Positions 1 through 64,000 of a stretch of 64,000 nucleotides of DNA are shown here, one piece after another. The stretch's first letter is position 1, and every line of letters starts with the position of its first letter. The stretch lies in assembly GCF_041248615.1 (NCBI RefSeq), contig NZ_CP158426.1. The stretch is one strand, 5' to 3'. Made by a program: the position numbers and the translations under genes. The notes below the pieces were generated by a model. The model was not told where the DNA came from and searched no databases. It saw nothing but the letters and a program-made list of their open reading frames with translations. This DNA comes from Escherichia coli (GTDB taxonomy: Bacteria; Pseudomonadota; Gammaproteobacteria; Enterobacterales; Enterobacteriaceae).

Positions 1-206
1 ATGCCATGCTGGATGACGATTCCACGTTGCAAAAAGCCCGTACGAAATTCCTTCAGGCTTACGAAGGCAACATGATGGTGCGTGGCGAAGGTGATGATAT
101 CTGGTATCAAAGGCTCTGGCGGCAATTAACACCAGAGACAATGGAGGCCATCGTTGAACAGTCGCAACGTTTCCTGTTACCGCTGTTTCGCTTTAATCAG
201 TCATGA
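1..206 (+). CDS. recC: RecBCD exonuclease V gamma subunit RecC, C-terminal fragment (5' end lies outside window)
   Basis: ORF ends ...LPLFRFNQS, reading frame open to window edge; sits immediately upstream of ptrA-recB-recD as in E. coli. Recognised from memory. Confidence 0.8.
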   Translation, partial: AMLDDDSTLQKARTKFLQAYEGNMMVRGEGDDIWYQRLWRQLTPETMEAIVEQSQRFLLPLFRFNQS

Positions 207-381
207 GTGCTGTATAAAAATTGCGCAATCTATCCGCTTACTTTATGATGCGCACCAGTCACGGACTGATGGTTATATAAACATAGGCTGACTCGTGCAG
301 CACAAGATTAAATTCTGGCAGATGATTTGCGTTAACGTGTTGAATCTGGACAGAAAATTAAGTTGATTATGAGGTCCGTGA

Positions 382-3270
382 ATGCCCCGCAGCACCTGGT
401 TCAAAGCATTATTGTTGTTAGTTGCCCTTTGGGCACCCTTAAGTCAGGCAGAAACGGGATGGCAGCCGATTCAGGAAACCATCCGTAAAAGTGATAAAGA
501 TAACCGCCAGTATCAGGCTATACGTCTGGATAACGGTATGGTGGTCTTGCTGGTTTCTGATCCGCAGGCAGTTAAATCGCTCTCGGCGCTGGTGGTGCCC
601 GTTGGGTCGCTGGAAGATCCCGAGGCGTACCAGGGGCTGGCACATTACCTTGAACATATGAGTCTGATGGGGTCGAAAAAGTACCCGCAGGCTGACAGTC
701 TGGCCGAATATCTCAAAATGCACGGCGGTAGTCACAATGCCAGCACTGCGCCGTATCGCACGGCTTTCTATCTGGAAGTTGAGAACGACGCCTTGCCTGG
801 TGCGGTAGACCGCCTGGCCGATGCTATTGCTGAACCTTTGCTCGACAAGAAATATGCCGAACGTGAGCGTAATGCGGTGAACGCTGAATTAACCATGGCG
901 CGTACGCGTGACGGGATGCGCATGGCACAGGTCAGCGCAGAAACCATTAACCCGGCACACCCCGGTTCAAAGTTTTCTGGTGGTAACCTCGAAACTTTAA
1001 GCGACAAACCTGGTAATCCGGTGCAGCAGGCGCTGAAAGATTTCCACGAGAAGTACTATTCCGCCAATTTGATGAAGGCGGTTATTTACAGTAATAAACC
1101 GCTGCCGGAGTTGGCAAAAATGGCGGCGGACACCTTTGGTCGCGTGCCGAACAAAGAGAGCAAAAAACCGGAAATCACCGTGCCGGTAGTCACCGACGCG
1201 CAAAAGGGCATTATCATTCATTACGTCCCTGCGCTGCCGCGTAAAGTGTTGCGCGTTGAGTTTCGCATCGATAACAACTCAGCGAAGTTCCGTAGTAAAA
1301 CCGATGAATTGATTACCTATCTGATTGGCAATCGCAGCCCAGGTACACTTTCTGACTGGCTGCAAAAGCAGGGATTAGTTGAGGGCATTAGCGCCAACTC
1401 CGATCCTATCGTCAACGGCAACAGCGGCGTATTAGCGATCTCTGCGTCTTTAACCGATAAAGGCCTGGCTAATCGCGATCAGGTTGTGGCGGCAATTTTT
1501 AGCTATCTCAATCTGTTACGTGAAAAAGGCATTGATAAACAATACTTCGATGAACTGGCGAATGTGCTGGATATCGACTTCCGTTATCCGTCGATCACCC
1601 GTGATATGGATTACGTCGAATGGCTGGCAGATACCATGATTCGCGTTCCTGTTGAGCATACGCTGGATGCAGTCAATATTGCCGATCGGTACGATGCTAA
1701 AGCAGTAAAGGAACGTCTGGCGATGATGACGCCGCAGAATGCGCGTATCTGGTATATCAGCCCGAAAGAGCCGCACAACAAAACGGCTTACTTTGTCGAT
1801 GCGCCGTATCAGGTCGATAAAATCAGCGCACAAACTTTCGCCGACTGGCAGAAAAAAGCCGCCGACATTGCGCTCTCTTTGCCAGAGCTTAACCCTTATA
1901 TTCCTGATGATTTCTCGCTGATTAAGTCAGAGAAGAAATACGACCATCCAGAGCTGATTGTTGATGAGTCGAATCTGCGCGTGGTGTATGCGCCAAGCCG
2001 TTATTTTGCCAGCGAGCCCAAAGCTGATGTCAGCCTGATTTTGCGTAATCCGAAAGCCATGGACAGCGCCCGCAATCAGGTGATGTTTGCGCTCAATGAT
2101 TATCTCGCAGGGCTGGCGCTTGATCAGTTAAGCAACCAGGCGTCGGTTGGTGGCATAAGTTTTTCCACCAACGCTAACAACGGCCTTATGGTTAATGCTA
2201 ATGGTTACACCCAGCGTCTGCCGCAGCTGTTCCAGGCATTGCTCGAGGGGTACTTTAGCTATACCGCTACGGAAGATCAGCTTGAGCAGGCGAAGTCCTG
2301 GTATAACCAGATGATGGATTCCGCAGAAAAGGGTAAAGCGTTTGAGCAGGCGATTATGCCCGCGCAGATGCTCTCGCAAGTGCCGTACTTCTCGCGAGAT
2401 GAACGGCGTAAAATTTTGCCCTCCATTACGTTGAAAGAGGTGCTGGCCTATCGCGACGCCTTAAAATCAGGGGCTCGACCAGAGTTTATGGTTATCGGCA
2501 ACATGACCGAGGCCCAGGCAACAACGCTGGCACGCGATGTGCAAAAACAGTTGGGCGCTGATGGTTCAGAGTGGTGTCGAAACAAAGATGTAGTGGTCGA
2601 TAAAAAACAATCCGTCATCTTTGAAAAAGCCGGTAACAGCACCGACTCCGCACTGGCAGCGGTATTTGTACCGACTGGCTACGATGAATACACCAGCTCA
2701 GCCTATAGCTCTCTGTTGGGGCAGATCGTACAGCCGTGGTTCTACAATCAGTTGCGTACCGAAGAACAATTGGGCTATGCCGTGTTTGCGTTTCCAATGA
2801 GCGTGGGGCGTCAGTGGGGCATGGGCTTCCTTTTGCAAAGCAATGATAAACAGCCTTCATTCTTGTGGGAGCGTTACAAGGCGTTTTTCCCAACCGCAGA
2901 GGCAAAATTGCGAGCGATGAAGCCAGATGAGTTTGCGCAAATCCAGCAGGCGGTAATTACCCAGATGCTGCAGGCACCGCAAACGCTCGGCGAAGAAGCA
3001 TCGAAGTTAAGTAAAGATTTCGATCGCGGCAATATGCGCTTCGATTCGCGTGATAAAATCGTGGCCCAGATAAAACTGCTGACGCCGCAAAAACTTGCTG
3101 ATTTCTTCCATCAGGCGGTGGTCGAGCCGCAAGGCATGGCTATTCTGTCGCAGATTTCCGGCAGCCAGAACGGGAAAGCCGAATATGTACACCCTGAAGG
3201 CTGGAAAGTGTGGGAGAACGTCAGCGCGTTGCAGCAAACAATGCCCCTGATGAGTGAAAAGAATGAGTGA
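382..3270 (+). CDS. ptrA: Protease III (pitrilysin), periplasmic M16 zinc metalloprotease
   Basis: 962 aa ORF with signal peptide and HxxEH inverted zinc motif (GLAHYLEHM); stop overlaps recB start. Confidence 0.95.
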   Translation: MPRSTWFKALLLLVALWAPLSQAETGWQPIQETIRKSDKDNRQYQAIRLDNGMVVLLVSDPQAVKSLSALVVPVGSLEDPEAYQGLAHYLEHMSLMGSKKYPQADSLAEYLKMHGGSHNASTAPYRTAFYLEVENDALPGAVDRLADAIAEPLLDKKYAERERNAVNAELTMARTRDGMRMAQVSAETINPAHPGSKFSGGNLETLSDKPGNPVQQALKDFHEKYYSANLMKAVIYSNKPLPELAKMAADTFGRVPNKESKKPEITVPVVTDAQKGIIIHYVPALPRKVLRVEFRIDNNSAKFRSKTDELITYLIGNRSPGTLSDWLQKQGLVEGISANSDPIVNGNSGVLAISASLTDKGLANRDQVVAAIFSYLNLLREKGIDKQYFDELANVLDIDFRYPSITRDMDYVEWLADTMIRVPVEHTLDAVNIADRYDAKAVKERLAMMTPQNARIWYISPKEPHNKTAYFVDAPYQVDKISAQTFADWQKKAADIALSLPELNPYIPDDFSLIKSEKKYDHPELIVDESNLRVVYAPSRYFASEPKADVSLILRNPKAMDSARNQVMFALNDYLAGLALDQLSNQASVGGISFSTNANNGLMVNANGYTQRLPQLFQALLEGYFSYTATEDQLEQAKSWYNQMMDSAEKGKAFEQAIMPAQMLSQVPYFSRDERRKILPSITLKEVLAYRDALKSGARPEFMVIGNMTEAQATTLARDVQKQLGADGSEWCRNKDVVVDKKQSVIFEKAGNSTDSALAAVFVPTGYDEYTSSAYSSLLGQIVQPWFYNQLRTEEQLGYAVFAFPMSVGRQWGMGFLLQSNDKQPSFLWERYKAFFPTAEAKLRAMKPDEFAQIQQAVITQMLQAPQTLGEEASKLSKDFDRGNMRFDSRDKIVAQIKLLTPQKLADFFHQAVVEPQGMAILSQISGSQNGKAEYVHPEGWKVWENVSALQQTMPLMSEKNE

Positions 3271-6200
3271 TGTCGACGAGACACTAGATCCTTTGCGCTT
3301 GCCCTTACAGGGTGAGCGCCTGATTGAAGCCTCTGCCGGCACAGGCAAAACCTTTACGATTGCGGCGCTCTATTTGCGCCTGTTACTTGGACTAGGCGGT
3401 TCCGCCGCCTTTCCCCGCCCGCTGACCGTTGAAGAACTGCTGGTGGTCACCTTTACCGAGGCTGCCACGGCAGAATTGCGCGGTCGTATCCGTAGCAATA
3501 TCCACGAGTTGCGCATCGCCTGTCTGCGTGAAACCACCGACAATCCACTGTACGAACGCCTGCTGGAAGAGATCGACGATAAAGCGCAAGCCGCGCAGTG
3601 GTTGTTGTTAGCCGAACGGCAGATGGATGAAGCGGCAGTCTTTACTATTCACGGCTTTTGCCAGCGCATGCTCAACCTGAATGCCTTTGAATCCGGCATG
3701 CTGTTTGAGCAGCAGCTGATTGAAGATGAGTCTCTGCTACGCTACCAGGCCTGCGCCGATTTCTGGCGTCGCCACTGCTACCCGCTGCCGCGTGAAATAG
3801 CCCAGGTCGTCTTTGAAACCTGGAAAGGGCCGCAGGCGTTGCTGCGCGATATTAATCGTTATCTGCAAGGCGAAGCGCCGGTTATCAAAGCACCGCCGCC
3901 CGATGATGAAACGCTGGCTTCCCGTCACGCGCAAATTGTGGCGCGTATTGATACGGTAAAACAGCAGTGGCGCGACGCAGTGGGTGAACTGGATGCGCTG
4001 ATCGAATCTTCTGGTATTGATCGACGCAAGTTTAACCGTAGCAATCAGGCTAAATGGATCGACAAGATCAGCGCCTGGGCAGAAGAAGAGACAAACAGTT
4101 ATCAGTTGCCGGAGTCGCTGGAAAAATTCTCCCAGCGTTTCTTAGAAGATCGCACGAAGGCCGGGGGGGAAACCCCGCGACATCCACTGTTTGAGGCGAT
4201 CGATCAACTGCTTGCAGAACCATTGTCGATCCGCGATCTGGTGATCACCCGCGCATTGGCTGAGATCCGCGAAACAGTAGCGCGTGAAAAACGCCGCCGT
4301 GGCGAATTGGGTTTTGATGACATGTTAAGTCGGCTCGATTCCGCGCTGCGTAGCGAAAGCGGTGAGGTGTTGGCAGCGGCGATCCGTACGCGATTCCCGG
4401 TGGCAATGATCGATGAATTTCAGGATACCGACCCCCAGCAGTACCGAATTTTTCGCCGTATCTGGCACCATCAGCCGGAAACCGCATTGTTGCTAATTGG
4501 CGACCCGAAGCAGGCCATATATGCATTCCGGGGTGCGGATATCTTCACTTATATGAAGGCGCGTAGCGAAGTTCACGCCCACTACACTTTAGACACCAAC
4601 TGGCGTTCCGCACCAGGAATGGTGAACAGCGTGAATAAGCTTTTCAGCCAGACTGATGACGCGTTCATGTTTCGCGAAATACCGTTTATTCCAGTGAAAT
4701 CAGCCGGGAAAAATCAGGCGTTACGTTTTGTATTTAAAGGTGAAACACAGCCTGCGATGAAAATGTGGCTGATGGAAGGCGAAAGCTGCGGCGTTGGCGA
4801 TTATCAAAGTACCATGGCGCAGGTATGTGCTGCGCAAATCCGCGACTGGCTACAAGCCGGACAGCGGGGCGAAGCGTTGCTGATGAACGGCGACGACGCG
4901 CGTCCGGTGCGTGCTTCGGACATCAGTGTGCTGGTGCGCAGCCGCCAGGAGGCCGCCCAGGTGCGCGATGCCTTAACGTTGCTGGAAATCCCTTCCGTTT
5001 ACCTTTCGAACCGCGACAGTGTTTTTGAAACTCTGGAAGCGCAGGAAATGCTTTGGTTGTTGCAGGCGGTGATGACGCCCGAACGTGAGAACACCCTGCG
5101 TAGTGCGCTGGCAACGTCAATGATGGGGCTGAACGCGCTGGATATCGAAACGCTGAACAATGACGAACATGCGTGGGATGTGGTAGTCGAAGAGTTCGAT
5201 GGTTATCGGCAAATCTGGCGCAAACGTGGCGTTATGCCGATGCTGCGGGCGCTGATGTCGGCGCGTAACATTGCTGAAAACTTGCTGGCAACGGCAGGCG
5301 GTGAGCGGCGTCTTACCGATATCTTGCATATCAGCGAACTGCTACAAGAAGCCGGAACGCAGCTGGAAAGTGAACATGCGCTGGTACGCTGGTTATCGCA
5401 ACATATCCTCGAGCCAGACAGTAATGCCTCCAGCCAACAAATGCGTCTCGAAAGTGATAAACATCTGGTGCAGATTGTCACGATCCACAAATCGAAAGGG
5501 CTGGAATATCCATTGGTCTGGCTGCCGTTTATCACCAATTTCCGCGTCCAGGAGCAGGCGTTTTATCACGATCGCCACTCGTTTGAGGCAGTTCTGGATC
5601 TTAATGCTGCGCCAGAAAGCGTCGACCTCGCGGAGGCCGAACGTCTGGCGGAAGATCTGCGTTTGCTTTACGTGGCGCTGACACGTTCGGTTTGGCATTG
5701 CAGTCTCGGCGTTGCACCGCTGGTGCGCCGTCGTGGCGATAAAAAAGGTGACACCGACGTCCACCAAAGTGCGCTCGGGCGTTTGCTGCAAAAAGGGGAA
5801 CCGCAAGATGCGGCAGGGCTTCGCACCTGTATTGAAGCGTTATGCGATGATGATATTGCCTGGCAAACGGCACAAACTGGTGATAACCAACCCTGGCAGG
5901 TTAATGATGTTTCTACAGCAGAGCTGAATGCGAAGACGTTACAACGATTGCCCGGCGATAACTGGCGCGTCACCAGCTACTCTGGTTTGCAACAGCGTGG
6001 TCACGGTATCGCCCAGGATTTGATGCCTCGGCTGGATGTCGATGCTGCAGGCGTTGCCAGCGTCGTTGAAGAACCGACGTTAACACCACATCAGTTTCCG
6101 CGCGGTGCGTCACCGGGGACGTTCTTGCACAGTTTGTTTGAAGACCTGGATTTTACCCAGCCGGTTGACCCGAACTGGGTGCGGGAAAAACTGGAACTCG

Positions 6201-6805
6201 GCGGCTTTGAATCGCAGTGGGAACCGGTATTGACCGAGTGGATCACGGCTGTCCTCCAGGCACCTCTCAATGAAACCGGCGTAAGCCTGAGTCAACTTTC
6301 CGCCCGCAATAAACAGGTGGAGATGGAGTTTTATCTGCCGATTAGTGAACCGCTTATCGCCAGTCAGCTTGATACGTTAATCCGCCAGTTTGACCCGCTA
6401 TCCGCAGGCTGCCCGCCGCTGGAGTTCATGCAGGTACGTGGCATGTTAAAAGGCTTTATCGACCTGGTGTTCCGCCACGAAGGGCGTTATTACCTGCTCG
6501 ACTATAAATCCAACTGGTTGGGTGAAGACAGTTCGGCTTACACCCAACAGGCTATGGCAGCGGCAATGCAGGCACACCGCTATGATCTGCAATATCAGCT
6601 TTATACCCTGGCGCTGCATCGTTATCTGCGCCATCGCATTGCTGATTACGACTATGAGCACCACTTTGGCGGCGTTATTTATCTGTTCCTGCGTGGCGTT
6701 GATAAAGAACATCCGCAACAGGGGATTTACACAACCCGACCCAACGCCGGGTTGATTGCCCTGATGGATGAGATGTTTGCCGGTATGACCCTGGAGGAGG
6801 CGTAA
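3263..6805 (+). CDS. recB: RecBCD helicase/nuclease subunit RecB
   Basis: 1180 aa from ATG at 3263 (MSDVDETLD...); Walker A GTGKT near N-terminus; the track ORF begins 9 nt earlier at a GTG. Overlaps ptrA stop by 8 nt. Confidence 0.95.
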
Positions 6806-8631
6806 TGAAATTGCAAAAGCAATTACTGGAAGCTGTGGAGCACAAACAGCTACGCCCGCTGGATGTGCAATTTGCCCTGACCGTGGCGGGAGATGAACAT
6901 CCTGCCGTCACCCTCGCGGCGGCACTGTTAAGTCATGATGCCGGAGAGGGACACGTTTGTTTGCCGCTTTCACGACTGGAAAATAACGAGGCGTCGCATC
7001 CGCTGTTGGCGACCTGTGTCAGTGAAATCGGTGAGCTACAAAATTGGGAAGAATGCTTGCTGGCTTCTCAAGCGGTCAGCAGGGGAGATGAACCCACGCC
7101 GATGATCCTCTGTGGCGATCGTCTTTATTTGAATCGCATGTGGTGTAACGAGCGCACAGTGGCACGCTTTTTCAACGAAGTGAATCATGCCATTGAGGTT
7201 GATGAAGCTCTACTGGCGCAAACCCTGGACAAACTTTTTCCAGTAAGCGATGAAATTAACTGGCAAAAAGTTGCGGCGGCAGTGGCGCTGACGCGGCGGA
7301 TCTCGGTGATTTCCGGCGGCCCTGGCACCGGTAAAACGACCACCGTAGCGAAGTTGCTGGCAGCGTTAATTCAAATGGCCGACGGCGAACGCTGCCGTAT
7401 CCGTCTGGCTGCACCAACGGGTAAAGCTGCCGCGCGCTTAACCGAATCTCTCGGCAAGGCTTTGCGACAGTTACCGCTGACCGATGAACAAAAGAAACGC
7501 ATTCCGGAAGATGCCAGCACTTTGCACCGATTGCTGGGCGCGCAGCCGGGTAGCCAGCGTTTACGTCATCATGCCGGTAACCCGCTGCATCTTGATGTGC
7601 TGGTGGTAGATGAAGCGTCAATGATCGATCTGCCTATGATGTCGAGACTGATCGACGCCTTGCCCGATCATGCGCGAGTGATCTTTCTCGGCGATCGTGA
7701 TCAACTGGCCTCGGTTGAGGCTGGGGCTGTGCTGGGCGATATCTGCGCTTATGCCAACGCGGGCTTTACCGCCGAGCGTGCCAGGCAGCTAAGCCGCCTG
7801 ACGGGGACTCACGTTCCGGCAGGAACCGGCACAGAAGCGGCATCTTTGCGCGACAGTCTCTGCCTGCTGCAAAAAAGCTATCGTTTCGGCAGCGATTCTG
7901 GCATTGGTCAGTTAGCTGCGGCGATCAACCGTGGTGATAAAACGGCAGTGAAAACCGTTTTTCAGCAGGATTTTACTGATATCGAAAAACGGCTTTTACA
8001 GAGCGGCGAAGATTATATTGCGATGCTTGAGGAAGCTCTTGCGGGTTACGGACGTTATCTGGATCTGCTGCAAGCGCGTGCCGAGCCGGATTTAATCATT
8101 CAGGCGTTCAATGAGTACCAGCTTTTGTGCGCCCTGCGGGAAGGGCCGTTTGGCGTGGCTGGACTGAATGAGCGAATTGAGCAGTTTATGCAACAGAAGC
8201 GCAAAATTCATCGTCATCCGCACTCTCGTTGGTACGAAGGTCGACCGGTGATGATTGCCCGTAATGACAGCGCGCTTGGGTTGTTTAATGGCGATATCGG
8301 TATTGCGCTGGATCGCGGGCAGGGGACGCGCGTCTGGTTTGCGATGCCGGACGGCAATATTAAGTCTGTGCAACCGAGTCGCTTGCCAGAGCACGAAACT
8401 ACGTGGGCGATGACGGTACATAAATCGCAGGGATCGGAGTTCGACCATGCGGCGTTGATTTTGCCGAGCCAACGCACGCCGGTAGTAACGCGAGAGCTGG
8501 TTTATACCGCGGTGACCCGCGCGCGTCGCCGTCTGTCGCTGTATGCCGATGAGCGCATATTAAGTGCGGCAATCGCCACTCGTACTGAGCGGCGCAGTGG
8601 TCTGGCGGCGTTGTTTAGTTCACGGGAATAA
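6805..8631 (+). CDS. recD: RecBCD helicase subunit RecD
   Basis: 608 aa; Walker [11 protein letters not shown]; ATG overlaps recB TAA by 1 nt (TAATG), consistent with translational coupling. Confidence 0.95.
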
Positions 8632-8640
8632 ACGTAATTG

Positions 8641-8681
8641 CCGGATGCGACGTACGAGTGTTACGCATGTCGCATCCGACG
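8641..8681. repeat. REP-like palindrome between convergent recD and argA (likely bidirectional terminator)
   Basis: ccggatgcgacg...cgtcgcatccgac inverted repeat seen directly in sequence. Confidence 0.6.
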
Positions 8682-8692
8682 ATTTTCATCGC

Positions 8693-10024
8693 TTACCCTA
8701 AATCCGCCATCAACACTTTGGATTTACGCTGGTAGTTGTACAACTGCTTTTTGCTCTCGGGCAGTAAATCAATATCCACTGGGGTAAATCCACGTTCCTG
8801 GAACCAGTGAATACTGCGCGTGGTCAGCACAAACAATTTGCTTAAGCCGCTCTGCTTCGCCTGAGCGGCAATGCGTTCCAGCAGAACTTCACCCCTTGAT
8901 GAACTGCGGTAATCCGGGTGAACTGCCACACAGGCCATTTCCCCAATCTTCTCTTCCGGGAACGGATAGAGCGCGGCGCAGGCAATAGTCGTGTTATCGC
9001 GCTGAATAATGGTGAATTTGTCGATTTCCATCTCCAGCTGCTCGCGAGAACGGCGTACCAGAATACCTTGCTGCTCCAGTGGGCGAATCAACTCCAGAAT
9101 ACCGCCAATATCGTTGATTGTTGCGCGACGAATCTGCTCGGCGCTTTCCATCACAATCTGCGTACCGATACCGTCGCGTGAGAACAACTCTTGCAACAGC
9201 GCGCCATCTTCCTGATAACTGATTAAATGACAGCGACGCACGCCGCTGCGGCAGGCTTTCACTGCGCCACGCAAAAAGCGCACCGTACCGGAGTTGTAAT
9301 CGCCTTTCTCTTCCTGGGCTTCTACCCGCGCTTGCGCTTCGTTAGGGAAAAGTTCGGAGACAATATCACCGTCGTCATTAGTGACGCCCTGGGAAGAGCA
9401 AAAACCAATCATCTTTTCAGCTTTCAGTTTGATGGCCAGTTGAGTGGCAATCTCTTCCGAGGTCAGGTTAAAGCTCTCGCCAGTGACTGAAACAGCGACC
9501 GGCCCCATTAGCACTATTGCACCGCTGTCCAGTTGACGATGGATCGCGTCTTCATCAATCCGCCGGATACGCCCGCTATGGCAGTAATCCACGCCGTCAT
9601 CGACGCCCAGCGGCTGGGCAATAATAAAATTGCCACTGACGACGTTGATATGCGCGCCCTGCAGCGGCGTGTTATTGAGACTCATCGACAGGCGAGCAGT
9701 AATATCCAGTTGCAATGTTCCCGCAGCCTGCTTCACCAGTTCCAGTGTTTTGGCGTCGGTCACACGTATATTCTTGTGATACAGCGGTTCGTGGTGATGC
9801 GCAGCCAGATTTGCGTCGATCTGCGGACGTGCGCCATAGACCACCACCAGACGGATGCCGAGGCTGTGCAACAACCCGATATCATTAACGATACTGGAGA
9901 AATTCTCATGCTCAATGGCTTCACCGCCGAGCATGATGACAAACGTTTTTCCCCGGTGGGTATTGATATAGGGAACCGAATGGCGGAATCCCTCGACCAA
10001 CTCGGTTTTACGTTCCTTTACCAC
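8693..10024 (-). CDS. argA: N-acetylglutamate synthase
   Basis: 443 aa from GTG at 10024 ([13 protein letters not shown]...) with AAGAGG ribosome-binding site upstream; the track ORF extends 22 codons further upstream. C-terminal GNAT domain. Confidence 0.9.
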
Positions 10025-10255
10025 GGCACACCTCTTTGCATGATTATTCGAAATTAGTGTATTTTTATTCTGTTTTTTCGCAGGGTGCAAGTGTAAATTT
10101 TATGCGAGAGCGACTTTTTTATCAGTAATGCCGTGAATATAAAAAGAATGTTTACCGTTTATTAGATGACAGATTATGCGTCTTTCGCTAAAGTTTCCGG
10201 TCAAATTAGTCGTTTACTTGTTACACAGCTTAGATTTCTTTTGCTCGGGAGAGGC

Positions 10256-11509
10256 ATGTCAGGATCCAACACTGCAATCAGCCGTCGTCGTTTACTGCAA
10301 GGCGCGGGTGCCATGTGGCTATTGAGCGTAAGTCAGGTCAGTCTGGCTGCGGTCAGCCAGGTCGTGGCGGTGCGCGTCTGGCCTGCGTCCAGCTACACCC
10401 GCGTGACGGTGGAATCAAATCGTCAGCTGAAATATAAGCAGTTCGCGTTGAGTAACCCTGAACGCGTGGTGGTGGATATCGAAGATGTAAACCTGAACTC
10501 GGTACTCAAGGGGATGGCGGCACAAATTCGTGCAGACGACCCGTTCATCAAGTCGGCGCGCGTCGGGCAATTTGACCCGCAAACCGTACGGATGGTTTTT
10601 GAATTAAAGCAAAACGTAAAACCGCAGCTGTTTGCCCTTGCGCCGGTCGCCGGGTTTAAAGAGCGTCTGGTGATGGACCTCTATCCGGCCAATGCACAGG
10701 ATATGCAGGACCCGCTGCTGGCGCTGCTGGAGGATTACAACAAAGGCGACCTCGAAAAGCAGGTGCCGCCAGCGCAAAGTGGTCCACAACCGGGTAAAGC
10801 AGGGCGCGATCGTCCGATTGTCATTATGCTTGACCCTGGCCACGGTGGCGAAGACTCCGGTGCGGTGGGGAAATACAAAACGCGCGAAAAAGATGTGGTA
10901 TTGCAAATAGCTCGCCGTTTGCGCTCTCTGATCGAGAAAGAGGGCAATATGAAGGTGTACATGACGCGCAATGAAGACATCTTCATTCCATTGCAAGTGC
11001 GCGTAGCAAAAGCCCAGAAACAGCGTGCTGACCTGTTTGTCTCTATCCATGCCGACGCCTTTACCAGTCGTCAGCCGAGCGGTTCCTCTGTGTTTGCGCT
11101 CTCAACCAAAGGTGCAACCAGTACTGCGGCAAAATATCTGGCACAAACCCAGAACGCCTCGGACTTGATTGGTGGCGTGAGCAAAAGCGGTGACCGCTAT
11201 GTCGACCACACCATGTTCGATATGGTACAGTCGCTGACCATTGCCGACAGCCTGAAGTTTGGTAAAGCGGTACTGAATAAGCTCGGTAAAATCAACAAGC
11301 TGCATAAAAATCAAGTTGAACAGGCCGGGTTTGCCGTACTAAAGGCACCAGATATTCCCTCCATTCTGGTCGAAACGGCGTTTATCAGTAACGTTGAGGA
11401 AGAGCGTAAACTGAAAACGGCGACTTTCCAGCAGGAAGTTGCGGAGTCTATTCTTGCGGGGATTAAAGCGTATTTTGCCGATGGGGCGACGCTGGCGAGA
11501 AGGGGATGA
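10256..11509 (+). CDS. amiC: N-acetylmuramoyl-L-alanine amidase AmiC (Tat-exported)
   Basis: Start set at [23 protein letters not shown], which carries a twin-arginine signal; 417 aa; the track ORF has a 30-codon upstream extension. Confidence 0.9.
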
Positions 11510-11510
11510 T

Positions 11511-11540
11511 AAAAAGGCGCTGAATGGCGCTTTTTTATGG
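11511..11540 (+). terminator. Putative intrinsic terminator downstream of amiC
   Basis: aaaaaggcgc-tgaatg-gcgctttttt hairpin followed by T-run. Confidence 0.5.
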
Positions 11541-11551
11541 GAGGCCAGAAA

Positions 11552-11576
11552 CAAAAAAACACCCGTTAGGGTGTTC
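11552..11576 (-). terminator. Putative intrinsic terminator of the tRNA-fMet operon
   Basis: On the minus strand: acaccc-taac-gggtgt hairpin followed by TTTTTTTG, directly 3' of the last tRNA. Confidence 0.55.
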
Positions 11577-11582
11577 AATAAT

Positions 11583-11659
<77 letters not shown>

Positions 11660-11692
11660 TCACCGTACTGCTTTTACTTCATCAAATTTGAT

Positions 11693-11769
<77 letters not shown>

Positions 11770-11802
11770 TCACCGTACTGCTTTACTTCATCAAATTTTA
11801 AT

Positions 11803-11879
<77 letters not shown>

Positions 11880-12087
11880 TCCGTGGATGCGCACTATACT
11901 CCGCTCGCGTTTTCATGCAACCTTTTTTTTACCCCGATCACGGATTTGGCATGATTTTGAACAAAAACAAATCACTAAAGCCTATTTTTTGTGCAAAATT
12001 TGCGTCAGGGAGAGGCTGCTCATTTCATTAAACGCGGCGGTTTGTTATCTTCGTTGCGCCTTATTTTTTAACCTGAAGAAGAGAACA

Positions 12088-13185
12088 ATGAAAGGACGTT
12101 GGGTAAAGTACCTTCTTATGGGCACGGTTGTGGCAATGCTTGCCGCCTGCTCTTCCAAACCAACCGATCGCGGACAGCAATATAAAGACGGGAAATTTAC
12201 CCAGCCTTTCTCTCTGGTGAACCAGCCAGATGCCGTTGGCGCGCCGATTAACGCCGGTGATTTTGCCGAGCAAATTAACCATATCCGTAATTCGTCACCG
12301 CGTCTGTATGGCAACCAGAGTAATGTTTATAACGCGGTGCAAGAGTGGCTGCGCGCAGGCGGTGATACCCGCAATATGCGCCAGTTCGGCATTGATGCCT
12401 GGCAGATGGAAGGTGCCGACAACTATGGTAACGTGCAGTTTACCGGTTATTACACGCCGGTAATTCAGGCGCGCCATACCCGCCAGGGCGAGTTCCAGTA
12501 TCCTATTTACCGTATGCCGCCAAAACGTGGTCGTCTGCCGTCTCGTGCGGAGATCTACGCGGGGGCATTGAGTGATAAATATATTCTCGCTTACAGTAAC
12601 TCCCTGATGGATAACTTCATTATGGATGTGCAGGGTAGTGGGTATATCGACTTTGGTGATGGCAGTCCGCTTAACTTTTTCAGCTATGCAGGGAAAAACG
12701 GTCATGCCTATCGCAGCATTGGTAAGGTGCTGATCGACCGTGGCGAAGTGAAAAAAGAAGATATGTCGATGCAGGCGATTCGTCACTGGGGCGAAACACA
12801 CAGTGAAGCCGAGGTTCGCGAGCTGCTGGAACAGAACCCGTCTTTCGTCTTCTTTAAACCGCAATCTTTTGCTCCGGTGAAAGGGGCAAGTGCGGTGCCG
12901 CTGGTTGGTCGCGCGTCAGTTGCCTCTGATCGTTCCATTATTCCGCCAGGTACTACCTTGCTGGCAGAAGTGCCGTTGCTGGATAATAACGGCAAATTTA
13001 ATGGTCAGTACGAACTGCGTCTGATGGTGGCGCTGGATGTCGGTGGTGCAATCAAAGGCCAACACTTCGATATCTATCAAGGGATCGGGCCGGAAGCCGG
13101 ACACCGCGCAGGTTGGTACAACCACTATGGACGTGTCTGGGTGCTGAAAACCGCCCCGGGCGCAGGTAACGTCTTTAGCGGCTGA
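12088..13185 (+). CDS. mltA: Membrane-bound lytic murein transglycosylase A (lipoprotein)
   Basis: 365 aa from MKGRWVKYLLMGTVVAMLAACSS (lipobox LAAC); the track ORF has a spurious N-terminal extension running into the tRNA genes. Confidence 0.9.
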   Translation: MKGRWVKYLLMGTVVAMLAACSSKPTDRGQQYKDGKFTQPFSLVNQPDAVGAPINAGDFAEQINHIRNSSPRLYGNQSNVYNAVQEWLRAGGDTRNMRQFGIDAWQMEGADNYGNVQFTGYYTPVIQARHTRQGEFQYPIYRMPPKRGRLPSRAEIYAGALSDKYILAYSNSLMDNFIMDVQGSGYIDFGDGSPLNFFSYAGKNGHAYRSIGKVLIDRGEVKKEDMSMQAIRHWGETHSEAEVRELLEQNPSFVFFKPQSFAPVKGASAVPLVGRASVASDRSIIPPGTTLLAEVPLLDNNGKFNGQYELRLMVALDVGGAIKGQHFDIYQGIGPEAGHRAGWYNHYGRVWVLKTAPGAGNVFSG

Positions 13186-13273
13186 TGTGATATTCTGTAT
13201 GCCGTTTTTACGGATATGACAGGGTGAGGGGTAACCTCACATCCTGATTATTGACTAAGTGCGCGTTGTTCAT

Positions 13274-13371
13274 GCCGGATGCGGCGTGAACGCCTTATCC
13301 GGCCTACAAATCATGCAAATCCAAAATATTGCAGGAGTTATGTAGGCCTGATAAGCGTAGCGCATCAGGCA
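13274..13371. repeat. BIME: two REP elements in inverted orientation
   Basis: gccggatgcggcgtgaacgccttatccggcctaca (13274-13307) and tgtaggcctgataagcgtagcgcatcaggca (13341-13371) match the REP consensus. Confidence 0.8.
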
Positions 13372-13423
13372 TTTATGCGTTTAGGGTGAGGGATAACCTC
13401 GCCCTTTTTAATTCTGAGGTGCT

Positions 13424-14230
13424 ATGTCTGTGGTAATTAGTGATGCATGGCGTCAGCGTTTTGGTGGCACAGCGCGTCTGTATGGTGAAAAAGCGTTGCA
13501 ACTGTTTGCTGACGCGCATATTTGTGTGGTTGGTATCGGTGGTGTCGGTTCCTGGGCGGCGGAAGCGCTGGCGCGCACGGGGATTGGCGCAATCACGCTT
13601 ATCGATATGGATGATGTGTGCGTCACCAATACCAATCGGCAAATTCATGCCCTGCGCGATAACGTTGGGCTGGCAAAAGCGGAAGTTATGGTGGAGCGTA
13701 TTCGCCAGATTAACCCGGAGTGCCGTGTAACGGTGGTGGATGATTTCGTGACGCCGGATAACGTAGCGCAGTATATGAGCGTGGGTTATTCGTACGTGAT
13801 TGATGCCATTGATAGTGTACGGCCCAAAGCGGCGCTGATTGCTTATTGTCGGCGCAATAAAATCCCACTGGTCACAACCGGTGGCGCGGGTGGGCAGATT
13901 GATCCGACGCAGATTCAGGTTACCGATCTGGCGAAAACGATTCAGGACCCGCTGGCGGCGAAGTTGCGCGAGCGCCTGAAAAGCGATTTTGGCGTAGTGA
14001 AAAACAGTAAAGGTAAGCTCGGCGTGGATTGCGTGTTTTCTACTGAAGCGCTGGTGTACCCGCAGTCAGACGGTACGGTGTGTGCGATGAAAGCCACGGC
14101 AGAAGGGCCGAAGCGGATGGATTGTGCATCTGGATTTGGCGCGGCAACGATGGTGACCGCCACCTTTGGGTTTGTTGCGGTTTCTCATGCGCTGAAGAAG
14201 ATGATGGCGAAAGCGGCGCGTCAGGGTTAA
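13424..14230 (+). CDS. tcdA: tRNA threonylcarbamoyladenosine dehydratase (E1-like, CsdL)
   Basis: 268 aa; ThiF/MoeB-type nucleotide-binding motif VVGIGGVGSWAAEALARTG. Confidence 0.9.
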   Translation: MSVVISDAWRQRFGGTARLYGEKALQLFADAHICVVGIGGVGSWAAEALARTGIGAITLIDMDDVCVTNTNRQIHALRDNVGLAKAEVMVERIRQINPECRVTVVDDFVTPDNVAQYMSVGYSYVIDAIDSVRPKAALIAYCRRNKIPLVTTGGAGGQIDPTQIQVTDLAKTIQDPLAAKLRERLKSDFGVVKNSKGKLGVDCVFSTEALVYPQSDGTVCAMKATAEGPKRMDCASGFGAATMVTATFGFVAVSHALKKMMAKAARQG

Positions 14231-14238
14231 ACAATCAG

Positions 14239-14270
14239 GTCGGATGAGACGCGAACGTCTTATCCGACCC
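14239..14270. repeat. REP-like palindrome between tcdA and csdE
   Basis: ggtcggatgagacgcgaacgtcttatccgacc inverted repeat. Confidence 0.6.
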
Positions 14271-14280
14271 GGTTCTGTGC

Positions 14281-14724
14281 TTAAACCTGCTTCGTCGCAG
14301 CGATAATCGCCTCGCTTAACGCATTTAACCCCTGGCTGCGTGAGGCGCTAAGCTGCGCACGTAATCCCAGCTCATCAAACAATGCCAGTGGTGACTGTGC
14401 CTGCAACTCGGCGGCGGTTTTCCCCTCAACGGCAGTCAACAACACCGCCAGCAGGCCGCGCACAATGCGCCCTTCGCTGTCGCCAAAGAAATGCATTTTG
14501 CCGTTTTCAGCCACTGTATATCCCAGCCAGACGCGGTTTTCGCATCCGGCAATCTCTTTAGCCTGCGCTTTTAACTCGTCTGGCAATGCCGGAAGCTGTT
14601 TCCCCAGCATGATCAACTGGCGATATTTATCTTCCCATTGCGTCAACGGTGCGAAGGTATTGCGTAACGTTTCTGCGGTTACGGTTGTGCCGAACGGATG
14701 TCCGGCGAATTGCGGGTTTGTCAT
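14281..14724 (-). CDS. csdE: Sulfur acceptor protein CsdE (SufE-like)
   Basis: 147 aa; start overlaps csdA stop by 1 nt. Confidence 0.9.
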
Positions 14725-15929
14725 TAATCCACCAATAATTCCAGCGCGCGGTCAACGGCATTCACCAGCGCATCCACATCACTCTTTGTATTATATGGCG
14801 CAAAAGAGGCGCGCAGTGTGCCGGTTACGCCTAATTCTGCCAGTAGCGGCTGAGCGCAATGCTGCCCGGCCCGCAGGGCAATACCGTACTCCGCCAGCAG
14901 CGTCACCATATCGCTATGATGAACGCCAGCAAAATCAAAGGCCAGCAGGCTGGAATCCTGGCAGCGGAATGAACGAAAGCCGGGACGTTTCGCCAGCGCA
15001 TCTTCCGCCAGCGTTGCTAAGCTACGGCTCCAGCTTTCGGCCTGGTTGATATCGTAATCTGCCAGCCATTCCAGCGCCGCGCTTAATCCTATGACACCAG
15101 CGACATTTGGCGTTCCAGCTTCCAGTTTCCACGGCGCAGATTGAGTCGTGAAGCCGTCAAAACTCACTTCGTGAACCATTTTGCCGCCGCCCAGCCAGGG
15201 CGACATCGCCTCCAGCAGTTCTGATTTACCATACAGCACGCCGATACCTGTCGGGCCATACAGTTTGTGACCTGAAAAAGCATAGAAATCAATATCCAGT
15301 TGCTGAACATCCGCGGGGAAATGCACTGCCCCCTGAGCACCATCAACCATCACCACCATCCCGGCTGAATGAGCAAAGGTAATCGCTCGCGCCAGATCCG
15401 GACAACCGCCAGTAACGTTCGACATCTGACCCAACGCCAGAATCCGACTACGGGGAGTAATCAGTTCTGGCAACAAATCGACATCCGGCAGTCGCTGCGC
15501 ATTAAGCGGCAATTTCACCACTTTGGCTCCAGTTTGTTGGGCGACCATCAGCCAGGGGACGAGGTTGGCGTGGTGTTCTGCCACGCTGACAATAATCTCA
15601 TCGCCCGGTTGCAGACGCGGACGCGCATAGCATTGTGCCACCATGTTGATGGATTCAGTGGTGCCGCGCGTCCAGACGATAGTTTTATCATCCGGTGCAT
15701 TCAGTAATTGCGCCACTTTCTCTCGTGCAGCTTCATAACGCGCGGTCAGGCGTTGGGCTTCGGCAAACTGGCTGCGATGGACGTTTCCGGCGCTCAGACT
15801 GTAAAACTGTTGGGTGGCTTCAACCACGGCTTCAGGTTTAAGCGCGGTCGCGGCGCTGTCGAGATAGACGCCCGCATCCTGTAGTGCGGGAAACTGGGCG
15901 CGAAACTGCGCGGGATTAAAAACGTTCAT
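14724..15929 (-). CDS. csdA: Cysteine sulfinate desulfinase / cysteine desulfurase CsdA
   Basis: 401 aa from [16 protein letters not shown]; class V aminotransferase features ([10 protein letters not shown]); the track ORF has a 12-codon upstream extension. Confidence 0.9.
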
Positions 15930-16117
15930 GGTACTCCTCGGCTTGATGCACCGATCGTGACGCAAAATTCACTTTGATACAAGGAGAGTGCTAACCATCA
16001 GAATTATCTGGATATCCTGGCGAAGCCGCGTAAGTAACATATGCTGAATAGTGTTAGGCGTTAATTTTAGCCTGTTAATCAATACTATTAAGATTTATTA
16101 ATCGCTTTAAGGAGAAG

Positions 16118-16348
16118 ATGATGAAAAAGACTGCCGCAATTATTTCTGCCTGTATGCTGACTTTTGCCCTGAGCGCCTGTTCCGGTTCGAACTATGTGAT
16201 GCACACCAATGACGGACGTACCATCGTCTCTGACGGCAAACCACAGACTGATAACGATACCGGTATGATTTCGTATAAAGACGCTAATGGCAACAAACAG
16301 CAGATCAACCGTACTGACGTGAAAGAGATGGTCGAACTGGATCAGTAA
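16118..16348 (+). CDS. ygdI: Small lipoprotein YgdI (DUF903)
   Basis: 76 aa, lipobox LSAC, AAGGAG ribosome-binding site; tandem ATG ATG so the start could be 16118 or 16121. Confidence 0.8.
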
Positions 16349-16364
16349 TTCGCGATCGCAAGGT

Positions 16365-16570
16365 AAAAAAAAGCACCGCAATTAGGCGGTGCTACATTAA
16401 TCACTATGGACAGACAGGGTAAATGTACAGGAAGTGAAAAAAGGTAGCTTTGCTACCATGGTCTGAATCGCAGACCAATTGCAAACACAACAACACAACA
16501 TCACAACCGTAAGCCAAAAGTTCACCAGAACACGCATTCCGATAAAACTTTTCGTTCCGGCTCAGGAAGT
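16365..16570 (-). ncRNA. gcvB: GcvB small regulatory RNA
   Basis: Minus strand reads ACTTCCTGAGCCGGAACGAAAAGTTTTATCGG...GTTGTGATGTTGTGTTGTTGTGTTTGCAATTGG...GCACCGCCTAATTGCGGTGCTTTTTTTT, including the G/U-rich R1 region and intrinsic terminator; divergent from gcvA as expected. Confidence 0.9.
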
Positions 16571-16698
16571 GCCGCCACTATAGGTATTTGCTGGTAGAAG
16601 CTCAACGGACAATTTATAATGGCTCAGATTAAAAAAACTAATAGGTTACATAGTGTGATCTAATTGTTAAATTCATTTAACATCAAAGTTTAATAGCC

Positions 16699-17616
16699 AT
16701 GTCTAAACGATTACCACCGCTAAATGCCTTACGAGTTTTTGATGCCGCAGCACGCCATTTAAGTTTCACTCGCGCAGCAGAAGAGCTTTTTGTGACCCAA
16801 GCCGCAGTAAGTCATCAAATCAAGTCTCTTGAGGATTTTTTGGGGCTAAAACTGTTCCGCCGCCGTAATCGTTCACTCCTGCTGACCGAGGAAGGGCAAA
16901 GCTATTTCCTCGATATCAAAGAGATATTTTCGCAATTAACCGAAGCGACGCGTAAACTCCAGGCCCGTAGCGCCAAGGGGGCGTTGACGGTCAGTTTACT
17001 CCCCAGTTTCGCCATTCATTGGTTGGTTCCGCGACTTTCCAGCTTTAATTCAGCTTATCCGGGAATTGACGTTCGAATCCAGGCGGTTGATCGTCAGGAA
17101 GATAAGCTGGCGGATGATGTTGATGTGGCGATATTTTATGGTCGGGGCAACTGGCCGGGGCTACGGGTGGAAAAACTGTACGCCGAATATTTATTGCCGG
17201 TGTGTTCGCCGCTACTGCTGACTGGCGAAAAACCCTTGAAGACACCGGAAGATCTGGCTAAACATACGTTATTACATGATGCTTCGCGCCGTGACTGGCA
17301 GACATATACCCGACAGTTGGGGTTAAATCATATCAACGTTCAGCAAGGGCCAATTTTTAGCCATAGCGCCATGGTGCTGCAAGCGGCTATCCACGGGCAG
17401 GGAGTGGCGCTGGCAAATAACGTGATGGCGCAATCTGAAATCGAGGCCGGACGTCTTGTTTGCCCGTTTAATGATGTTCTGGTCAGTAAAAATGCTTTTT
17501 ATCTGGTTTGTCATGACAGTCAGGCAGAACTGGGTAAAATAGCCGCCTTTCGCCAATGGATCCTGGCGAAAGCCGCTGCTGAACAAGAAAAATTCCGCTT
17601 TCGTTATGAACAATAA
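16699..17616 (+). CDS. gcvA: LysR-family regulator of the glycine cleavage system
   Basis: 305 aa; N-terminal helix-turn-helix typical of LysR regulators. Confidence 0.95.
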   Translation: MSKRLPPLNALRVFDAAARHLSFTRAAEELFVTQAAVSHQIKSLEDFLGLKLFRRRNRSLLLTEEGQSYFLDIKEIFSQLTEATRKLQARSAKGALTVSLLPSFAIHWLVPRLSSFNSAYPGIDVRIQAVDRQEDKLADDVDVAIFYGRGNWPGLRVEKLYAEYLLPVCSPLLLTGEKPLKTPEDLAKHTLLHDASRRDWQTYTRQLGLNHINVQQGPIFSHSAMVLQAAIHGQGVALANNVMAQSEIEAGRLVCPFNDVLVSKNAFYLVCHDSQAELGKIAAFRQWILAKAAAEQEKFRFRYEQ

Positions 17617-17634
17617 TTTACGTAGGGTACGACC

Positions 17635-18030
17635 ATGACCAGCCGTTTTATGCTGATTTTCGCCGCCATTAGCGGCTTCATTTTTGTGGCTCTGGGCGCT
17701 TTTGGCGCGCATGTGTTAAGTAAAACCATGGGGGCCGTTGAGATGGGCTGGATCCAGACCGGCCTCGAATACCAGGCGTTTCATACGCTGGCGATCTTAG
17801 GTCTGGCGGTGGCAATGCAGCGTCGCATCAGTATCTGGTTTTACTGGAGTAGCGTTTTCCTCGCGTTAGGCACGGTGTTGTTCAGCGGCAGCCTTTATTG
17901 CCTGGCGCTGTCCCATCTGCGTTTGTGGGCGTTTGTCACTCCGGTTGGCGGCGTGAGCTTCCTCGCGGGCTGGGCGTTAATGTTAGTTGGTGCTATCCGT
18001 TTAAAGCGCAAGGGCGTAAGTCATGAATAA
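17635..18030 (+). CDS. ygdD: DUF423 inner-membrane protein
   Basis: 131 aa hydrophobic ORF; overlaps rlmM start by 8 nt. Confidence 0.85.
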
Positions 18031-19123
18031 GGTTGTATTGCTGTGCCGTCCGGGCTTTGAAAAAGAGTGCGCCGCAGAAATTACCGATAAAGCCGGCCAG
18101 CGGGAAATTTTCGGTTTTGCCCGCGTGAAAGAGAATGCGGGTTATGTCATTTATGAATGTTATCAACCTGATGATGGCGATAAGTTAATCCGTGAGCTGC
18201 CGTTCAGTTCATTAATTTTTGCCCGCCAGTGGTTTGTGGTGGGGGAACTCCTGCAGCATTTGCCGCCAGAAGATCGTATTACCCCCATTGTCGGCATGTT
18301 ACAGGGCGTAGTAGAGAAGGGCGGTGAACTGCGTGTTGAAGTTGCCGATACCAACGAAAGCAAAGAGTTACTGAAATTCTGCCGTAAATTTACTGTTCCG
18401 CTACGCGCTGCCTTGCGCGATGCCGGGGTGCTGGCGAACTATGAAACGCCGAAGCGTCCGGTTGTGCATGTATTCTTTATTGCACCAGGCTGCTGCTATA
18501 CCGGTTACTCATACAGCAACAATAATTCGCCGTTCTATATGGGCATTCCGCGCCTGAAATTTCCGGCAGATGCGCCGAGTCGTTCCACGCTCAAACTGGA
18601 AGAGGCATTTCATGTGTTTATTCCTGCGGATGAGTGGGATGAACGCCTGGCGAACGGGATGTGGGCGGTGGATTTAGGCGCTTGCCCTGGCGGCTGGACC
18701 TACCAACTGGTGAAGCGCAACATGTGGGTTTATTCCGTCGACAACGGCCCGATGGCGCAAAGTCTGATGGATACCGGACAGGTGACGTGGCTGCGGGAAG
18801 ACGGTTTCAAATTCCGTCCGACGCGCAGCAATATCTCCTGGATGGTATGCGATATGGTTGAAAAACCGGCGAAAGTTGCGGCATTGATGGCGCAGTGGCT
18901 GGTTAATGGCTGGTGCCGTGAAACCATTTTCAACCTCAAACTGCCGATGAAAAAACGCTACGAAGAAGTGTCACACAATCTGGCGTATATTCAGGCACAG
19001 CTTGATGAACATGGCATAAATGCTCAGATTCAGGCGCGGCAGTTGTATCACGATCGCGAAGAAGTGACGGTGCACGTCCGCCGCATCTGGGCTGCGGTGG
19101 GTGGTCGTCGCGACGAGCGATAA
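18023..19123 (+). CDS. rlmM: 23S rRNA (cytidine2498-2'-O)-methyltransferase
   Basis: 366 aa, recognised from translation and synteny. Confidence 0.9.
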
Positions 19124-19166
19124 CAGGCAAGGCCGGGGCGTCGTCTCCGGCCTGCTACCCTTTCCG

Positions 19167-19898
19167 TCAGGCTGTTACCAAAGAAGTTGCAACCTGGCGC
19201 TCATCAGAAATAATGTGCGTTACCTCATCCAGATGCCCGATGCGGGCTTCCCCTGAACGATTAAATTTACTTTTATCAATCAATAACAACGATTGCGCGG
19301 CACGTTTTAATAGCATCGATTTGTAATCAGCGTTGATCGCATTGGAGTCCCACAGTGCGCCGCTGCTATCGATCCCTTCACAAGAAAAAATAAACAGATC
19401 GATTTCCAGCGATTTAAGTTGGGAAATCAGCGAGGGATTGACGTAACAGCCATATTTGCGCTCAAGTGTGCCGCCGGAACTGATCAGTTGAATGCGTTCG
19501 CGTTTACCGAGTTCATGGCAAATCGGATGGCTATTGGTGAAGACCTGAATGTTGATGTCAGGCAACTGGCGTGCCAGATACCAGCAAGTTGAACTGGCGT
19601 CTAAGGCTATCACCATCCCTTCTTCAATCCACGCGAGCGCCTCGCGCGCGATATCTGCTTTATGCGCATAATGGCTTTTCAGCCTGATGTGAAAGGGATC
19701 GCCACTGTCTTGATTTTGACGGTGGATATATTTAGCGCGTCCATGATTGCGCAGAATTTTACCCTGCGTCTGTAATTCATTGAGATCGCGACGAATGGTT
19801 TCTTTACTGACCTTTAGCTGTTCAGAGAGAGCTTCCGTGGTCAGGCTGGTATGGTTCAGCAGCAGGTCGACTATCGCTTGCTGGCGTGCCGCTTTCAT
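19167..19898 (-). CDS. fucR: DeoR-family activator of the fucose regulon
   Basis: 243 aa from MKAARQQAIVDLL; the track ORF has 3 extra N-terminal codons. Confidence 0.9.
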   Translation of the reverse strand: MKAARQQAIVDLLLNHTSLTTEALSEQLKVSKETIRRDLNELQTQGKILRNHGRAKYIHRQNQDSGDPFHIRLKSHYAHKADIAREALAWIEEGMVIALDASSTCWYLARQLPDINIQVFTNSHPICHELGKRERIQLISSGGTLERKYGCYVNPSLISQLKSLEIDLFIFSCEGIDSSGALWDSNAINADYKSMLLKRAAQSLLLIDKSKFNRSGEARIGHLDEVTHIISDERQVATSLVTA

Positions 19899-19955
19899 AT
19901 TTTTCACCCCATCATTCGATAACCGCCCGCGTCATGCGGGCGTACCGGTATGAGA

Positions 19956-20378
19956 TTACGGTGTTACCCCTTTTTTTAAAAGAATATTCCCGTACTTCGC
20001 TCGTTCGCCTGTGATAACGATCGCAAAGGCTTTTTGCGCCCGTTCATAAAACGCAAAACGATTGATGCGGATGATGTCAGGACACGGGGCTTGTAGTGAA
20101 AGCGCATTACGGTAACGTCGTTCTACTTCAGGATCGAGAGTGTCACCTTCTACCGCCGCCATCATCACCAGCGGCGGTGCATAACTGTCCAGTTCAAATA
20201 ACGGGATAATCGCCTGGAGCAAGTCGCTCACCAACAGGCCATCAGCGCGGATCACCTGCGGTCCCATCGAATGGGCGGGAAAGTGAGCATCGGAAAAAAT
20301 AATTTCATCTCCATGTCCCATCTCTGCCAGCACTTTCAATAGTTCGGGAGAAATTAACGGCGAAATTGTTTTCAGCAT
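19956..20378 (-). CDS. fucU: L-fucose mutarotase
   Basis: 140 aa, RbsD/FucU family. Confidence 0.9.
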
Positions 20379-20379
20379 T

Positions 20380-21798
20380 TCACACTTCCTCTATAAATTC
20401 AGGTTCAGTTTGCGGGTAGAAATAACGGTACTGATAATGAATCTGTGCGCGGGCTTCTTCCGGGCTGTTAAATTCCCCTACGCCATACCAACCGAACAGC
20501 GCAGCTCCTGCGACGGTCGTTTCGGCGTCGTCGAGAACTTTTACCGGAATATCAAGCATATTGGCTTTAATCTGATTCCACAATGTGTTGCGACTTCCTC
20601 CACCGACTAACAATAATTCAGAGGCCTTAAAGTGCCCGATTTTTTCCAGCATCTGTAGATTGCGCTGTAATTGCGCAGTTAACCCTTCCAGCGCCGCGCG
20701 ATAGAAATGCCCCCGCGTGGTATTAAGCGTCACTCCTTGCCAGCCAGCGTTCTGACACGACAATAAATCACACTGCATTTTTACGCCATCCGCGCCAGGC
20801 GCGATCAGACGAGCTTCTTCAATCAACATTTGCCAGGGTGTTTCAGCCGTCCAGAACAGTTTTCTCACCCATTCCAGCACGCCGGATGCCAGCCATTGCA
20901 TACCTGGGTTATACAACCCTGCCTGGCTATCCAGTTCGCAGGTGGAACCGGCGTACTGACTTAACAGCGAAGTATCAACCTGGGCGCTGCGAACCATTAA
21001 AATTTCCCATGTACCGGAAGAGAGCACGGGTTCATTTTGTTCAGCACCAGCGCCAAAAAGGGCGAACTGGGTATCGTGACCTGCGGAAATCACCGGTATG
21101 CCAACGGGTAAGCCGAGCATTGCTGCGGCGCTGTTCTGTAGCGTACCAATCTGTTCACCCGCTTCCACCAGACGAGGGAAGAGTCGGCGTGGAATACCGG
21201 TGGCTTGTAAAATTTGCGGACTGAAATCGCGTTGCTGGATATCCAGCATCTGGCTGGTTCCGGCCATCGTGATATCAGTAGTGAATTCGCCGGTTAAACG
21301 GTGGTTAATCAGCGACGAAATAAAGAGCCAGGCGTGCGCGCGTTCCAGCAGTTGTGGATGATTTTCTTTCAACCACACCAACTTATATAACGTATTGAAA
21401 CTAAAGGCTCCGACGCCAGAAATAGCCTGCAACCGCTGTGCGGAGATTAACCGTTCAATATTGTCCATAACCGCTGCTGTTCGCGGACATTTCCAGCTAA
21501 TAATCGGATAGAGCAGATTGCCTTGCTTATCTACCAGAGCGCCATCCACACCAAAGGTGGTGACGGCGATACCGCGGATGTGGCATTCAGTCAGTTCACT
21601 ATTGATTTGCCGACAGCAATCAGCAAAGCGTTGCAAAATGGCGTCTAAAGACCACTGGTGCCAGGTGTTGTTTTCCATCGCGATATCGCTGGCATTAGGC
21701 GTTGAGGCGCGGGCAACAATTTTGCCCTGCCGATTAACCGCGATGGCCCTGACATTGGTCGCGCCACAGTCGAGTACCAGGATAACTTCTTGTTTCAT
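20380..21798 (-). CDS. fucK: L-fuculokinase
   Basis: FGGY kinase. Start set at [16 protein letters not shown], which has a GCAGGAG ribosome-binding site; an in-frame upstream start at 21828 (482 aa) is also possible. Confidence 0.85.
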
Positions 21799-21906
21799 AA
21801 TCGCTCCTGCAATATAGCCGGATAACATTGCTTATCCGGCTAACCACTCTTGCTTGTTCAGGCCCGGTAGCCGGAGCGACCGGGCATCACATCAGGGAGT
21901 AATGTA

Positions 21907-23682
21907 TTAACGCTTGTACAACGGACCGTAGTTCTGGCAAGCGCGGTAATCCTGGCCTTCAATATCCATGCCGTGCGCAGCCCAGGCAGAAGGACGATAC
22001 ACTTTGGTCTCTTCAACGTTGTGCATACATACCGGGATACGCAGCATGGAGGCGAGAGTGATAAAGTCTGCGCCAACGTGGCCGATGGTCAGAACCCCAT
22101 GGTTAGCGCCCCAGTTCGCCATTACCGAGTACACATCCGTAAACGGCCCTTTACCGGTGAGGCGCGGTGCAAACCAGGTGGTTGGCCAGGTTGAGTTGGT
22201 GCGTTTGTTGAGGATGTCATGCACATCCTTCGGCAATTCCACGCTCCAGCCTTCCGCGATTTGCAGTACCGGTCCCAGGCCTTTGATGATGTTGACACGA
22301 GTCATGGTGAACGGGACGCCGCCTTCGGTAAGGAAGCGGGAAGAGTAACCGCCGCCACGGAAGTATTCGTGGATCGCCGGGCACCATTCGGTAGCGGCGA
22401 GGCAAGCGTCAGCCTCTTGCTGAGAGATTTCCCAGTGTGGCTTCATCGTCGGGTTACCTTCGCTGTCGCGTTGTTTACAGGAACCGTCCAGCGCAGCAGA
22501 ACCGGAGTTGATCAAATGGATGATGCCGTGTTCTGCCAGTCCATCCAGTTTATGCCCCGTTACACGCTCAATTGCTTCTGGTGACCAGTAGGTACGCACA
22601 TCGGCAAATACCTGAGCGGTGCCGGTGAGCTGGTGACCCATTAGCATTGCCACGCCGTTAAGACTGTCGTTTTCGGTCGCCACGACAAAGGGTTCGCGCA
22701 CGCCATTCCAGTCAAATGAACTGTTGAGGATCGCTTCGGCGGTGTCACCATTGGGATATTGATCGGTCCAGTGACGTTGCCCCTGGAAGCCCGCAGCGAT
22801 GGCGTTGTAGCCAAGTGATTCTTCCACGCGACCAATATCGGCCAGTTTGCTGTTGCCTTGCATCATGTCGCGGATACACATCGCCATCAGTAAACTTTCT
22901 CTCAGAACTGCGCGGCTTTGCTCGGCATTGCGTTGATACTGTTTGTTATTTTCATCTTCGCCATAGCGGAAGTTTTTATCTGCCCAGGCCAGCGCCATTT
23001 CCAGTTCGGCTTCGTCGTAAATCTTCTGATCGATACGGCGACGCAGTTCGGTCATATCCACCGCCTGGACTTTCATTCCCAGCCAGGATTCAAAGAAGTT
23101 GTGATCAACAATGGAACCGGCGATACCCATCGAAACGCCGCCCAGCGACAGATAGCTTTTACCTTTCATGCTGGCGACTGCTAAACCGGCGCGGGCAAAG
23201 CGCAGCAGTTTTTCTTCAACATCAGCAGGAATCGATGTGTCATCGGCATCCTGAACGTCATGACCGTAAATGGAGAATGCCGGGATGCCTTTCTGGCTGT
23301 GAGCTGCCAAAGCCGCAGCCAGGTAAACAGCGCCGGGGCGTTCAGTGCCGTTAAAGCCCCAAATGGCTTTCGGGCGGGTTGGATCCATGTCGATAGTTTC
23401 ACTGCCATAGCACCAGCAAGGCGTTACCGTAATGGTGAGGCCTACATTCTGACTGCTGAATTTTTCTTCGCAAGCAGCGGCTTCAGCCATACCCGCGATA
23501 CAGGTATCGGAAATGACACACTCGACGGCAGCTCCGCAGGCATGGCGCAGTTTCTCGGTCAGCAGTGCAGCCGTGGCTTTCGCCATATTCATTGTTTGTT
23601 CTTCAAGCGACTCACGAACACCCATGCGACGACCGTCAATAACCGGGCGGATACCAATTTTCGGTAAGCTGATTTTTTTCAT
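21907..23682 (-). CDS. fucI: L-fucose isomerase
   Basis: 591 aa, recognised from translation. Confidence 0.95.
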
Positions 23683-23714
23683 TACAGATTCCTCACTTTA
23701 TTCGGAAAATATGT

Positions 23715-25031
23715 TCAGTTAGTTGCCGTTTGAGAACGGAAACGGGCAAAGATAAAGATGACCGCGAAGCAGAGTGCGGGGATCAGTTCAGCAGTGGGGA
23801 TGTTGCCCGCAGCGTCACTGACAAACCCCATGACCGGAGTGACAATACCGCCGCCAATAATGGTCATAACGATGAAGGACGAACCGTATTTGGTGTCCTG
23901 GCCGAGATTCTTAATGCCCAGCGAGAAGATTGTTGGGTACTGAATCGACATAAAGGCACTGCATAATGTCAGGGCTATTAAGCCCACATGACCGCCAGCG
24001 AAGGCTGAGATCAGGCACAGTGCCATAGCGATTAATGCGTAGGCTGCCAGGACTTTGTGTGGTGCGAAGCGACTGATGAGCCAGGTACCGGTGAAACGAC
24101 CAATAAAGAAGCACACCATGGTTCCGGTTAAATAGTTAGCGGCAAAGCCTGCGGTCATACCTGGAATTTCTTCTACAGCGTAGCGAATCAAATAGCTCCA
24201 GCAGGCCGTTTGCGCGCCGACATAGCAGAATTGCGCTAATACCGCCCAGCGCCAGTGACGAATACGCGCCAGACGAGAAAGCGATGCGGAGAACGATCCT
24301 TGTTTGGCGTCACTGTGATTATCACTCTGCAATGCCGGGAATTTCGTCAGCATGATCAGCAGGGCGACCAGTAACACGATAGCCACGATGATCATATAAG
24401 GTGTCTGTACCGATAATACCAGGCTGTGTTTATACGCACTCAATTGCTCTGGAGACATTTTATCGAGAACGTCTTGCGATTGATGTGGCACGTTAGACAA
24501 AATAAGACTTTGTCCAAAGACAACCGCGATAATTGCGCCAAACGAGTTAAATGTTTGCGCAAGATTTAAGCGGAAGTGACCACTGCTTTCCGGCCCTAAT
24601 ACCGTAACAAAAGGGTTTGCGGCAGTTTCCAGACAACCTAATCCGGCTGCAATAATAAATAGGCCAACTAAAAATAAGGTGTAGTTCATTATTTCTGCAG
24701 CGGGCCAGAATAATGCAGCGCCCAAGGCATATAAAAATAATCCGGTAATAATCCCTGCTTTATAACTGAGTTTTTTCATCAATATCCCAGCAGGGATTGG
24801 GATAATGAAATAACCAAAGTAAAAGGCCGATTGGATCAGGCCAGCCTGGAAATTTGTCAGCGTAAAAGCCTGCTGGAATTGAGGTAATAAAATGTCGTTA
24901 AGGTTATTGGCTACCGCCCAAAGAAAAAACAGTGAGCACAGCAGCGCGAATGGAATAATGTAACTTCTGCTTTGCCCTGCATCTTTATCTACCGCACGGT
25001 AACTCTGCGTTTGTATTGATGTGTTTCCCAT
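23715..25031 (-). CDS. fucP: L-fucose:H+ symporter (MFS)
   Basis: 438 aa polytopic membrane protein. Confidence 0.95.
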   Translation of the reverse strand: MGNTSIQTQSYRAVDKDAGQSRSYIIPFALLCSLFFLWAVANNLNDILLPQFQQAFTLTNFQAGLIQSAFYFGYFIIPIPAGILMKKLSYKAGIITGLFLYALGAALFWPAAEIMNYTLFLVGLFIIAAGLGCLETAANPFVTVLGPESSGHFRLNLAQTFNSFGAIIAVVFGQSLILSNVPHQSQDVLDKMSPEQLSAYKHSLVLSVQTPYMIIVAIVLLVALLIMLTKFPALQSDNHSDAKQGSFSASLSRLARIRHWRWAVLAQFCYVGAQTACWSYLIRYAVEEIPGMTAGFAANYLTGTMVCFFIGRFTGTWLISRFAPHKVLAAYALIAMALCLISAFAGGHVGLIALTLCSAFMSIQYPTIFSLGIKNLGQDTKYGSSFIVMTIIGGGIVTPVMGFVSDAAGNIPTAELIPALCFAVIFIFARFRSQTATN

Positions 25032-25577
25032 AGCATCCTCTTAGGTTCAGAAGCTTAAGCACGTAATCGGTTATGTTTTCAAAAGTGCAAAACCAGCGAG
25101 TTCGGGCTTCATATCAGTGAATATTTGCCTGTCAGAAATGAACTCATGGATTCATTTTCAAATAAAAAACGCTCTGTAATATGACGGCGGTCACACTTAT
25201 TAGCTGGGAGGTGACTTTATGTGACTACCATCACTTTAATAATCGAAATTTCATGCCCGTTTCAGAAAATAAATCATAAAAAACACAAACCCGATGACCG
25301 TATTAATTGTTTGTGCCGAAAACGGGCATTTCTGGCGAGGGGGAATGGAAAAATGACCGTTTTGATAAATATTTTTAAGAGCGGTCATTTTCAATAGGGT
25401 TATAAAAAGAGAACTTGCAGTTATTTACTATGATTAGTTGAACCAGGTCACAAAATATAAGCTTGTGAATTTCTTTCTGGTTAATCAGGAAGAAGATGGT
25501 GGGTAATTAAACGGCTAATTCAATAGTGTGAAAGGAACAACATTATTGCCCTGTTTTGAATCAGAGAGAGGTAGCTA
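25032..25577. promoter_or_regulatory. Divergent fucPIKUR / fucAO control region
   Basis: 546-bp AT-rich intergenic region between divergently transcribed operons; specific FucR/CRP sites not resolved by eye. Confidence 0.5.
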
Positions 25578-26225
25578 ATGGAACGAAATAAACTTGCTCG
25601 TCAGATTATTGACACTTGCCTGGAAATGACCCGCCTGGGACTGAACCAGGGGACAGCGGGTAACGTCAGTGTACGTTATCAGGATGGGATGCTGATTACG
25701 CCTACAGGTATTCCATATGAAAAACTGACGGAGTCGCATATTGTCTTTATTGATGGCAACGGTAAACATGAGGAAGGAAAGCTCCCCTCAAGCGAATGGC
25801 GTTTCCATATGGCGGCCTATCAAAGCAGACCGGATGCCAACGCGGTTGTTCACAATCATGCCGTTCATTGCACAGCAGTTTCCATTCTTAACCGACCGAT
25901 CCCCGCTATTCACTACATGATTGCGGCGGCTGGCGGTAATTCTATTCCTTGCGCGCCTTATGCGACCTTTGGAACACGCGAACTTTCTGAACATGTTGCG
26001 CTGGCTCTCAAAAATCGTAAGGCAACTTTGTTACAACATCATGGGCTTATCGCTTGTGAGGTGAATCTGGAAAAAGCGTTATGGCTGGCGCATGAAGTTG
26101 AAGTGCTGGCGCAACTTTACCTGACGACCCTGGCGATTACGGACCCGGTGCCAGTGCTGAGCGATGAAGAGATTGCCGTAGTGCTGGAGAAATTCAAAAC
26201 CTATGGGTTACGGATTGAAGAGTAA
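25578..26225 (+). CDS. fucA: L-fuculose-1-phosphate aldolase
   Basis: 215 aa class II aldolase. Confidence 0.95.
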   Translation: MERNKLARQIIDTCLEMTRLGLNQGTAGNVSVRYQDGMLITPTGIPYEKLTESHIVFIDGNGKHEEGKLPSSEWRFHMAAYQSRPDANAVVHNHAVHCTAVSILNRPIPAIHYMIAAAGGNSIPCAPYATFGTRELSEHVALALKNRKATLLQHHGLIACEVNLEKALWLAHEVEVLAQLYLTTLAITDPVPVLSDEEIAVVLEKFKTYGLRIEE

Positions 26226-26249
26226 TTTCGTAAAGCAACAAGGAGAAGG

Positions 26250-27401
26250 ATGATGGCTAACAGAATGATTCTGAACGAAACGGCATGGTTTGGTCGGGGT
26301 GCTGTTGGGGCTTTAACCGATGAGGTGAAACGCCGTGGTTATCAGAAGGCGCTGATCGTCACCGATAAAACGCTGGTGCAATGCGGCGTGGTGGCGAAAG
26401 TGACCGATAAGATGGATGCTGCAGGGCTGGCATGGGCGATTTACGACGGCGTAGTGCCCAACCCAACAATTACTGTCGTCAAAGAAGGGCTCGGTGTATT
26501 CCAGAATAGCGGCGCGGATTACCTGATCGCTATTGGTGGTGGTTCTCCACAGGATACTTGTAAAGCGATTGGCATTATCAGCAACAACCCGGAGTTTGCC
26601 GATGTGCGTAGCCTGGAAGGGCTTTCCCCGACCAATAAACCCAGTGTACCGATTCTGGCAATCCCCACCACAGCAGGCACTGCGGCAGAAGTGACCATTA
26701 ACTACGTGATCACTGACGAAGAGAAACGGCGCAAGTTTGTTTGCGTTGATCCGCATGATATCCCGCAGGTGGCGTTTATTGACGCTGACATGATGGATGG
26801 TATGCCTCCAGCGCTGAAAGCTGCGACGGGTGTCGATGCGCTCACTCATGCTATTGAGGGGTATATTACCCGTGGCGCGTGGGCGCTAACCGATGCACTG
26901 CACATTAAAGCGATTGAAATCATTGCTGGGGCGCTGCGAGGATCGGTTGCTGGTGATAAGGATGCCGGAGAAGAAATGGCGCTCGGGCAGTATGTTGCGG
27001 GTATGGGCTTCTCGAATGTTGGGTTAGGGTTGGTGCATGGTATGGCGCATCCACTGGGCGCGTTTTATAACACTCCACACGGTGTTGCGAACGCCATCCT
27101 GTTACCGCATGTCATGCGCTATAACGCTGACTTTACCGGTGAGAAGTACCGCGATATCGCGCGCGTTATGGGCGTGAAAGTGGAAGGTATGAGCCTGGAA
27201 GAGGCGCGTAATGCCGCTGTTGAAGCGGTGTTTGCTCTCAACCGTGATGTCGGTATTCCGCCACATTTGCGTGATGTTGGGGTACGCAAGGAAGACATTC
27301 CGGCACTGGCGCAGGCGGCACTGGATGATGTTTGTACCGGTGGCAACCCGCGTGAAGCAACGCTTGAGGATATTGTAGAGCTTTACCATACCGCCTGGTA
27401 A
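26250..27401 (+). CDS. fucO: L-1,2-propanediol oxidoreductase (lactaldehyde reductase), iron-dependent alcohol dehydrogenase
   Basis: 382/383 aa (tandem ATG ATG at 26250/26253); AGGAG ribosome-binding site. Confidence 0.95.
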   Translation: MMANRMILNETAWFGRGAVGALTDEVKRRGYQKALIVTDKTLVQCGVVAKVTDKMDAAGLAWAIYDGVVPNPTITVVKEGLGVFQNSGADYLIAIGGGSPQDTCKAIGIISNNPEFADVRSLEGLSPTNKPSVPILAIPTTAGTAAEVTINYVITDEEKRRKFVCVDPHDIPQVAFIDADMMDGMPPALKAATGVDALTHAIEGYITRGAWALTDALHIKAIEIIAGALRGSVAGDKDAGEEMALGQYVAGMGFSNVGLGLVHGMAHPLGAFYNTPHGVANAILLPHVMRYNADFTGEKYRDIARVMGVKVEGMSLEEARNAAVEAVFALNRDVGIPPHLRDVGVRKEDIPALAQAALDDVCTGGNPREATLEDIVELYHTAW

Positions 27402-27419
27402 ATGCGCTGATGTGATAAT

Positions 27420-27505
27420 GCCGGATGCGACGCTAGCCGCGTCTTATCCGGCATATAAGTGCATTAAATTCAATGTGCTGATAATCGTTTGCATCCGGCA
27501 CGTCG
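27420..27505. repeat. REP element plus partial REP between fucO and xni
   Basis: gccggatgcgacgctagccgcgtcttatccggcat, then a partial copy ...tttgcatccggca. Confidence 0.7.
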
Positions 27506-29739
<2,234 letters not shown>

Positions 29740-29796
29740 AGGAAATACATCGCGTTAAAACGGAGGAAGCGCCGCCCGAAAGCGGCGCGAAAGGAC

Positions 29797-31086
29797 TTAG
29801 CTGAACAGAGAGTAGAAGATTGCGGAGATTGCAATCAGACCCATCACGACAACGAATACGTTGCTGATGTGACCGCTGTACTTACGCATTGCCGGTACTT
29901 TCTGAATTGCGTACATCGGCATCAGGAACAGGATCATCGCGATGATTGGGCCGCCCAGGGTTTCAATCATACCCAGGATGCTCGGGTTCAGGGTGGCAAC
30001 AATCCAGGTCGTTACCAGCATGAACAGCGCAGTGATACGGTTCAGCTTGTTGATTTCGATAGACTTACCTTTACCACGCAGAGATTTAATCACCATACCG
30101 TTGAAGCCTTCACGTGCGCCCAGGTAGTGGCCGAGGAAGGATTTGGTGATAGCGATAATCGCGATAATCGGTGCCATCCACGCGATAACCGGTGCGTTAA
30201 AGTGGTTAGCCAGGTAAGACAGAATCGAGATGTTCTGCTCTTTAGCCGCAGCCAGGTCTGCCGGAGTCAGGCTCAGTACGCAGCTGAAGACGAAGAACAT
30301 TACGGTCAGCACCATCATGATGTGTGCGAATGCAAGGATCTTCGAACATTTCTGTTCTGCCATATCGCCGTACTCTTCACGCTTCGCAACGGCGAAAGAA
30401 GAGATGATCGGAGAGTGGTTGAACGAGAACACCATTACCGGAATTGCCAGCCACAGGGTCATCCACAGACCGTTTCCGGTTGCAGATGCAGTGTCCAGAG
30501 ACAGCGTTTCCAGTGCTGCGCCGTTCCACTGCGGGATCAGGTACAGAGCCAGCAGCATCAGTACGCCAACAAACGGGAATACCAGAATACTCATCGCTTT
30601 AACGATCATCTGCTCACCGAAGCGAACGATGGTCATCATACCCACGATCAGGATCAGCGACAGAATCGCACGCGGCGGTGGCGTCATACCCAGCTGGTGA
30701 GACATGAAGCTTTCAACTGTATTGGTGATTGCCACGCTATAAACCAGCAGGATCGGGTAGATAGCGAAGAAGTAGAGCAGGGTAATCAGTTTACCTGCGC
30801 CAATACCAAAGTGTTCTTCTACAACCTCGGTGATGTCTTCGCCCGGGTTTTTACCAGACAGTACGAAGCGAGTCAGACCGCGGTGAGCAAAAAATGTCAT
30901 CGGGAACGCAAGGATAGCCATGATGATCAGCGGGATCATACCGCCAACACCGGCGTTGATTGGCAGGAACAGCACGCCCGCGCCGATTGCCGTGCCGTAA
31001 AGGCCCAGCATCCACATGGTGTCTGTCTTGCGCCAGGCACTACGAGAGTCTTTCGACGCAATCGTGCTGGTTTGAGTCGTTTCCAT
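29797..31086 (-). CDS. sdaC: Serine:H+ symporter
   Basis: 429 aa polytopic membrane protein, HAAAP family. Confidence 0.95.
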
Positions 31087-31641
31087 CTATTTCTCCTGGA
31101 GGAATGCAAATAATTCAGCTTTTAGCCAGTTCAGCCCGGGAAGGTGCCTGACCGTAAAAATGAAATCTGTCTATCGGCGATGGCTTAATCATTTACCGCC
31201 GTAATAATTTGAGGGCGGAAAGATACACACAAGTTATGTATCTATCAGTGATCTTGATCCCAAATACAATAATCTACTTGGAAGATAGATTATCCCAACG
31301 CTTTACTCTGTAAATCAAAAGTAAAAGAGAATTTAAGGGCAATATTTGCCCATTAAACGACATCTGACTTCTTCCGGGGCGCGCAATATATGTAGGTTGA
31401 ACTGAAAAAATCAATACTTTTAGTTAATCATGGCGATAATTTCTTTTTCATAGCGATAAAATGTGGTTTATGAAAATAGGGAAACGTTTGCGTTACAACA
31501 TAAATTGTATGACATATTAACTGTAATGATATTTATCGCGTGAGGGTGGTAAGAAACATTCATATAACAAATGAAATAAATTGATGGGTATGTGACCAAA
31601 AACGAGAAAACCCGGCAACAAACGTCACCGGGGGAGGGAGA

Positions 31642-33006
31642 TTACGTGCAGATTTCGTAGCAAGGGATGTAGGCTGAGCCTGGCAACTTCATACGATGCT
31701 GGGCAACAAAACCCTGTAGCAGGTCATCCATACGACGCATAATCTCTTTATCGCCGTTGATTTTATAAGGACCAAACTCTTCAATGGCGCGAATACCGAC
31801 TTCTTTTACGTTACCCGCCACAATACCGGAGAACGCACGGCGCAGGTCGGCAGCCAGCACTTCAACGGGTTGATCCGGGTAAAGCTTCAGATTAGCCATA
31901 TTCTCGTGAGACGGCTCAAACGGCATTTGCAAATCTGGCGCAATGCGCATTGACCAGTTAAAGCTGTAGGCATCGCCTGTGTCGCGGCGATTTTCTTTCA
32001 CCAGCGGCATCGATTTTTTCATCTGACGAGCGACTTCAGCGGCGTCATCAATGATGATGCGGTAATGGCGGCGCGCGTTTTCACCCAACGTATGCACGAC
32101 AAACTCGTCCAGTACGCGGAAGTAGTCGGCGCTCTCTTTCGGGCCGGTGAGGATCAATGGTAAAACCTGATCTTTGTTGGCCGGGTTCATTAAAATTCCC
32201 AGCAAATACAGCAACTCTTCTGCCGTACCCACACCGCCAGGGAAGATAATGATACCGTGAGCGATACGGACAAACGCTTCCAGACGTTTTTCGATATCCG
32301 GCATGATGATCAATTCGTTGACCAGCGGGTTAGGCGGTTCAGCGGCGATAATCGACGGCTCTGTCATACCAATAAAACGACTGTCTTTGTAACGCTGCTG
32401 TGCGTGTCCGACCGCAGCGCCTTTCATCGGCGCTTCCATCGCTCCCGGACCACAGCCGGTGCAGATATTCAGCTCACGCAGGCCCAGCTGATTCCCGACG
32501 CGACGGGCATACAAATACTCGTTTTCGTTAATTGAGTGCCCGCCCCAGCAGACCACCATATTTGGCGCTTCACCAACATGCAGCGCGCGAGCGTTACGCA
32601 AGATGGAAAAGACCAGGTTAGTGATGTGGACGGAGTTGTCGAGATTCAGGTTGGGAAAACGAACAGTATTATGGATTTGCCCGTAAACGAAGAGAATGTC
32701 GCGCAGAACCGCGAACAAGTTGGCCTGCAAAGCGCGAATAATTCGCCCATCGACAAAAGCCTCTTCCGGGGGATTAATCAGTTCCAGCTTTACGCCGCGT
32801 TCACGGCGCAAGACGTTAATATCGAAATTTTCAAAACGAGACAGCAATTCTTTGCTGTTATCGGTCAAACTACCGGAGTTCAGTACGGCAAGTGAACAGT
32901 TGCGAAACAGTTGATAGAGGTCGCTGCTGGCGGTGCGTTTAAGCATATCCACTTCCAGCTGCGACAACATATCCATGGAGCCAAGCGGGCTAATATGTGT
33001 AATCAA
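31642..33006 (-). CDS. ppnN: Pyrimidine/purine nucleotide 5'-monophosphate nucleosidase (LOG family)
   Basis: 454 aa (formerly ygdH). Confidence 0.9.
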
Positions 33007-33117
33007 GAAAAACTCCTTATGGGACGAATATCGTCATTCCCTTTGATTACAATAGCCCTGCCTGATGACCTTTCACAACCTTCTGCGTGAATCCAGCACG
33101 CAAAATTGAGAAAAAAT

Positions 33118-33966
33118 TTATTGCCGAACCAGTCTTGTGGTCGATGGGACAAAATCGCTATTACTGCGCCACGGGTTAATGTCCAGACCGCCACGACGGG
33201 TATAACGTGCGTAAACGCTCAATTTCTCTGGCTGGCAGAAGCGTAACAGGTCATTAAAGATGCGTTCCACGCACTGTTCGTGGAACTCGTTGTGATGACG
33301 GAAAGAAACCAGGTAACGCAGCAGTTTTTCTCTGTCAATTTGGCGTCCACGATACTGAATTTGGATCGATCCCCAATCTGGTTGATGGGTGATCAGGCAA
33401 TTTGATTTCAGCAGGTGGCTGACGAGCGTCTCTTCTACTACTTTTTCGCCACTGGTGGCATTCTCCAGATAGTCAGTAGTGAATTCATAGTTATCGATAG
33501 TGATATCCTGGTCATCAATGCAAGTGCCATTGAAATGACCTATCGGTTGGCCTTCCAGATCATCAAGACGATATAACGCCACGCTAACCTTACCCTGAGC
33601 GCAAGTGCTTAAGTCGCGCTCCAGCGTCTGGCGCACCTCATCCCAGTTATTAAAACGCGTCTGGTTAAAACTGTTGAGATAGAGCTTAAAACTCTTCGAC
33701 TCAATCAGATTTGCGCTGGTGTAATCAAGTGCAACATGACCGACGGCGACCTGCGGCAAACCTTTCGCATTCAGCCAGGAAAGTTCATACAGCGTCCAGA
33801 TATCCGTACCGTGAAAAGGCAGGTTATCCGCTTTCAGACCCAGCGGATCGCGATTCAGACTACGTGGAACGCCTTGCAGTAGGCTGGCGTCATAGGTATC
33901 CCGGTAATCGGTTGATTTTCCAAGAGTCAGGCCCGCAAGTGCCTGATGGTTTGCATAAGAAGACAT
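33118..33966 (-). CDS. queF: NADPH-dependent 7-cyano-7-deazaguanine reductase
   Basis: 282 aa, two-domain QueF type. Confidence 0.9.
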
Positions 33967-34033
33967 GTTTCACCGTCATAAACCAGATAAACTAAACGAC
34001 AAGTGTATCTGGTTTAAGTGAAGAGAGAAATTA

Positions 34034-34579
34034 GTGGACGATTTGACCGCACAAGCCCTGAAAGATTTTACTGCACGCTACTGCGATGCGTGGAATGAAG
34101 AGCATAAAAGCTGGCCGTTGAGTGAGGAACTGTACGGCGTTCCTTCACCGTGCATTATTTCAACCACCGAAGACGCCGTATACTGGCAACCCCAGCCGTT
34201 TACCGGGGAACAAAATGTAAACGCGGTTGAACGCGCTTTTGATATTGTGATACAACCCACAATTCATACCTTTTATACGACTCAGTTTGCCGGGGATATG
34301 CACGCGCAGTTTGGCGATATTAAACTGACATTGCTGCAAACCTGGAGTGAAGACGACTTCCGTCGGGTGCAGGAAAATCTGATTGGTCATCTGGTGACTC
34401 AGAAAAGGCTAAAACTGCCGCCCACGCTATTTATCGCGACGCTGGAAGAAGAGTTAGAGGTGATCTCGGTGTGTAATCTCTCCGGTGAAGTGTGCAAAGA
34501 GACGCTGGGAACACGTAAACGGACGCATTTAGCCTCAAATCTTGCGGAATTCCTTAATCAACTTAAGCCTCTTCTGTAA
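34034..34579 (+). CDS. syd: SecY-interacting protein Syd
   Basis: 181 aa. Confidence 0.9.
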
Positions 34580-34789
34580 TCCAAATACCCCATCTGGTTG
34601 TGAGAGATCTCTTACAGACTCTGTAGGAGATCGCCAGGAAATAAGCGAATACTTAAAAAAATAAGAATCGTTATTTTCATTTAAAATCAATATATTGCTT
34701 GTCAATTCTTAACTTTCATATGAAATTTTCCTTAAGGCATTGTCTGTAAGCGCCTTGTAAGACTTCGCGAAAAAGACGATTCTATCTTC

Positions 34790-35155
34790 GTCGACAGGGA
34801 GTCAGACAACGAAGTGAACATCAGGATGATGACACTTCTGAAGGACACACCAGGATGGTGTTTCAGGGAAAGGCTTCTGGATGAAGCGAAGAGGATGACG
34901 CAGGACGCGTTAAAGGACACCTCCAGGATGGAGAATGAGAACCGGTCAGGATGATTCGGTGGGTCAGGAAGGCCAGGGACACTTCAGGATGAAGTATCAC
35001 ATCGGGGTGGTGTGAGCAGGAAGCAATAGTTCAGGATGAACGATTGGCCGCAAGGCCAGAGGAAAAGTTGTCAAGGATGAGCAGGGAGCAACAAAAGTAG
35101 CTGGAATGCTGCGAAACGAACCGGGAGCACTGTGAATACAGTGCTCCCTTTTTTT
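34790..35155 (+). ncRNA. csrB: CsrB small RNA (CsrA-sequestering)
   Basis: Begins GTCGACAGGGAGTCAGACAACGAAGTGAACATCAGGATGATG; about 17-18 CAGGA(U/A)G / AGGA motifs seen; ends in the GGGAGCACTGTGAATACAGTGCTCCCTTTTTTT terminator; lies between syd and yqcC. Confidence 0.9.
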
Positions 35156-35200
35156 ATTCCTGCTATCCTTCGCGGCAGTTTTTCTTATTGAGGTTGCTTT

Positions 35201-35530
35201 ATGACCACTCATGACCGCGTTCGTCTCCAGCTGCAGGCGCTTGAAGCATTACTGCGTGAACATCAGCACTGGCAAAACGATGAACCCCAGCCGCATCAAT
35301 TTAACAGTACCCAACCGTTCTTTATGGACACCATGGAACCACTGGAGTGGTTGCAGTGGGTGCTGATCCCGCGAATGCACGATTTGTTAGATAACAACCA
35401 GCCGTTACCGGGCGCTTTTGCCGTCGCACCCTATTATGAAATGGCGCTGGCGACGGACCACCCGCAACGCGCGCTTATTCTGGCTGAGCTGGAAAAACTG
35501 GATGCTCTTTTTGCGGATGATGCGAGCTAA
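35201..35530 (+). CDS. yqcC: DUF446 protein YqcC
   Basis: 109 aa; stop overlaps truC start. Confidence 0.85.
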   Translation: MTTHDRVRLQLQALEALLREHQHWQNDEPQPHQFNSTQPFFMDTMEPLEWLQWVLIPRMHDLLDNNQPLPGAFAVAPYYEMALATDHPQRALILAELEKLDALFADDAS

Positions 35531-36312
35531 TGCTGGAAATACTCTATCAGGATGAATGGCTGGTTGCGGTAAATAAACCCTCCGGCTGGCTGGTTCACCG
35601 CAGCTGGCTGGATCGCGACGAGAAAGTAGTGGTCATGCAAACCGTGCGTGACCAGATAGGCCAGCATGTGTTTACTGCTCATCGTCTGGACCGACCAACT
35701 TCTGGTGTGTTGTTGATGGGATTATCCAGCGAGGCCGGACGGCTGCTGGCACAACAGTTTGAACAGCACCAAATCCAGAAACGTTACCATGCGATTGTGC
35801 GCGGCTGGTTGATGGAAGAAGCAGTTCTGGATTATCCACTGGTGGAAGAACTGGACAAAATCGCTGATAAATTTGCCCGCGAAGATAAAGGCCCACAGCC
35901 AGCAGTGACGCATTATCGCGGTCTGGCGACCGTAGAAATGCCGGTAGCGACCGGACGTTACCCGACCACGCGCTACGGCCTGGTGGAACTGGAGCCGAAA
36001 ACCGGACGTAAGCACCAGCTCCGTCGCCATCTTGCCCATTTGCGCCACCCGATTATTGGCGACAGCAAACATGGTGATTTACGCCAGAATCGCAGCGGTG
36101 CTGAACATTTTGGCCTTCAGCGGTTAATGCTGCATGCCAGTCAGTTGTCATTGACGCATCCTTTTACTGGCGAGCCGCTGACTATTCACGCGGGCCTGGA
36201 CGACACCTGGATGCAGGCGTTATCACAATTTGGCTGGCGGGGTCTGCTTCCTGAAAATGAAAGGGTTGAGTTCAGTGCGCCATCGGGTCAGGATGGAGAG
36301 ATAAGTTCCTAA
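35530..36312 (+). CDS. truC: tRNA pseudouridine65 synthase
   Basis: 260 aa, RluA-family motif HRLDRPTSG. Confidence 0.9.
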
Positions 36313-36329
36313 TCCAGGGAGAAAACGGT

Positions 36330-36779
36330 ATGGCGGAAATTGGTATTTTTGTCGGCACTATGTACGGAAATTCGCTGTTAGTGGCGGAAGAAGCGGAAGC
36401 AATTCTGACCGCGCAGGGCCACAAAGCAACGGTATTTGAAGATCCTGAATTAAGCGACTGGCTGCCCTATCAGGATAAGTATGTTCTGGTGGTTACGTCC
36501 ACGACCGGGCAGGGCGACCTTCCTGATAGCATTGTGCCGCTCTTTCAGGGAATCAAAGATACCCTGGGCTTCCAGCCGAATCTGCGTTATGGCGTGATTG
36601 CGCTCGGCGACAGTAGTTATGTGAATTTCTGCAATGGCGGCAAACAGTTCGATGCCTTGTTGCAGGAACAGAGCGCTCAGCGGGTTGGCGAAATGCTGTT
36701 GATTGACGCCAGTGAGAACCCGGAACCGGAAACGGAATCAAATCCGTGGGTCGAACATTGGGGCACGCTGTTGTCCTGA
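36330..36779 (+). CDS. yqcA: Flavodoxin-like protein YqcA
   Basis: 149 aa, short-chain flavodoxin fold. Confidence 0.85.
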
Positions 36780-37213
36780 TATGTTCAGCGAGCGGTAAAT
36801 GCCGTTTTAGCGGTGCTGAATCGAATCTTTTCAGGCAAATGCCAGTAAAAACTGCTTCATAGCGCGGATTTTTACTGGCGTTTGCCTGGAGTCAAGCGAT
36901 CCATTTCATACTCTTCTTTATTTCTTCGTTTTAACCCTTCCTTTCTTGTTCTTGTTTTCATTTCCGTGAAGTGGATTCCACCGTCCAGGGCTAATGCCAA
37001 AATCGGGCCTCATTGAACGCATTAATGTTGTGTTGTTGCACGGTGAGCCGCTATGGCGCGCTTTTTATACTGCTATTGCCAGATATAAACACGCGCCGTA
37101 TTCGGCGAACGACCTATAAAAACGGCAAAAAACACCCTACGTCACCTCTGATTTCCTGGCGATGTCGCAGTCCAGAGTGAGCGTGGCTAACGCGAATTTT
37201 CAGGAGTGCAACA

Positions 37214-38566
37214 ATGAGTTCTTTAAGTCAGGCTGCGAGCAGTGTGGAAAAACGCACAAATGCTCGTTACTGGATAGTGGTGATGTTGTTTATCGTCACA
37301 TCCTTCAACTACGGCGACCGCGCTACGCTCTCTATCGCCGGTTCGGAAATGGCCAAAGATATCGGCCTTGATCCTGTGGGAATGGGCTATGTGTTCTCTG
37401 CCTTCTCATGGGCTTATGTTATCGGGCAGATCCCTGGTGGTTGGTTGCTGGATCGTTTTGGTTCAAAACGCGTCTACTTCTGGTCGATCTTTATCTGGTC
37501 GATGTTTACCTTGCTGCAAGGCTTCGTCGATATCTTTAGTGGATTCGGCATTATCGTTGCCCTGTTTACTCTGCGCTTCCTGGTCGGGCTTGCTGAAGCG
37601 CCATCTTTCCCCGGCAACAGTCGCATTGTTGCGGCCTGGTTTCCGGCGCAGGAAAGGGGAACGGCGGTGTCGATTTTTAACTCCGCTCAATACTTCGCAA
37701 CGGTGATCTTCGCGCCGATTATGGGCTGGCTGACGCATGAAGTGGGCTGGTCACACGTCTTCTTCTTTATGGGCGGTCTGGGGATTGTCATCAGCTTTAT
37801 CTGGTTGAAAGTCATCCACGAGCCAAATCAACATCCGGGGGTAAATCAGAAAGAGCTGGAGTACATCGCCGCGGGTGGCGCGCTGATCAATATGGATCAG
37901 CAAAACACCAAAGTTAAAGTGCCGTTCAGCGTGAAGTGGGGGCAGATCAAACAGTTGCTCGGGTCACGGATGATGATCGGCGTTTATATCGGTCAGTACT
38001 GTATCAACGCCCTGACTTACTTTTTCATTACCTGGTTTCCGGTTTATCTGGTGCAGGCGCGTGGGATGTCGATTCTGAAAGCGGGCTTTGTGGCTTCCGT
38101 TCCGGCGGTTTGCGGTTTTATCGGCGGTGTGCTGGGTGGGATTATTTCCGACTGGCTGATGCGCCGCACGGGATCGCTGAACATTGCGCGTAAAACACCG
38201 ATCGTAATGGGCATGTTGCTGTCGATGGTGATGGTGTTCTGCAACTACGTCAACGTTGAGTGGATGATCATCGGCTTTATGGCGCTGGCCTTCTTCGGTA
38301 AGGGCATCGGGGCGCTGGGTTGGGCAGTAATGGCAGATACCGCGCCAAAAGAGATCAGCGGTCTTTCCGGTGGCCTGTTCAACATGTTCGGTAACATTTC
38401 TGGCATCGTCACGCCAATCGCAATTGGTTATATCGTTGGCACGACTGGCTCCTTTAATGGGGCGCTGATTTATGTTGGTGTTCATGCCTTAATCGCGGTA
38501 CTGAGCTACCTGGTGCTGGTGGGCGATATCAAGCGTATCGAGCTGAAACCTGTCGCGGGGCAATAA
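37214..38566 (+). CDS. gudP: Probable D-glucarate/galactarate MFS transporter
   Basis: 450 aa, 12-TM MFS. Confidence 0.9.
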
Positions 38567-38567
38567 G

Positions 38568-39908
38568 ATGACGACACAATCCAGTCCTGTTATTACTGAT
38601 ATGAAAGTCATTCCGGTCGCCGGGCACGATAGCATGTTGCTTAATATTGGTGGGGCGCATAACGCATATTTCACTCGCAATATTGTGGTACTCACCGATA
38701 ACGCCGGGCATACCGGCATTGGTGAAGCGCCAGGCGGAGAGGTGATTTATCAGACACTGGTCGATGCTATTCCGATGGTGTTGGGCCAGGAAGTTGCGCG
38801 CCTGAATAAAGTGGTTCAGCAGGTGCATAAAGGTAATCAGGCAGCCGATTTTGATACCTTCGGCAAAGGTGCCTGGACTTTTGAATTGCGCGTTAATGCC
38901 GTGGCGGCGCTGGAAGCCGCCTTGCTTGACCTGCTAGGTAAGGCGCTGAATGTTCCGGTCTGCGAACTGTTGGGGCCAGGCAAGCAACGCGAGGCTATTA
39001 CCGTCCTCGGTTATCTGTTTTATATCGGTGATCGGACCAAAACCGATCTTCCTTATCTGGAAAATACGCCGGGCAACCATGAGTGGTATCAATTGCGGCA
39101 TCAGAAAGCGATGAACAGCGACGCCGTTGTGCGTCTGGCGGAAGCCTCACAGGATCGCTATGGCTTTAAAGATTTCAAACTTAAGGGCGGCGTGTTACCT
39201 GGCGAGCAAGAAATCGACACTGTTCGTGCATTGAAGAAACGCTTCCCGGATGCGCGGATTACCGTTGATCCCAACGGTGCATGGCTGCTTGATGAAGCCA
39301 TTTCTCTGTGCAAAGGGCTGAATGATGTTCTTACCTATGCCGAAGATCCATGCGGAGCAGAACAGGGGTTCTCCGGACGTGAAGTGATGGCGGAGTTTCG
39401 GCGGGCGACCGGCTTGCCCGTCGCGACTAATATGATCGCCACCAACTGGCGCGAAATGGGCCATGCGGTGATGCTCAATGCGGTAGATATTCCACTTGCC
39501 GATCCGCACTTCTGGACGCTTTCCGGTGCAGTCCGCGTGGCGCAGCTTTGCGACGACTGGGGGCTGACCTGGGGCTGCCATTCCAACAACCATTTCGATA
39601 TCTCTCTGGCGATGTTTACCCATGTGGGCGCGGCGGCACCGGGTAATCCTACCGCTATCGATACCCACTGGATTTGGCAGGAGGGCGATTGTCGCCTGAC
39701 CCAAAATCCGCTGGAGATTAAAAACGGAAAAATTGCCGTTCCTGATGCGCCCGGTCTGGGCGTGGAACTGGACTGGGAACAGGTACAAAAGGCACATGAG
39801 GCCTATAAACGTCTGCCTGGCGGTGCGCGTAACGACGCGGGCCCGATGCAGTACCTGATCCCCGGCTGGACCTTTGACCGTAAACGTCCCGTTTTCGGCC
39901 GTCATTGA
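38568..39908 (+). CDS. gudX: Glucarate dehydratase-related protein (enolase superfamily)
   Basis: 446 aa paralogue of GudD. Confidence 0.9.
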
Positions 39909-39928
39909 TTTTGAAAAAGGACATAAAT

Positions 39929-41269
39929 ATGAGTTCTCAATTTACGACGCCTGTTGTTACTGAAATGCAGGTCATCCCGGTGGCGGGCCATGACAGTATG
40001 CTGATGAATCTGAGTGGTGCACACGCACCGTTCTTCACGCGTAATATTGTGATTATCAAAGATAATTCTGGTCACACTGGCGTAGGGGAAATTCCCGGCG
40101 GCGAGAAAATCCGTAAAACGCTGGAAGATGCGATTCCGCTGGTGGTGGGTAAAACGCTGGGTGAATACAAAAACGTTCTGACGCTGGTGCGTAATACATT
40201 TGCCGATCGTGATGCCGGTGGGCGCGGTTTGCAGACATTTGATTTGCGTACCACTATTCATGTAGTTACCGGGATAGAAGCGGCAATGCTGGATCTGCTG
40301 GGGCAGCATCTGGGGGTTAACGTGGCATCGCTGCTGGGCGATGGTCAACAGCGTAGCGAAGTCGAAATGCTCGGTTATCTGTTCTTCGTCGGTAATCGCA
40401 AAGCCACACCGCTGCCGTATCAAAGCCAGCCGGATGATAAATGTGACTGGTATCGCCTGCGTCACGAAGAAGCGATGACGCCGGATGCGGTGGTGCGCCT
40501 GGCGGAAGCGGCATATGAAAAATATGGCTTCAACGATTTCAAACTGAAGGGCGGTGTACTGGCCGGGGAAGAAGAAGCCGAATCTATTGTGGCACTGGCG
40601 CAACGCTTCCCACAGGCGCGTATTACCCTCGATCCTAACGGTGCCTGGTCGCTGAACGAAGCGATTAAAATCGGTAAATACCTGAAAGGTTCGCTGGCTT
40701 ATGCAGAAGATCCGTGTGGTGCGGAGCAAGGTTTCTCCGGGCGTGAAGTGATGGCAGAGTTCCGTCGCGCGACTGGCCTGCCGACCGCAACCAATATGAT
40801 CGCCACCGACTGGCGGCAGATGGGCCATACGCTCTCGTTACAATCCGTTGATATCCCGCTGGCGGATCCGCATTTCTGGACGATGCAAGGTTCGGTACGT
40901 GTGGCGCAAATGTGCCATGAATTTGGCCTGACCTGGGGTTCACACTCTAACAACCACTTCGATATTTCCCTGGCGATGTTTACCCATGTAGCCGCTGCTG
41001 CACCGGGTAAAATTACTGCTATTGATACGCACTGGATCTGGCAGGAAGGCAATCAGCGTCTGACCAAAGAACCGTTTGAGATCAAAGGCGGGCTGGTACA
41101 GGTGCCGCAAAAACCAGGATTGGGCGTAGAAATCGATATGGATCAGGTGATGAAAGCCCACGAGCTGTATCAGAAACATGGGCTTGGTGCGCGTGACGAT
41201 GCGATGGGAATGCAGTACCTGATTCCTGGCTGGACGTTTGATAACAAGCGCCCGTGCATGGTGCGTTAA
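39929..41269 (+). CDS. gudD: D-glucarate dehydratase
   Basis: 446 aa from [23 protein letters not shown]; the track ORF has an 8-codon upstream extension. Confidence 0.9.
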
Positions 41270-41283
41270 GACAGAAAACCAAA

Positions 41284-41310
41284 ACCGGCTCTTTCAGGAG
41301 CCGGTTTGAG
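41284..41310 (+). terminator. Putative terminator after gudD
   Basis: accggctc-tttcagg-agccggt hairpin followed by TTG. Confidence 0.5.
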
Positions 41311-41343
41311 ATTACTGACGAAGTGGCTTACGGGGACGGTTTT

Positions 41344-41444
41344 CCCCTCGCCCTTTCAAGGAGAGGACCGGGGTGAGGGTAATCATTCGCACTTGCGTTG
41401 GCCTGTTCCCCTCACCCTAACCCTCTCCCCGGAGGGGCGAGGGG
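41344..41444. repeat. GC-rich imperfect palindromic intergenic element (unclassified)
   Basis: cccctcgccc (41344-53) pairs perfectly with gggcgagggg (41435-44); inner ggggtgaggg pairs with cccctcaccc. Confidence 0.6.
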
Positions 41445-41508
41445 ACTGTCTGTGCTGCTCCCAGCATTGGCATTGGACGGAACCTATTTTGACTCGACAA
41501 AACGTCCA

Positions 41509-44265
41509 TTACCCGAGAATTTTGCTGGCTTCGCGCGCTACATTATCCATCTCGTCCAACAGTTCCAGCAGCTCCGGCTCCAAATCTTCTTCTTTAGTAC
41601 CGCTACGTAGCTGTTGTTCGATCAGTTGGCAGAGATTCTTCATACGCGGCACACCGCTATAGCCGCAACTGCCATGCAGTTTATGAATCAAATCAACCAG
41701 GCCTTCCGGGTTTTCTCCAACCAGCTGTTCCTCAACTTTGTTGCGAACTTCAGGCAGGAAATCGAGTAACATTTGCAGCATATCGCGCGCTAAATCGGTT
41801 TTTCCTGCTGCCTGGCGTAGTGCCAGTTGCCAGTCGAGGGTCGCATTCGGGTTCACCACAATTTCGTTGACTTCGGGCGTCACGACGCGAGAGGAAATAC
41901 CGCTGCCAGGCTTGTAGCGCAACAACAAATTATGCAATCGCTCTTCTTCAATCGGTTTCGCCAGATAATCGCTCATCCCTGCGCCAAGCAGCTTCTCTTT
42001 TTGCCCGGCCATTGCATGCGCCGTTACCGCGATAACTGGCGTTTGTTGCTGATGGGGGAGCTGGTGGATGAGTTCGCAGGCCCGAATGCCGTCCATGTCC
42101 GGCATTTGAATATCCATTAAGATCAAATCGAACGGCATCTGTTTCGCCCGTTCAACCGCCTGATGCCCGCTATCGCAAAGTTCCACATGTTGCACCATAT
42201 CTTCCAGCAATGCGCCGATAAGTTTCAGGTTAGCGGGGTTGTCATCAACCGCCATGACTGTCATTGCCAGCTTACTTTCATCGGTTACAGGCAAAAGCGT
42301 GTTTTGTTTGTGATGACAAAATTCCGTCAGGGCAGGTAACAGGCGCGTAGGTGTTAATGGTTTCAGCAGACACGCGCCGATACCATCTTGCTTAAGTTTT
42401 TCAGCATTGACTTGTGCATGGCAAGGAAGTGCCAGCATCAGAAAATCGGTCATCGATACCGCTTTCGCTAATCGCTCATGTTGCATTGTTAGCGGCTCGC
42501 GGAAGGTCACCGCAATGCCTAATAACATCATGTCGTAATGCGCGGGAGGCAGCGCGGAGAATGTTGGGCTATAAACCACTTCCAGCGGCGTTTCACTTAA
42601 AATATCCAGCGTGCATTGCGCTGCTGCGGAGTTTGGTTCGACATAGGCCAGGCGCTTGCCGGCGAGGCACTGGGTGGATGGCCCTTCGATAATAATGTTC
42701 GGATTCAGATCGAGATTAATGTGGAACCAGAAAGTTGAACCGCGATTCGGCTGGCTATGGAACGAAATATCGCCGCCCATTTCATTAACCAGTTTTTGTG
42801 TAATCACCAGCCCCAGCCCGGTGCCACCATGACGGCGGGAAATACTGGCATCAGCCTGTCGGAAGGCCTGGAATAAGCGCGATTGATCGCGTTCAGGAAT
42901 ACCAATGCCGGTATCCCGAATCTGCACTTCAATCTGCACTTTGGTATTACTCAGCGCACGTTTTTCTACCAGAATATCAATGTTGCCATTCTCGGTGAAT
43001 TTAATTGCATTCCCTACCAGGTTAGTGATGATTTGCTGTAATCGCAGTGGGTCGCCAATTACGTTATCGGGCACGTCGCTCTTAATATTGAGCGTCAGTT
43101 CCAGCCCTTTATCGTGAGAAGAATGTGCCAGCAGGGTAACGACTTCATCCAGCGTGCTGCGTAGTGGGAATGGAATACTTTCCAGAATCAGCTTACCCGC
43201 TTCCAGTTTCGAGAAGTCGAGAACATCATTAATAATTGCCAGCAAATTATTTGCCGAACGTTCAATCGTATTCAGGTGATCGCGCTGCGTTGGTGTTAAT
43301 TCTGTTTTCAGCGTCAGGCGAGTAAAGCCAATAACACCATTCAGTGGTGTACGCAGCTCGTGTGACATATTTGCCAGAAACTCGGATTTAATACGCGCCG
43401 CTTCCTGGGCGCGCTTTTTCGCCAGATCCAACTCAACGTTCTGAATTTCCATCTGCTCCAGCGTTTCACGCAGATCGGACGTCGCCTGGTCGATATTGTG
43501 CTGCATCTCTTCGTGATAAGCAGCCAGCGACATTGCCATCGAGTTGATACCGTTTTTCAGCATATCCAGCTCGCCGAGCATAAATCCTTCCACCCGGCTG
43601 TCGAGTTGCCCGCGACGGATGCGGTCGACGGTATTCACCATATTGCGAATCGGACCGGTTACATCGCGCATTAAGCGCCAGCCAAAAATAAGCGCAATAC
43701 CGATACAAAACAGCATCATCACGCTGGAAATAAAGATCTCTTTATATTGCTGCAAGCGAACCGATTTAAGATCCAGCTCAAGCGCAATATATCCCAACAT
43801 ATTTTGACTATTTTTGGCATCGCTACTGGGCGATTCGTCGGGGGAGTAACTCTCAGAAATAATCGGTGTGCGGAGGATCATAATATCGCCGTCACGAGTG
43901 ACAGTGAGCTGGCGAGGAAACGGCACGTTGCTGCCGAGCTGCATTGATGAGGGATCAAGATGAAAATTGGAGGTGACAAAGAGTCGGTTATTTTCATCAT
44001 AAACCGAAATCGCGCGAACAATATCGGAATGGCGACGATGCAGTACGCTTATTAACTGACCGATAGATTCGCGATTTTGCAGGCTCATGCCATATTCAGT
44101 AGAAACTGCAAGCGGCTCAATAATGCTGGCTCCGGCATCTTCCAGTTGACGCTGCAAATCGTTATAGCGATGCACAACGAAAAAGATACTCAGCAATAAA
44201 CCAATAAGGACGGTCGGTGCCAGGATCAGAATCATCATGCGTGCGCGCAGGCTGTAGTTGGTCAT
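41509..44265 (-). CDS. barA: Hybrid sensor histidine kinase BarA (partner of UvrY)
   Basis: 918 aa with HAMP, HisKA/HATPase, receiver and HPt domains. Confidence 0.95.
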
Positions 44266-44321
44266 GGAGTTCCGTTATGGGACAATTAAGGTCACACTGT
44301 TAAATTGAGAAAGTCTCGCCA

Positions 44322-45623
44322 ATGGCGCAATTCTACTCTGCAAAACGACGCACGACGACGCGTCAGATCATAACTGTTTCAGTCAACGACCTCGACTCTT
44401 TTGGTCAGGGCGTGGCACGACATAACGGCAAAGCGTTATTTATTCCTGGATTATTGCCACAGGAAAACGCGGAAGTTACTGTTACTGAAGATAAAAAACA
44501 ATACGCCCGCGCTAAAGTCGTGCGCCGGTTAAGCGATAGCCCGGAACGCGAAACGCCACGCTGCCCTCATTTTGGCGTATGCGGCGGCTGTCAGCAACAA
44601 CACGCCAGCGTGGATTTACAGCAGCGAAGCAAAAGTGCGGCACTCGCCCGATTAATGAAACACGAAGTCTCTGAAGTGATCGCCGATGTTCCCTGGGGCT
44701 ATCGCCGTCGCGCGCGTTTAAGTCTGAACTACTTACCGAAAACACAGCAACTTCAGATGGGGTTTCGCAAAGCGGGCTCCAGTGACATTGTCGACGTTAA
44801 ACAATGCCCCATTTTAGTGCCCCAACTTGAAGCATTGCTGCCCAAAGTCAGGGCATGCCTGGACAGCTTACAAGCTATGCGCCATCTTGGTCATGTTGAA
44901 CTGGTACAGGCAACCAGCGGCACGCTGATGATTTTGCGCCATACCGCACCGCTAAGTTCGGCTGATCGCGAAAAACTGGAACGCTTTTCGCATTCTGAAG
45001 GCCTGGATCTGTATCTCGCCCCCGATAGTGAGATACTCGAAACCGTCGCTGGTGAGATGCCCTGGTATGACTCAAACGGGTTGCGCTTAACTTTTAGCCC
45101 GCGCGATTTTATTCAGGTCAATGCGGGTGTGAACCAAAAAATGGTAGCGCGTGCGTTGGAATGGCTGGATGTGCAACCTGAAGATCGCGTACTGGATCTG
45201 TTCTGCGGTATGGGCAACTTTACACTGCCATTAGCGACACAAGCTGCCAGTGTGGTGGGTGTAGAAGGTGTTCCGGCGCTGGTGGAAAAAGGCCAGCAGA
45301 ATGCGCGTCTTAATGGCTTACACAATGTGACGTTTTATCACGAAAATCTTGAAGAAGATGTCACAAAGCAGCCGTGGGTGAAAAACGGCTTCGATAAAGT
45401 GTTGCTGGACCCGGCGCGAGCAGGTGCCGCAGGTGTTATGCAGCAAATTATAAAACTGGAACCTATTCGTATAGTTTATGTATCCTGTAACCCTGCAACG
45501 CTGGCTCGGGATAGCGAAGCGTTATTAAAAGCAGGATATACCATTGCGCGACTGGCGATGCTGGATATGTTCCCACACACGGGACATCTGGAATCGATGG
45601 TACTTTTCTCGCGCGTTAAATAG
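44322..45623 (+). CDS. rlmD: 23S rRNA (uracil1939-C5)-methyltransferase
   Basis: 433 aa, TRAM domain with [11 protein letters not shown] iron-sulfur motif. Confidence 0.9.
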
Positions 45624-45670
45624 TTACGATTTGCCGATTTCGGCAGGTCTGGTCCCTAAAGGAGAGGACG

Positions 45671-47905
45671 ATGGTTGCGGTAAGAAGTGCACATATCAAT
45701 AAGGCTGGTGAATTTGATCCGGAAAAATGGATCGCAAGTCTGGGTATTACCAGCCAGAAGTCGTGTGAGTGCTTAGCCGAAACCTGGGCGTATTGTCTGC
45801 AACAGACGCAGGGGCATCCGGATGCCAGTCTGTTATTGTGGCGTGGTGTTGAGATGGTGGAGATCCTCTCGACATTAAGTATGGACATTGACACGCTGCG
45901 GGCGGCGCTGCTGTTCCCTCTGGCGGATGCCAACGTAGTCAGCGAAGATGTGCTGCGTGAGAGCGTCGGTAAGTCGGTCGTTAACCTTATTCACGGCGTG
46001 CGTGATATGGCGGCGATCCGCCAGCTGAAAGCGACGCATACCGATTCTGTTTCCTCCGAACAGGTCGATAACGTTCGCCGGATGTTATTGGCGATGGTCG
46101 ATGATTTTCGCTGCGTGGTCATCAAACTGGCAGAGCGTATTGCTCATCTGCGCGAAGTAAAAGACGCGCCGGAAGATGAACGCGTACTGGCGGCAAAAGA
46201 GTGCACCAATATCTACGCGCCGTTGGCGAACCGTCTTGGGATTGGACAACTGAAATGGGAGCTGGAAGATTACTGCTTCCGTTATCTCCACCCGACCGAA
46301 TACAAACGCATCGCAAAACTGCTGCATGAACGCCGTCTCGACCGCGAACACTATATCGAAGAGTTTGTCGGCCATCTGCGCGCTGAGATGAAAGCTGAAG
46401 GCGTTAAAGCTGAAGTGTATGGTCGTCCGAAACACATCTACAGCATCTGGCGCAAAATGCAGAAAAAGAACCTCGCCTTCGATGAGCTGTTTGATGTGCG
46501 TGCGGTACGTATTGTCGCCGAGCGTTTACAGGATTGTTATGCCGCACTGGGGATAGTGCACACTCACTATCGCCACCTGCCGGATGAGTTTGACGATTAC
46601 GTCGCTAACCCGAAACCAAACGGTTATCAGTCTATTCATACCGTGGTTCTGGGACCAGGTGGCAAAACCGTTGAGATCCAAATCCGCACTAAACAGATGC
46701 ATGAAGATGCAGAGTTGGGTGTTGCTGCGCACTGGAAATATAAAGAGGGCGCGGCAGCTGGCGGCGCACGTTCGGGACATGAAGACCGGATTGCCTGGCT
46801 GCGTAAACTGATTGCGTGGCAGGAAGAGATGGCTGATTCCGGCGAAATGCTCGACGAAGTACGCAGCCAGGTATTTGACGACCGGGTGTATGTCTTTACG
46901 CCGAAAGGTGATGTCGTTGATTTGCCTGCGGGATCAACACCGCTGGACTTCGCTTACCACATCCACAGTGATGTCGGGCACCGCTGCATCGGGGCAAAAA
47001 TTGGCGGGCGCATTGTGCCGTTCACCTACCAGCTGCAGATGGGCGACCAGATTGAAATTATCACCCAGAAACAGCCGAACCCCAGCCGTGACTGGTTAAA
47101 CCCAAACCTCGGTTACGTCACAACCAGCCGTGGGCGTTCGAAAATTCACGCCTGGTTCCGTAAACAGGACCGTGACAAAAACATTCTGGCTGGGCGGCAA
47201 ATCCTTGACGACGAGCTGGAACATCTGGGGATCAGCCTGAAAGAAGCAGAAAAACATCTGCTGCCGCGTTACAACTTCAATGATGTCGACGAGTTGCTGG
47301 CGGCAATTGGTGGCGGGGATATCCGTCTCAATCAGATGGTGAACTTCCTGCAATCGCAATTTAATAAGCCGAGTGCCGAAGAGCAGGATGCCGCCGCGCT
47401 GAAGCAACTTCAGCAAAAAAGCTATACGCCGCAAAACCGCAGTAAAGATAACGGTCGTGTGGTGGTAGAAGGTGTCGGTAACCTGATGCACCACATCGCG
47501 CGCTGCTGCCAGCCGATTCCTGGAGATGAGATTGTCGGCTTCATTACCCAGGGGCGCGGTATTTCAGTGCATCGTGCAGACTGTGAGCAACTGGCGGAAC
47601 TGCGCTCCCATGCGCCAGAACGCATTGTTGACGCGGTATGGGGCGAGAGCTACTCCGCCGGATATTCGCTGGTGGTCCGGGTGATGGCCAATGATCGCAG
47701 TGGATTATTGCGTGATATCACGACCATTCTTGCCAACGAGAAGGTGAACGTGCTTGGCGTTGCCAGCCGTAGCGACACTAAACAGCAACTGGCGACTATC
47801 GACATGACCATTGAGATTTACAATCTGCAAGTGCTGGGCCGCGTGCTGGGTAAACTCAATCAGGTGCCGGATGTTATCGACGCGCGTCGGTTGCACGGGA
47901 GTTAG
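45671..47905 (+). CDS. relA: GTP pyrophosphokinase, (p)ppGpp synthetase I
   Basis: 744 aa. Confidence 0.95.
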   Translation: MVAVRSAHINKAGEFDPEKWIASLGITSQKSCECLAETWAYCLQQTQGHPDASLLLWRGVEMVEILSTLSMDIDTLRAALLFPLADANVVSEDVLRESVGKSVVNLIHGVRDMAAIRQLKATHTDSVSSEQVDNVRRMLLAMVDDFRCVVIKLAERIAHLREVKDAPEDERVLAAKECTNIYAPLANRLGIGQLKWELEDYCFRYLHPTEYKRIAKLLHERRLDREHYIEEFVGHLRAEMKAEGVKAEVYGRPKHIYSIWRKMQKKNLAFDELFDVRAVRIVAERLQDCYAALGIVHTHYRHLPDEFDDYVANPKPNGYQSIHTVVLGPGGKTVEIQIRTKQMHEDAELGVAAHWKYKEGAAAGGARSGHEDRIAWLRKLIAWQEEMADSGEMLDEVRSQVFDDRVYVFTPKGDVVDLPAGSTPLDFAYHIHSDVGHRCIGAKIGGRIVPFTYQLQMGDQIEIITQKQPNPSRDWLNPNLGYVTTSRGRSKIHAWFRKQDRDKNILAGRQILDDELEHLGISLKEAEKHLLPRYNFNDVDELLAAIGGGDIRLNQMVNFLQSQFNKPSAEEQDAAALKQLQQKSYTPQNRSKDNGRVVVEGVGNLMHHIARCCQPIPGDEIVGFITQGRGISVHRADCEQLAELRSHAPERIVDAVWGESYSAGYSLVVRVMANDRSGLLRDITTILANEKVNVLGVASRSDTKQQLATIDMTIEIYNLQVLGRVLGKLNQVPDVIDARRLHGS

Positions 47906-48000
47906 TCTTACATAGCTGGATATGGCGTCAGCCGTATCCAGCGATATCTTTTACTCGAAGGTATTACACCTGACGGACCCGCAATTTTCAGGACATTCTA

Positions 48001-48792
48001 ATGAATCAAATCGACCGTTTGCTCACCATCATGCAGCGCCTGCGCGATCCGGAAAACGGCTGCCCGTGGGATAAAGAGCAGACATTTGCCACCATTGCAC
48101 CTTACACCCTTGAAGAAACCTACGAAGTGCTGGACGCCATTGCCCGTGAAGATTTTGACGATCTGCGCGGTGAACTCGGCGATCTACTGTTCCAGGTGGT
48201 TTTTTACGCACAAATGGCTCAGGAAGAAGGGCGCTTTGACTTTAATGATATATGCGCCGCGATCAGCGATAAATTAGAACGTCGCCATCCGCATGTTTTT
48301 GCTGACAGTTCTGCCGAAAACAGTAGTGAAGTGCTTGCCCGTTGGGAGCAAATCAAAACCGAAGAGCGCGCGCAGAAAGCGCAGCATTCGGCGCTGGACG
48401 ATATTCCTCGTAGTTTACCGGCTTTAATGCGTGCGCAAAAAATCCAGAAACGTTGCGCCAACGTTGGTTTTGACTGGACGACGCTTGGTCCGGTAGTCGA
48501 TAAAGTCTACGAAGAGATCGACGAGGTGATGTACGAGGCACGGCAGGCTGTTATCGACCAGGCTAAACTGGAGGAGGAAATGGGCGACCTGCTGTTTGCC
48601 ACGGTCAATCTGGCTCGTCATTTAGGGACAAAAGCGGAAATCGCATTGCAAAAAGCGAACGAAAAATTCGAGCGTCGTTTTCGCGAAGTGGAGCGTATTG
48701 TTGCCGCGCGTGGACTGGAAATGACAGGTGTTGACCTCGAAACAATGGAAGAAGTCTGGCAACAGGTAAAACGGCAGGAAATTGATCTCTAA
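48001..48792 (+). CDS. mazG: Nucleoside triphosphate pyrophosphohydrolase MazG
   Basis: 263 aa from MNQIDRLLTIMQRLRDPENGCPWDKEQTF; starts 95 bp after the relA stop. Confidence 0.95.
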   Translation: MNQIDRLLTIMQRLRDPENGCPWDKEQTFATIAPYTLEETYEVLDAIAREDFDDLRGELGDLLFQVVFYAQMAQEEGRFDFNDICAAISDKLERRHPHVFADSSAENSSEVLARWEQIKTEERAQKAQHSALDDIPRSLPALMRAQKIQKRCANVGFDWTTLGPVVDKVYEEIDEVMYEARQAVIDQAKLEEEMGDLLFATVNLARHLGTKAEIALQKANEKFERRFREVERIVAARGLEMTGVDLETMEEVWQQVKRQEIDL

Positions 48793-49004
48793 GGGAATTA
48801 CGTGGTCAAGCGCGATTTGTGTCATTTTTTAAATGACAAGCGCTTGATTTGCGTCAAAAACATTTACCCCAAAGGGGCTATTTTCTCACTCCTGATTTCA
48901 ATAGTGCGCTGGCGAAGAGGAGGGATAATGAAAGTTTGTGGCACAGGTCATGTTCGGGTATACTGCTTTCCCGTCCTGGTTATTCCATCGTCTTTTCAAC
49001 CTAA

Positions 49005-50657
<1,653 letters not shown>

Positions 50658-50728
50658 GAAAAAAGTTAGAACGGCAACGCGTACCCTGGGTACGCGTTGT
50701 TTGTCTGGAGTTTCAGTTTAACTAGTGA

Positions 50729-52042
<1,314 letters not shown>

Positions 52043-52061
52043 GTCTGACTTTATCTGATTT

Positions 52062-52092
52062 AAAAATGCCAGCCTTCGGGCTGGCATTTTTT
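52062..52092. terminator. Bidirectional intrinsic terminator between eno and ygcG
   Basis: aaaaatgccagcc-ttcg-ggctggcatttttt: GC stem flanked by A-run and T-run. Confidence 0.75.
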
Positions 52093-52101
52093 ATGGTTGA
52101 G

Positions 52102-52974
52102 TTACCAGCGACCGGACGCGCCGCCACCGCCAGAAGAACCGCCCCCGCCGCTAAATCCGCCGCCACTTGAGCCGCCACCGGAACCGCTGTTGTCTGAATG
52201 ATAACTTCTACCAGATGCTTTTTTCTGAAGTACACATAAACAGGTAAAGACCATAATGGTGGTGAAAGTAAAAAAGAAGAAAAATACAGCAATGGAAAAA
52301 GTTTTATCGGAGAACAGGAATAAATCTAAAAGATAGATTGCTGAAATACAGACACTGCTTTTACATGCGCGACAAAAATTACTGCCTTGATGAAAAAACC
52401 AGAAAGGGAAGAACATCACTGCAAATACCCAAAAAATAGCAAAGTAATAATGATCACTGGAAGACGCTGATTCAATTTCTGAAGGATTAGCCGGATATTG
52501 GTGTTGTGAAGTGAGTTGGTTATTCAAAGCGTTTATAGCTAGCTCTAATCCCTGAGCTAATTTTTGTTGTTTAAATGCGGGTATCATGTTGCTACGGATG
52601 ATATCTCCAGCCAGAGCATCGGTTACCTTTTCTTCCAGCCCATAACCTACCTGGATGCGGACAGTACGATCCGACCAGGCAACAATGATCAGTATCCCAT
52701 CATTACGTTTGGCATCTCCTAAACGCCAATTGTCAAAAACCCGTGTAGCATATTTTTCAATTGTCTCGTCTTTGGTTGTGGGAACAATTAATACAGCAAT
52801 TTGCACTTGGGTATTATTGAAAATAGATTCTAACTTGTACGTCAGTTCTTTCTTTTCTTGTGAGTTTAAGCTACTCGTAAGATCCGTAACTTGTTGCTGT
52901 AATGATGGGACAATAGTTGGTTGGGCTGCAACAAAGGAACACACGAATGTGAATATTAGTATGAAATAGCGCAT
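52102..52974 (-). CDS. ygcG: TPM-domain membrane protein with glycine-rich C-terminal tail
   Basis: 290 aa from [19 protein letters not shown] (signal peptide); C-terminus [28 protein letters not shown]; the track ORF is 15 codons longer. Confidence 0.8.
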
Positions 52975-53267
52975 TATAAATGTCCCATTAAAGCTGGATA
53001 AATAAATTGACGGCGGCATCGGTAATTTGAGATTCGTTATAATTAAAAACGAACACAGAAAAAATAAGTATAATTTTGGTGAATGTTTTTGACATGATTA
53101 AATCCCTTTACTTTATTTATTTCTGACATAATACGTTACTCCCTTTTATTATTAACGATCTGTTTCTCATTTTTCTTTAAACCTGCCTGTAACAGAATGT
53201 TAATAAGACATGATTGTTGTGGCAGGATCTGCAATAATTAACAATTATCCACTTCACAGAGAATGCT

Positions 53268-53939
53268 ATGCAGTACCCGATTAACGAGATGTTCCAGACC
53301 CTGCAAGGTGAGGGTTACTTTACCGGCGTCCCCGCCATTTTTATTCGTTTACAGGGATGCCCGGTTGGCTGTGCCTGGTGCGACACCAAACACACCTGGG
53401 AAAAGCTTGAGGATCGGGAAGTCTCCCTTTTCAGCATTCTGGCGAAGACCAAAGAGAGTGATAAGTGGGGGGCGGCGAGCAGTGAAGACTTGCTGGCTGT
53501 CATTGGTCGCCAGGGATACACCGCGCGGCATGTGGTGATTACGGGTGGTGAGCCTTGCATTCATGATTTGCTGCCACTGACTGACCTGCTCGAAAAGAAC
53601 GGTTTTAGCTGCCAGATCGAAACCAGTGGTACTCATGAGGTACGCTGCACACCGAATACCTGGGTTACCGTATCGCCAAAGCTGAACATGCGCGGCGGCT
53701 ATGAAGTGTTGTCACAGGCACTGGAGCGAGCCAACGAAATCAAGCATCCAGTGGGACGCGTGCGTGATATTGAAGCACTGGATGAACTACTGGCAACACT
53801 GACCGATGATAAACCGCGAGTCATTGCGCTGCAGCCGATTAGCCAAAAGGAAGATGCTACTCGTTTATGTATCGATACGTGCATTGCGCGCAACTGGCGT
53901 TTGTCGATGCAAACACATAAATATTTAAATATTGCCTGA
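53268..53939 (+). CDS. queE: 7-carboxy-7-deazaguanine synthase (radical SAM)
   Basis: 223 aa with CPVGCAWCDT cysteine motif. Confidence 0.9.
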   Translation: MQYPINEMFQTLQGEGYFTGVPAIFIRLQGCPVGCAWCDTKHTWEKLEDREVSLFSILAKTKESDKWGAASSEDLLAVIGRQGYTARHVVITGGEPCIHDLLPLTDLLEKNGFSCQIETSGTHEVRCTPNTWVTVSPKLNMRGGYEVLSQALERANEIKHPVGRVRDIEALDELLATLTDDKPRVIALQPISQKEDATRLCIDTCIARNWRLSMQTHKYLNIA

Positions 53940-54129
53940 TTAAACATTTATAAGCGTTATAAATGGGTGGAACCTGTAAAGACTTCTACTCATTTATATT
54001 CTTTGTCGCCTCTAAAAAACCTCCATTTTGCCCATCCTGGACTAATCATTATCATTTTCTACAAATTCTGTGGCGTTAATTTTTCGTTGGAGTGAAAATT
54101 ATTACGTCGGAGTTTGGTGGATTTTAGTC

Positions 54130-54277
54130 GGTATAGAATTACTTTAAATATTTGGCTTTTCAATCAATGAATTAAGTGCTCTTTAACATAATGGATGTGT
54201 TGTTTGTGTGTTTCTGTTAAGTTGGTAGATTGTGACTGACTTAAAAAATCAATAATTAATAATAGGTTATGTTTAGT
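54130..54277 (+). promoter_or_regulatory. Putative CRISPR leader (AT-rich) abutting repeat 1
   Basis: AT-rich tract immediately 5' of the first repeat on the repeat-sense strand; no promoter elements were verified. Confidence 0.5.
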
Positions 54278-54672
54278 GAGTTCCCCGCGCCAGCGGGGAT
54301 AAACCGGCTGATGCGGTTCTATCACCACCACAAATTATGAGTTCCCCGCGCCAGCGGGGATAAACCGCAAATACGCGCGAGTGGCTAACCTGGAATCATG
54401 AGTTCCCCGCGCCAGCGGGGATAAACCGGCGCGGACGATAATCAGGGGCAGGCAGGGCACGAGTTCCCCGCGCCAGCGGGGATAAACCGGAAATCCAATA
54501 TTAACGTGGTGTTTTCAAAACGAGTTCCCCGCGCCAGCGGGGATAAACCGCGTTTAGCTCCGCAATGCTGGATATCACTGATGAGTTCCCCGCGTCAGCG
54601 GGGATAAACCGTATGGGAAACAGTAGCAACGGGCACACTGGCGGAGTTCCCCGCGCCAGCGGGGATAAACCA
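54278..54672 (+). CRISPR. Type I-E CRISPR array, 7 repeats and 6 spacers, no cas genes in window
   Basis: 29-bp repeat GAGTTCCCCGCGCCAGCGGGGATAAACCG at 54278, 54339, 54400, 54461, 54522, 54583 and 54644 with 32-bp spacers. Repeat 6 has C13T; the last repeat ends ...CCA instead of ...CCG. Corresponds to the ygcE-ygcF array of E. coli (established knowledge). Confidence 0.95.
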
Positions 54673-55126
54673 CCATATAACCCGTAATCTCTTTCTAAAG
54701 TTTTTATATTAGCAGTACTCGTAATAAGCAACATATCCACGTAACACCTCATGTTCAAAATAGCTCTCCATATATGAGAAGTTCACAATTATCGATACAA
54801 AAAATCAAATTTAATTAAAGTGTTAGTTGTATAATACTTAAATCATTAAGAAATTATCATATATTATTTTTTTAATATTGAATTGATGTTTGTTAGTTTT
54901 TTCTTTAGGATAATAGATTGTTTTTTAAGCTTATTATTCATTGATTAAGTAATAAATCTGGAAATTTGTCTTTGTTTTGAGGCTAATGAGTGGTTTTACA
55001 TAACCGTCTCTATAGACTGTTGATGAATAGTTCTTATGAATAAAGATATCCAGTTCATACTTTAAATGAAAATTGATAAAGTACGGTTTGCGTTGTCTTT
55101 TATTCTAAGGACATCGAGTGTAGTTA

Positions 55127-55265
55127 ATATTCCTTGTAACAACAGGGATAAACCGAACTAGTTAAAGTTTTTATTATGTTCCCTGCATCAGCGGGGATAA
55201 ACCGGACTTGTTATCATTTTTTAAGTTGTCGAACTTATGTTCCCCACGTCAGCGGGGATAACCAT
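55127..55265 (+). CRISPR. Degenerate CRISPR remnant: 3 decayed type I-E repeats with one intact-length 32-bp spacer
   Basis: atgttccctgcatcagcggggataaaccg (55176-55204) and atgttccccacgtcagcggggataacc (55237-55265) flank a 32-bp spacer; a further eroded repeat ...cagggataaaccg ends at 55155. Confidence 0.75.
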
Positions 55266-55310
55266 TCAGGTATGTTCAGGCCGGGCAGTTTCCCGCCCGG
55301 CCTTCCTCAC

Positions 55311-56789
55311 TTACGCATTCGACCAGCTCTGGATCGAATCCGCATTCCCCAATTCACCATGCATCACTTCATACGATTTTTTCAGGATCACATCAGTGTG
55401 CTTGGTTAGGTCTTTGAAAATGCCTTTATTCATCGCGTCGTAGCGTTTGGCGTTGCTCTCAACAGGCATAAAGATATCTTTCACGCGAACCATTTTGTCG
55501 ACAGCCGTTGCGTAATCCGGGTATAGCCCCAGACCTACCGCCGTATTAATCGCTGCCCCCAGACTTGCACAACCATTAATGGCGTTACGGCGTGCCGGAA
55601 GGTTGAACACGTCGGCAAAAATCTGCATAAACAGATCGCTGTTCGAACCGCCGCCAGTAATGATCACATGCTTTGCAAAGTGATTCATTTCATTACACAT
55701 ATTGTCGTAATTGTTCTTCAGCGTCAGCGCCACGCTTTCCAGTATCGAACGATATATCCATGCGTAATCCATGCTGGAATCAAAGCCGATCATAATCCCG
55801 CGTTTGTACGGTTCCCACGGATTGGTCAGCCAGTCCAGCACCGTCATCAGACCATTACAGCCAGGCGGCACACAAGACGCTTTTTTGTTGAGTAAATCTT
55901 CCGGTGAAAGATCCTGTGCTTTGGCATCCTGAATTAACGACTCGCCTAACATGTCGCGCAGCCAGCTCACTGTCCACATGCCTTTGCGGATACCGTAACC
56001 TTCATACAGCAATGTTTGCGGAATAGAAGACATAATCGGCCAGTACGCTACCGGATCTTTCGGCAGTGCTTTGCCGTTCATCATCAACGCGATGTAAGTG
56101 CCAAGAGAAATTACCGCAGTTTCATCATCCAGTAACCCGGCTCCCAGTGCTTCTACCGGTTTATCACTGGTGGTACAAACAACCGGCAGCCCAGCCGGGA
56201 AATGTGTCGCCAGCGCGGCTTGACGAGTGATATGCCCAAGAACAGTGCCCGGCATTTGCACATCAAACAGCATATGACGGGGGATATTAAACTTCTCCAT
56301 GACTGCGGCATCTTCACTCCATGCCCAGGTCTTATAATCCACCGGCCACTGACCAAAATAGTTGGCGATATTGTCTTTAAACTCGCCGGTTAAGCGATGC
56401 GTCAGATAACCCGAAAAAGAGGTGACATATGCCACGTCAGGATTCGTATGTTCGTAAGGGCGTGTAACGCGTGCATCCTGCCAGCTAATCAACGGCGCAG
56501 CTGGCGTGCCATCGGCTTTCAATAACGCACGGCAGCAACGGATGGATCCCAGACCAATACCGACAATATCTTCTTTATTTCCGGCAAACTGACTCATCAA
56601 ATCGTGACCGGCAAAGCATAATGATGCCCATAAATCGTCGTCAGGATGTTCTGCGGTATCGGCATCTGGCGTGTGCATCGGCTGCAATAAGCCTTTGCCT
56701 TCGCAAACCACATTACCTTCCAGATCGTACATCACCACTTTTGTGCTCTGACTTCCACCATCAATCCCTATGATGTATTTTTTCGACAT
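55311..56789 (-). CDS. ygcE: FGGY-family carbohydrate kinase, substrate unknown
   Basis: 492 aa. Confidence 0.85.
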   Translation of the reverse strand: MSKKYIIGIDGGSQSTKVVMYDLEGNVVCEGKGLLQPMHTPDADTAEHPDDDLWASLCFAGHDLMSQFAGNKEDIVGIGLGSIRCCRALLKADGTPAAPLISWQDARVTRPYEHTNPDVAYVTSFSGYLTHRLTGEFKDNIANYFGQWPVDYKTWAWSEDAAVMEKFNIPRHMLFDVQMPGTVLGHITRQAALATHFPAGLPVVCTTSDKPVEALGAGLLDDETAVISLGTYIALMMNGKALPKDPVAYWPIMSSIPQTLLYEGYGIRKGMWTVSWLRDMLGESLIQDAKAQDLSPEDLLNKKASCVPPGCNGLMTVLDWLTNPWEPYKRGIMIGFDSSMDYAWIYRSILESVALTLKNNYDNMCNEMNHFAKHVIITGGGSNSDLFMQIFADVFNLPARRNAINGCASLGAAINTAVGLGLYPDYATAVDKMVRVKDIFMPVESNAKRYDAMNKGIFKDLTKHTDVILKKSYEVMHGELGNADSIQSWSNA

Positions 56790-56815
56790 GATTTTTCTCC
56801 TGTAATTTTCTGGAC

Positions 56816-58093
56816 TTACTTGCTGCTAGCCATAGCAGGGGCGCTATCAGCAGTACGAATTTTTTGGAACAGCAAAAAGGTAAAGACGATCACCATGGCA
56901 AGCGCCGCCATGCCCATCAGCCACATATTGCGGTAGGCTTCTGCAGCGGGCAGGGTGTCTTGCCAGTAGCCGATAATCGGGTAAACGAAGACATCCGGCA
57001 GGAATCCAATCACCGAACAAATACCTACCGTGGTGCCCATAATGTAAGACGGTGTTCTCGCTTCGCCAGGGCAGGCCCAGTACAGCCCGCGTGAGGCGTA
57101 ACAGGTGAATCCCAGCAGTAAAATCAGGCCAATCCCCATCGCGACCGATTGCGGGTTAGAGTTCGTGACGAGCAGGGCAGTTAACGCCAGCAAGCCGAGT
57201 ACGGAAAGGATTTGGATCACGCGGGTAGGGGATTTCACTTTGCTGTAGGTGGTGATAATGCCACCAAGTGGGCCGCACAGTGCGCGGAAGATTTTGTTGA
57301 TCACAATCCCCATGTAGCTCGCCGCCACCAGCGACATGCCGTACATTTCGGTCAGATAGTTGGTGGAGTAACTCAGAATGGCGTAGATGGTGAAGACACC
57401 AAAAATCACCATGCTGCAATACCAGGTGGTGCTGATGCGCAAAACAGCCAGGATGTCGCTAAGCTGGAATGACTGTTTTTCTTCGTTATTGGTATTGCGC
57501 AGGTTGTTGTTATCGCTAACAAAAAACCAACACAAAATGCCCAGCAGAATGTAAACCACACTATAGATAATAATGACCGTTTTCAGGCTGGCGCTGTCAT
57601 CCGGTGCAAAGCGAGAAAAGACCCACATGGTAAACACCGCCAGCGACATTACACCGACGCCGCGCAGCCCTTCCATCCAGCCCATAATTTTCCCTTGCTC
57701 GCTATGATCGCCCAGCAACGAGGCGGCTTTAATCGACACCGACCACAGCATTAAAATCGTCGTTATCGCAAAGGCGACCTGAATACAGAGCATTACCCAC
57801 AGCGGTGGATATGTTGCCATTAACAGACCCAGTAATCCGGTAATGATCATCGCGGAAGTAATCATTTTGCGGTGTGAAAATTTATCGGCAATAACGCCGC
57901 TGGGGGCATAAAGAATAATAGCCGCAATACCAAAGGTACTCATTATTAAACCTATCTCGGTATTGCTGAATCCCATAAATTTCGCCATGGGAATTTGATA
58001 AATATAACGTAAATAAGCCAGGTCGAAACTAACGCCGCCGCTAAAACTAATTATCGCGAGGGTTATCCAACGGCGATATGAGTTGTGTTGCAT
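56816..58093 (-). CDS. yqcE: MFS transporter, substrate unknown
   Basis: 425 aa polytopic. Confidence 0.85.
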   Translation of the reverse strand: MQHNSYRRWITLAIISFSGGVSFDLAYLRYIYQIPMAKFMGFSNTEIGLIMSTFGIAAIILYAPSGVIADKFSHRKMITSAMIITGLLGLLMATYPPLWVMLCIQVAFAITTILMLWSVSIKAASLLGDHSEQGKIMGWMEGLRGVGVMSLAVFTMWVFSRFAPDDSASLKTVIIIYSVVYILLGILCWFFVSDNNNLRNTNNEEKQSFQLSDILAVLRISTTWYCSMVIFGVFTIYAILSYSTNYLTEMYGMSLVAASYMGIVINKIFRALCGPLGGIITTYSKVKSPTRVIQILSVLGLLALTALLVTNSNPQSVAMGIGLILLLGFTCYASRGLYWACPGEARTPSYIMGTTVGICSVIGFLPDVFVYPIIGYWQDTLPAAEAYRNMWLMGMAALAMVIVFTFLLFQKIRTADSAPAMASSK

Positions 58094-58412
58094 ATCGTAT
58101 TCCCATTTGTAATAGACAAAAAAAAGAGAAAAGTAAGCCGCCCTTTCAGGTGGATTACTTTTCTCAGGTCTCTAGTAATTGCAATAAGAAATAACATGGA
58201 AAGCAGTGGTGTTGTGTGAGAGTAATCACGCTTCTGCTTTTTAAAATTATTTGACAATTCGAATATCACACTGTGATTACGATCACATTAGCGATTATGC
58301 CCTTATGATAAAAATTATCTCCAGTTACCAGAGATAATGAGAAAGGTAACTTCCCTCTCGCGGGGGAAGTTACCTTTCTTTTTTTTTTGCCTTACGGAAA
58401 TTGGAGCTAACT

Positions 58413-59198
58413 ATGTCAATCGAATCTCTCAATGCGTTCTCAATGGATTTTTTCTCCCTGAAAGGTAAAACCGCAATTGTTACCGGCGGGAATAGCGGTT
58501 TAGGCCAGGCATTTGCCATGGCGCTGGCCAAAGCAGGCGCAAATATCTTTATTCCAAGCTTCGTTAAAGATAACGGCGAAACAAAGGAAATGATTGAAAA
58601 ACAGGGTGTTGAGGTGGACTTCATGCAGGTGGATATCACCGCAGAAGGCGCGCCGCAGAAGATAATCGTCGCCTGTTGCGAACGTTTCGGTACCGTCGAT
58701 ATTCTGATTAACAATGCCGGTATTTGTAAGCTGAATAAGGTGCTGGACTTCGGTCGTGCCGACTGGGACCCGATGATTGATGTGAACCTGACCGCCGCAT
58801 TCGAGTTAAGCTATGAAGCTGCAAAAATTATGATCCCGCAGAAAAGCGGTAAAATCATTAATATCTGTTCATTATTCTCTTACTTAGGTGGACAATGGTC
58901 ACCTGCATATTCTGCCACTAAACATGCTCTTGCCGGATTCACCAAAGCTTATTGTGATGAACTAGGTCAATATAATATTCAGGTAAATGGTATTGCCCCT
59001 GGCTATTATGCAACAGATATTACGCTGGCGACACGCAGTAATCCAGAAACTAATCAGCGCGTTCTTGATCATATTCCGGCAAACCGTTGGGGCGATACTC
59101 AGGATTTAATGGGCGCAGCCGTATTCCTCGCAAGTCCGGCTTCAAATTATGTTAACGGGCATTTATTAGTGGTCGATGGCGGTTATTTAGTGCGCTAA
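58413..59198 (+). CDS. ygcW: Short-chain dehydrogenase/reductase
   Basis: 261 aa from MSIESLNAF with GGAG ribosome-binding site; TGGNSGLG cofactor motif; the track ORF starts 4 codons earlier. Confidence 0.85.
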   Translation: MSIESLNAFSMDFFSLKGKTAIVTGGNSGLGQAFAMALAKAGANIFIPSFVKDNGETKEMIEKQGVEVDFMQVDITAEGAPQKIIVACCERFGTVDILINNAGICKLNKVLDFGRADWDPMIDVNLTAAFELSYEAAKIMIPQKSGKIINICSLFSYLGGQWSPAYSATKHALAGFTKAYCDELGQYNIQVNGIAPGYYATDITLATRSNPETNQRVLDHIPANRWGDTQDLMGAAVFLASPASNYVNGHLLVVDGGYLVR

Positions 59199-59267
59199 TC
59201 CATAACGGTGGTTTCTGTTTTCTCTTATTAATGATTATTCCATTTTTATTATCAGGAAGGAATTACT

Positions 59268-60722
59268 ATGTCTTTATCTCGCGCAGCGATTGTCGACCAG
59301 CTAAAGAAAATTGTTGGTGCAGATCGCGTAATTACCGATGAAACAGTATTAAAGAAGAACAGTATTGACCGTTTTCGCAAATTTCCGGATATTCATGGCA
59401 TTTATACTTTGCCGATTCCGGCAGCGGTCGTAAAACTCGGTTCCACAGAACAAGTATCCCGTGTGCTGAATTTTATGAATGCGCACAAAATTAACGGTGT
59501 GCCGCGTACCGGTGCTTCCGCTACCGAAGGTGGGCTGGAAACCGTTGTGGAAAACTCGGTGGTGCTCGACGGCTCTGCCATGAATCAAATCATTAATATT
59601 GATATTGAGAATATGCAGGCCACGGCGCAATGCGGAGTTCCGCTGGAAGTGCTGGAAAACGCGTTGCGTGAAAAAGGTTACACCACGGGGCATTCTCCGC
59701 AGTCAAAGCCGCTGGCGCAGATGGGCGGCCTGGTAGCAACCCGCAGTATCGGGCAGTTCTCCACACTCTACGGCGCAATCGAAGATATGGTCGTTGGTCT
59801 GGAAGCAGTATTGGCTGATGGCACCGTAACACGCATTAAAAACGTACCACGCCGCGCGGCAGGCCCGGACATTCGTCACATCATCATCGGCAACGAAGGT
59901 GCATTGTGCTATATCACTGAAGTAACTGTGAAAATCTTTAAGTTCACCCCGGAAAACAACCTCTTCTACGGCTATATCCTGGAAGACATGAAAACCGGCT
60001 TCAACATCCTGCGTGAAATCATGGTGGAAGGGTATCGTCCGTCGATCGCTCGTTTGTATGACGCTGAAGATGGCACCCAACACTTCACCCATTTTGCTGA
60101 CGGAAAATGCGTGCTGATCTTTATGGCTGAAGGTAACCCTCGCATTGCGAAGGCGACGGGCGAAGGGATTGCTGAAATCGTGGCACGTTACCCGCAATGC
60201 CAGCGAGTGGACAGCAAGCTGATCGAAACCTGGTTTAACAACCTGAACTGGGGACCGGATAAAGTAGCTGCCGAACGTGTGCAGATCCTCAAAACCGGCA
60301 ACATGGGCTTTACCACCGAAGTGTCCGGCTGCTGGAGCTGCATTCACGAAATCTACGAAAGCGTTATTAACCGTATTCGTACCGAGTTCCCGCACGCCGA
60401 CGACATCACCATGCTGGGCGGTCACTCCTCTCACAGCTACCAGAACGGCACCAACATGTACTTCGTTTACGACTACAACGTTGTTGACTGTAAGCCGGAA
60501 GAGGAAATCGACAAGTACCACAATCCGCTCAACAAAATCATCTGCGAAGAAACCATTCGCCTCGGCGGTTCGATGGTGCACCACCACGGTATTGGTAAAC
60601 ATCGCGTTCACTGGAGCAAACTGGAACACGGCAGCGCGTGGACGTTGCTGGAAGGTCTGAAAAAACAGTTCGATCCTAACGGCATTATGAATACGGGTAC
60701 TATCTATCCGATTGAAAAATAA
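59268..60722 (+). CDS. ygcU: FAD-linked oxidoreductase (GlcD / alkyl-DHAP-synthase-like)
   Basis: 484 aa. Confidence 0.85.
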   Translation: MSLSRAAIVDQLKKIVGADRVITDETVLKKNSIDRFRKFPDIHGIYTLPIPAAVVKLGSTEQVSRVLNFMNAHKINGVPRTGASATEGGLETVVENSVVLDGSAMNQIINIDIENMQATAQCGVPLEVLENALREKGYTTGHSPQSKPLAQMGGLVATRSIGQFSTLYGAIEDMVVGLEAVLADGTVTRIKNVPRRAAGPDIRHIIIGNEGALCYITEVTVKIFKFTPENNLFYGYILEDMKTGFNILREIMVEGYRPSIARLYDAEDGTQHFTHFADGKCVLIFMAEGNPRIAKATGEGIAEIVARYPQCQRVDSKLIETWFNNLNWGPDKVAAERVQILKTGNMGFTTEVSGCWSCIHEIYESVINRIRTEFPHADDITMLGGHSSHSYQNGTNMYFVYDYNVVDCKPEEEIDKYHNPLNKIICEETIRLGGSMVHHHGIGKHRVHWSKLEHGSAWTLLEGLKKQFDPNGIMNTGTIYPIEK

Positions 60723-60814
60723 TATGTCAGGCAGCGTTCCGCTATGAGGGGCGTTGCCTTTTCGGCTTCTCAGGCGAGAAGCCGTTCTTATTACCGGACA
60801 ATGAAGGGGTAAAG

Positions 60815-62152
60815 ATGAACACTTCACCGGTGCGAATGGATGATTTACCGCTTAACCGTTTTCACTGTCGAATTGCTGCGCTCACTTTCGGGGCGCACCT
60901 GACCGACGGTTATGTTCTCGGCGTCATTGGTTACGCCATTATTCAGCTTACACCCGCCATGCAACTGACGCCGTTTATGGCGGGAATGATTGGCGGCTCG
61001 GCGCTACTTGGCCTGTTTATCGGTAGCCTGGTTTTGGGGTGGATCTCCGACCATATTGGTCGGCAAAAAATCTTCACCTTCAGCTTTTTGCTGATTACGC
61101 TCGCTTCGTTCTTACAATTTTTTGCCACCACGCCAGAGCATCTTATTGGACTGCGCATTTTGATCGGCATTGGTCTGGGAGGCGATTACTCAGTAGGCCA
61201 CACCTTGCTGGCTGAATTTTCTCCGCGCCGCCATCGCGGTATTTTGCTGGGCGCATTCAGCGTGGTGTGGACCGTAGGCTATGTGCTGGCAAGTATTGCC
61301 GGACATCACTTTATTAGCGAAAGCCCGGAGGCCTGGCGCTGGCTGCTGGCATCGGCAGCTCTGCCCGCATTGTTGATTACGTTATTACGCTGGGGAACGC
61401 CAGAATCGCCACGCTGGCTACTGCGCCAGGGGCGTTTTGCAGAAGCTCACGCTATCGTGCATCGCTATTTTGGTCCCCATGTTTTACTGGGCGATGAAGT
61501 GGCAACGGCGACCCATAAACACATCAAAACCTTGTTCTCTTCGCGCTACTGGCGGCGCACGGCGTTTAACAGCGTCTTCTTTGTCTGCCTCGTAATCCCA
61601 TGGTTTGTGATTTATACCTGGCTGCCAACTATCGCCCAGACTATTGGTCTGGAAGATGCGCTGACAGCTAGCCTGATGCTTAATGCGTTGTTAATTGTGG
61701 GTGCGCTGCTGGGATTAGTTCTGACGCACCTGCTGGCACATCGCAAATTTTTGCTGGGAAGTTTTTTGTTGCTGGCGGCAACGCTGGTCGTGATGGCCTG
61801 TTTGCCTTCCGGCAGTTCATTAACGCTGCTGCTTTTTGTTCTCTTCAGCACCACCATTTCGGCAGTCAGTAATCTGGTGGGCATTTTGCCTGCGGAAAGT
61901 TTTCCTACTGACATTCGCTCGCTGGGCGTCGGTTTTGCCACCGCCATGAGTCGACTTGGCGCGGCGGTAAGTACGGGCCTGCTGCCGTGGGTGCTGGCGC
62001 AGTGGGGAATGCAAGTCACCTTAATGCTCCTGGCGGCAGTGTTGTTGGTTGGTTTTGTTGTGACCTGGCTATGGGCACCAGAAACCAAAGCACTCCCGCT
62101 GGTGGCGGCGGGAAATGTAGGAGGTGCGAATGAACATTCTGTTAGCGTTTAA
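60815..62152 (+). CDS. ygcS: MFS transporter (sugar-porter-like)
   Basis: 445 aa; 3' end overlaps ygcR. Confidence 0.85.
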   Translation: MNTSPVRMDDLPLNRFHCRIAALTFGAHLTDGYVLGVIGYAIIQLTPAMQLTPFMAGMIGGSALLGLFIGSLVLGWISDHIGRQKIFTFSFLLITLASFLQFFATTPEHLIGLRILIGIGLGGDYSVGHTLLAEFSPRRHRGILLGAFSVVWTVGYVLASIAGHHFISESPEAWRWLLASAALPALLITLLRWGTPESPRWLLRQGRFAEAHAIVHRYFGPHVLLGDEVATATHKHIKTLFSSRYWRRTAFNSVFFVCLVIPWFVIYTWLPTIAQTIGLEDALTASLMLNALLIVGALLGLVLTHLLAHRKFLLGSFLLLAATLVVMACLPSGSSLTLLLFVLFSTTISAVSNLVGILPAESFPTDIRSLGVGFATAMSRLGAAVSTGLLPWVLAQWGMQVTLMLLAAVLLVGFVVTWLWAPETKALPLVAAGNVGGANEHSVSV

Positions 62153-62909
62153 AGCCGAACCGGATGCCGGAATGCTGGCGGAAAAAGAGTGGCAGGCGGC
62201 GGCTCAGGGTAATAGCGGACCGGATGTTTCGCTTCTGCGAAGTTTACTCGGTGCTGATGAACAGGCTGCCGCCGCGCTGCTGTTGGCGCAGAGAAAAAAC
62301 GGTACGTCGATGTCCTTAACCGCGTTGAGCATGGGGGATGAACGGGCGTTGCACTGGCTGCGCTATCTCATGGCGCTTGGGTTTGAGGAAGCTGTATTGC
62401 TGGAGACGGCGGCAGATCTGCGCTTTGCGCCGGAATTTGTCGCTCGCCATATTGCCGAATGGCAGCGTCAGAATCCGCTGGATCTGATAATTACCGGCTG
62501 CCAAAGCAGCGAAGGGCAGAATGGGCAAACGCCATTTTTGCTGGCGGAAATGCTGGGCTGGCCCTGCTTCACCCAGGTGGAGCGTTTTACTCTCGACGCG
62601 CCGTTTATCACCCTCGAACAGCGTACTGAAAACGGGCTGCGCTGTTGCCGGGTTCGCTTGCCTGCGGTGATTGCCGTGCGTCAGTGCGGTGAAGTGGCCT
62701 TGCCAGTACCGGGAATGCGCCAGCGTATGGCGGCGGGGAAAGCAGAAATTATCCGTAAAACTGTTGCTGCCGAATCGCCAGCGATGCAGTGTCTGCAACT
62801 GGCAAGAGCAGAGCAACAACGCGGAGCGACGCTGATTGATGGGCAAACGGTAGCAGAAAAAGCGCAAAAGCTATGGCAGGACTATTTACGCCAAAGGATG
62901 CAGCCATGA
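62130..62909 (+). CDS. ygcR: Electron-transfer-flavoprotein beta-subunit-like protein
   Basis: 259 aa from MNILLAFKAEPD with GGAGGTG ribosome-binding site; overlaps ygcS by 23 nt. Confidence 0.8.
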   Translation: MNILLAFKAEPDAGMLAEKEWQAAAQGNSGPDVSLLRSLLGADEQAAAALLLAQRKNGTSMSLTALSMGDERALHWLRYLMALGFEEAVLLETAADLRFAPEFVARHIAEWQRQNPLDLIITGCQSSEGQNGQTPFLLAEMLGWPCFTQVERFTLDAPFITLEQRTENGLRCCRVRLPAVIAVRQCGEVALPVPGMRQRMAAGKAEIIRKTVAAESPAMQCLQLARAEQQRGATLIDGQTVAEKAQKLWQDYLRQRMQP

Positions 62910-63766
62910 ATATCGCAATTGTGACAATAAATCAGGAGAATGCCGCAATAGCGAGCTGGCTGGCAGAACAGGATTTCAGCGGTTGTACCCTGGCACACTG
63001 GCAGATTGAACCTCAGCCCGTAGTGGCGGAACAGGTGCTGGATGCGCTGGTGGAACAGTGGCAGCGAACGCCAGCGGACGTTGTTCTCTTTCCGCCGGGA
63101 ACGTTTGGCGATGAACTGTCGACCCGGCTGGCCTGGCGTTTACATGGTGCAAGCATCTGCCAGGTGACTTCGTTAGATATTCCAACTGTAAGCATGCGCA
63201 AATCCCACTGGGGAAATGCGCTAACGGCGACGCTGCAAACAGAAAAACGCCCGCTATGCCTTTCCCTTGCCCGCCAGGCGGGAGCACTGAAAAACGCCAC
63301 GTTGCCCTCTGGTATGCAGCAACTGAACATTGTCCCCGGCGCGCTTCCCGACTGGCTGGTTAGCACAGAGGATCTGAAAAATGTTACCCGTGACCCATTA
63401 GCTGAGGCCAGACGGGTGCTGGTGGTGGGGCAGGGCGGAGAGGCAGATAACCAGGAAATCGCTATGCTGGCAGAAAAGCTGGGAGCCGAAGTGGGCTACA
63501 GTCGGGCGCGAGTAATGAACGGTGGCGTTGATGCCGAAAAAGTGATTGGTATTTCCGGACATCTGCTGGCACCTGAGGTGTGTATTGTTGTTGGCGCTTC
63601 CGGCGCAGCAGCGTTAATGGCGGGCGTCCGCAATAGCAAGTTTGTGGTGGCGATTAATCATGACGCCAGCGCGGCGGTATTTTCACAGGCAGATGTTGGC
63701 GTGGTTGATGACTGGAAAGCGGTGCTGGAGGCACTGGTGACAAACATTCACGCAGATTGCCAATAA
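62906..63766 (+). CDS. ygcQ: Electron-transfer-flavoprotein alpha-subunit-like protein
   Basis: 286 aa from MNIAIVTINQ; ATGA overlap with ygcR stop. Confidence 0.8.
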   Translation: MNIAIVTINQENAAIASWLAEQDFSGCTLAHWQIEPQPVVAEQVLDALVEQWQRTPADVVLFPPGTFGDELSTRLAWRLHGASICQVTSLDIPTVSMRKSHWGNALTATLQTEKRPLCLSLARQAGALKNATLPSGMQQLNIVPGALPDWLVSTEDLKNVTRDPLAEARRVLVVGQGGEADNQEIAMLAEKLGAEVGYSRARVMNGGVDAEKVIGISGHLLAPEVCIVVGASGAAALMAGVRNSKFVVAINHDASAAVFSQADVGVVDDWKAVLEALVTNIHADCQ

Positions 63767-63810
63767 CGTGCAGCCGGATGATCCTGCCTACGGTTCTGGG
63801 CTGGGGACTT

Positions 63811-63880
63811 GTAGGCCTGATAAGACGCGTCAAGCGTCGCATCAGGCGCTGAATGTCGGATGTGGCGTGCAGCCTACAAA
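63811..63880. repeat. REP elements (BIME) downstream of ygcQ
   Basis: tgtaggcctgataagacgcgtcaagcgtcgcatcaggcg and gtcggatgtggcgtgcagcctaca. Confidence 0.75.
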
Positions 63881-64000
63881 TCACACAAATTCAATTCGTT
63901 ACGATTATCCCGACAAAGCAATTTTTTCGCTAGCGTCCAGACCCCGGTATTCGTGGTGGAAAGCGCCACGACACCTGCGTTAATCGCATTACGCGCATCT

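Follow-up and report, generated by a model that had tools for sequence, protein, structure and literature searches.

In the ptrA-recB-recD operon of Escherichia coli, the start codons of recB and recD overlap the 3' ends of the genes that precede them, which raises the question whether translation of the three cistrons is coupled and whether, as a first-pass annotation of this DNA proposed, such coupling helps determine the subunit stoichiometry of RecBCD. The enzyme contains RecB, RecC and RecD in a 1:1:1 ratio, RecBC that lacks RecD is nuclease-deficient and Chi-independent, and both shortage and excess of RecBCD impair DNA repair. With RecBCD present at only ~5 molecules per cell, keeping RecB and RecD in step is of real physiological interest. 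The window, i.e. the entire 64,000-nucleotide stretch that was analyzed, is part of an E. coli chromosome, and the locus was annotated by mapping onto it the RefSeq annotation of a strain with 100% identity over window positions 3000-9000. PtrA, RecB and RecD are encoded in one operon (PMC12342828), and their genes are co-induced by sigma-E (PMC2731931). The elements of the locus are as follows.

332..367, + strand: Hfq-binding element, 36 nt, in the ptrA 5'UTR (exact match to the published sequence; function from PMC12342828)
382..3270, + strand: ptrA (pitrilysin / protease III), first cistron (RefSeq annotation of the identical record; intact ORF; NCBIfam equivalog NF011681, residues 1-959)
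3263..6805, + strand: recB (exonuclease V beta subunit), 1180 aa (RefSeq annotation; intact ORF; NF008128 and TIGR00609 equivalogs)
6793..6800, + strand: recD Shine-Dalgarno (SD) sequence GGAGGAGG, within the last recB codons (Leu-Glu-Glu-Ala; SD energy -12.1 kcal/mol)
6805..8631, + strand: recD (exonuclease V alpha subunit), 608 aa (RefSeq annotation; intact ORF; NF008127 and TIGR01447 equivalogs)
8636..8684, no strand assigned: REP-like inverted repeat (21-nt arms), located between the convergent genes recD and argA, which are 61 nt apart (repeat analysis)

Both overlaps that had been described at this locus are read directly from the sequence. The recB ATG (3263-3265) lies within the 3' end of ptrA, the TGA of which occupies 3268-3270, and the two genes have in common the 8 nt ATGAGTGA (3263-3270, + strand); at the recB/recD junction, TAATG (6803-6807, + strand), the recB TAA (6803-6805) and the recD ATG (6805-6807) share 1 nt, the base at 6805. 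Thus, at both junctions, genes on the same strand have overlapping stop and start regions (8 nt and 1 nt, respectively), the arrangement expected of coupled cistrons. The NCBIfam equivalog profiles of PtrA, RecB and RecD are matched over their entire length, well above the cut-offs, which supports the start codon calls, and all ten CDSs are intact in the window. An alternative recB start at GTG 3254 was considered and rejected, given that species with a 4-nt overlap (-4) carry an in-frame stop three codons upstream of the ATG; furthermore, in the alignment this ATG corresponds to residue 1 at almost every locus.

These junctions are real, ordinary and already published features of the operon. 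The K-12 ptr(ptrA)-recB-recD operon was reportedly sequenced in 1986 (Finch et al., Nucleic Acids Res. 14), and the two overlaps are textbook operon features that reportedly came out in print together with the gene sequences. The 1-nt overlap of the recB stop and the recD start is given in PMC2586629, and the position of the recB ribosome-binding site inside ptrA is stated in PMC12342828. The K-12 operon described in these two reports is the same locus and has these three genes and both overlaps; the window comes from another strain and shows no difference of substance.

Similar overlaps had been noted elsewhere in the window, at csdA/csdE, ygdD/rlmM and yqcC/truC, and are found exactly as described:

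14724, - strand: csdA/csdE common base (TAATG; sequence read)
18023..18030, + strand: ygdD/rlmM overlap ATGAATAA, 8 nt (sequence read)
35530, + strand: yqcC/truC common base (TAATG; sequence read)

Two more, ygcS/ygcR (23 nt) and ygcR/ygcQ (ATGA, 4 nt), can be added to that list. To our knowledge, neither ygdD/rlmM nor yqcC/truC encodes the partners of a complex. Altogether, overlap is observed in ~7 of ~32 same-strand neighbor pairs of the window (about 1 in 5) and in 7 of the 15 pairs that are no more than 30 nt apart; this frequency is close to the ~15% of E. coli ORF pairs that overlap genome-wide (PMC5318159) and is unremarkable.

The evidence against chance is comparative and lies in the near-invariance of the overlap across related loci. 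Within the species, the ptrA/recB and recB/recD junctions are full-length and at least 95% identical in 5425/5426 and 5424/5426 complete genomes, respectively; the strain of the window carries the RecB Asp5 allele, and its exact 62-nt junction recurs in 68/5425 genomes. Beyond the species, we compared 80 other Enterobacteriaceae loci with RecB identity of 68-97% (79 scorable at recB/recD), a set that represents one family only and is phylogenetically non-independent. An overlap of 4, 8 or 20 nt is present at ptrA/recB in 79 of the 80 loci (-4 in 45, -8 in 31, -20 in 3 and +413 in 1, to which the window adds one -8), and an overlap of 1 or 4 nt at recB/recD in all 79 scorable loci (-4 in 71 and -1 in 8, with one more -1 in the window). 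Parsimony on the RecB tree requires at least 6 changes of geometry at ptrA/recB and at least 3 at recB/recD, and all of these changes but one lead to another overlap. That the overlap was retained through such turnover argues for a constraint on having no spacer. The gene order recC, spacer, ptrA, recB, recD is shared by the window and 78 of the 80 loci (79 sequences with a scorable recC/ptrA junction); in contrast to the two overlapping junctions, recC and ptrA are separated by 110-186 nt in 78 of these 79 sequences. A 413-nt insert separates ptrA from recB in a single genome, and the SD of recB is better there (AGAGGA, -5.8 kcal/mol). The comparative data support the view that the junctions would be held spacer-free by selection across Enterobacteriaceae; the conservation of the overlap while its geometry turns over is a modest addition to what is in print.

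A further addition is the sharp difference in SD strength between the two junctions. The recB SD is almost absent (-2.5 kcal/mol, rank 42 among the 44 window genes; family median -3.0), whereas that of recD is the strongest of the 44 (rank 1; family median -9.9). Among 80 sequences (the window and 79 loci), GGAG is located at -12 from the recD start in 70 and no more than 25 nt from it in 77, and this SD is kept despite the variability of the C-terminal RecB residues that overlie it (LEEA, QETML, SEEAQ, TEEVA, QEVAL and others). As regards a weak ribosome-binding site as a mark of coupling, the recB SD is weak yet its site is unstructured, and the recD SD is strong. In 120-nt segments at the five junctions, local RNA folds are no more stable than those of shuffled sequences (z from -1.65 to +1.28). 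In the minimum-energy fold, the recB ribosome-binding site is unpaired; thus, coupling through ribosome-assisted unfolding is not indicated, and we dropped it as the favored mechanism. An Rfam scan of positions 1-12000 found no known RNA element at the junctions and detected only three tRNA-Met genes. In the sequence scan, neither ptrA/recB nor recB/recD contains a spacer, a consensus promoter or a terminator.

Taken as a reading of the sequence, translational coupling at ptrA-recB and recB-recD is plausible, and for ptrA-recB it was proposed previously (PMC12342828); our literature search turned up no experiment that directly tests, for either pair, whether the downstream gene needs translation of the upstream one. 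The explanation that we consider likely is that these are ordinary operon junctions, selected to be spacer-free, which most likely embody two different translational linkages. The recB start lies within the footprint of a ribosome terminating at the ptrA UGA, and, recB being nearly SD-less, a small share of the ribosomes that finish ptrA would probably re-initiate at the AUG of recB, adding to de novo initiation that is itself weak. Such re-initiation would keep RecB very low and make its output track the translation of ptrA, which would explain how RecB synthesis per mRNA comes under the control of an Hfq site located 2.9 kb upstream, at the ribosome-binding site of ptrA: when this site in the ptrA 5'UTR is deleted, RecB per mRNA rises ~2-fold, from 7.9 to 16.3 (PMC12342828). 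The Hfq effect could instead run via mRNA structure or stability, not ptrA translation. At the second junction, the last recB codons contain the conserved strong recD SD (GGAGG, 7 nt ahead of the AUG), which would retain and restart terminating ribosomes and would also admit free ribosomes for independent initiation, such that this rare mRNA may yield no fewer molecules of RecD than of RecB. Re-initiation, and with it any effect on the RecB:RecD ratio, is what we infer from this arrangement.

Established cases of coupling offer a partial parallel. Classic coupling is reportedly exemplified by trpE-trpD and trpB-trpA (Oppenheim & Yanofsky 1980; Aksoy 1984) and by galT-galK (Schumperli 1982). 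In these pairs, as in ptrA-recB-recD, a single polycistronic mRNA carries stop and start codons that overlap or directly adjoin (TGATG/TAATG or ATGA), and the downstream SD lies within the upstream coding sequence. The dependence of downstream on upstream translation in the classic pairs was reportedly shown with nonsense or frameshift mutations; unlike in these pairs, the products of ptrA and recB are functionally unrelated. Both routes considered here, namely distance-dependent re-initiation (d = -1, -4 and -8) and de novo initiation governed by the SD and local structure, are included in the model of Tian & Salis 2015 (PMC4538824), in which the strongest coupling requires inhibitory structure over the upstream CDS; none that is significant is predicted here.

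Two other explanations have to be weighed against the preferred one, and each draws on some of the same observations. The overlaps could have arisen neutrally, as genome compaction and codon chemistry took their course, with ATGA, TAATG and ATGnnTGA being attractor states that are easily reached upon spacer deletion or stop loss and are unopposed by selection. The same motifs at ygdD/rlmM and yqcC/truC, the frequency of overlaps in the window and genome-wide, and the lack of significant structure at the junctions all fit this explanation, as does the genome-wide finding that relative translation is as variable in overlapped as in non-overlapped ORF pairs (PMC5318159); re-initiation, which has been measured at d = -25 to +25, has small coefficients of 0.007-0.022 (PMC4538824). 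Neutrality does not readily account for an overlap kept in 79/80 and 79/79 loci through at least 9 changes of geometry while synonymous divergence is saturated, next to a recC/ptrA junction that retains its spacer, nor for a recD SD that stays at a constant distance while the encoded amino acids vary or for a stronger recB SD in the sole lineage with a spacer. We regard a purely neutral origin as improbable.

It also seems unlikely to us that expression of recD, and perhaps also of recB, is in essence independent of upstream translation and proceeds from the genes' own ribosome-binding sites and internal promoters, the overlap reflecting tight packing only. In favor of independence, for recD, are its top-ranking SD, a sigma-28 RNA polymerase SELEX peak within recB, ~650 bp upstream of recD (PMC5493296), and, in the available part of PMC2586629, the report of a minor internal recD promoter and of free RecD of wild-type length despite deletion of the recB stop codon. 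Together, the persistence of RecD, the minor promoter and the sigma-28 peak indicate that recD is not strictly dependent on termination at recB, although that part of the report gives free RecD in the fusion strains without an amount. The near absence of an SD at recB and the change in RecB output per mRNA brought about by a cis-acting element located at the ribosome-binding site of ptrA (PMC12342828) count against independent expression of recB. Our consensus promoter scan of positions 1-9000 returned one weak site (under the shuffle expectation) and no sigma-70-like site near either junction; as the known ptrA promoter likewise went undetected, the scan carries no information on internal promoters.

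Returning to the two linkages of the preferred explanation, a more specific and more speculative version, which we put forward only tentatively, is a two-stage control line. In a low-gain, SD-less re-initiation step, from ptrA to recB, RecB synthesis would be held at a small, constant share of PtrA translation, and Hfq bound at the ptrA 5'UTR would act through this step to tune RecB from 2.9 kb away; a high-gain, SD-assisted step from recB to recD would then supply each RecB with a RecD from the same rare mRNA. If this is the case, the turnover of geometry (-8, -4 and -20 at the first junction, -1 and -4 at the second) with retention of the overlap would be a signature of selection on the design.

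The proposal that the overlaps help set RecBCD stoichiometry is tenable in part, i.e. at most for the RecB:RecD ratio; it fails for RecC, the gene of which belongs to a separate operon from recB and recD, and for PtrA. Since PtrA is a periplasmic protease and not a subunit of RecBCD, the ptrA/recB overlap cannot balance subunits. Proportional synthesis of the subunits of complexes has reportedly been described (Li et al. 2014), and, in line with it, RecB and RecC are present in equal counts of ~5 per cell, a matching that, unlike one based on overlaps, extends across two separate operons and hence is not a product of start/stop overlap. Specifically, ~5.0 molecules of RecB and ~4.7 of RecC per cell were counted (PMC6536506); ribosome profiling puts RecB at 33-93 per cell. 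Thus, the overlaps cannot set RecC levels, and matching does not need them. Even for RecB and RecD the claim is weakened because recD has its own strong, conserved SD and RecD persists without the recB stop, because overlapped pairs vary in relative translation as much as others and re-initiation coefficients are small, and because overlaps of the same kind occur at ygdD/rlmM and yqcC/truC, which are not known to form complexes.

Downstream of recD, a terminator-like match (8668-8681) falls inside the REP-like repeat region, and the repeat at 8636..8684 is likely the end of the transcription unit. Elsewhere in the window, the repeat search found a CRISPR array that had been missed by Tandem Repeats Finder.

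Gene calls were made by placing the RefSeq CDSs of one identical strain on the window with blastn, and each CDS was then verified in the window itself for its frame and its start and stop codons. Full-length matches to the NCBIfam equivalog models confirm the identities and annotated start codons of PtrA, RecB and RecD. The 3000-9000 segment occurs with 100% identity in several complete E. coli chromosomes, and at ≥95% identity in 5425 of the 5426 complete genomes of this species. The relevant features are as follows.

332-367, plus strand: 36-nt Hfq-binding element in the ptrA 5'UTR, unchanged relative to the published element (PMC12342828)
382-3270, plus strand: ptrA, with TGA at 3268-3270
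3263-3270, plus strand: ptrA/recB overlap, recB ATG from 3263, 8 nt in common (ATGAGTGA)
6803-6805 (recB TAA) and from 6805 (recD ATG), plus strand: recB/recD overlap, TAATG, 1 common base
14724, minus strand: csdA/csdE overlap, TAATG, 1 common base
18023-18030, plus strand: ygdD/rlmM overlap (ATGAATAA)
35530, plus strand: yqcC/truC overlap, TAATG, 1 common base
ygcS/ygcR overlap, 23 nt, unlisted in the first-pass annotation
ygcR/ygcQ overlap, ATGA, likewise unlisted

The overlaps that the first-pass annotation described, namely, the recB ATG within the ptrA 3' end, the recD ATG on the recB TAA, and similar cases at csdA/csdE, ygdD/rlmM and yqcC/truC, are all present. The feature is ordinary and already known: the first sequencing of the genes, by Finch et al. 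(Nucleic Acids Res. 14, 1986), reportedly noted the overlaps, the one-nucleotide recB/recD overlap is described in PMC2586629, and coupling of recB to ptrA has been proposed in PMC12342828. About 7 of ~32 adjacent same-strand gene pairs in the window overlap (7 of 15 among pairs no more than 30 nt apart), a frequency that agrees with the rate of roughly 15% reported for ORF pairs in E. coli (PMC5318159) and is nothing unusual. Compared with the ygcS start annotated in the reference strain, the window copy (60744-62152) differs by 1 nt in length; its intact ORF starts at 60815 and encodes 445 aa, leaving the overlap with ygcR unaffected.

Queries of 62 nt centred on the junctions gave full-length matches at ≥95% identity in 5425 (ptrA/recB) and 5424 (recB/recD) of the 5426 E. 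coli genomes; the exact ptrA/recB junction sequence of the window was found in only 68 of 5425. A single RecB scan of the genome collection yielded 80 loci from different Enterobacteriaceae species (RecB identity 68-97%), in each of which the ptrA stop, recB start, recB stop and recD start were placed by tblastn and in-frame extension; the window, counted apart, adds one −8 junction (ptrA/recB) and one −1 junction (recB/recD), negative values denoting overlap. At ptrA/recB, the geometry was −4 (ATGA) in 45 loci, −8 in 31 and −20 in 3, with a 413-nt spacer in one, whereas at recC/ptrA, where the promoter and the 5'UTR of the operon lie, 78 of 79 sequences have a 110-186 nt spacer. At recB/recD, 71 of the 79 scored loci had −4 and 8 had −1. 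Parsimony on a neighbour-joining RecB tree requires at least 6 geometry changes for ptrA/recB and 3 or more for recB/recD; with one exception, each results in another overlap. For these non-independent loci of one family, the retention of overlap despite changing geometry argues for a constraint to keep the junctions spacer-free, beyond mere inheritance. This pattern weakens the explanation of the overlaps as neutral genome compaction, which we consider improbable.

The sole junction without overlap, in Intestinirhabdus alba (L019), results from a 413-nt insert (5588-6000 of that locus, 62% G+C) located exactly between ptrA and recB, which alters the PtrA C-terminus (…SEKADGSGH). The recB SD of this locus, AGAGGA (−5.8 kcal/mol), is better than usual for recB; this single case fits compensation for lost coupling. 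In two Pseudocitrobacter species and one Enterobacteriaceae MAG (L039, L041 and L067), recD starts with GTG within GTGA rather than ATG, and the 4-nt overlap is retained. The locus left unscored at recB/recD (L072, E. coli strain E69, CP089930.1) has a RecB match ending at residue 666, the end of the stored locus, on a contig that is a complete chromosome; its recB may be interrupted. RecB residue 5 is Asp in the window (GAC, 3275-3277); codon 5 opens with GC in other Escherichia loci, which excludes Asp there.

Shine-Dalgarno energies, calculated as hybridisation of the 20 nt upstream of the start with the 16S rRNA anti-SD, differ sharply between the two downstream genes: among 44 window genes, recD ranks first (−12.1 kcal/mol), whereas recB ranks 42nd (−2.5 kcal/mol), a contrast that holds across the Enterobacteriaceae loci (medians −9.9 and −3.0, respectively). 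The recD SD, GGAGGAGG at 6793-6800, is made by the recB codons CTG GAG GAG GCG. Across the window and 79 loci, GGAG starts at −12 in 70 of 80 and is no more than 25 nt from the recD start in 77 of 80, despite high variability of the last eight RecB residues (…LEEA, …QETML, …SEEAQ, …TEEVA, …QEVAL), which suggests that the nucleotide motif itself is under selection. Folds of 120 nt at each of the five junctions revealed no structure more stable than shuffled controls (z −1.65 to +1.28), and the minimum-energy fold leaves the recB initiation region unpaired; these results thus lend no support to coupling in which ribosomes help to open an inhibitory hairpin.

We consider it likely that the two junctions work differently, with low-efficiency re-initiation from ptrA to recB and SD-assisted linkage from recB to recD. 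A ribosome terminating at the ptrA UGA would cover the recB AUG, two nucleotides upstream of the P-site codon. Because recB has almost no SD with which to recruit free 30S subunits, ribosomes finishing ptrA probably account, by re-initiation, for a substantial share of its initiation, which would limit RecB to low levels and make them depend on ptrA translation. Measured re-initiation coefficients are 0.022 at −4 and 0.007 at most distances (PMC4538824). Such re-initiation would also explain how the Hfq site at the ptrA RBS affects RecB output per mRNA, which rises from 7.9 to 16.3 upon deletion of the 36-nt element (PMC12342828). At recD, the conserved GGAGG, 7 nt before the AUG, could both hold a post-termination ribosome and recruit free ones.

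That recD, possibly along with recB, is expressed independently of upstream translation seems to us improbable as an explanation. In its favour, according to PMC2586629, wild-type-length RecD is still made when the recB stop is deleted or replaced to fuse recB with recD, which shows that termination at this stop is not required for RecD synthesis; a recD promoter is also reported, and the gene has a strong RBS of its own. Fully independent expression is possible for recD; for recB it is unlikely because the SD is missing. A sigma-28 holoenzyme SELEX peak lies within recB, upstream of recD (PMC5493296). Genome-wide, relative translation efficiency is as variable in overlapped ORF pairs as in other pairs (PMC5318159).

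The proposal in the first-pass annotation that the overlaps set RecBCD stoichiometry is only partly supported and fails for the whole enzyme. PtrA acts as a protease in the periplasm and is no subunit of RecBCD, so the ptrA/recB overlap is unfit to balance the complex. To our knowledge, CsdA-CsdE is the only known complex among the three other pairs, ygdD/rlmM and yqcC/truC not being known to encode one; overlap is thus no marker of subunit balancing. The recC gene forms an operon separate from ptrA-recB-recD (PMC12342828, eLife 2025); the ptrA, recB and recD mRNAs rise together on sigma-E overproduction (PMC2731931). Although recC "is transcribed from another promoter", RecC matches RecB at about 5 molecules per cell each (PMC6536506), so the overlaps cannot set the stoichiometry of all three subunits; the strong RBS and reported promoter of recD also speak against it. 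What stands concerns RecB and RecD: both routes to recD, by retained and by free ribosomes, would help to make RecD synthesis no less frequent than RecB synthesis, with both proteins coming from one mRNA at one location. Such co-production, if true, would be well matched to the assembly of an enzyme with only ~5 copies per cell.

The 61-nt gap between the convergent recD and argA is filled by a REP-like inverted repeat (8636-8684; 21-nt arms, 81% complementary). Three tandem tRNA-Met genes with identical scores lie between amiC and mltA (11586-11879, minus strand). The mazE-mazF toxin-antitoxin pair, whose normal place is between relA and mazG, is missing, with a 95-nt spacer (47906-48000) instead; in most of the 5425 E. 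coli genomes, the match to this stretch is split by mazEF into two parts ~1 kb apart, and only 7 match at ≥99%, at least one contiguously (NZ_OW967178.1). A type I-E CRISPR array of 7 repeats at 61-nt spacing (core GAGTTCCCCGCGCCAGCGGGGATAAACCG), for which Tandem Repeats Finder gave no call, lies between queE and ygcE (54272-54672), and three degenerate repeats follow ~450 nt downstream (55121-55265).

Follow-up and report, generated by a model that had tools for sequence, protein, structure and literature searches.

BIME-1 elements, also named RIP or RIB, are non-coding, imperfect palindromes of approximately 140–150 bp, in which a Y-type REP and a short Z-type REP in inverted orientation are joined by an L linker and bounded by non-REP arms. 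The linker of this family carries an IHF site, and the label Z1 for the short REP comes from literature descriptions (PMC3333891). Variation among strains in the presence or absence of BIME-1 is ascribed to Bachellier 1997 in a later paper (PMC1187871). REPINs, which are associated with the REP-associated tyrosine transposases (RAYT, or TnpA-REP), likewise consist of two inverted REPs that form a long hairpin and are non-autonomous. The mechanism of REPIN dissemination is unknown (PMC8266576), and in Pseudomonas these elements form tandem clusters that include flanking sequence (PMC3116915, Fig. S7). TnpA-REP cleaves single-stranded DNA at C/T (here and below, a slash within a sequence, outside square brackets, marks the cleavage site or junction), and its IS200/IS605 relatives make no target duplication (PMC3333891). 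Since the 1980s it has been an open question by which route REPs and BIMEs become dispersed; a reproducible footprint of their insertion constrains this mechanism.

The BIME upstream of ygdL (tcdA) in Escherichia coli was flagged earlier as attenuator-like by Naville and Gautheret (PMC2965389). Because the BIME-1 family, its size and its presence or absence among strains (PMC1187871) as well as this particular copy (PMC2965389) have been published, the element between mltA and tcdA counts as already known. In composition, size (approximately 140 bp), dispersal and location outside coding sequence, at a gene's 3′ end, it agrees with BIME-1, and the element itself is not different from the family; what is added here is that BIME-1 copies are flanked on both sides by directly repeated copies of the terminator hairpin that was their target.

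Layout of the mltA-tcdA gap

The features of the gap and several landmarks are listed in Table 1 by their positions in the window, that is, the whole 64-kb stretch of E. coli DNA analyzed here. The gap is identical to that of K-12 and O157:H7, and no repeat feature is listed at this place in the K-12 RefSeq annotation. The extension of the mltA frame across the upstream tRNA genes in the six-frame list of open reading frames is an artefact.

Table 1. Features of the mltA-tcdA gap and landmarks in the window
Feature	Position	Strand	Basis and remarks
metZWV (three identical initiator tRNA-Met)	11586–11879	−	landmark
mltA CDS (365 aa)	12088–13185	+	ORF end and annotation in matching E. coli records; TGA stop 13183–13185
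Left hairpin copy	13221–13245	+	AGGGTGAGG-GGTAA-CCTCAC[AT]CCT; repeat proper 13221–13240 = AGGGTGAGGGGTAACCTCAC
BIME-1 left non-REP arm (GATTATTGACTAAGTGCGCGTTGTTCAT)	13246–13273	+	conserved in the fepA-entD and gldA paralogs
Y-type REP, CTAC end at 13304–13307	13274–13307	+	exact match to consensus GCCGGATGCGGCGTRAACGCCTTATCCGGCCTAC; internal inverted repeat
BIME-1 L linker	13308–13341	+	Rfam ES036 match 13307–13349, 46.5 bits; paralog alignment
Short Z-type REP (GTAGGCCTGATAAGCGTAGCGCATCAGGCA)	13342–13371	+	inverted relative to the Y REP; inverted-repeat pairs; identical in two paralogs
BIME-1 right non-REP arm (TTTATGCGTTT)	13372–13382	+	alignment to consensus stops at position 140 of 152
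Right hairpin copy and TTTTT	13383–13409	+	AGGGTGAGG-GATAA-CCTCGCCCT; repeat proper 13383–13402 = AGGGTGAGGGATAACCTCGC
tcdA (ygdL) CDS	13424–14230	+	directly 3′ of the predicted terminator; ORF and annotation
GcvB	16365–16570	−	landmark
CsrB	34799–35158	+	landmark

The two repeats are identical at 18 of 20 positions and lie 162 bp apart, measured from start to start, and each is palindromic, with a stem of 9 bp and a loop of 5 nt. The original prediction had described the flanks as short palindromes around two inverted REPs, both of which is correct; it had placed the left repeat exactly (13221–13240) and the right one, given as 13382–13401, one base off its actual position of 13383–13402. When a 2-nt interruption is allowed (..CAC-AT-CCT), the left copy reaches 13245, and its counterpart is the 23-nt right hairpin at 13383–13405. 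The right copy starts 197 nt past the mltA stop and ends approximately 15 nt ahead of the tcdA ATG (13424). Within the 64-kb window, the 14-mer core GGGTGAGGGNTAAC has exact matches only in these two copies, and 6 matches with up to 2 mismatches were found versus 0.85 expected. A chance or low-complexity origin of the repeats was considered and is ruled out by the exact 162-bp difference between filled and empty alleles described below. Judged from the sequence, the repeats are two copies of the putative intrinsic-terminator hairpin of mltA, duplicated around a BIME-1 insertion.

The interval between them (13246–13382) is a complete BIME-1, in the order arm, Y REP, L linker, Z REP and arm. Its boundaries were defined by a 152-nt consensus, itself derived from three copies, which reads CAGATTGTTGACAAAGTGCGCGTTGTTCA-Y-AAAATCATGCAAATTCAATATATTGCA..-Z-GTTTTGCGTTTGTCATCAGTCTC and has weakly inverted ends (CAGATTGTTGAC and GTCATCAGTCTC, complementary by eye at 9 of 12 positions). 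At mltA-tcdA, the left arm is without the two initial nucleotides of CAGATTGTTGAC..., its alignment starting at consensus position 3, and the right arm lacks the last 12 nt (GTCATCAGTCTC). The full 142-bp insert, including the non-REP arms, is a dispersed repeat: every genome contains at least 36 places that match it. In genomes without an insert at mltA-tcdA, the best paralog (fepA-entD or gldA) matches insert positions 6–142 at approximately 89% identity; in both paralogs, the inversely oriented Y and Z REPs are identical to those of the mltA-tcdA copy. Relative to the family core TGCAAATTCAATATATTGCA, the L linker differs at 2 of 20 positions, and it is within the presumed IHF core that this copy deviates from the paralogs. 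A donor locus with the same flanks was ruled out, as the best paralogs, fepA-entD and gldA, share the BIME-1 and not the hairpin. The element is extragenic and present as a single copy in the window, and a query for tandem junctions (at least 80% coverage) revealed no tandem BIME-1 at this locus in 5,426 E. coli genomes. As a separate observation, the Rfam model ES036 (CssrF sRNA) matches the L linker of BIME-1 at window positions 13307–13349; what this model captures thus seems to be part of a dispersed repeat and not a single-copy sRNA gene.

In a terminator scan, the right copy scores as an intrinsic terminator, with a 9-bp stem that includes 6 G-C pairs, a loop of 5 nt and a TTTTT tract. 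Its fold energy (−17.2 kcal/mol) is close to that of the empty-allele hairpin (−17.7 kcal/mol), and the left copy, which carries a 2-nt bulge and has no T-tract behind it, folds at −14.7 kcal/mol. The right copy corresponds to the sole copy of empty alleles and outgroups, and the hairpin is conserved as far as Salmonella. Since the left copy has the weaker fold and no T-run, mltA transcripts of filled strains should cross the BIME and stop at the right copy, which would thus still end mltA transcription, now passing through the BIME. The left copy, lacking a T-tract, is presumably free to decay.

Filled and empty alleles and the history of the insertion

A match was found in 5,425 complete E. 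coli genomes; the full mltA-tcdA region is present in 2,751 of them, and the alleles of the other genomes sampled are exactly 162 bp shorter. The empty alleles that were aligned, drawn from ST131, E2348/69, O111:H11 and an avian strain, read ACAGGGTGAGGG[G/A]TAACCTC[A/G]CCCTTTTTAATTC, that is, one perfect hairpin followed by a T-run. An exact 38-mer of the single-hairpin junction is found in 1,104 genomes in its (G,A) type, at least one of these matches coming from a filled allele with a (G,A) right copy and not from an empty allele, and in 886 genomes in its (A,A) type. Among filled alleles, the window has the hairpin pair (G,A)/(A,G), an O152:H23 strain has (G,A)/(G,A) and a further lineage has (A,A)/(A,A), and the hairpin variants of the empty alleles are the same as those found in filled alleles. 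The polymorphism between filled and empty alleles in E. coli is probably the outcome of repeated precise deletions between the two hairpin copies, of gene conversion, or of both. A REP doublet in the mltA 3′ UTR, just 5′ of tcdA, is present in about half of the strains, and the insertion footprint at this locus explains this common polymorphism.

These alleles bear on the suggestion in the original prediction that the flanks are a duplicated insertion target, which has held up: the empty alleles of about half of E. coli have one copy of the motif and exactly 162 bp less, and the outgroups E. fergusonii and Salmonella also have one copy. When loci without REPs were searched for both flanking copies, none carried both, the empty site being a single copy.

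In E. fergusonii, the mltA-tcdA gap is empty and 76 nt long, with a single (A,A) hairpin and no BIME, and the Salmonella gap, also without a BIME, has one related hairpin, GGGGTGAGGAATAACCTCACC, with a T-run behind it; Citrobacter has different REPs and a different hairpin. As E. fergusonii and Salmonella carry one hairpin without a BIME, the single hairpin is taken to be ancestral. E. fergusonii could have lost BIME-1 secondarily, in which case the polarity would be set by Salmonella alone. The insertion is shared by E. coli and E. albertii and is therefore old. In E. albertii, the right junction is GCGTTT/AGGGTGAGG (GCGTTT/AGGG) and the right hairpin copy is intact, and the left copy is full-length (23 nt) and decayed (AGAGTGAGAAATAATCTCGCTCT). 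This full-length left copy points to an original duplication of 23 bp, followed by relaxed constraint on the copy without a T-tract. The size would have to be read from E. albertii, since the junctions in the window are non-canonical, with a 2-nt interruption in the left repeat and 2 nt plus 12 nt missing from the ends of BIME-1.

A further state of the locus is found in Escherichia sp. MOD1-EC7003, which has a tandem array of at least seven hairpin-plus-BIME-1 units with a 162-bp period, spread over two contig ends. The first hairpin copy of this array is split by an extra AT-rich insert of approximately 270 bp. Another array in the same genome comprises six tandem units with a 160-bp period, in which the left arm and Y REP of BIME-1 are followed by another REP type; this is a hybrid, amplified BIME.

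Flanking hairpins at other BIME-1 loci

Other BIME-1 loci were sampled by a pattern scan of one genome per species, which yielded 54 loci, all in Escherichia species or Pseudocitrobacter, and 37 after removal of orthologs; because it was drawn with one exact 22-base pattern, this sample favors well-preserved copies. The loci were aligned to the 152-nt consensus, and a local direct-repeat score was computed between each locus's own left and right flanks, with mismatched flank pairs as the control. The score exceeded the 99th percentile of the control at 16 of the 37 loci, ranging from 11 to 32 (control mean 6.1, 99th percentile 10), and at 14 of these 16 the flank repeats were direct rather than inverted. 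A strong hairpin lies directly at the left end of BIME-1 in 28 of 37 loci. The repeats that abut BIME-1 are 16–25 bp long, comprise the whole stem-loop including its flanking A/T pairs, and are centered within 1–2 nt of the axis of symmetry of the hairpin; examples are the arrangements AACGGCTCCTTACAGAGCCGTTT/BIME/AACGGCTCCTTACAGAGCCGTTT and CACCGCCGGGTAACCCCGGCGG/BIME/CACCGCCGGGTAACCCCGGCGG, each followed by a T-run. Since the flanking hairpins differ between loci, they derive from the target.

By the same scoring, no significant flanking repeat was found at the remaining 21 loci. Truncation, or the disappearance of one copy as seen at yvcK-uvrB, accounts for some of these; others, such as fepA-entD, are unexplained. 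At yvcK-uvrB, empty alleles (CLSC36, ATCC 25922) have a single hairpin and strain E69 has both copies; in the common filled allele, the right copy is gone via a 20-nt deletion, which illustrates why some loci now show one hairpin. At ymdF-rutG, empty alleles (CFT073, ACN001) also have a single hairpin, so that empty alleles of this kind are known from three loci, namely mltA-tcdA, ymdF-rutG and yvcK-uvrB. The ymdF-rutG hairpin, in addition, carries BIME-1 in opposite orientations in two lineages, at approximately 82% identity, which reflects either two independent insertions or inversion through the palindromic flanks.

The element between gudD and barA requires separate consideration, because the original prediction had it share a core with the mltA flanks. 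This claim did not survive: the likeness amounts to approximately 12 bases with 2 mismatches (GGGTGAGGGTAATC at 41371–41384), located inside a separate family. Window positions 41329–41452 belong to a GC-rich palindromic repeat family, which we take to be Box C-like and which is dispersed over a median of 14 places per genome at 80–90% identity. It is imperfectly palindromic and intergenic, contains GGGGTGAGGG and CCCCTCACCC, and is unrelated to the mltA hairpin apart from those bases. This gudD-barA copy is itself polymorphic: a match of at least 99% occurs in 32 of approximately 5,400 records, and most genomes have their best match, at 80–90%, elsewhere. The window is therefore not K-12 DNA, despite the identity of its mltA-tcdA gap to that of K-12. 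A link of another kind does connect the two loci. Directly past the gudD terminator hairpin (window region 41290–41330) lies GAGATTACTGACGAAGTG, which matches the left end of BIME-1 at 14 of 18 positions and looks like a remnant BIME-1 arm with the Box C-like repeat next to it, and E. coli SCPM-O-B-8794 carries a complete BIME-1 at the gudD terminator with a perfect 23-bp duplication of the hairpin. Both observations indicate that mltA and gudD are terminator-targeted BIME-1 sites.

Proposed insertion mechanism and comparison with known systems

The reading that we favor, and which we regard as probable, is that BIME-1 inserted into the mltA terminator hairpin and duplicated it, with deletion, amplification and decay following later and the breaks falling at the feet of the hairpin. 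As the alleles compared show, BIME-1 entered the hairpin in an ancestor of E. coli and E. albertii, and the insertion duplicated the entire hairpin, probably of 23 bp, leaving one copy on each side, of which the right one retained the T-tract. The two copies are substrates for unequal recombination, by which about half of E. coli genomes have probably lost the 162-bp unit precisely, with restoration of the single hairpin, and one Escherichia lineage has amplified it in tandem. We infer that the two strands were cut one hairpin length apart, at the feet of the hairpin or of a cruciform extruded from it, and that BIME-1 was joined in before the gaps were filled; such breaks and gap filling would give a duplication of hairpin length, centered on the axis of symmetry. 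TnpA-REP is the obvious candidate enzyme. A target duplication is not predicted by its biochemistry, given its cleavage of single-stranded DNA at C/T and its duplication-free relatives (PMC3333891), and on inspection the BIME-1 junctions (..TT/CAGATTG and ..CAGTCTC/AA..) show no obvious fit to the C/T rule. More generally, and only tentatively, BIME-1 may be structure-targeted mobile DNA that integrates at terminator hairpins and duplicates the whole stem-loop (16–25 bp, axis-centered).

An explanation that we find unlikely, albeit the most serious of the competing ones, attributes the duplication to host replication or repair, either by template switching at stalled forks or by cutting of a cruciform by junction nucleases with capture of BIME-1, the hairpin then being a fragile site and no recognized target. 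It accords with the palindromic, secondary-structure-prone nature of both target and BIME-1, with a duplication that equals the maximal stem-loop, as expected for cuts at the base of an extruded structure, with the ymdF-rutG hairpin that holds BIME-1 in both orientations, and with RAYT relatives that make no duplications (PMC3333891). However, the termini of BIME-1 are sharp and recurrent (..TT/CAGATTG.., ..CAGTCTC/AA..), which is more typical of end-specific enzymatic joining, and microhomology was not seen at the junctions. A further point against host repair is that, to our knowledge, E. coli has no efficient end joining.

We regard it as very improbable that the repeats were not made by insertion at all, either because tandem terminators pre-dated BIME-1 or because the locus was filled from the start and every single-hairpin allele arose by deletion. 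Deletion between repeats clearly occurs, the empty haplotypes (G,A) and (A,G) match copies of filled alleles, and the insertion is old enough to be common to E. albertii, all of which would suit such a history; yet Salmonella and E. fergusonii have one hairpin, single-hairpin empty alleles exist at three loci, and many unrelated loci show the arrangement with a hairpin of their own. The least credible proposal, that the flanks are a small dispersed family (GGGTGAGGG-TAAC) moving with REP clusters and common to gudD-barA, draws on the 12-base likeness at 41371–41384 and the presence of GGGTGAGGG in the gudD-barA repeat, but it is contradicted by the occurrence of only two exact copies in the window, the single hairpin without REPs in Salmonella and E. 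fergusonii, the different locus-specific hairpins beside other BIME-1 copies, and the assignment of the gudD-barA element to a different family, found at a median of 14 places per genome. The small repeat family tied to REP clusters that had been suggested originally is thus replaced by a locus-specific mltA hairpin, other BIME-1 flanks being other hairpins, and the idea of a dispersed motif was also rejected by a pattern search, which found no further exact copies in the window.

As to novelty, no report of hairpin or terminator duplication by BIMEs was found in the literature searched, with the older papers (Gilson 1991, Bachellier 1997, Boccard & Prentki 1993) lying outside it, and the general hairpin-length footprint of BIME-1 is possibly, though not probably, new. 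If new, it supplies a defined target, the terminator hairpin, it limits the chemistry to two breaks spaced by the length of a hairpin, and it gives a reason for the 3′-end position of these elements. If BIME-1 is structure-targeted in this way, this would explain why it lies at the 3′ ends of transcription units without destroying termination, it would imply symmetric breaks at both feet of a hairpin or cruciform, as otherwise known from the duplication of CRISPR repeats, and it would offer a concrete target for reconstituting REP/BIME transposition.

Compared with known systems, the models for REPINs and IS200/IS605 involve no target duplication, whereas well-preserved BIME-1 copies have a structure-defined duplication of 16–25 bp as a rule. 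Bacterial MITEs (ERIC/IRU, Correia, RUP) resemble BIME-1 in being short and non-coding, with imperfect TIRs, direct-repeat flanks and filled and empty sites. Their duplications, however, are short and fixed (2–9 bp, often TA), whereas the length of the BIME-1 duplication follows the hairpin and is centered on its axis of symmetry. The integration of CRISPR spacers by Cas1-Cas2 offers a similar geometry, as a palindrome is attacked at both borders and gap repair duplicates it as a whole, as proposed here; the likeness is one of geometry only, neither Cas proteins nor a leader or an array being involved with BIME-1. Class C bacterial group II introns, in turn, insert next to intrinsic terminator stem-loops and thereby stay away from genes. 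These retroelements integrate downstream of the hairpin and, unlike BIME-1, leave it as a single copy.

Follow-up and report, generated by a model that had tools for sequence, protein, structure and literature searches.

A single palindrome defines the 3' ends of the GcvB small RNA and of the convergent ygdI mRNA in Escherichia coli

Bidirectional intrinsic terminators place a single G+C-rich hairpin, with an A-tract and a U-tract, between convergent genes, both 3' ends lying at its sides. Rho-terminated E. coli mRNAs end just past stable stem-loops without a U-tract, to which PNPase and RNase II trim them back, and the sequence downstream of such protective stem-loops is richer in C than in G (Dar and Sorek 2018, PMC6061677). 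Collision-dependent terminators, described for convergent gene pairs, combine a stem-loop with overlapping 3' ends (Ju 2019; Wang 2022 preprint). The small RNA GcvB is an Hfq-dependent repressor of dozens of mRNAs for amino-acid uptake and metabolism (PMC3879156, PMC2676305). Its R1 region, which is conserved, unstructured and GU-rich, pairs with CA-rich sites, GcvA activates gcvB in excess glycine, the promoters of gcvB and gcvA partly overlap, and the RNA acts chiefly during exponential growth in rich medium (PMC3879156). In Salmonella, mutation of the gcvB terminator stem relieved the repression of targets (PMC3879156).

The gcvB/ygdI locus examined here lies within a stretch of 64,000 nucleotides of Escherichia coli DNA (the window) and resembles each of these terminator classes in part. 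As in bidirectional intrinsic terminators, a single G+C-rich hairpin stands between convergent genes with both 3' ends at its sides, but its U-tract is present on one side only, the ygdI side reading UACAUUAAUC. As with the protective stem-loops of Rho-terminated mRNAs, the ygdI mRNA ends right past a stable stem-loop lacking uridines, with C exceeding G downstream; the ygdI stem-loop differs in that it is not dedicated to the mRNA, being the reverse reading of an sRNA terminator, and in that Rho dependence of ygdI was undetected in one bicyclomycin data set (LB OD 0.5). The convergent pair, the stem-loop and the overlapping ends are common to this locus and the collision-dependent terminators, whereas the gcvB direction is a textbook intrinsic terminator and ygdI 3'-end formation does not track gcvB expression. 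A literature search tying the term 'bidirectional terminator' to gcvB returned only unrelated uses of the phrase. The coordinates of the features are collected in Table 1.

Table 1. Features of the gcvB/ygdI region, in window coordinates, with the basis of each assignment.
Feature	Position	Strand	Basis
ygdI coding sequence, YgdI/YgdR family lipoprotein, 75 aa	16121..16348	+	ORF list and RefSeq annotation of the identical K-12 stretch
ygdI 3' UTR, 48-54 nt	16349..16401	+	Term-seq and TRS 3' ends
GcvB sRNA, 206 nt (transcription start 16570, 3' end 16365)	16365..16570	-	Rfam RF00022
GcvB U8 tail (A8 run on the plus strand, within the ygdI 3' UTR)	16365..16372	-	Sequence, terminator scan
Palindrome: 7 G+C-rich pairs plus a closing A-T pair, 6-nt loop; GcvB Rho-independent terminator stem-loop, on the other strand the 3'-terminal hairpin of the ygdI mRNA	16372..16393	both	
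Internal stem-loop SL3, GGTAGCAAAGCTACC then U6, terminator-like	16437..16457	-	Terminator scan
C-rich, G-poor tract, complement of R1 and surroundings; candidate Rho loading site	16454..16558	+	Base composition
R1, GU-rich single-stranded target-pairing region	16482..16508	-	Read from sequence
gcvB promoter-like site: -35 TTGAGC 16605-16600, 17-nt spacer, -10 TATAGT 16582-16577	16577..16605	-	Consensus scan
gcvA, LysR-type regulator	16699..17616	+	ORF list and RefSeq annotation
ygdI primary 3' end, LB OD 0.4	16396	+	K-12 2942870 (-), 36,630 reads (PMC7815308)
GcvB 3' end, LB OD 0.4, at terminator	16372	-	K-12 2942894 (+), 134,815 reads (PMC7815308)
ygdI primary 3' end, LB OD 2.0	16397	+	K-12 2942869 (-), 1,164,820 reads (PMC7815308)
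GcvB 3' end, LB OD 2.0, internal, in R1	16498	-	K-12 2942768 (+), 132,094 reads (PMC7815308)
ygdI primary 3' end, M63	16396	+	K-12 2942870 (-), 441,780 reads (PMC7815308)
GcvB 3' end, M63, internal, in R1	16503	-	K-12 2942763 (+), 1,692 reads (PMC7815308)

A cmscan search of the whole window matched the Rfam GcvB family (RF00022) at 16570..16365, scoring 199 bits against a gathering score of 42 (E 1.1e-46) over the full model (positions 1-204 of 204). This full-length match is the outcome of the Rfam check proposed in the initial annotation, which had placed a GcvB RNA of about 206 nt on the minus strand with exactly these coordinates. A permissive Rfam scan of 15900-16750 returned no rival RNA family above threshold, the only other matches being weak ones to Hrs13 and VqmR, both on GcvB. 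The sub-threshold Hrs13 match ('Hfq-regulated sRNA 13'; 28 bits against a gathering score of 52) covers the 3' third of GcvB (16365-16436, minus strand), and Hrs13 may be a relative of GcvB filed as a family of its own. The stretch 16050-16720 is 100% identical to E. coli K-12 MG1655 and was found in 5,425 of 5,426 complete E. coli genomes. GcvB of K-12 (NC_000913.3, 2942696-2942901) has the same sequence, length, neighbours, promoter position, R1 and terminator, with no difference, and the window thus carries the K-12 allele. In one MG1655 RefSeq record (NZ_CP032667.1, 938659-942329), the annotation table holds only protein-coding genes at this place and has no gcvB feature, despite the identical sequence.

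The neighbours were likewise as annotated at first, RefSeq annotation and the ORF list both placing gcvB divergent from gcvA and convergent with ygdI. The start of gcvA (16699, plus strand) is separated from the GcvB 5' end (16570, minus strand) by 128 nt, and the same layout is seen in 79 loci found via GcvA. The terminator had also been described as close to the end of ygdI, and the TAA stop codon (16346-16348) is indeed 16 nt from the GcvB 3' end, with 23-24 nt between it and the hairpin stem.

The anatomy of the RNA is that of GcvB throughout. The 206-nt RNA folds with a minimum free energy (MFE) of -62.1 kcal/mol (z -3.6), and the promoter-like -10 element sits 6 nt upstream of its 5' end, fitting the 5' end given by Rfam. 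The GU-rich target-binding region that had been claimed is present at RNA positions 63-89, is mostly unpaired in both the MFE and the consensus folds, and matches R1 as described, a conserved and unstructured pairing region rich in G and U. Among 25 diverse aligned Enterobacteriaceae sequences, RNA positions 51-91 (including R1) and 132-185 are invariant, while the apex of SL1, SL2 and SL3 vary. Compensatory double changes occur at five pairs, in SL1, SL2 and SL3, and the U8 tail is present alongside these stem-loops. Most sequences preserve the pairs of SL3, among which there is one compensatory position; the two most divergent sequences break them. With every testable defining feature of GcvB found, the feature is GcvB itself. 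Through R1, it base-pairs with CA-rich sites close to the ribosome-binding sites of mRNAs for amino-acid and peptide transporters, which it thereby represses; Hfq-dependent repression of amino-acid and peptide transport mRNAs is known from the literature for this exact sequence (PMC3879156, PMC2676305). A 46-aa ORF within GcvB (16397-16537, minus strand) was rejected as a peptide, the homologous ORF ranging from absent to 108 aa, with a shifting start, across the 79 loci.

The palindrome differs between its two readings in what follows the stem. The terminator hairpin quoted in the initial annotation, GCACCGCCTAATTGCGGTGC, is the reverse complement of 16373-16392, and the U8 tract follows it directly (16372..16365), so both the hairpin and the U-tract assigned to GcvB are present. 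In a 51-nt context, the hairpin has a free energy of -16.2 kcal/mol (z -3.7) on the minus (gcvB) strand and -15.4 kcal/mol (z -4.2) on the plus (ygdI) strand, with at most 1 of 200 shuffles as stable on either strand, so that a stable G+C-rich hairpin separates the convergent genes. A8 stands ahead of the hairpin on the ygdI strand and TACATTAATC after it, without a T-run; the flank after the stem, ACATTAATCA, has 3 T in its first 8 nt. The U-rich tract is therefore confined to one strand, with U8 on the minus strand and ACATTAAT (3 T in 8 nt) on the plus strand, and a consensus terminator scan found sites on the gcvB strand only and none on the plus strand. The description of the palindrome as having an A-run on one side and a T-run on the other accordingly fails, the ygdI side having no U-tract. 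In the gcvB direction, and in that direction alone, the palindrome forms a canonical Rho-independent terminator, with U8 directly after its 8-bp stem.

Published tables place the 3' ends of both transcripts at this hairpin. Ends were taken from Adams 2021 (supplementary file 1, PMC7815308; three growth conditions) and from an independent TRS study of 2023 (PMC10687069), a K-12 coordinate x converting to window position 2959266 - x as established from matching sequence strings. The ygdI ends of Adams 2021 lie 3-4 nt past the stem (PMC7815308). TRS gives a primary ygdI terminus at 2942865-2942874 (window 16392-16401), with a 3' UTR length of 54, a peak at 2942865/6 (window about 16400-16401), 7-9 nt past the stem, and a longest U-run of 2; for GcvB, it gives a terminus at 2942896-2942910 with a U-run of 8 (PMC10687069). 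The 3'-end mapping by Term-seq that had been suggested as a check thus puts the ygdI end at 16396/16397 (Adams) and about 16400-16401 (TRS), directly past the same palindrome. Of the earlier proposal that one palindrome terminates both transcripts, the part that stands is that it sets both 3' ends; polymerase release on the ygdI strand goes beyond the 3'-end maps, and because such maps report steady-state RNA ends and not polymerase release points, 'terminates both' is reduced here to 'defines both 3' ends'. Since the 3' ends of both RNAs flank the palindrome, one palindrome defines both, and the two RNAs overlap by 25-37 nt, the GcvB 3' end being exactly complementary to the last 25-37 nt of the ygdI 3' UTR.

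An independent small RNA from the ygdI 3' UTR was considered and rejected: neither an outlying ratio of 3' UTR to CDS (TRS Supplementary Data 4) nor a transcription start in the vicinity is seen, and the end therefore belongs to the ygdI mRNA.

Several observations concern the GcvB ends themselves. In the Adams data from LB OD 0.4, the dominant GcvB end falls on the first U of the tail (K-12 2942894, window 16372, minus strand), while SgrS in the same data ends at its eighth U; TRS, unlike Adams, puts the GcvB end at the last U (2942900-2942902). The first-U end could possibly arise from trimming of the tail, from the method, or from an effect of the complementary ygdI 3' UTR. The internal GcvB ends in R1 (Table 1), the one in LB OD 2.0 being dominant there, suggest cleavage or decay intermediates formed during GcvB turnover. 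A Rho-dependent region was also called on the gcvB strand at K-12 2943134 (plus strand; window about 16132, minus strand; score 10.25, p 2e-71) in the bicyclomycin data of Adams 2021, and some transcription therefore passes the GcvB terminator and is then stopped by Rho antisense to ygdI.

Conservation was followed across 80 loci fetched via GcvA, one genome per species and all from Enterobacteriaceae, together with the K-12 reference record (81 in total). GcvB is present in 79 of the 81, the other two being cut by contig ends. The terminator stem AGCACCGC/GCGGTGCT and the U8/A8 run are invariant in these 79 loci, while the loop is variable, and the ygdI-side flank, itself GcvB sequence, is near-invariant, differing by at most a base among loci. 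A covariation test of the terminator stem was uninformative, the stem being invariant in all loci. In 70 of the 79, ygdI is present and convergent with gcvB, its stop codon standing 16-45 nt from the stem; the remaining nine (Klebsiella indica, Raoultella, Kluyvera cryocrescens, Enterobacter soli and others) have no ygdI and carry the same stem and A8 run. No lineage among the 79 Enterobacteriaceae loci has a T-run on the ygdI side. Because the presence or absence of ygdI makes no difference to the stem and A8 run and no T-run has evolved, this comparison of sequences shows that GcvB constrains the element and ygdI borrows it: the sequence of the element is fixed by GcvB, with ygdI using what is present. 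In the loci without ygdI, csdA is co-directional with gcvB and starts about 65-100 nt past the GcvB 3' end, behind the unchanged terminator.

How the ygdI end is formed is best approached through the RNA downstream of the hairpin. Release of polymerase beyond the hairpin followed by trimming of the transcript is preferred, at a probability of roughly 0.5, and here we infer both the site of polymerase release and the role of Rho. Transcription of ygdI yields an equally stable hairpin 24 nt past the stop codon, and the mRNA ends 3-9 nt beyond it. Much of the polymerase would run past this U-less hairpin and come off the template further on, most plausibly through Rho that loads on the CA-rich, untranslated RNA complementary to R1; the ygdI RNA would then be trimmed back to the protective hairpin by 3'-to-5' exonucleases, and some direct, weak hairpin-dependent termination may add to this. 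The tract proposed for Rho loading (Table 1) contains 30-33% C and 10-13% G in 60-nt windows, with C exceeding G by up to 14 per 60 nt, and stands at or above the 99th percentile of the window. On the ygdI strand it occupies the stretch 60-165 nt beyond the hairpin, is untranslated, includes a 27-nt G-free run (16482-16508, plus strand), and is C-rich and G-poor because it is the complement of R1. The ygdI 3' end thus falls right after a stable stem-loop without a U-tract and is followed by C-rich, G-poor untranslated RNA, as at the protective stem-loops of Rho-terminated mRNAs. The bicyclomycin data of Adams (supplementary file 2), which cover LB OD 0.5 only, where ygdI expression is lowest, list no Rho-dependent region here on the ygdI strand. 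Against trimming, the TRS peak 7-9 nt past the stem also fits direct intrinsic termination, and the positions of the 3' ends fit termination and trimming alike.

The same TRS peak is central to the alternative of a true bidirectional intrinsic terminator, in which the hairpin itself would release polymerase at +7 to +9 despite the poor U-tract UACAUUAAU, the +3/+4 ends being nibbled products. The hairpin is stable on the ygdI strand, yet the U-tract, a defining module of intrinsic terminators (PMC6061677), is represented there by 3 T in the first 8 nt past the stem, and the consensus scan gave no plus-strand site. In all three growth conditions the ygdI 3' end is sharp and very strong, and no Rho region was called on its strand (Adams, LB OD 0.5 only); a T-run has nevertheless evolved in 0 of 79 loci. 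U-poor hairpins may also be inefficient intrinsic terminators with Rho as a backup (Dar and Sorek, PMC6061677). Direct release at the hairpin is a serious, though less probable, alternative.

Collision-driven bidirectional termination (Ju 2019; Wang 2022), in which polymerases from gcvB and ygdI would meet at the stem-loop and terminate each other, has the anatomy of that class in its favour, namely two convergent genes with a stem-loop between them and 3' ends that overlap. The expression data argue in the opposite direction, the ygdI end being 12-fold (M63) and 32-fold (LB OD 2.0) stronger than in LB OD 0.4, while no full-length GcvB 3' end was called in M63 or LB OD 2.0, and GcvB being made mainly during exponential growth in rich medium (PMC3879156). 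The ygdI end peaks just where full-length GcvB goes undetected, and collision is disfavoured for that reason. The gcvB direction is moreover a canonical intrinsic terminator, unlike the described class, and in the nine loci that have no convergent gene the stem and A8 run are unchanged, leaving collision improbable.

A regulatory overlap, with the ygdI 3' UTR as a cis-antisense partner affecting GcvB stability or Hfq loading, or the reverse, is highly unlikely: perfect complementarity over 25-37 nt, the inverse read counts of the ygdI end and the full-length GcvB end across conditions, and the dominant GcvB end at the first and not the last U in LB OD 0.4 speak for it, but control of gcvB by GcvA/glycine and growth phase already accounts for the inverse pattern (PMC3879156), both partners are locked in stable hairpins, deletion of ygdI did not reproduce the acid-resistance phenotype of gcvB (PMC2676305), the ygdI 3' UTR shows no outlying abundance relative to its CDS and no transcription start nearby, and species without ygdI keep an unchanged GcvB 3' end. 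It would be equally surprising if the abundant stationary-phase ygdI mRNA shortened the GcvB U-tail, displaced Hfq or triggered duplex cleavage, helping to turn GcvB off outside exponential growth in rich medium, or if, alternatively, ygdI read-through stopped by Rho on the R1 complement interfered with transcription of gcvB and gcvA.

The identity of GcvB and the ygdI 3' end at its terminator are both already in the public record, and the finding is correct but ordinary. It has little significance beyond correct annotation, GcvB being among the best-studied enterobacterial sRNAs. The locus does offer a clear case in which two convergent transcripts make asymmetric use of one palindrome, as a canonical sRNA terminator in one direction and a U-less mRNA 3'-end hairpin in the other, and the comparison among loci shows that the sRNA dictates its sequence. 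The ygdI side would escape gene finders and terminator predictors built to expect A-tract/U-tract symmetry.

Elsewhere in the window, a full-length CsrB sRNA is located at 34799-35158 on the plus strand (Rfam RF00018, 382.9 bits, E 2e-111), with repeated GGA hairpins and a terminator. Three tandem tRNA-Met (CAT) genes with equal scores lie on the minus strand at a 110-nt period (11583-11659, 11693-11769 and 11803-11879), and their CGCGGGG 5' end points to initiator tRNA. An Rfam match to ES036/CssrF (13307-13349, 46.5 bits) falls amid REP-like palindromes (region 13270-13411, plus strand), and a hairpin followed by T5 (about 13384-13409, plus strand) ends 13 nt ahead of the tcdA start codon (13424). 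A Term-seq 3' end at K-12 2945855, corresponding to window 13411, has 32,337 reads and is classed as 'orphan' (PMC7815308), while TRS lists it under the tcdA 5' UTR (PMC10687069).

Follow-up and report, generated by a model that had tools for sequence, protein, structure and literature searches.

The long ppnN-sdaC gap of Escherichia coli as a probable composite control region for the serine operon sdaCB

The 555-bp gap between ppnN and sdaC in E. coli is probably a composite control region for sdaCB, the operon for serine uptake and deamination, which begins after the ppnN terminator and contains no separate gene. We analysed the gap within a stretch of 64,000 nucleotides of the E. coli contig NZ_CP158426.1, referred to here as the window. 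Most of the parts of this apparently empty DNA have been published, so no new gene model is needed, and the gap is an ordinary, already-characterised E. coli regulatory region. The first-pass annotation of the window had proposed multi-factor control of the sdaC operon, and this is already in print: YieP acts at two sites, Lrp is found by ChIP, CRP is bound in vivo and the small RNA ArcZ acts at the ribosome binding site.

The gap (31087-31641) separates sdaC (29797-31086) from ppnN (31642-33006), both on the minus strand. The equivalent region of K-12 is 2927673-2928228, 556 bp, and the current K-12 RefSeq annotates no feature within it, small proteins included. The description of the gap as unusually long and AT-rich was accurate. 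Its GC content is 0.373, compared with 0.522 in sdaC, 0.513 in ppnN and 0.508 in the whole window, and local minima over 200 nt fall to 0.29. It ranks second in length among 45 nearby gaps, whose median is 57 bp; for this ranking we used the annotated, complete genome of a close relative, in which the gene coordinates around the locus equal those of the window. The other long gaps nearby are the longest, of 621 bp, which carries csrB, one of 546 bp that is the divergent fuc control region, and one of 350 bp that carries gcvB.

The length is a trait of the family, with gaps of 436-648 bp in all 77 ppnN-sdaC loci that we examined in the Enterobacteriaceae, and within the species the gap was found, essentially as a single copy, in 5425 of 5426 complete genomes. 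The best conserved portion across the 77 loci runs from -66 to +24 around the proximal transcription start site (TSS), while 31300-31600 shows low conservation, a few blocks excepted. As the window gap is 98% identical to that of K-12, K-12 data could be carried over by a simple coordinate map. The TSS at 31213, CRP occupancy, the binding and effect of YieP, the up-mutations in P2, ArcZ repression and the ppnN 3' end are all published data mapped in this way; they come from K-12, enterotoxigenic E. coli (ETEC) and Salmonella rather than from the exact strain of the window. The K-12 sdaCB control region, with its YieP, Lrp, CRP and PsdaC* elements, and the Salmonella ArcZ-sdaC system describe the same locus. 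Compared with K-12, both YieP sites, the CRP site, the distal -10 and the ribosome binding site with its ArcZ site are unchanged in the window.

Read in the direction of sdaC, the first element is the end of the ppnN transcript.

31598-31632, minus strand: ppnN intrinsic terminator from the terminator scan, hairpin CCCGGTGACGTTTGTTGCCGGG (31632-31611) followed by the run TTTTCTCGTTTTT

Its 9-bp stem with six GC pairs, followed by TTTTCTCGTT, has the form of an intrinsic terminator. The primary 3' end of ygdH in Term-seq data, K-12 2927709, falls at 31606, within the U run, and the same K-12 position is additionally listed as a Rho termination region with a score of 2.2. The terminator is leaky, as a ppnN-sdaC read-through transcript is listed.

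The end of the gap nearest sdaC holds the best conserved promoter elements.

31213-31225, minus strand: core of the proximal promoter P1, -10 TATCTT (31225-31220), TSS 31213
31247-31262, no strand assigned: CRP site TGGGATCAAGATCACT, centre 31254.5, at -41.5 from the proximal TSS
31265-31279, no strand assigned: conserved block AAGTAGATTATTGTA (GATTATTGCA in most genera), -52 to -66 from the proximal TSS

SMRT-Cappable-seq places the start of sdaC (b2796) at K-12 2928102, which corresponds to 31213, a position that we had predicted from conservation before the published table was found. The sequence TGTATCTTTCCG in the P1 core is almost invariant among genera. The CRP site is nearly invariant across the 77 loci and matches the consensus TGTGA-N6-TCACA at eight of ten core positions; a second predicted CRP site, at -26.5, is poorly conserved.

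Class II CRP-dependent promoters, of which galP1 and melR are examples, have CRP in a position overlapping the -35 region. P1 likewise has CRP centred at -41.5, no recognisable -35 and an imperfect -10. A consensus match, its position relative to a -10 and occupancy in vivo, the last from the ETEC literature, are thus all found at P1, and its geometry suggests a class II CRP promoter. CRP ChIP-seq in ETEC gave a peak at sdaC, and the site assigned to it, AGTGATCTTGATCTCA, is the reverse complement of TGGGATCAAGATCACT in K-12-type strains.

The block upstream of the CRP site has 80-99% identity across the 77 loci and differs from the Lrp consensus at three positions. ChIP has shown enrichment of Lrp at sdaC and ygdH, and PMC8282354 mentions an EcoCyc Lrp site about 200 bp downstream of the YieP peak. 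The block may bind Lrp. Matches to either consensus occur in the window at chance frequency, 30 found against 26 expected for CRP with two mismatches and 81 found against 81 expected for Lrp with three. We therefore did not use such matches as evidence alone, and took the weight from conservation and published occupancy. CRP at P1 cannot explain everything, as sdaC mRNA rises about 20-fold from minimal medium to glucose rich defined medium (PMC8282354), where CRP activity should be low.

Further upstream, the promoter scan identified a second, putative promoter.

31385-31414, minus strand: distal sigma-70-type promoter P2, -35 TTGATT (31414-31409), 18-bp spacer, -10 TATATT (31390-31385)

P2 has a GC-rich discriminator and a predicted TSS near 31378, 165 bp from that of P1, which would give a leader of about 292 nt. 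Among published mutations, the PsdaC* insertions +A (K-12 2927924, equivalent to 31391) and +ATT (2927928, equivalent to 31387) fall within or next to the P2 -10, about 175 bp upstream of the TSS at 31213. They raise reporter activity, increase expression without cAMP and let a cya mutant, which is otherwise unable to use serine, grow on it. The +ATT insertion at 31387 would convert the P2 -10 to TATAAT. No start at P2 is among the TSSs listed in the SMRT-Cappable-seq table, and in the wild type P2 may be weak or silent. One published account notes that no sdaC promoter had been verified experimentally by conventional means and refers the annotated TSS to the promoter analysis of Huerta and Collado-Vides 2003. 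The consensus scan returned two promoter-like sites on the sdaC strand against 2.9 expected from shuffled sequence. The second of these, TTGATT-18-GATAAT (31318-31289), was dropped, as neither conservation nor the TSS data support it. We infer a division of labour in which P1 serves carbon limitation through CRP and P2 is independent of CRP and possibly the target of YieP.

It could be argued that sdaC has a single distal promoter, starting near 31378, and that the region of the CRP site acts within a transcribed leader of about 292 nt, as a roadblock or as RNA. Such promoter mutations as have been defined genetically do lie in or beside the distal -10, and their authors treat the distal promoter as the sdaC promoter. 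A hairpin formed by TTTCCGCC and GGCGG(T)AAA also spans 31213, and only transcripts begun further upstream could fold into it. However, the listed sdaC TSS is 31213 and not 31378, and from this start the CRP site is exactly at -41.5, with a suitably spaced and conserved -10. CRP is also reported as a regulator of the sdaC promoter, Hollands 2007 being cited for this, and in a published regulatory model the rule for sdaC requires Crp. The up-mutations come from selection in a cya background, where a CRP-dependent promoter would be silent and an alternative promoter recruited. Folding of the leader is unremarkable, with z = +0.31 for 144 nt and z = -1.78 for the 309 nt that a distal start would transcribe. 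A distal promoter acting alone is therefore unlikely, and we favour a control region with two promoters.

Between the ppnN terminator and P2 lie the two binding sites of YieP.

31558-31572, no strand assigned: YieP binding site 1, ATTTGTTATATGAAT as read on the sdaC sense strand, centre -352 from the proximal TSS
31503-31517, no strand assigned: YieP binding site 2, ATATGTCATACAATT, centre -297 from the proximal TSS

The published sequence of each site is unchanged in the window. Across the 77 loci, site 1 is not conserved outside Escherichia, and in other genera site 2 is conserved only in part. YieP at sdaC is known from an IPOD-HR peak, a ChIP-exo peak and an EMSA shift, and scrambling both sites lowered reporter activity in a wild-type background (PMC8282354). 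With about 300-350 bp to P1 and about 130-190 bp to P2, the sites are more remote than would be expected of a simple activator.

Close to YieP site 2, at a distance of 9 bp, is the one item in the region that is possibly new.

31478-31493 (K-12 2927822-2927837), no strand assigned: PurR-type (LacI-family) operator-like box ACGCAAACGTTTCCCT, centre -272.5 from the proximal TSS

The box has two mismatches against ACGCAAACGTTTGCGT, and 0.07 such sites are expected per 64 kb. Across 100 kb of K-12, all the sites with two or fewer mismatches to the PUR box were upstream of purC, purMN or purL. The sdaC box shares with the operators of the purine regulon the 16-bp palindrome and the central AAACGTTT. 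It equals the purMN and purL boxes in its number of mismatches and is closer to the consensus than the K-12 glyA box. Many genera carry the variant ACGCAAACGATTACCT in front of sdaC, and this very sequence forms the box 119 bp upstream of glyA in E. coli.

The position of the box is fixed. It lies 272.5-275.5 bp from +1 in 47 loci, while its distance from the ppnN stop codon ranges from 52 to 262 bp according to genus. That the distance from box to TSS stays within 3 bp in these loci though the sequence diverges argues for a constraint on spacing. In most Enterobacteriaceae, about 26 helical turns (273 bp) separate the box from the sdaC start downstream of it.

Classical PurR operators overlap promoters or act downstream as roadblocks. 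The sdaC box has the 16-bp palindrome of such an operator, but instead of overlapping a promoter or lying just downstream of one it is 272 bp upstream of the proximal TSS; from the predicted distal TSS its centre is at -107.5. The likeness of the box to known operators suggests that PurR could bind it. It is possible, though we hold this tentatively, that ACGCAAACGTTTCCCT is a functional PurR operator which would place the serine importer and deaminase operon in the purine regulon with glyA, acting at long range or as a roadblock to read-through from ppnN. Serine supplies one-carbon units and glycine for purine synthesis. Purines are present in the medium where sdaC expression is highest, an observation that counts against a role for PurR. 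We found no report linking PurR to sdaC or ygdH in the searchable literature. In a published pull-down with sdaC as bait, the lysate had been passed beforehand over a purR-promoter probe and only a band of about 25 kDa was analysed, so the experiment does not exclude PurR.

The fixed spacing also bears on whether most of the gap does anything at all. It might be largely functionless AT-rich spacer, coated by nucleoid proteins such as H-NS and Lrp, with only the last 200 bp or so of importance. This would fit the low conservation of 31300-31600, the variable length of the part between the ppnN stop codon and the box, and the motif matches that taken singly are at chance. Against it, the distance from box to TSS is invariant and the PurR-type box is far above chance, while scrambling both YieP sites lowers reporter activity and mutations 175 bp upstream of the TSS alter expression. 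A mere spacer thus seems improbable.

Transcripts from P1 begin with a leader that runs to the sdaC start codon.

31087-31213, minus strand: 5' leader of sdaC in the transcript from P1, 127 nt (105-132 nt in other genera)
31088-31099, minus strand: Shine-Dalgarno region CCAGGAGAAATA and ArcZ pairing site, -13 to -2
31175-31201, minus strand: leader stem-loop 1, CGGCGGT (31201-31195) with ATCGCCG (31181-31175) around a 13-nt loop, in the minimum free energy structure
31124-31153, minus strand: leader stem-loop 2, GGTCAG (31153-31148) with CTGGCT (31129-31124); GTCAGG...CCTGAC in other genera

The gap had been read as implying a long 5' UTR. The leader is moderately long, at 127 nt from the listed TSS, but it is not 555 nt and would reach about 292 nt only from the distal promoter. 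The rest of the 555 bp, about 430 bp, consists of DNA upstream of the start site together with the ppnN terminator.

In Salmonella, ArcZ represses sdaC directly by pairing at -13 to -2, at the ribosome binding site, and in E. coli overexpression of ArcZ lowers sdaC mRNA by more than 50%. The Shine-Dalgarno and ArcZ site is 80-99% conserved across the 77 loci. The 5' end of processed E. coli ArcZ, UUUCCCUGG, pairs with CCAGGAGAAA (31099-31090) with one bulge, giving the seed complementarity expected of a target. The duplex energy of full-length ArcZ was no better than with shuffled leaders, 13% of which were as good; as this is not significant, the support comes from the seed match and the literature.

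RNAalifold found no consensus structure in either of two alignments, and we inspected the stems by hand because pairing registers vary between clades. The first 48 nt of the leader have a mean z of -1.03, with 84% of sequences below 0. Most genera form a hairpin round an A-rich loop in the region of stem-loop 1, in differing registers, which hints weakly at a conserved structure. For stem-loop 2, 31 sequences were aligned with MAFFT; 81% of cells were paired, compared with 13-43% when the partner was slid. Five of the six pairs had changed on both sides, and the 16 compensatory cells were reached by none of 500 shuffles. Stem-loop 2 is missing from Klebsiella/Raoultella and Kluyvera, and in the E. 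coli row two of the six aligned pairs are unpaired, the GGTCAG/CTGGCT pairing being an alternative register. Covariation in the alignment thus lends moderate support to stem-loop 2 as a putative structure. As a weaker addition to the model, the 127-nt leader might hold a conserved structured element, made up of the two stem-loops and an AAUUUCA box, with a regulatory role of its own.

Two further sequences bear on whether the gap encodes a peptide or an RNA.

31115-31192, minus strand: candidate 25-codon upstream ORF MIKPSPIDRFHFYGQAPSRAELAKS from the ORF list, within the leader
31337-31351, minus strand: palindrome or hairpin GGGCAAATATTGCCC in the 309-nt fold, present in part of Escherichia only

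A leader peptide had been raised as one explanation of the gap. It might control sdaCB by attenuation or stalling, as tnaC does, from the 25-codon ORF at 31192-31115 or a 29-codon ORF from 31363. Like the leader of tnaC-tnaAB, that of sdaC precedes an operon for a catabolic transporter and enzyme and has small ORFs on the sense strand, both of them downstream of a promoter. All four Escherichia sequences retain the 25-codon ORF, with four synonymous and four non-synonymous differences by hand count, and other genera have a 10-codon ORF (MVAFAPVNSL, MIAFAPQISG) in 48 of the 77 loci, its length kept across a 1-nt indel. However, start codons are not conserved between genera: the ATGs at 31192 and 31363 are limited to Escherichia, the former becoming ATT or ATC in most other genera, and a search for ATG-anchored ORFs across the 77 loci found none in common with E. 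coli. The 10-codon block is absent as an ORF in E. coli and varies at the first codon position rather than at the wobble position. Shine-Dalgarno sequences are poor, with GGCGG 3 nt from one ATG and none for the 10-codon ORF. In E. coli neither of the two ORFs is followed by a terminator or a 3' end, and we found neither a conserved start, frame and ribosome binding site nor a regulated terminator or Rho site downstream. The observation that the gap has no convincing ORF agrees with our results, as its eight ORFs, of 22-46 aa, had no Pfam or NCBIfam match and were not conserved outside Escherichia; no small protein is annotated there in K-12. Unlike tnaC, the sdaC leader lacks a conserved small ORF, a 3' end of the intrinsic or Rho-dependent type, and a stalling motif. 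On present evidence it does not work like tnaC, and control by a leader peptide is very unlikely.

An unannotated small RNA, as in the neighbouring csrB and gcvB gaps, fares worse still. Two of the five longest gaps nearby carry small RNA genes, and a promoter-like site followed some 30 nt on by the GGGCAAATATTGCCC hairpin and a T-rich stretch (31351-31310) superficially resembles a short transcription unit. In two other Escherichia genomes this hairpin is disrupted, and in other genera the block TAGCCTTCGCGCCC takes its place; the hairpin does not have the features of a terminator and no Term-seq 3' end follows it. The small RNA prediction suggested as a check found nothing: at the gathering score over the whole window Rfam had no match in the gap, and at a permissive E-value over 30500-32200 nothing reached E = 1, the best hit scoring 16 bits against a threshold of 80. 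From 31597 to the start of sdaC, Term-seq tables for three growth conditions contain no 3' end; neither a reverse-strand start nor an additional forward start in the gap appears in the TSS table; and the terminator scan found the ppnN terminator as the gap's only terminator-like site, with none in the leader. With no promoter and 3' end of its own, no RNA family or conserved structure and no annotation in K-12, an independent small RNA gene in the gap is the least probable explanation, close to dismissal.

The composite control region may then be pictured as follows. A leaky ppnN terminator would open the region in the direction of sdaC, followed by a stretch of variable length that in Escherichia holds the two YieP activator sites. 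A module of conserved length (about 273 bp) would come next, with the PurR-type box at its start and P2 inside it. It would lead to the highly conserved P1, with CRP-cAMP at -41.5 and an upstream conserved block that may bind Lrp. The 127-nt leader would end in a Shine-Dalgarno region that can be masked by the Hfq-dependent small RNA ArcZ.

The main result is a negative one, in that a gap close to two that bear small RNAs is ordinary regulatory DNA. What is added to the known sdaCB region is a single coordinate frame, in which two promoters, CRP at -41.5, the PurR-type box and a module of fixed length can be seen together. The promoter mutated in experimental-evolution studies, at the distal -10, is not the one whose start is seen by SMRT-Cappable-seq, which is relevant to the reading of sdaC reporter data. 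Through the PurR-type box, a connection of serine uptake with purine status could be tested cheaply. The box also affects the reading of the occupancy peak seen only in rich medium: if the box is a PurR operator, this 'orphan' peak, attributed to YieP, would be partly due to PurR.

The 555-bp gap between ppnN and sdaC (31087-31641) is the known sdaCB control region together with the ppnN terminator. The window runs opposite to E. coli K-12, and its features here are:

28372-29739, minus strand, sdaB
29797-31086, minus strand, sdaC
31642-33006, minus strand, ppnN (ygdH in K-12 papers)
same neighbourhood, minus strand, queF
31632-31611, ppnN terminator hairpin, then a U run (terminator scan)
31572-31558, YieP site 1 (Freddolino and colleagues, PMC8282354)
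31517-31503, YieP site 2 (Freddolino and colleagues, PMC8282354)

The K-12 counterpart, 556 bp (2927673-2928228), contains no annotated feature. The two are 98% identical, with a sole 1-bp indel beside the ppnN stop, and positions up to 31636 convert as K-12 = 2928229 + 31086 - window. Of 5426 complete E. coli genomes, 5425 carry the region, essentially as a single copy. The first-pass annotation had called the gap unusually long and AT-rich, and it is: its GC fraction of 0.373 compares with 0.51-0.52 for the genes on either side, and its length ranks second among the 45 annotated gaps of a 50-kb neighbourhood whose median gap is 57 bp. Since the longest gap contains csrB and the fifth gcvB (the third being the divergent fuc control region), suspecting a small RNA was reasonable beforehand.

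Among these neighbours, csrB (34799-35158, plus strand; Rfam CsrB, 383 bits) occupies most of the 621-bp syd-yqcC gap, and the 350-bp ygdI-gcvA gap contains gcvB (16365-16570, minus strand; Rfam GcvB, 199 bits). csrB is annotated in K-12; CFSAN061771, the closest complete genome, has no feature for either in its RefSeq record. The fucP/fucA divergent region (25031-25576) is 546 bp at 37% GC, and the yqcA-gudP gap (36780-37213) is 434 bp at 46% GC. The 3' end of mltA (13307-13349, plus strand) matches the ES036 (CssrF) sRNA in Rfam (46.5 bits, threshold 37.6). Three identical tRNA genes (11586-11879, minus strand), tRNA-Met by the related genome's annotation, lie about 158 bp lower than in CFSAN061771, and coordinates match again from mltA onward. 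Indels close to the tRNA cluster thus separate the window from that strain.

A protein-anchored scan returned 80 Enterobacteriaceae loci; in 77, ppnN directly precedes sdaC, and the gap there measures 436-648 bp. In the MAFFT alignment conservation was highest at 31277-31190, which reads AGTgGATTATTGCA-TTTGnGATCnnGATCACTGA-(17 nt)-TGTATCTTTCCGCC, and at the RBS. From this conservation, before the table of transcription start sites (TSSs) was found, we predicted a start at about 31213 with TATCTT (31225-31220) as its -10 element, placing the CRP site centre (31254.5) at -41.5. SMRT-Cappable-seq puts the sdaC TSS at K-12 2928102, window 31213, matching the prediction to the base. Two sites, AGTGATCTTGATCTCA and AGTTATGTATCTATCA, were assigned to a published CRP ChIP-seq peak at ETEC sdaC and correspond here to 31262-31247 and 31247-31232. 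Lrp ChIP enrichment has been published for sdaC and ygdH. The CRP, Lrp and promoter motif matches each occur at chance frequency alone and carry weight because of conservation and published occupancy. From the agreement of predicted start, CRP spacing and published TSS we take this proximal promoter, P1, to be of the class II CRP type; its leader is 127 nt long (other genera: 105-132 nt).

An inverted repeat, TTTCCGCC...GGCGG(T)AAA (31192-31221, minus strand), spans the mapped TSS, and so exists as RNA only in transcripts begun upstream. Its 3' arm varies by genus, apparently still pairing in some register with the invariant 5' arm.

Further upstream, YieP retards this DNA in EMSA and its ChIP-exo peak coincides with an IPOD-HR peak; reporter output drops when both YieP sites are scrambled or yieP is deleted (PMC8282354). 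The published PsdaC* insertions, selected in a cya mutant (K-12 2927924 +A and 2927928 +ATT), increase reporter activity and let the mutant grow on serine. They map to 31391 and 31387, in or beside a TATATT (31390-31385) that has a GC-rich discriminator and is separated from TTGATT by an 18-bp spacer; the +ATT insertion at its position would create TATAAT. This distal promoter, P2 (predicted TSS about 31378), lies 165 bp upstream of P1. Salmonella shares the layout (TTGATT-18-TATCTT); other genera differ. Multi-factor control of sdaC, as first proposed, was right, with published YieP, CRP, Lrp and ArcZ data mapping to the region. The proposed long 5' UTR holds modestly, at 127 nt from P1 or about 292 nt from P2, and no further.

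In the distal half of the gap, conservation is highest in the block ACGCAAACGTTTCCCT (31493-31478). It departs from the palindromic PurR consensus at two positions, a match expected by chance 0.07 times per 64 kb. In a calibration scan of 100 kb of K-12, all sites with at most two mismatches lay upstream of purC (one mismatch), purMN (two) or purL (two). We judged operator likeness from this calibration and the general appearance of the PUR box. The box in front of E. coli glyA has three mismatches, and exactly the same sequence, ACGCAAACGATTACCT, is the variant that precedes sdaC in Enterobacter, Citrobacter, Lelliottia and others. In 47 loci with a box of at most four mismatches, the box centre lies 272.5-275.5 bp from the proximal +1, and anything from 52 to 262 bp separates the box from the ppnN stop. 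The gap thus varies in length only on the ppnN side of the box, and the module from box to promoter has essentially no indels. From its sequence we infer that the block may be a PurR site. An occupancy peak 9 bp from it appears in rich but not minimal medium, the pattern also seen for PurR sites (PMC8282354). In the literature searched, no report connected PurR with sdaC or ygdH; the sdaC-bait pull-down examined a ~25-kDa band only, from lysate that had first been applied to a purR-promoter probe (PMC8282354). The distance from both start sites argues against a simple repressor role, as does sdaC expression being highest in purine-containing rich medium (PMC8282354).

E. coli sdaC mRNA falls on ArcZ overexpression, and the published ArcZ pairing at -13 to -2 of sdaC has its complementary stretch in the window. 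Single-sequence folding of the leader was unremarkable and RNAalifold on leader alignments gave no consensus structure. By inspection, most genera carry a stem GTCAGG...CCTGAC, with many compensatory variants, 25-70 nt upstream of the ATG. In a structure-blind alignment 81% of cells of this stem-loop 2 (31153-31124) were paired, against 13-43% with the partner slid, and both sides changed in five of six pairs. The E. coli equivalent is GGTCAG/CTGGCT (31153-31148/31129-31124); as two of the six aligned pairs are unpaired in the E. coli row, this pairing is an alternative register. These patterns moderately support stem-loop 2 as a conserved leader structure. Stem-loop 1 (31201-31175), a 5'-proximal hairpin around an A-rich loop, is common across genera in differing registers, and its energy signal (mean z = -1.03) weakly supports conservation; that the loop docks Hfq is a guess.

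In Citrobacter and Salmonella TTTTT(A) directly follows stem-loop 2, e.g. TCAGGAATTTTTTCCTGATTTTTAGC (compared loci L007, about 2955-2983; L021 and L028, about 2935-2975; L010, Salmonella, about 2936-2977), an arrangement resembling an intrinsic terminator or attenuator shortly before the RBS. In E. coli there is neither a T run nor a 3' end at this place.

On the ppnN side of the gap, Term-seq places the ygdH 3' end at K-12 2927709 (window 31606), also tabulated as a Rho termination region (score 2.2), and a ppnN-sdaC read-through transcript exists in the published transcript table. Within the operon, a strong Term-seq 3' end at K-12 2929551 (about 29764), 25 nt upstream of sdaB, follows a hairpin-like CGCGCCGCTTTCGGGCGGCGC in the 57-bp sdaC-sdaB spacer (29740-29796). 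A terminator or processing site is suggested here, and it could uncouple the two genes. Other 3' ends fall inside sdaC (K-12 2928350 and 2928864).

An unannotated small RNA, the other first-pass proposal, is unsupported: no Rfam family matched in the gap, the TSS table shows no extra start on either strand, the ppnN terminator is the only terminator-like site or Term-seq 3' end, and the hairpin at 31351-31337 in E. coli, GGGCAAATATTGCCC, is disrupted in two further Escherichia genomes and does not occur elsewhere. The alternative, a leader peptide, is likewise unsupported, as the gap's ORFs (at most 46 aa) match no protein family and the two on the sense strand downstream of a promoter (ATG 31363, 29 codons; ATG 31192, 25 codons) have no start codon outside Escherichia.

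Between P2 and P1, loci from beyond Escherichia (L013, L010, L008 and 45 others) share a conserved GC-rich block, AATGnTAGCCTTCGCGCCC(G/A)TAAAT, which aligns to about 31354-31325, where E. coli carries the palindrome GGGCAAATATTGCCC instead. A 10-codon ORF from this block (MVAFAPVNSL, MIAFAPQISG) is present in 48 of 77 loci, its length kept across a 1-nt indel; it has no Shine-Dalgarno sequence.

What this analysis adds to a known control region is the PurR-type box and the two-promoter reading of sdaC, each small and testable.

Follow-up and report, generated by a model that had tools for sequence, protein, structure and literature searches.

Locus organization and comparison with K-12

The window analysed here is a 64-kb stretch (64,000 nucleotides) of the Escherichia coli contig NZ_CP158426.1, to which all positions refer, and its features relevant to this study are collected in Table 1. 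The genes syd and yqcC are separated by a gap of 621 bp (34580-35200), given as 620 bp in an earlier note made from the letters of the window, and both flanking genes lie on the csrB strand. When aligned to K-12 MG1655, the gap displays an equal length and differs at 8 of its 621 positions, and the K-12 annotation carries at this place, between yqcC and syd, the ncRNA csrB (b4408, 'small regulatory RNA CsrB'). The K-12 coordinates were transferred onto the window, thus providing the csrB limits of Table 1. The earlier note had placed the RNA at 34790-35155, of which the start is exact and the end lies 3 nt before the one given by the annotation and by Rfam (35158).

Table 1. Coordinates of the features at the syd-yqcC locus and elsewhere in the 64-kb window
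Feature	Position	Strand	Basis or remark
syd	34034-34579	+	product identical to K-12 Syd at 180/181 aa (99%)
predicted UvrY (SirA) binding site, inverted repeat TGTGAGAGATCTCTTACA, 18 nt	34599-34616	.	exact match to the published site
partial repeat TGTAGGAGA	34622-34630	+	read from the sequence; fits the description in PMC4682653
ORF1, 62 aa, GTG start, judged spurious	34732-34920	-	antisense to the csrB 5' third and promoter
csrB (CsrB sRNA, 369 nt)	34790-35158	+	Rfam RF00018, K-12 orthology, UvrY-repeat numbering for the 5' end
sense frame, 46 aa	34814-34954	+	intact in 5/66 loci among the matches listed
third antisense frame	34863-35000	-	intact in 4/66 loci among the matches listed
ORF2, 71 aa, ATG start, judged spurious	34997-35212	-	antisense to the csrB 3' half and terminator
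csrB intrinsic terminator	35123-35155	+	11-bp stem and 4-nt loop (35123-35148), then T7 (35149-35155); terminator scan
yqcC	35201-35530	+	product identical to K-12 YqcC at 107/109 aa (98%)
barA, sensor kinase	41509-44265	-	918-aa ORF, identical to K-12 BarA at 918/918 aa
three tandem tRNA-Met (CAU) genes, 110-nt spacing	11583-11879	-	three Rfam matches with identical scores
ES036 (CssrF) sRNA match	13307-13349	+	RF02751, 46.5 bits against a gathering score of 37.6; short 43-nt model
GcvB sRNA, full-length	16365-16570	-	Rfam RF00022, 199 bits, E 1e-46

The window and K-12 share the syd-csrB-yqcC arrangement, the 369-nt length of the RNA, its terminator and a UvrY box at -183/-182, as well as the 22 GGA motifs and the layout of the hairpins, and the two RNAs are identical at 367 of 369 positions (99%). 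The first of the two differences lies at 34841, where the window has A and K-12 has C, so that CAGGAC becomes AAGGAC with the GGA retained; the second lies in the terminator stem at 35129 (A in the window, G in K-12) and turns a G-U pair into an A-U pair. The remaining six substitutions of the gap are found in the A/T-rich part that separates the UvrY box from the promoter (34660-34703, roughly -130 to -87). As far as can be read from the sequence, none of these substitutions would imply a functional difference. On a larger scale, the gap sequence was matched in 5,425 of 5,426 complete E. coli genomes with 95-100% identity (100% in three of them).

Identity of the RNA

Since the late 1990s, CsrB has been a textbook case of an sRNA acting as a protein sponge, and the earlier note had recognized it in the gap between syd and yqcC. 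This assignment is borne out by both the covariance model and the orthology with K-12. Indeed, the Rfam search which the earlier note had proposed as a check was run, and the CsrB/RsmB model (RF00018) matched the plus strand at 34799-35158 with 382.9 bits (E 2.2e-111), far above the gathering score of 71. The match extends over model positions 1-356 of 356 and is not truncated. In addition, the RNA is flanked by syd and yqcC, which share its strand, and is nearly identical to the annotated K-12 csrB. The presence of csrB at this locus is therefore confirmed, and it was already known; the identification is correct but ordinary.

A GGA-rich RNA closed by a terminator could also be another member of the Csr/Rsm clan, such as CsrC or RsmX/Y/Z, since hairpins with GGA loops and a terminator are common to all of its members. 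As these features are shared across the clan, motif counts alone could not separate one member from another. However, within clan CL00106 Rfam retains the best family only, which here is CsrB over its entire model, and the UvrY box of the window is the perfect csrB version and not the weaker csrC version. The length of 369 nt, the synteny with syd and yqcC and the 99% identity to K-12 csrB fix the RNA as CsrB, and we regard its being another clan member as extremely improbable.

The known sponge RNAs of this clan illustrate both the common principle and the differences. CsrC, the second CsrA sponge of E. coli, sequesters CsrA by GGA-loop hairpins as CsrB does, but it is shorter and encoded at a different locus, which in K-12 we take to be the yihA-yihI intergenic region; the RNA of the window is not CsrC. 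It was reported that csrC is activated by UvrY via an upstream inverted repeat weaker than that of csrB and is independent of IHF (PMC4682653), and its length is listed as 254 nt (PMC5331693). The sponge principle of CsrB is also that of RsmB in Erwiniaceae and of RsmX/Y/Z in Pseudomonas, the latter belonging to Rfam families separate from CsrB. Among the matches listed, the homologues of Erwinia and Pantoea have the 3' third and the terminator in common with CsrB and contain 12-24 GGA, but in Erwiniaceae the RNA is shorter and covers that of E. coli only in part (in nhmmer, starting at about position 25-120).

Density of GGA motifs

On the plus strand, the csrB segment (34790-35158) contains 22 GGA, which can be broken down by context into 14 AGGA, 9 CAGGA[U/A/C]G, 8 AGGAUG and 6 exact CAGGAUG, compared to 2 GGA on the antisense strand. 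The figure of about 17-18 CAGGAUG or AGGA motifs, previously obtained by eye, was a fair one with regard to AGGA and ANGGA taken together (19 when counted by hand), while the exact CAGGAUG occurs 6 times only and GGA itself 22 times. Over the entire 64-kb window, GGA showed no general enrichment (1572 found for ~1685 expected). Since this total is uninformative on the csrB locus, a sliding-window count was used in its place. When both strands were covered in windows of 360 nt, the mean over the 64 kb was 4.4 GGA (sd 2.3) with a maximum of 13 outside csrB, and AGGATG, which occurs 8 times in csrB, was found at most once in any other window of this size. Thus, the density of GGA and A(N)GGA on the transcribed strand lies far over the background.

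Short motifs can of course cluster by chance, and the stretch might then be a purine-rich or low-complexity region devoid of function. The contrast between 22 GGA and at most 13, and between 8 AGGATG and at most 1, in the other 360-nt windows argues against this, as does the restriction of the enrichment to one strand. Moreover, the motifs are kept site by site: among the matches listed, each CsrB homologue of 63 species contains 20-27 GGA, most individual GGA sites are kept in 55-63 of the 63 species, and the stems of these RNAs covary (see below). The probability that we leave to a chance cluster is close to nil, and the motifs are those of CsrB.

Structure and covariation

The homologous loci were gathered from species-representative genomes by means of a conserved 3' motif (TCANGGATGAGCAGGGAGCA), which provided at least 120 loci. 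In nine of them, from unrelated phyla, nhmmer detected no similarity to CsrB, and these were dropped as chance matches (extracts L003, L004, L017, L023, L067, L087, L105, L117 and L119). At least 113 of the retrieved extracts were CsrB homologues according to nhmmer, with 10-28 GGA on the sense strand and 1-4 on the antisense strand.

The Rfam consensus structure comprises 12 hairpins, namely the terminator and 11 others that each display a GGA in the loop; this is the loop count that the earlier note had suggested as a second check. Of 21 GGA located within the Rfam span, 19 are entirely unpaired. The thermodynamic ensemble agrees, with a mean unpaired probability of 0.81 for the GGA triplets vs 0.44 over all positions, and the RNA folds better than 100 of 100 dinucleotide shuffles (MFE z-score -4.45). 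When the Rfam structure was placed on the alignment of 63 enterobacterial species (among the matches listed), 96.2% of the cells were paired, compared to 36-50% in slid controls in which the 3' partners had been moved by 1-3 columns. In the same alignment, both partners changed in 21 of 54 pairs. Five measures were compared with 500 column shuffles, and no shuffle attained the observed value on any of them. The GGA motifs are therefore displayed in hairpin loops and single-stranded linkers whose neighboring stems are backed by covariation. Covariation was likewise seen in additional local hairpins of the MFE fold (35001-35017, 35030-35040 and 35046-35057). As for the long-range helix of the MFE fold that pairs 34805-34810 with 35063-35068, it finds little support in the species compared (67.8% of cells paired, one compensatory pair) and is therefore not claimed.

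The 3' end of the RNA is formed by a Rho-independent terminator, as had been expected from the note's description of a strong one closing the gap RNA. Its stem (GGGAGCACTGT/ACAGTGCTCCC) has 11 bp, of which 7 are G-C pairs, and is followed by T7. This stem corresponds to helix 12 of the Rfam consensus, and among the matches listed it is paired in 100% of the cells over the 63 species, with compensatory changes at 2 pairs.

Regulatory region and the BarA-UvrY system

The sequence TGTGAGAGATCTCTTACA was described as the UvrY-P site of E. coli csrB by Zere et al. 2015 on the basis of ChIP-exo and DNase I footprinting, with the repeat centred at -183/-182 relative to the csrB +1 and followed after 5 bp by a partial repeat (TGTAGGAGA), and with an IHF site between the repeat and the promoter (PMC4682653). 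In the 64-kb window, it has a sole match when up to 3 mismatches are allowed (0.01 expected by chance), so that the predicted UvrY-P site of the BarA-UvrY regulon is present upstream of csrB at the published distance. Placing the centre of the repeat (34607/34608) at -183/-182 sets the +1 at 34790, in agreement with the K-12 annotation. Among the matches listed, the repeat was kept in all 61 species with enough upstream sequence, with 0-3 mismatches and at -180 to -184. Note that when 34400-35400 was scanned for sigma-70 promoters, neither strand yielded a promoter-like site. The lack of a consensus promoter is expected for an activator-dependent promoter, and the start of csrB consequently rests on the K-12 annotation and on the position published for the UvrY box.

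The gene of the sensor kinase BarA is located in the same window, 6,351 nt from the 3' end of CsrB, and the gene order is that of K-12 and of strain KE55. It had indeed been noticed that barA lies 6 kb away, and its product is entirely identical to that of K-12. Going by what is published on this system, BarA would phosphorylate UvrY, and UvrY-P bound to the 18-nt repeat at -183/-182 would, with the assistance of IHF, activate the transcription of csrB into a 369-nt ncRNA ending at the intrinsic terminator. About 22 GGA are displayed by this RNA, for the most part in short hairpin loops or single-stranded linkers, and each of these motifs resembles the site to which the CsrA dimer binds preferentially. 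One CsrB could thereby sequester many CsrA dimers, and the control exerted by CsrA on its mRNA targets would be relieved. For the strain studied here, the near-identity of the RNA to the characterised K-12 CsrB suggests that it would bind and sequester CsrA, and its transcription, its CsrA binding and its dependence on UvrY and IHF are expected from the literature.

Small open reading frames overlapping csrB

Four frames overlap csrB (Table 1), two of which, ORF1 and ORF2 on the minus strand, had been reported in the earlier note as artefacts that lie inside or overlap the sRNA. Both are present at exactly the coordinates it gave. Both overlap csrB, but ORF1 lies only partly inside it, as 131 of its 189 nt fall in CsrB while the others belong to the promoter region, and ORF2 extends over the first 12 nt of yqcC. 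One or both could instead be genuine small-protein genes, perhaps young, restricted to Escherichia and antisense to csrB. In favor of such genes, both frames are open with a start codon in the window and are open in K-12 too, and the product of ORF2 is found in public protein collections within a cluster of 636 members.

The integrity of the frames was examined in 66 full-length orthologous loci aligned with their flanks, a frame being considered intact when start codon, reading frame and stop codon were kept without any internal stop. Among the matches listed, ORF1 was intact in 4 of the 66 loci, all from E. coli and close Escherichia, and ORF2 in 1 of 66, namely the window itself. The frames are thus not preserved among orthologous loci and are broken in most of them, already within Escherichia. 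As an example, ORF1 carries a stop codon in E. albertii, whose RNA is 96% identical. Similarly, ORF2 has ATA at its start position in a second E. coli genome, and it displays a 1-nt indel causing a frameshift, together with 3 stops, in three further lineages of Escherichia (extracts L072, L096 and L007, the last being E. albertii).

Coding signals were looked for in several other ways. No excess of variation at the third codon position was found, the values for the three positions being flat in ORF1 (0.152/0.140/0.156) as well as in ORF2 (0.122/0.130/0.102). A Pfam scan with the products of the four csrB-overlapping frames gave no match at E<=1. In a collection of 15 billion proteins, the exact ORF1 product was absent, and the exact ORF2 product occurred in a handful of records that are unnamed or called 'hypothetical protein, partial [Escherichia coli]'. 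No CDS is annotated at csrB in K-12 or in the best 12 of the 5,425 matching RefSeq genomes. As antisense frames of 60-116 aa are common nearby, e.g., at 34160-34390 (76 aa) and 35722-36072 (116 aa), the sizes of ORF1 and ORF2 are unremarkable. The ribosome-binding sites are poor, since the Shine-Dalgarno spacing read from the sequence is improper: GGAG abuts the GTG of ORF1 with zero spacing and stands 12 nt before the ATG of ORF2. Neither frame is served by a promoter-like site within the region scanned above. On the side of the RNA, a study combining RNA-seq and RIBOseq in EHEC EDL933 found sense CsrB to be abundant, gave 0.04 as its ribosomal coverage value and chose it to illustrate untranslated ncRNAs in a figure (PMC5331693).

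These observations make it very unlikely that ORF1 or ORF2 is a real gene, and they support the view that both are artefacts, with frames that are not conserved, no coding signal, no Pfam match and no annotated CDS. The same slight probability applies to an Escherichia-restricted micro-protein, maybe from a very young gene, encoded by the 62-aa or 71-aa antisense frame or by the 46-aa sense frame, all three of which are open only within Escherichia among the matches listed. If true, such a micro-protein would make csrB a dual-function or bidirectionally expressed locus. Altogether, we consider it almost certain that 34790-35158 on the plus strand is E. coli csrB, encoding a 369-nt ncRNA that would be activated by UvrY and would sequester CsrA, and that the small frames overlapping it are chance reading frames.

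With regard to biology, the csrB of the window, being 99% identical to the K-12 gene, adds nothing new. The practical value of these results lies in annotation: for this window, the correct annotation is one in which the RNA is flagged and ORF1 and ORF2 are suppressed. The gene is named only in the curated K-12 record, while no feature of any kind is annotated at the locus by PGAP in the best 12 of the 5,425 matching RefSeq E. coli genomes. These blank records reflect an annotation gap and are not counter-evidence. Conversely, the presence of the ORF2 product in databases as a 'hypothetical' protein means that the artefact occasionally reaches them via gene callers.

CsrB loci in other genomes and other RNAs of the window

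Some E. coli isolates depart from the general picture at this locus. Out of the 5,426 complete genomes, the csrB gap is unmatched in 1 and matched with less than 80% coverage in 22. Two places were matched in at least one genome, and one place lies on a plasmid. These unmatched, partial or double gaps could correspond to deletions, insertions or duplications of csrB.

Among the matches listed, a single CsrB copy was found at all other enterobacterial loci, in contrast to Enterobacillus tribolii DSM 103736 (NZ_QRAP01000005.1), which contains three tandem full-length CsrB genes ~610 bp apart on the minus strand (extract L076:7700-9299). The copies are located at 7700-8078, 8311-8690 and 8922-9299, and each of them matches RF00018 with 232-239 bits and has about 25 GGA. 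Such a tandem amplification of the CsrA sponge would raise its dosage. In Pseudescherichia vulneris NBRC 102420 (L047:3729-4118, minus strand), CsrB is ~16 nt longer than its relatives owing to an internal direct duplication (GGTTTATGGATGAACAGGGTTTATGGATG). This duplication occupies columns 269-284 of the 63-species alignment and adds one GGAUG unit, and the RNA retains a full-length Rfam match (277.5 bits); it provides an example of RNA growth by repeat duplication.

An enterobacterial csrB was also found on a 420-kb contig of the assembly 'Chryseobacterium sp. 18061' (CACSKA010000005.1, L122:2527-2895, minus strand), a genus of Bacteroidota. It is 82% identical to the RNA of the window, with a UvrY box at -182 that has one mismatch, and it most likely results from contamination or from a mislabelled assembly.

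Besides csrB, the Rfam search matched other RNAs in the window (Table 1), among which the three tandem tRNA genes presumably resemble initiator tRNA-fMet, in an arrangement that we take to recall metZWV of K-12.

Follow-up and report, generated by a model that had tools for sequence, protein, structure and literature searches.

The 434-bp spacer between yqcA and gudP (positions 36780–37213) lies in a window of 64 kb of Escherichia coli DNA, by which we mean the whole stretch that was analysed. It is flanked on both sides by genes of the plus strand, namely the flavodoxin gene yqcA (CDS 36330–36779, the stop codon ending at 36779) and gudP (37214–38566, ATG at 37214). The counterpart in MG1655 is found at 2922101–2922534 as the reverse complement, an interval in which the MG1655 RefSeq annotation has no feature. 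A full-length copy of the sRNA CsrB (34799–35158, plus strand; Rfam RF00018, 382.9 bits) is located upstream of yqcC-truC-yqcA, 1.6 kb from the spacer, and most of the loci retrieved for comparison have CsrB at their left end as well.

The spacer is single in 5425 of 5426 complete E. coli genomes, with an identity of at least 99% in 5398 of the 5425 matches. As a repeated extragenic element (REP/BIME, ERIC or MITE) it would have to recur, and it occupies a median of one place per genome in these 5425 genomes; being single-copy, the region was ruled out as a mobile repeated element. To place it in a wider context, a scan with GudP using one genome per species gave 80 Enterobacteriaceae loci, 77 of which have yqcA directly upstream of gudP with spacers of 284–638 bp (77 loci, as parsed). 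Alignment of these spacers revealed strong conservation from 36955 to the gudP ATG, with TTTTCATTTCCGTGAAGT, TTCCAC, GGGCTAATGCCAAAAT, AATGTTGTGTTGTTGCACGGTGAGC and CTTTTTATACT as conserved blocks, and the upstream region that forms a hairpin in E. coli is alignable in about half of the species. A small protein was also ruled out, since open reading frames are not kept outside Escherichia: a 44-aa TTG ORF (36882–37016), whose start lies inside the hairpin stem, is intact only within Escherichia, and no ORF is common to the other genera.

The inverted repeat and boxes common to gud, gar and cdaR

The original prediction described an 11-bp inverted repeat in this spacer, and its two halves are exact (GCCAGTAAAAA, 36841–36851, and TTTTTACTGGC, 36870–36880). 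They form the core of a longer, imperfect inverted repeat at 36829–36891, with arms at 36829–36855 and 36864–36891 around an 8-nt loop. As plus-strand RNA the arms pair in a stem of 27 pairs (23 Watson–Crick and 4 G.U) with one bulge, and in a 101-nt context this RNA has a predicted folding energy of −46.3 kcal/mol (z = −6.6; none of 200 shuffles as stable). The same inverted repeat folded as DNA gives −22.2 kcal/mol (z = −7.2). The energy of the stem segment ranges from −27 to −40 kcal/mol in Escherichia and from −7 to −24 kcal/mol in other taxa, and since folding is weaker elsewhere, the long stem appears to be a derived feature of Escherichia, to which the full predicted 27-bp stem is restricted.

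Across genera, a conserved RNA hairpin was ruled out. RNAalifold found no pairs and no consensus structure in an alignment of the 35 species that carry the distal module described below, and the E. coli helix mapped on this alignment is barely above its shuffled controls, with 63% of cells able to pair versus 60% with shuffled partners and at most 47% with slid partners. The inner GCCnGTAAAA/TTTTACnGGC is the sole part of the stem that extends beyond Escherichia, and one of its positions covaries (CG 8, AU 5, UG 5, UA 4, unpaired 12). An inversion of the loop between Escherichia lineages was likewise rejected, as the reverse-complement alignment was matched by 207 of 2000 shuffles.

The arms of the repeat are two copies of a palindromic box, GGCWWWTGCC. 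The upstream copy (D1, 36834–36843, GGCAAATGCC, core GCAAATGC at 36835–42) is centred 227.5 bp upstream of a TATACT hexamer close to gudP, and its alignment columns G23, G24, C25, G30 and C31 are at least 90% conserved in the 35 species. The downstream copy (D2, 36877–36886, GGCGTTTGCC, core GCGTTTGC at 36878–85) is centred 184.5 bp upstream of the same hexamer, 43 bp from D1. D2 reads GGGCGTTTTCAC in other genera, and D1 reads GGGCATTTGCAC in several of them, which is exactly the box found at gar and cdaR. Two further boxes are located nearer to gudP: P2 (36988–37003, GGGCTAATGCCAAAAT, core GCTAATGC at 36990–97), centred 72.5 bp upstream of TATACT, and P1, within the block AATGTTGTGTTGTTGCACGGTGAGC (37024–37048; core GTTGTTGC at 37032–39, with TTGCAC at 37036–41), 30.5 bp upstream. 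These are the offsets of garP box 2 and box 1, respectively, so that box cores stand 30.5 and 72.5 bp upstream of TATACT at gudP and garP alike.

The box recurs at the other promoters of this regulon. A 14-mer, GCATTTGCACAATG, is exact in both the cdaR upstream region and the garP/garD spacer, where approximately 4e-4 such coincidences would be expected by chance; at cdaR it is situated inside a larger palindrome, GGCATT-TGCAC-AATGCC (loci L083, 2400–2420, and L082, 7033–7046). Judging from the window, the octamer GCAWWTGC would be expected about 0.1 times in the gud, gar and cdaR regions, but it has four distinct sites there, and its only gud copy is the 5′ hairpin arm (36835–42). When the gar/cdaR-derived sequence GCATTTGCAC was searched with up to two mismatches in the 77 yqcA–gudP spacers and in their flanks, matches were 3.7 times denser in the spacers than in the flanking DNA and clustered at about −385 (D1), −345 (D2), −235 (P2) and −178 (P1) from the ATG. 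Pair spacings are also similar, with 43 bp for D1–D2, 42 bp for P2–P1 and 42 bp for the gar pair, which is itself an inverted repeat (TGTGCAAATGCT/AGCATATGCACA, 92% complementary, 32 nt between arms). The gar boxes are kept 42–44 bp apart in Salmonella, K. michiganensis, Raoultella and C. braakii, and Kosakonia has one box only. We also observed that the K. michiganensis garP–garD spacer contains GGGAATCCCCAGGAGCTTACTAAAGTAAGTGACTGAGGTGAGCG (locus L085, about 860–905), which we take to be a candidate ERIC-type intergenic repeat from its resemblance to that family.

A motif common to the gudP, garP/garD and cdaR promoters, with position and spacing kept across species and between promoters, is what an operator of the CdaR regulon would look like, and the GGCWWWTGCC box is probably the CdaR operator. 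CdaR, which responds to glucarate, galactarate and glycerate, is known to activate gud and gar (PMC4551912 and its reference 52; bioRxiv 10.1101/2024.02.14.580360). It activates its own gene as well, and garP/garD belongs to the CdaR/SdaR regulon (Monterrubio et al. 2000, as cited in PMC4551912). From the occurrence of the box, the protein that binds it is most likely CdaR. In the literature searched, no CdaR operator defined by experiment was found, and a predicted SdaR motif has been published as a figure (PMC2996990). Based on the sharing of the box and its positions and spacings, we propose that the hairpin most plausibly represents a distal pair of the operator found at the core promoters of this regulon. 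A palindromic box such as this, with inner flanks rich in A and in T, will automatically form an inverted repeat when it occurs twice. However, D1 and D2 match the gar and cdaR boxes in the 8–10-bp core alone and the flanks differ, which counts against the operator reading. A third box-like copy, GGTAAATGCCG (36794–36804, with the degenerate box-like GTAAATGC at 36795–36802), is present 40 bp upstream of D1 within a weak hairpin that follows yqcA.

The Escherichia stem carries a further signature in its downstream arm. Before a conserved TCAAG, Citrobacter and Salmonella read GGC(A/G)TTTTCAT(A/G)nG and Escherichia reads GGCGTTTGCCTGGAG, so that five clustered substitutions convert TTTTCAYnGG to TTTGCCTGGAG, three of which copy the complement of the D1 flank. 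Quasipalindrome (template-switch) mutations perfect imperfect inverted repeats, and here, too, clustered substitutions in one arm all raise its complementarity to the other. This pattern is a template-switch signature, from which we infer that the Escherichia stem was perfected by such a mutation; however, in this case the event is read from a comparison of species, and selection on an RNA stem would leave an identical substitution pattern.

A spacer conserved in length and strand composition

Downstream of the hairpin lies the pyrimidine run noted in the original prediction (36909–36966), which contains 49 pyrimidines in 58 positions (T 34, C 15, A 5, G 4). No pyrimidine or purine run in the window outranks it, and the score of its best segment (36911–36965, plus strand) was reached in 2 of 300 shuffles of the 64 kb. 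The last 11 bases of this segment enter the next conserved block (36955–36981), composed of TTTTCATTTCCGTGAAGT at 36955–72 and TTCCAC at 36976–81 and conserved at about 90% over approximately 72 non-Escherichia species. The body of the tract (36913–36954) is a spacer of fixed length and variable sequence, which is not conserved and is unalignable between genera.

Between D2 and the tract is a conserved motif at 36892–36912, TCAAGCGA-N5-TTTCATACT in E. coli and TTTCACACT in other genera. In its general form, TCAAGnGA-N5-TTTCAC, the TCAAG, GA and TCA are invariant in the 35 species. The motif resembles a weak CRP site (AGnGA-N6-TCACA); alternatively, the CAYACT within it resembles a remnant of a −10 hexamer. 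Using a CRP matrix (TGTGA-N6-TCACA) derived from 28 sites measured by Footprint-seq (PMC12871828), the E. coli sequence CAAGCGATCCATTTCATACT scores 0.1, and in the other genera the median is 4.8 and no score exceeds 7.3, a weak match given that the weakest training site scores 9.6 and the 99.9th percentile of the window is 5.0. Binding of CRP at 36892–36912 is thus possible. IHF, FNR, sigma-54, sigma-E and PurR were considered for the conserved motifs by comparing consensus sequences by eye, and none fitted.

The distances that separate these elements are tightly kept. D1 is 57 or 58 bp from TCAAG in 34 of 39 species, and TCAAG is 67 or 68 bp from a CRTTTYCGTGA anchor in 40 of 45 species, the interval that the tract occupies. 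In the remaining five of the 45 it is 57 or 58 bp, and inspection of these species by eye confirmed that exactly 10 bp, one helical turn, are missing. Further downstream, the anchor is 30 bp from P2, P2 is 47 bp from P1 and P1 is 26 or 27 bp from the −10 block. A spacer whose length is kept while its sequence is free suggests that complexes on its distal and proximal sides must share a face of the helix, as in looping or wrapping, and the comparison points to helical phasing of the distal and proximal DNA sites.

Strand composition is the other property that is kept. The sense strand of the spacer is pyrimidine-rich in all 45 species (mean 0.71, minimum 0.57; interior 0.66) with a C:G ratio of about 2:1 (C 674, G 340 over the 45 species), and the window as a whole is biased the other way on its plus strand (G>C, skew +0.043). 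A DNA ruler should be strand-symmetric and does not explain this bias, which suggests that something reads the strand; a second role of the tract as a Rho entry site for read-through from yqcA is possible. The value in the E. coli tract (Y = 0.88) is an extreme specific to Escherichia, and together with the 27-bp stem, also Escherichia-specific, it makes the description of this region as unusual for an E. coli promoter a fair one. Conservation across Enterobacteriaceae had been proposed as a check: it holds for the length and strand composition of the spacer, but does not extend to the tract sequence or the full stem. This conservation in length and strand composition without conservation in sequence is the one real oddity of a promoter-upstream region that is otherwise ordinary but nicely structured, a new example of a familiar architecture.

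The putative gudP promoter and leader

The plus-strand sequence CTTTTTATACT (37061–37071) contains the putative −10 hexamer TATACT at 37066–71, at least 90% conserved, and garP has GCGCTGCTTATACT at an equal offset from its boxes, and GCGCT-N3-TTATACT is common to both promoters. A good −35 element is missing at gudP, as expected for an activator-dependent promoter. We infer a transcription start about 7 nt after the −10 hexamer, which would give a 5′ UTR from 37078 to 37213 with AGGAG at 37202–06. Depending on the species, 133 to 177 nt separate the −10 block, which starts at 37062, from the ATG, and the leader is A-rich (A 2890 vs T 1812, summed over 62 loci). The constraint on length switches at the −10, and since spacing is rigid upstream and length is free downstream of it, transcription probably starts just after TATACT, leaving the tract outside the gudP leader. 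The tract had been suggested to be a regulatory leader; TATACT lies 100–155 bp downstream of it, and the rigid upstream and variable downstream lengths argue instead for non-transcribed promoter DNA followed by a leader.

Functional evidence is available for the interval as a unit, since the whole yqcA–gudP spacer has been used as a CdaR- and glucarate-responsive promoter in a biosensor (PMC4551912). Neither gudP nor yqcA has an entry in the supplements of Adams 2021 or Kim 2012. Two further features were also detected in this part of the spacer. An inverted repeat (TATGGCGCGCTTTT, 37052–37065, and AAACACGCGCCGTA, 37087–37100; 79% complementary) brackets the putative −10 and the gudP start, and a terminator-like match is present on the minus strand of the gudP leader (37107–37094).

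A proposed phased control region and its alternatives

We propose that gudPXD is controlled from this 434-bp spacer and that hairpin and tract both belong to the DNA architecture of the control region. The promoter would be activator-dependent, with TATACT at 37066, no −35 and boxes 30.5 and 72.5 bp upstream as at garP, and the hairpin arms D1 and D2 would form a second, distal pair of the same box. CdaR would bind all four boxes. The tract would separate a distal module, comprising D1, D2 and TCAAGnGA-TTTCAY, from the proximal sites, and complexes on the two sides could face each other through looping or wrapping, perhaps assisted by a weak CRP-like bend site between them. We hold this reading, an extended and phased CdaR-type control region with the hairpin as a distal operator pair and the tract as a length-constrained spacer, with somewhat more confidence than doubt. 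The suggestion of a protein-binding tract is thereby preserved in part, as protein binding fits the hairpin arms, which have their box in common with CdaR-controlled promoters, but not the tract itself. However, the distal module is absent in the C. freundii and E. cloacae complexes and is hence dispensable, which counts against the proposed model.

The closest parallel is garP/garD of E. coli, which has the core GCAWWTGC, a 42-bp box pair arranged as an inverted repeat, the 30.5- and 72.5-bp distances to TATACT and A/T-rich DNA between the boxes. Unlike garP, gudP has an extra distal pair 112 bp further upstream, which in Escherichia forms a perfect 27-bp stem, whereas the gar arms are 12 nt. 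The gar CRP site is strong (Kd 1.9 nM; PMC12871828), whereas the gud candidate scores poorly. The arrangement also recalls known promoters. Phased distal operators with looping or wrapping occur at araBAD (AraC, O2/I1) and at malEp-malKp (MalT and CRP), where, as here, operator copies extend over 200–300 bp at whole-turn spacings with a possible bend site between distal and proximal complexes. However, looping at gud is a prediction, and the activator here belongs to the PucR/CdaR family.

With gudPXD and garPLRK-garD, E. coli and Salmonella can use oxidised sugars for growth in a gut that is inflamed or has been treated with antibiotics, and as a whole the gudP region serves as a glucarate biosensor. 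The box, the two-pair layout and the phasing rule provide concrete sites for testing and could guide the trimming and tuning of such sensors. A more elaborate version of the proposed model, which we regard as speculative and rather unlikely, has a phased activator assembly of about 310 bp built by tandem duplication of a promoter module, giving two box pairs that each have a −10-like hexamer. The linker between them would be read both as a DNA ruler and as RNA, in the latter case as a site where Rho enters read-through transcripts or those from the distal promoter, which would silence the operon when inducer is missing.

The main rival to the phased control region treats the spacer as the 3′ UTR and terminator zone of yqcC-truC-yqcA, with the stem as a 3′-end hairpin that blocks exonucleases and is possibly an RNase III substrate, and the tract as a rut site insulating gudP. 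Most other genera have a GC-rich stem-loop, GCCCTCYCC...GGRGAGGGC, right after yqcA; this is absent in E. coli, which has in its place, just past the yqcA stop codon, a weak plus-strand hairpin (GUUCAGC...GCUGAAU, 36783–36821), so that read-through should reach the long hairpin. The long stem is more stable as plus-strand than as minus-strand RNA (−40.1 vs −31.7 kcal/mol), and its non-Watson–Crick positions in Escherichia are G.U on the plus strand 21 times versus A.C twice, an excess that fits selection on the plus-strand RNA in a set of five sequences that are not independent of each other. The E. coli tract has the composition of a rut site: its C/G ratio (2.7) is in the top 0.5% of 78-nt windows, it has 16–17 YC dimers per 78 nt where the mean is 8.4 (sd 3.1), and it is predicted to be unpaired. 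Such a role also agrees with the pyrimidine and C>G bias of the sense strand, which all 45 species show and which opposes the local G>C skew. Stable stem-loops at the processed 3′ ends of Rho-terminated transcripts are the theme of PMC6061677, and the gud locus resembles the trimmed terminators described there in having a strong stem-loop, then an untranslated and unstructured C>G pyrimidine stretch, at a gene that lacks a canonical intrinsic terminator. Indeed, the stem is not itself an intrinsic terminator, which would have a G+C-rich stem, a 3–8-nt loop and an immediate U-run, since it is followed by GAGUCAAGCG rather than by a U-run and the U5 run lies inside the stem. However, compared with the terminators in PMC6061677, the gud tract is U-rich rather than C-rich (C only 26%) and of fixed length, and the full stem is confined to Escherichia with no structure conserved across genera. 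A fixed length with a 10-bp class is foreign to rut sites, the conserved elements in and near the stem are sequence motifs of other promoters, and the literature searched gave no Rho or 3′-end record for this locus. Tract strength showed no relation to a missing post-yqcA terminator, although terminators were called by a crude criterion (17 of 45). Due to the strand bias, the rut-like composition, the missing post-yqcA stem-loop and the G.U excess we retain this explanation as the main rival; we consider it unlikely, and a 3′-end or Rho function is more likely an added role in Escherichia than the main role of the region.

The remaining alternatives place a promoter inside the spacer or deny it a function. 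The distal module could be a tandem duplicate of the gudP promoter that is active as a secondary promoter, with a −10-like CATACT at 36907–12 (CACACT elsewhere) and the tract at the 5′ end of a gudP leader some 295 nt long, possibly subject to Rho-dependent attenuation. The order box–43 bp–box–25 bp–CAYACT indeed mirrors box–42 bp–box–30 bp–TATACT, conservation of A2, A4 and T6 in CAYACT is complete or at least 90%, and a start near 36919 would explain the strand-asymmetric spacer composition in every species. Yet the hexamer lies 5 bp closer to the box than TATACT does at gudP and garP, it begins with C, the TCAAGnGA-TTTCAC motif and the spacer persist in species that lack D1, and the transcript would have to cross the proximal activator sites. 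A consensus scan of 36600–37400 also yielded no promoter and no terminator on the plus strand, and we regard a second promoter here as improbable. That scan gave a single promoter-like match on the minus strand, TTGACT (36895)...AAAAAT (36868), whose TTGAC is the reverse complement of the invariant GTCAA, and the centre of the repeat, with A- and T-runs around a small variable stem, is like a weak bidirectional terminator. From these features an independent sRNA or an antisense RNA might be proposed, but with 0.6 matches expected by chance a single one is not significant, other genera do not keep the −10 part, and a transcript of the minus strand would include just one of the two stem arms and continue antisense into yqcA without meeting a terminator. 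The spacer has no Rfam match at E thresholds of 10 in E. coli and 1 in eight other genera, and with no match in nine genera and no pairs from RNAalifold, a known RNA family, whether an sRNA or a cis-regulatory RNA, was ruled out. The earlier idea of an sRNA remnant finds neither a family, a consensus structure nor a conserved promoter-plus-terminator pair, and an RNA gene of either kind is very hard to credit. Lastly, the extremes seen in E. coli may be functionless, the stem a neutral by-product of template switching and the tract the result of compositional drift in an unconstrained spacer. Only one lineage has the full stem and the Y = 0.88 tract, the spacer sequence is unalignable between genera, and the distal module has been lost in some complexes that retain the operon. 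However, neutrality sits poorly with a length conserved together with a 10-bp class, with the invariant motifs within the module and with a pyrimidine bias that opposes the local skew in 45 of 45 species, and we attach little probability to it.

Other genomes show further variation at this locus. In the C. freundii and E. cloacae complexes a REP-like hairpin, GCCGGGT..GGCG..GCCGCC..ACCCGGC, is found instead between yqcA and the conserved TTTTCATTTCC block, within the first 60–100 nt after yqcA (loci L007, L008, L017, L022, L051, L060, L068, L070, L071 and L075). The urine isolate E. coli EC6563 (NZ_CP095856.1, locus L090) lacks gudPXD; its homology to the spacer (match 2501–2657) ends at query base 157, corresponding to position 36936 of the window, with barA about 215 bp further on. 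Since this homology ends inside the pyrimidine tract, the deletion breakpoint lies within the tract.

Follow-up and report, generated by a model that had tools for sequence, protein, structure and literature searches.

An inverted BoxC/PIT/TMECO repeat pair in the gudD-barA gap of Escherichia coli

The gudD-barA locus

In the stretch of Escherichia coli DNA analysed here (64 kb in all, hereafter the window), the genes gudD (glucarate dehydratase; 39929-41269, plus strand; annotated by RefSeq in the identical stretch of strain ETEC1738) and barA (a sensor histidine kinase; 41509-44265, minus strand; open reading frame list and RefSeq annotation) converge on a gap, and a palindrome identified below as an inverted pair of BoxC repeats lies between their coding sequences. 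Just past the gudD stop codon is a bidirectional intrinsic terminator hairpin (41282-41307), which is scored on the minus strand as AAACCGGCTCCTGAAAGAGCCGGTTT followed by the T-run TGGTTTTCTG, carries on the plus strand the A/T tracts expected of a bidirectional terminator, and is conserved across all aligned alleles of the gap. A preliminary description of this DNA had placed the palindrome beyond the gudD terminator hairpin, and the hairpin is indeed found there. A terminator scan of 41150-41650 returned no other terminator-like site, and a promoter scan of the gap returned no promoter-like site. With this arrangement, gudD transcripts should end ahead of the BoxC element. As the terminator has its T-run on the minus strand, barA transcripts end there too; they must therefore run through the BoxC pair, which makes the pair part of the barA 3' untranslated region (3'UTR). 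This 3'UTR is ~200 nt long, and its interior is a polymorphic filler.

Geometry and folding of the palindrome

The palindrome is built of two arms of ~36 nt that are imperfect reverse complements of each other, as originally described, at 41345-41380 on the plus strand and 41408-41443 on the minus strand. A repeat search drew the arms slightly wider (41343-41382 and 41406-41445, each 40 nt, 78% complementary and 23 nt apart), with nested inner pairings. The outer pairing, which had been reported as perfect, is so over 11 bp, between TCCCCTCGCCC (41343-41353) and GGGCGAGGGGA (41435-41445); the reported inner pairing is also perfect, over 10 bp, between GGGGTGAGGG (41370-41379) and CCCCTCACCC (41408-41417), and a middle pairing of AGGAGAGGA with CCCTCTCCC has two mismatches. 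The motif GGGTGAGGG followed by TAA, another feature of the preliminary description, is located at 41371-41382. The span originally given for the element, 41344-41444, holds good for the palindrome and is too narrow for its extent, given that the unit common to paralogues is wider (~41333-41459).

Folding was carried out with ViennaRNA, which allows Watson-Crick and GU pairs only. RNA of the plus strand reached -74.4 kcal/mol (z -7.4), RNA of the minus strand -67.7 kcal/mol (z -5.6), and single-stranded DNA -32.7 kcal/mol (z -4.9), each value lying below those of all 200 dinucleotide shuffles. The gudD-barA palindrome is real, beyond chance, and the cruciform- or hairpin-forming potential that had been suggested for it is upheld in silico, where single strands fold far better than shuffled sequence.

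Identity of the repeat

BoxC has been part of the E. coli literature since the early 1990s, and BoxC/PIT repeats were reportedly treated again later by Hoyne/Maher, in 2000. The BoxC repeat, the PIT (potential intrastrand triplex) element and the TMECO triplex motif of E. coli are one and the same (Holder et al. 2015, PMC4666352). Each arm consists of a pyrimidine block followed by two purine blocks, with the published consensus CCCTCNCCC-N3-6-GGGNGAGGG-N3-GGGNGAGGG, and the second loop reads TTA in type A and CCG in type B (PMC4666352). For MG1655, 23 copies are listed, and five of the sites are inverted pairs, each made up of one A and one B (PMC4666352).

The preliminary description had suggested a comparison with Box C, and on carrying it out we found that the element matches the published consensus, in full on the minus-strand arm and in part on the plus-strand arm. 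The minus-strand arm (41408-41443) is a type A 'mm' arm with TTA in loop 2; read on its own strand as CCCTCGCCCCTCCGGGGAGAGGGTTAGGGTGAGGGG, it agrees with the consensus exactly and is the same as TMECO no. 23 of K-12. The plus-strand arm (41345-41380; CCCTCGCCCTTTCAAGGAGAGGACCGGGGTGAGGGT) is of type B and comprises block 1 (CCCTCGCCC; 41345-41353) and the loop TTTCA, block 2 (AGGAGAGGA; 41359-41367), the CCG of loop 2 (41368-41370) and block 3 (GGGTGAGGG; 41371-41379). Here blocks 1 and 3 and the CCG loop agree with the consensus, and block 2 is off by two substitutions, whether measured against the strict GGGNGAGGG or against GGGAGAGGG. A relaxed consensus with a degenerate block 2 (GGNNGAGGN), searched with up to two substitutions allowed, matches the plus-strand arm with one substitution, and the same search revealed no further BoxC copy in the window. 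The nearest K-12 copy to this arm is TMECO no. 10 (CCCTCGCCCTTTCAGGGAGAGGGCCGGGGTGAGGGT), 2 nt apart with both changes in block 2, and strain 315 carries this arm at the gudD-barA locus with block 2 intact. The plus-strand arm is a degenerate member of the family, of the published category 'TMECO mutated'.

Between the arms lies a 27-nt spacer (41381-41407; AATCATTCGCACTTGCGTTGGCCTGTT), which is common to three of the four aligned K-12 pairs. Type B on the plus strand and type A on the minus strand together reproduce the inverted A+B pairing rule of the five K-12 sites. A minor intergenic repeat family was among the options that the preliminary description had left standing, and the consensus match, along with paralogues across E. 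coli genomes, settles on that option; the identity as a BoxC/PIT/TMECO pair is secure. The element is already known, and the finding is an ordinary one, since BoxC is a small intergenic family known since the 1990s. The gudD-barA locus is not named in the supplements of Holder et al. (PMC4666352), and its BoxC copy is not among the 23 listed K-12 copies because K-12 has no BoxC at gudD-barA.

Other families considered

Several other known families were tried and rejected. Membership of the REP/BIME family fails on the absence of a GCCGGATG-type core, in place of which the element has polypurine/polypyrimidine blocks; the earlier view that this is not a canonical REP stands, with no core GCCGGATGCGGCG in the gap at up to one mismatch. 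Searched across the window with the same tolerance, GCCGGATGCGGCG occurs only at 8640, 13274, 27420 and 40480, and nowhere within 41311-41492. For ERIC/IRU we used the ERIC2 primer site AAGTAAGTGACTGGGGTGAGCG as a stand-in for the conserved central ERIC sequence, and it had no match in the whole window with up to three mismatches. A scan of the gap against Rfam, with E up to 10, gave eukaryotic miRNA models as the best matches, at 17-22 bits against gathering scores of 54-105 and with E of at least 0.12, and membership of an Rfam RNA family was discarded. The BoxC hairpin is not an intrinsic terminator either, as no T-run follows it on either strand.

The motif GGGTGAGGGNTAAC, proposed in the preliminary description for a genome-wide search, turned out to be a poor probe, with two mismatches to the element and no exact match to it. 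Its exact matches in the window, at 13222 and 13384, are unrelated to the element and belong to the mltA terminator hairpin, which is duplicated on either side of a REP insertion. At that site, the mltA-tcdA gap (13186-13424), the window has ~164 bp more than strain ETEC1738 (where the gap is 75 bp), with REP sequences inside (core at 13274) and imperfect direct copies of ~21 bp on either side, at 13221-13241 (CAGGGTGAGGGGTAACCTCAC) and 13383-13403 (TAGGGTGAGGGATAACCTCGC), both of which are copies of the mltA terminator hairpin. Judging from this layout, the extra DNA seems to have come in as a REP/BIME insertion, with duplication of the terminator hairpin. Cores reading GCCGGATGCGACG at 8640 and 27420 mark further REP/BIME sites in the window, and the near-match at 40480, inside gudD, is probably due to chance.

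Paralogues and the two forms of the gap

A megablast search with 41270-41510 against 5,426 complete E. coli genomes returned 18,471 places in 4,553 genomes (median of 4 per genome), nearly all of them confined to 41333-41459 (query positions 62-190) and 82-88% identical. No genes are annotated under these matches, the copies being intergenic. Megablast, a multiple alignment and the nhmmer envelope all delimit the full repeat unit at 41333-41459, made up of the arms, the spacer and ~12 nt on each side (CGGTTTTC ... GACTGTCTGnGC). When the element is aligned with the K-12 pairs at ygfF-gcvP, hrpB-mrcB, fepB-entC and alx-sstT, the arms and ~12 nt outside each are common to all, and the spacer TAAtnnTTCGCaC...GGCCTGTT is common to the window, ygfF-gcvP, fepB-entC and alx-sstT, that of hrpB-mrcB being shorter and different. 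Beyond ~12 nt outside the arms the flanks are unrelated, and the real unit is therefore ~125 bp. As spacer and flanks align too, the paralogue matches are unlikely to be low-complexity artefacts, and as they are just 82-88% identical, the paralogues are old. A single-copy element that related strains do not conserve would have spoken against a repeat family; the element is instead multi-copy, with a copy at this same locus in 174 genomes.

The gap itself exists in alternative forms. Alignment with K-12, A3176 and FDAARGOS_1253 defines an allele-specific filler at 41311-41492, with sharp homology breaks at 41311, at the terminator, and at 41492, 16 nt past the barA stop codon. K-12 and most other strains have in its place an unrelated segment, similar in length, that contains REP sequences (...TGTAGGCCGGATAAGGCGTTAACGCCGCATCCGGCA...). 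The K-12-type REP/BIME filler is present in 5,210 of the 5,426 complete genomes (96%) and the BoxC filler in 174 (3.2%). No direct repeat flanks either 41311-41492 or 41333-41459, and the alleles differ by a ~180-bp replacement, not by a clean insertion.

Instability of BoxC loci

In the literature, BoxC-bearing loci are reported as more variable from strain to strain than control loci. Two deletions bounded by direct repeats were seen here: 64 bp are gone between copies of GGGAGAGGG at hrpB-mrcB in strain 07_3636, and 75 bp between copies of CCCTCTCCC at alx-sstT in strain CD306. A simple hairpin is left behind in each case; both deletions fit replication slippage and agree with the 'palindrome effect' of Holder et al. 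(PMC4666352). We looked for pre-insertion sites among the K-12 loci and accepted none. The pair at ygfF-gcvP stands at the edge of a larger variable region, missing from ~2,400 genomes, and was set aside as a clean pre-insertion site for bordering that region. The 'empty' allele of hrpB-mrcB, the sole clean empty site among the loci examined, was rejected because a target duplication is missing and the allele resembles the product of a deletion, and alx-sstT because its variants are slippage deletions or an unrelated replacement. In E. coli S19-651 and many other strains (span of 818 bp vs 601 bp), the alx-sstT gap holds, instead of the K-12 BoxC pair, an unrelated GC-rich filler annotated with a 303-bp hypothetical open reading frame.

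Distribution beyond E. coli

An exact-pattern scan of one genome per species (GGGGTGAGGG-N15-45-CCCTCACCCTAACCCTCTCCC) matched at least 120 loci, and the matches listed include Alpha-, Beta- and Gammaproteobacteria, Planctomycetota, Gemmatimonadota and Anaerolineae, in agreement with the published account of a widespread motif (Holder et al. 2015, PMC4666352). The pattern leaves block 1, loop and block 2 of the left arm unforced, as well as the loop and GGGAGAGGG of the right arm; by a strict definition, this unforced architecture is present in 74 of 123 among the matches listed. Within the matches listed, spacers and loops are lineage-specific, the loops are often self-complementary though differing in sequence, and the local stem is extended by a mean of 1.0-1.2 bp, vs 0.2 bp in shuffles. 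These observations suggest that what is conserved structurally is, in each arm, the block 1:block 2 hairpin. The pair pattern is rare in viruses, being found in 6 of 2.9 million viral contigs.

Some lineages have forms of their own. Elsewhere dispersed, BoxC pairs stand head-to-tail in the Planctomycetota metagenome-assembled genome (MAG) VGYW01000037, four of them with a 117-bp period (positions 3419-3828 of locus L095). In a Xanthobacteraceae MAG, three copies have in left-arm loop 1 an extra hairpin-forming insert of ~33 nt (CATAGCCCGTCGACGACGGGCGTGA..CGCCC), pointing to a further small repeat lodged within the BoxC arm. At four loci of the Alphaproteobacteria MAG_CA70, a BoxC subfamily carries a different inverted-repeat-like end (GAGGAAATAAGTGACTCGATTGGCAAC, with GAGGAAATAGATGAGCC opposite), and given these different ends, elements of at least two kinds may have taken up the BoxC pair.

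An IS4-type element in Serratia oryzae

In Serratia oryzae J11-6, a BoxC pair is the core of a ~176-bp element whose ends are 18-bp inverted repeats (TAATGCCGGTCAGTTAAG), 17/18 identical to each end of the IS4 of E. coli K-12. Target duplications of 11-13 bp accompany 10 of the 14 full copies, one more has 8 bp, and the duplicated target sites, where inspected, are terminator-like hairpins. IS4 makes duplications of 11-13 bp and prefers AAA-N20-TTT targets, and the IS4 copy of K-12 is flanked by one of 12 bp. Judged by its ends and duplications, the Serratia element is a bona fide IS4-type MITE, of which we found no description in the searchable literature.

The pair inside it and the BoxC pairs of E. 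coli are probably homologous, to judge from a profile of the Serratia element (177 positions), which meets copies from E. coli, Enterobacter and Superficieibacter over the core only (~55-156). Beside the window copy, the best matches to IS4 ends scored 9-10/18, and over the window and K-12 copies together 8-11/18, the level of random sequence (null mean 9.6). IS4 ends were not found at the Enterobacter and Superficieibacter copies, and among the sampled taxa only Serratia has them. No E. coli genome or plasmid carries 80% or more of the Serratia element, the window copy has no 11-13-bp target duplication, and no transposition signature was seen at this or any other E. coli copy.

Discussion

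We consider it probable that the gudD-barA element, an inverted BoxC pair and a ~125-bp unit of a known dispersed family, persists here as a decaying selfish or neutral relic with no dedicated function. A point against this reading is that the plus-strand arm fails the strict consensus, by two substitutions in block 2. On the relic reading, the window copy would act mainly through its structure, by adding a very stable hairpin to the barA 3'UTR, and its internal direct and inverted 9-mers would favour replication slippage and rearrangement at the locus. In its dissemination, the BoxC family as a whole probably took the form of non-autonomous transposable units or travelled inside them. An arm of consensus sequence can fold, as a single strand, into a hairpin plus third strand, an intrastrand triplex shown in vitro by CD and NMR on consensus oligonucleotides, and in vivo DMS footprinting did not detect the triplex (PMC4666352).

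Since the pair stands between the barA stop codon and the terminator, and is hence transcribed with barA, it might instead be an RNA element of the 3'UTR, a hairpin of ~-68 kcal/mol that adjusts how stable barA mRNA is, by blocking 3'-to-5' exonucleases or by serving as a site of processing or pausing. We regard this as unlikely. The strong fold of minus-strand RNA (z -5.6) would suit such a role, and so would the other allele, with its REPs in the same position. REPs are known mRNA stabilisers. The REP allele is another structured repeat in the same slot, and some structure could therefore be wanted there. However, in the long hairpin none of 33 pairs has compensatory changes across six E. 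coli copies, and we see no sign that an RNA structure is under selection in E. coli; the canonical terminator hairpin farther downstream already protects the barA 3' end, the pair is present at this position in just 3.2% of genomes, and members of the family occur in all kinds of gene context. Published tests of BoxC/PIT elements found no promoter, terminator or RNA-polymerase effect.

A more improbable alternative is an active or recent MITE- or REPIN-like element that inserted in the gudD-barA gap and was mobilised in trans, e.g. by the InsG of IS4. The Serratia oryzae homologue, with IS4-type ends and 11-13-bp duplications in terminator hairpins, speaks for it, as do the presence/absence polymorphism at gudD-barA and the resemblance of an inverted doublet with spacer to REPINs. 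Against it, IS4-like ends are absent beside the window and K-12 copies (best matches of 8-11/18 vs a null mean of 9.6), the Serratia profile meets E. coli copies over its core only (~55-156 of 177), the gap alleles are a ~180-bp replacement and no clean insertion, flanking direct repeats are absent, and paralogues that are 82-88% identical are hence old.

Least probable of all, and hardly to be expected, is a protein-binding or cruciform/triplex signal that acts at the level of the chromosome (in replication pausing, as a nucleoid protein site or as a selected recombination hotspot), for although the 9-mer blocks and pair architecture are conserved in distant phyla among the matches listed, where other taxa extend the local stems by different yet self-complementary loops, and although PIT elements are reported to stop DNA polymerase in vitro, there is no known binding protein, DMS footprinting in cells gave no triplex protection, most E. 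coli have no element at gudD-barA, and copies decay by deletion. The present analysis brought no positive support for any of these three alternatives.

To return to the reading as a relic, the source of such relics is a matter on which we can offer a tentative suggestion, itself somewhat doubtful: BoxC pairs may be more than structure-prone DNA, with non-autonomous transposable units built around them as a conserved core. We raise it because the block architecture, with species-specific spacers and loops, spans Alpha-, Beta- and Gammaproteobacteria, Planctomycetota, Gemmatimonadota and Anaerolineae among the matches listed, and because of the case on which it rests, the Serratia oryzae pair, which IS4-type ends enclose and whose 11-13-bp target duplications fall in terminator hairpins. 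If true, the E. coli copies, the window's included, would be decayed relics of such elements, and the strain-to-strain 'genomic instability' of BoxC would in part reflect past transposition into terminator regions. No paper linking BoxC/TMECO to a transposase was found within the searchable literature, and Holder et al. reported no association with mobile elements (PMC4666352). For the spread of BoxC/PIT/TMECO repeats, the Serratia IS4-type element supplies a concrete, testable candidate mechanism.

For the window, the gain is one of annotation, namely the naming of a known repeat that is unannotated in RefSeq. The two natural forms of the gap, BoxC pair vs REP/BIME, differ only in the structured repeat that fills the barA 3'UTR, and make a ready-made comparison for the effects of repeats on the mRNA of a global regulator kinase.

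Among known systems, REP/BIME repeats and REPINs resemble the element in being short GC-rich palindromic intergenic repeats whose inverted doublet forms a long hairpin, and the BoxC pair fills the very 3'UTR slot held by REP/BIME in 96% of E. coli. REPINs are inverted REP doublets mobilised by RAYT transposases, and we know of no RAYT associated with BoxC. With H-DNA and mirror-repeat tracts the element shares mirror blocks of purines and pyrimidines, with the potential for a G*G-C purine-motif triplex, as well as an association with genomic instability; unlike them, BoxC is a family of dispersed repeats and not a simple tract, and its proposed triplex is intrastrand, formed by three consecutive blocks on one strand. 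The Serratia MITE has a BoxC pair core of identical block architecture (blocks and linkers), and the ~10 nt directly outside the arms look alike by eye, the spacer being aligned poorly by the profile; it differs in its additional flanks (~60 nt left, ~30 nt right), which end in the IS4-type repeats, and in its 11-13-bp duplications. The closest system is the known BoxC/PIT/TMECO family itself, with which the element has in common the three-block sequence, the A/B types, the inverted A+B pairing, the ~27-nt spacer, and an intergenic, multi-copy occurrence at loci polymorphic between strains, and from which it differs in the two substitutions in block 2 of the window's B arm (AGGAGAGGA).
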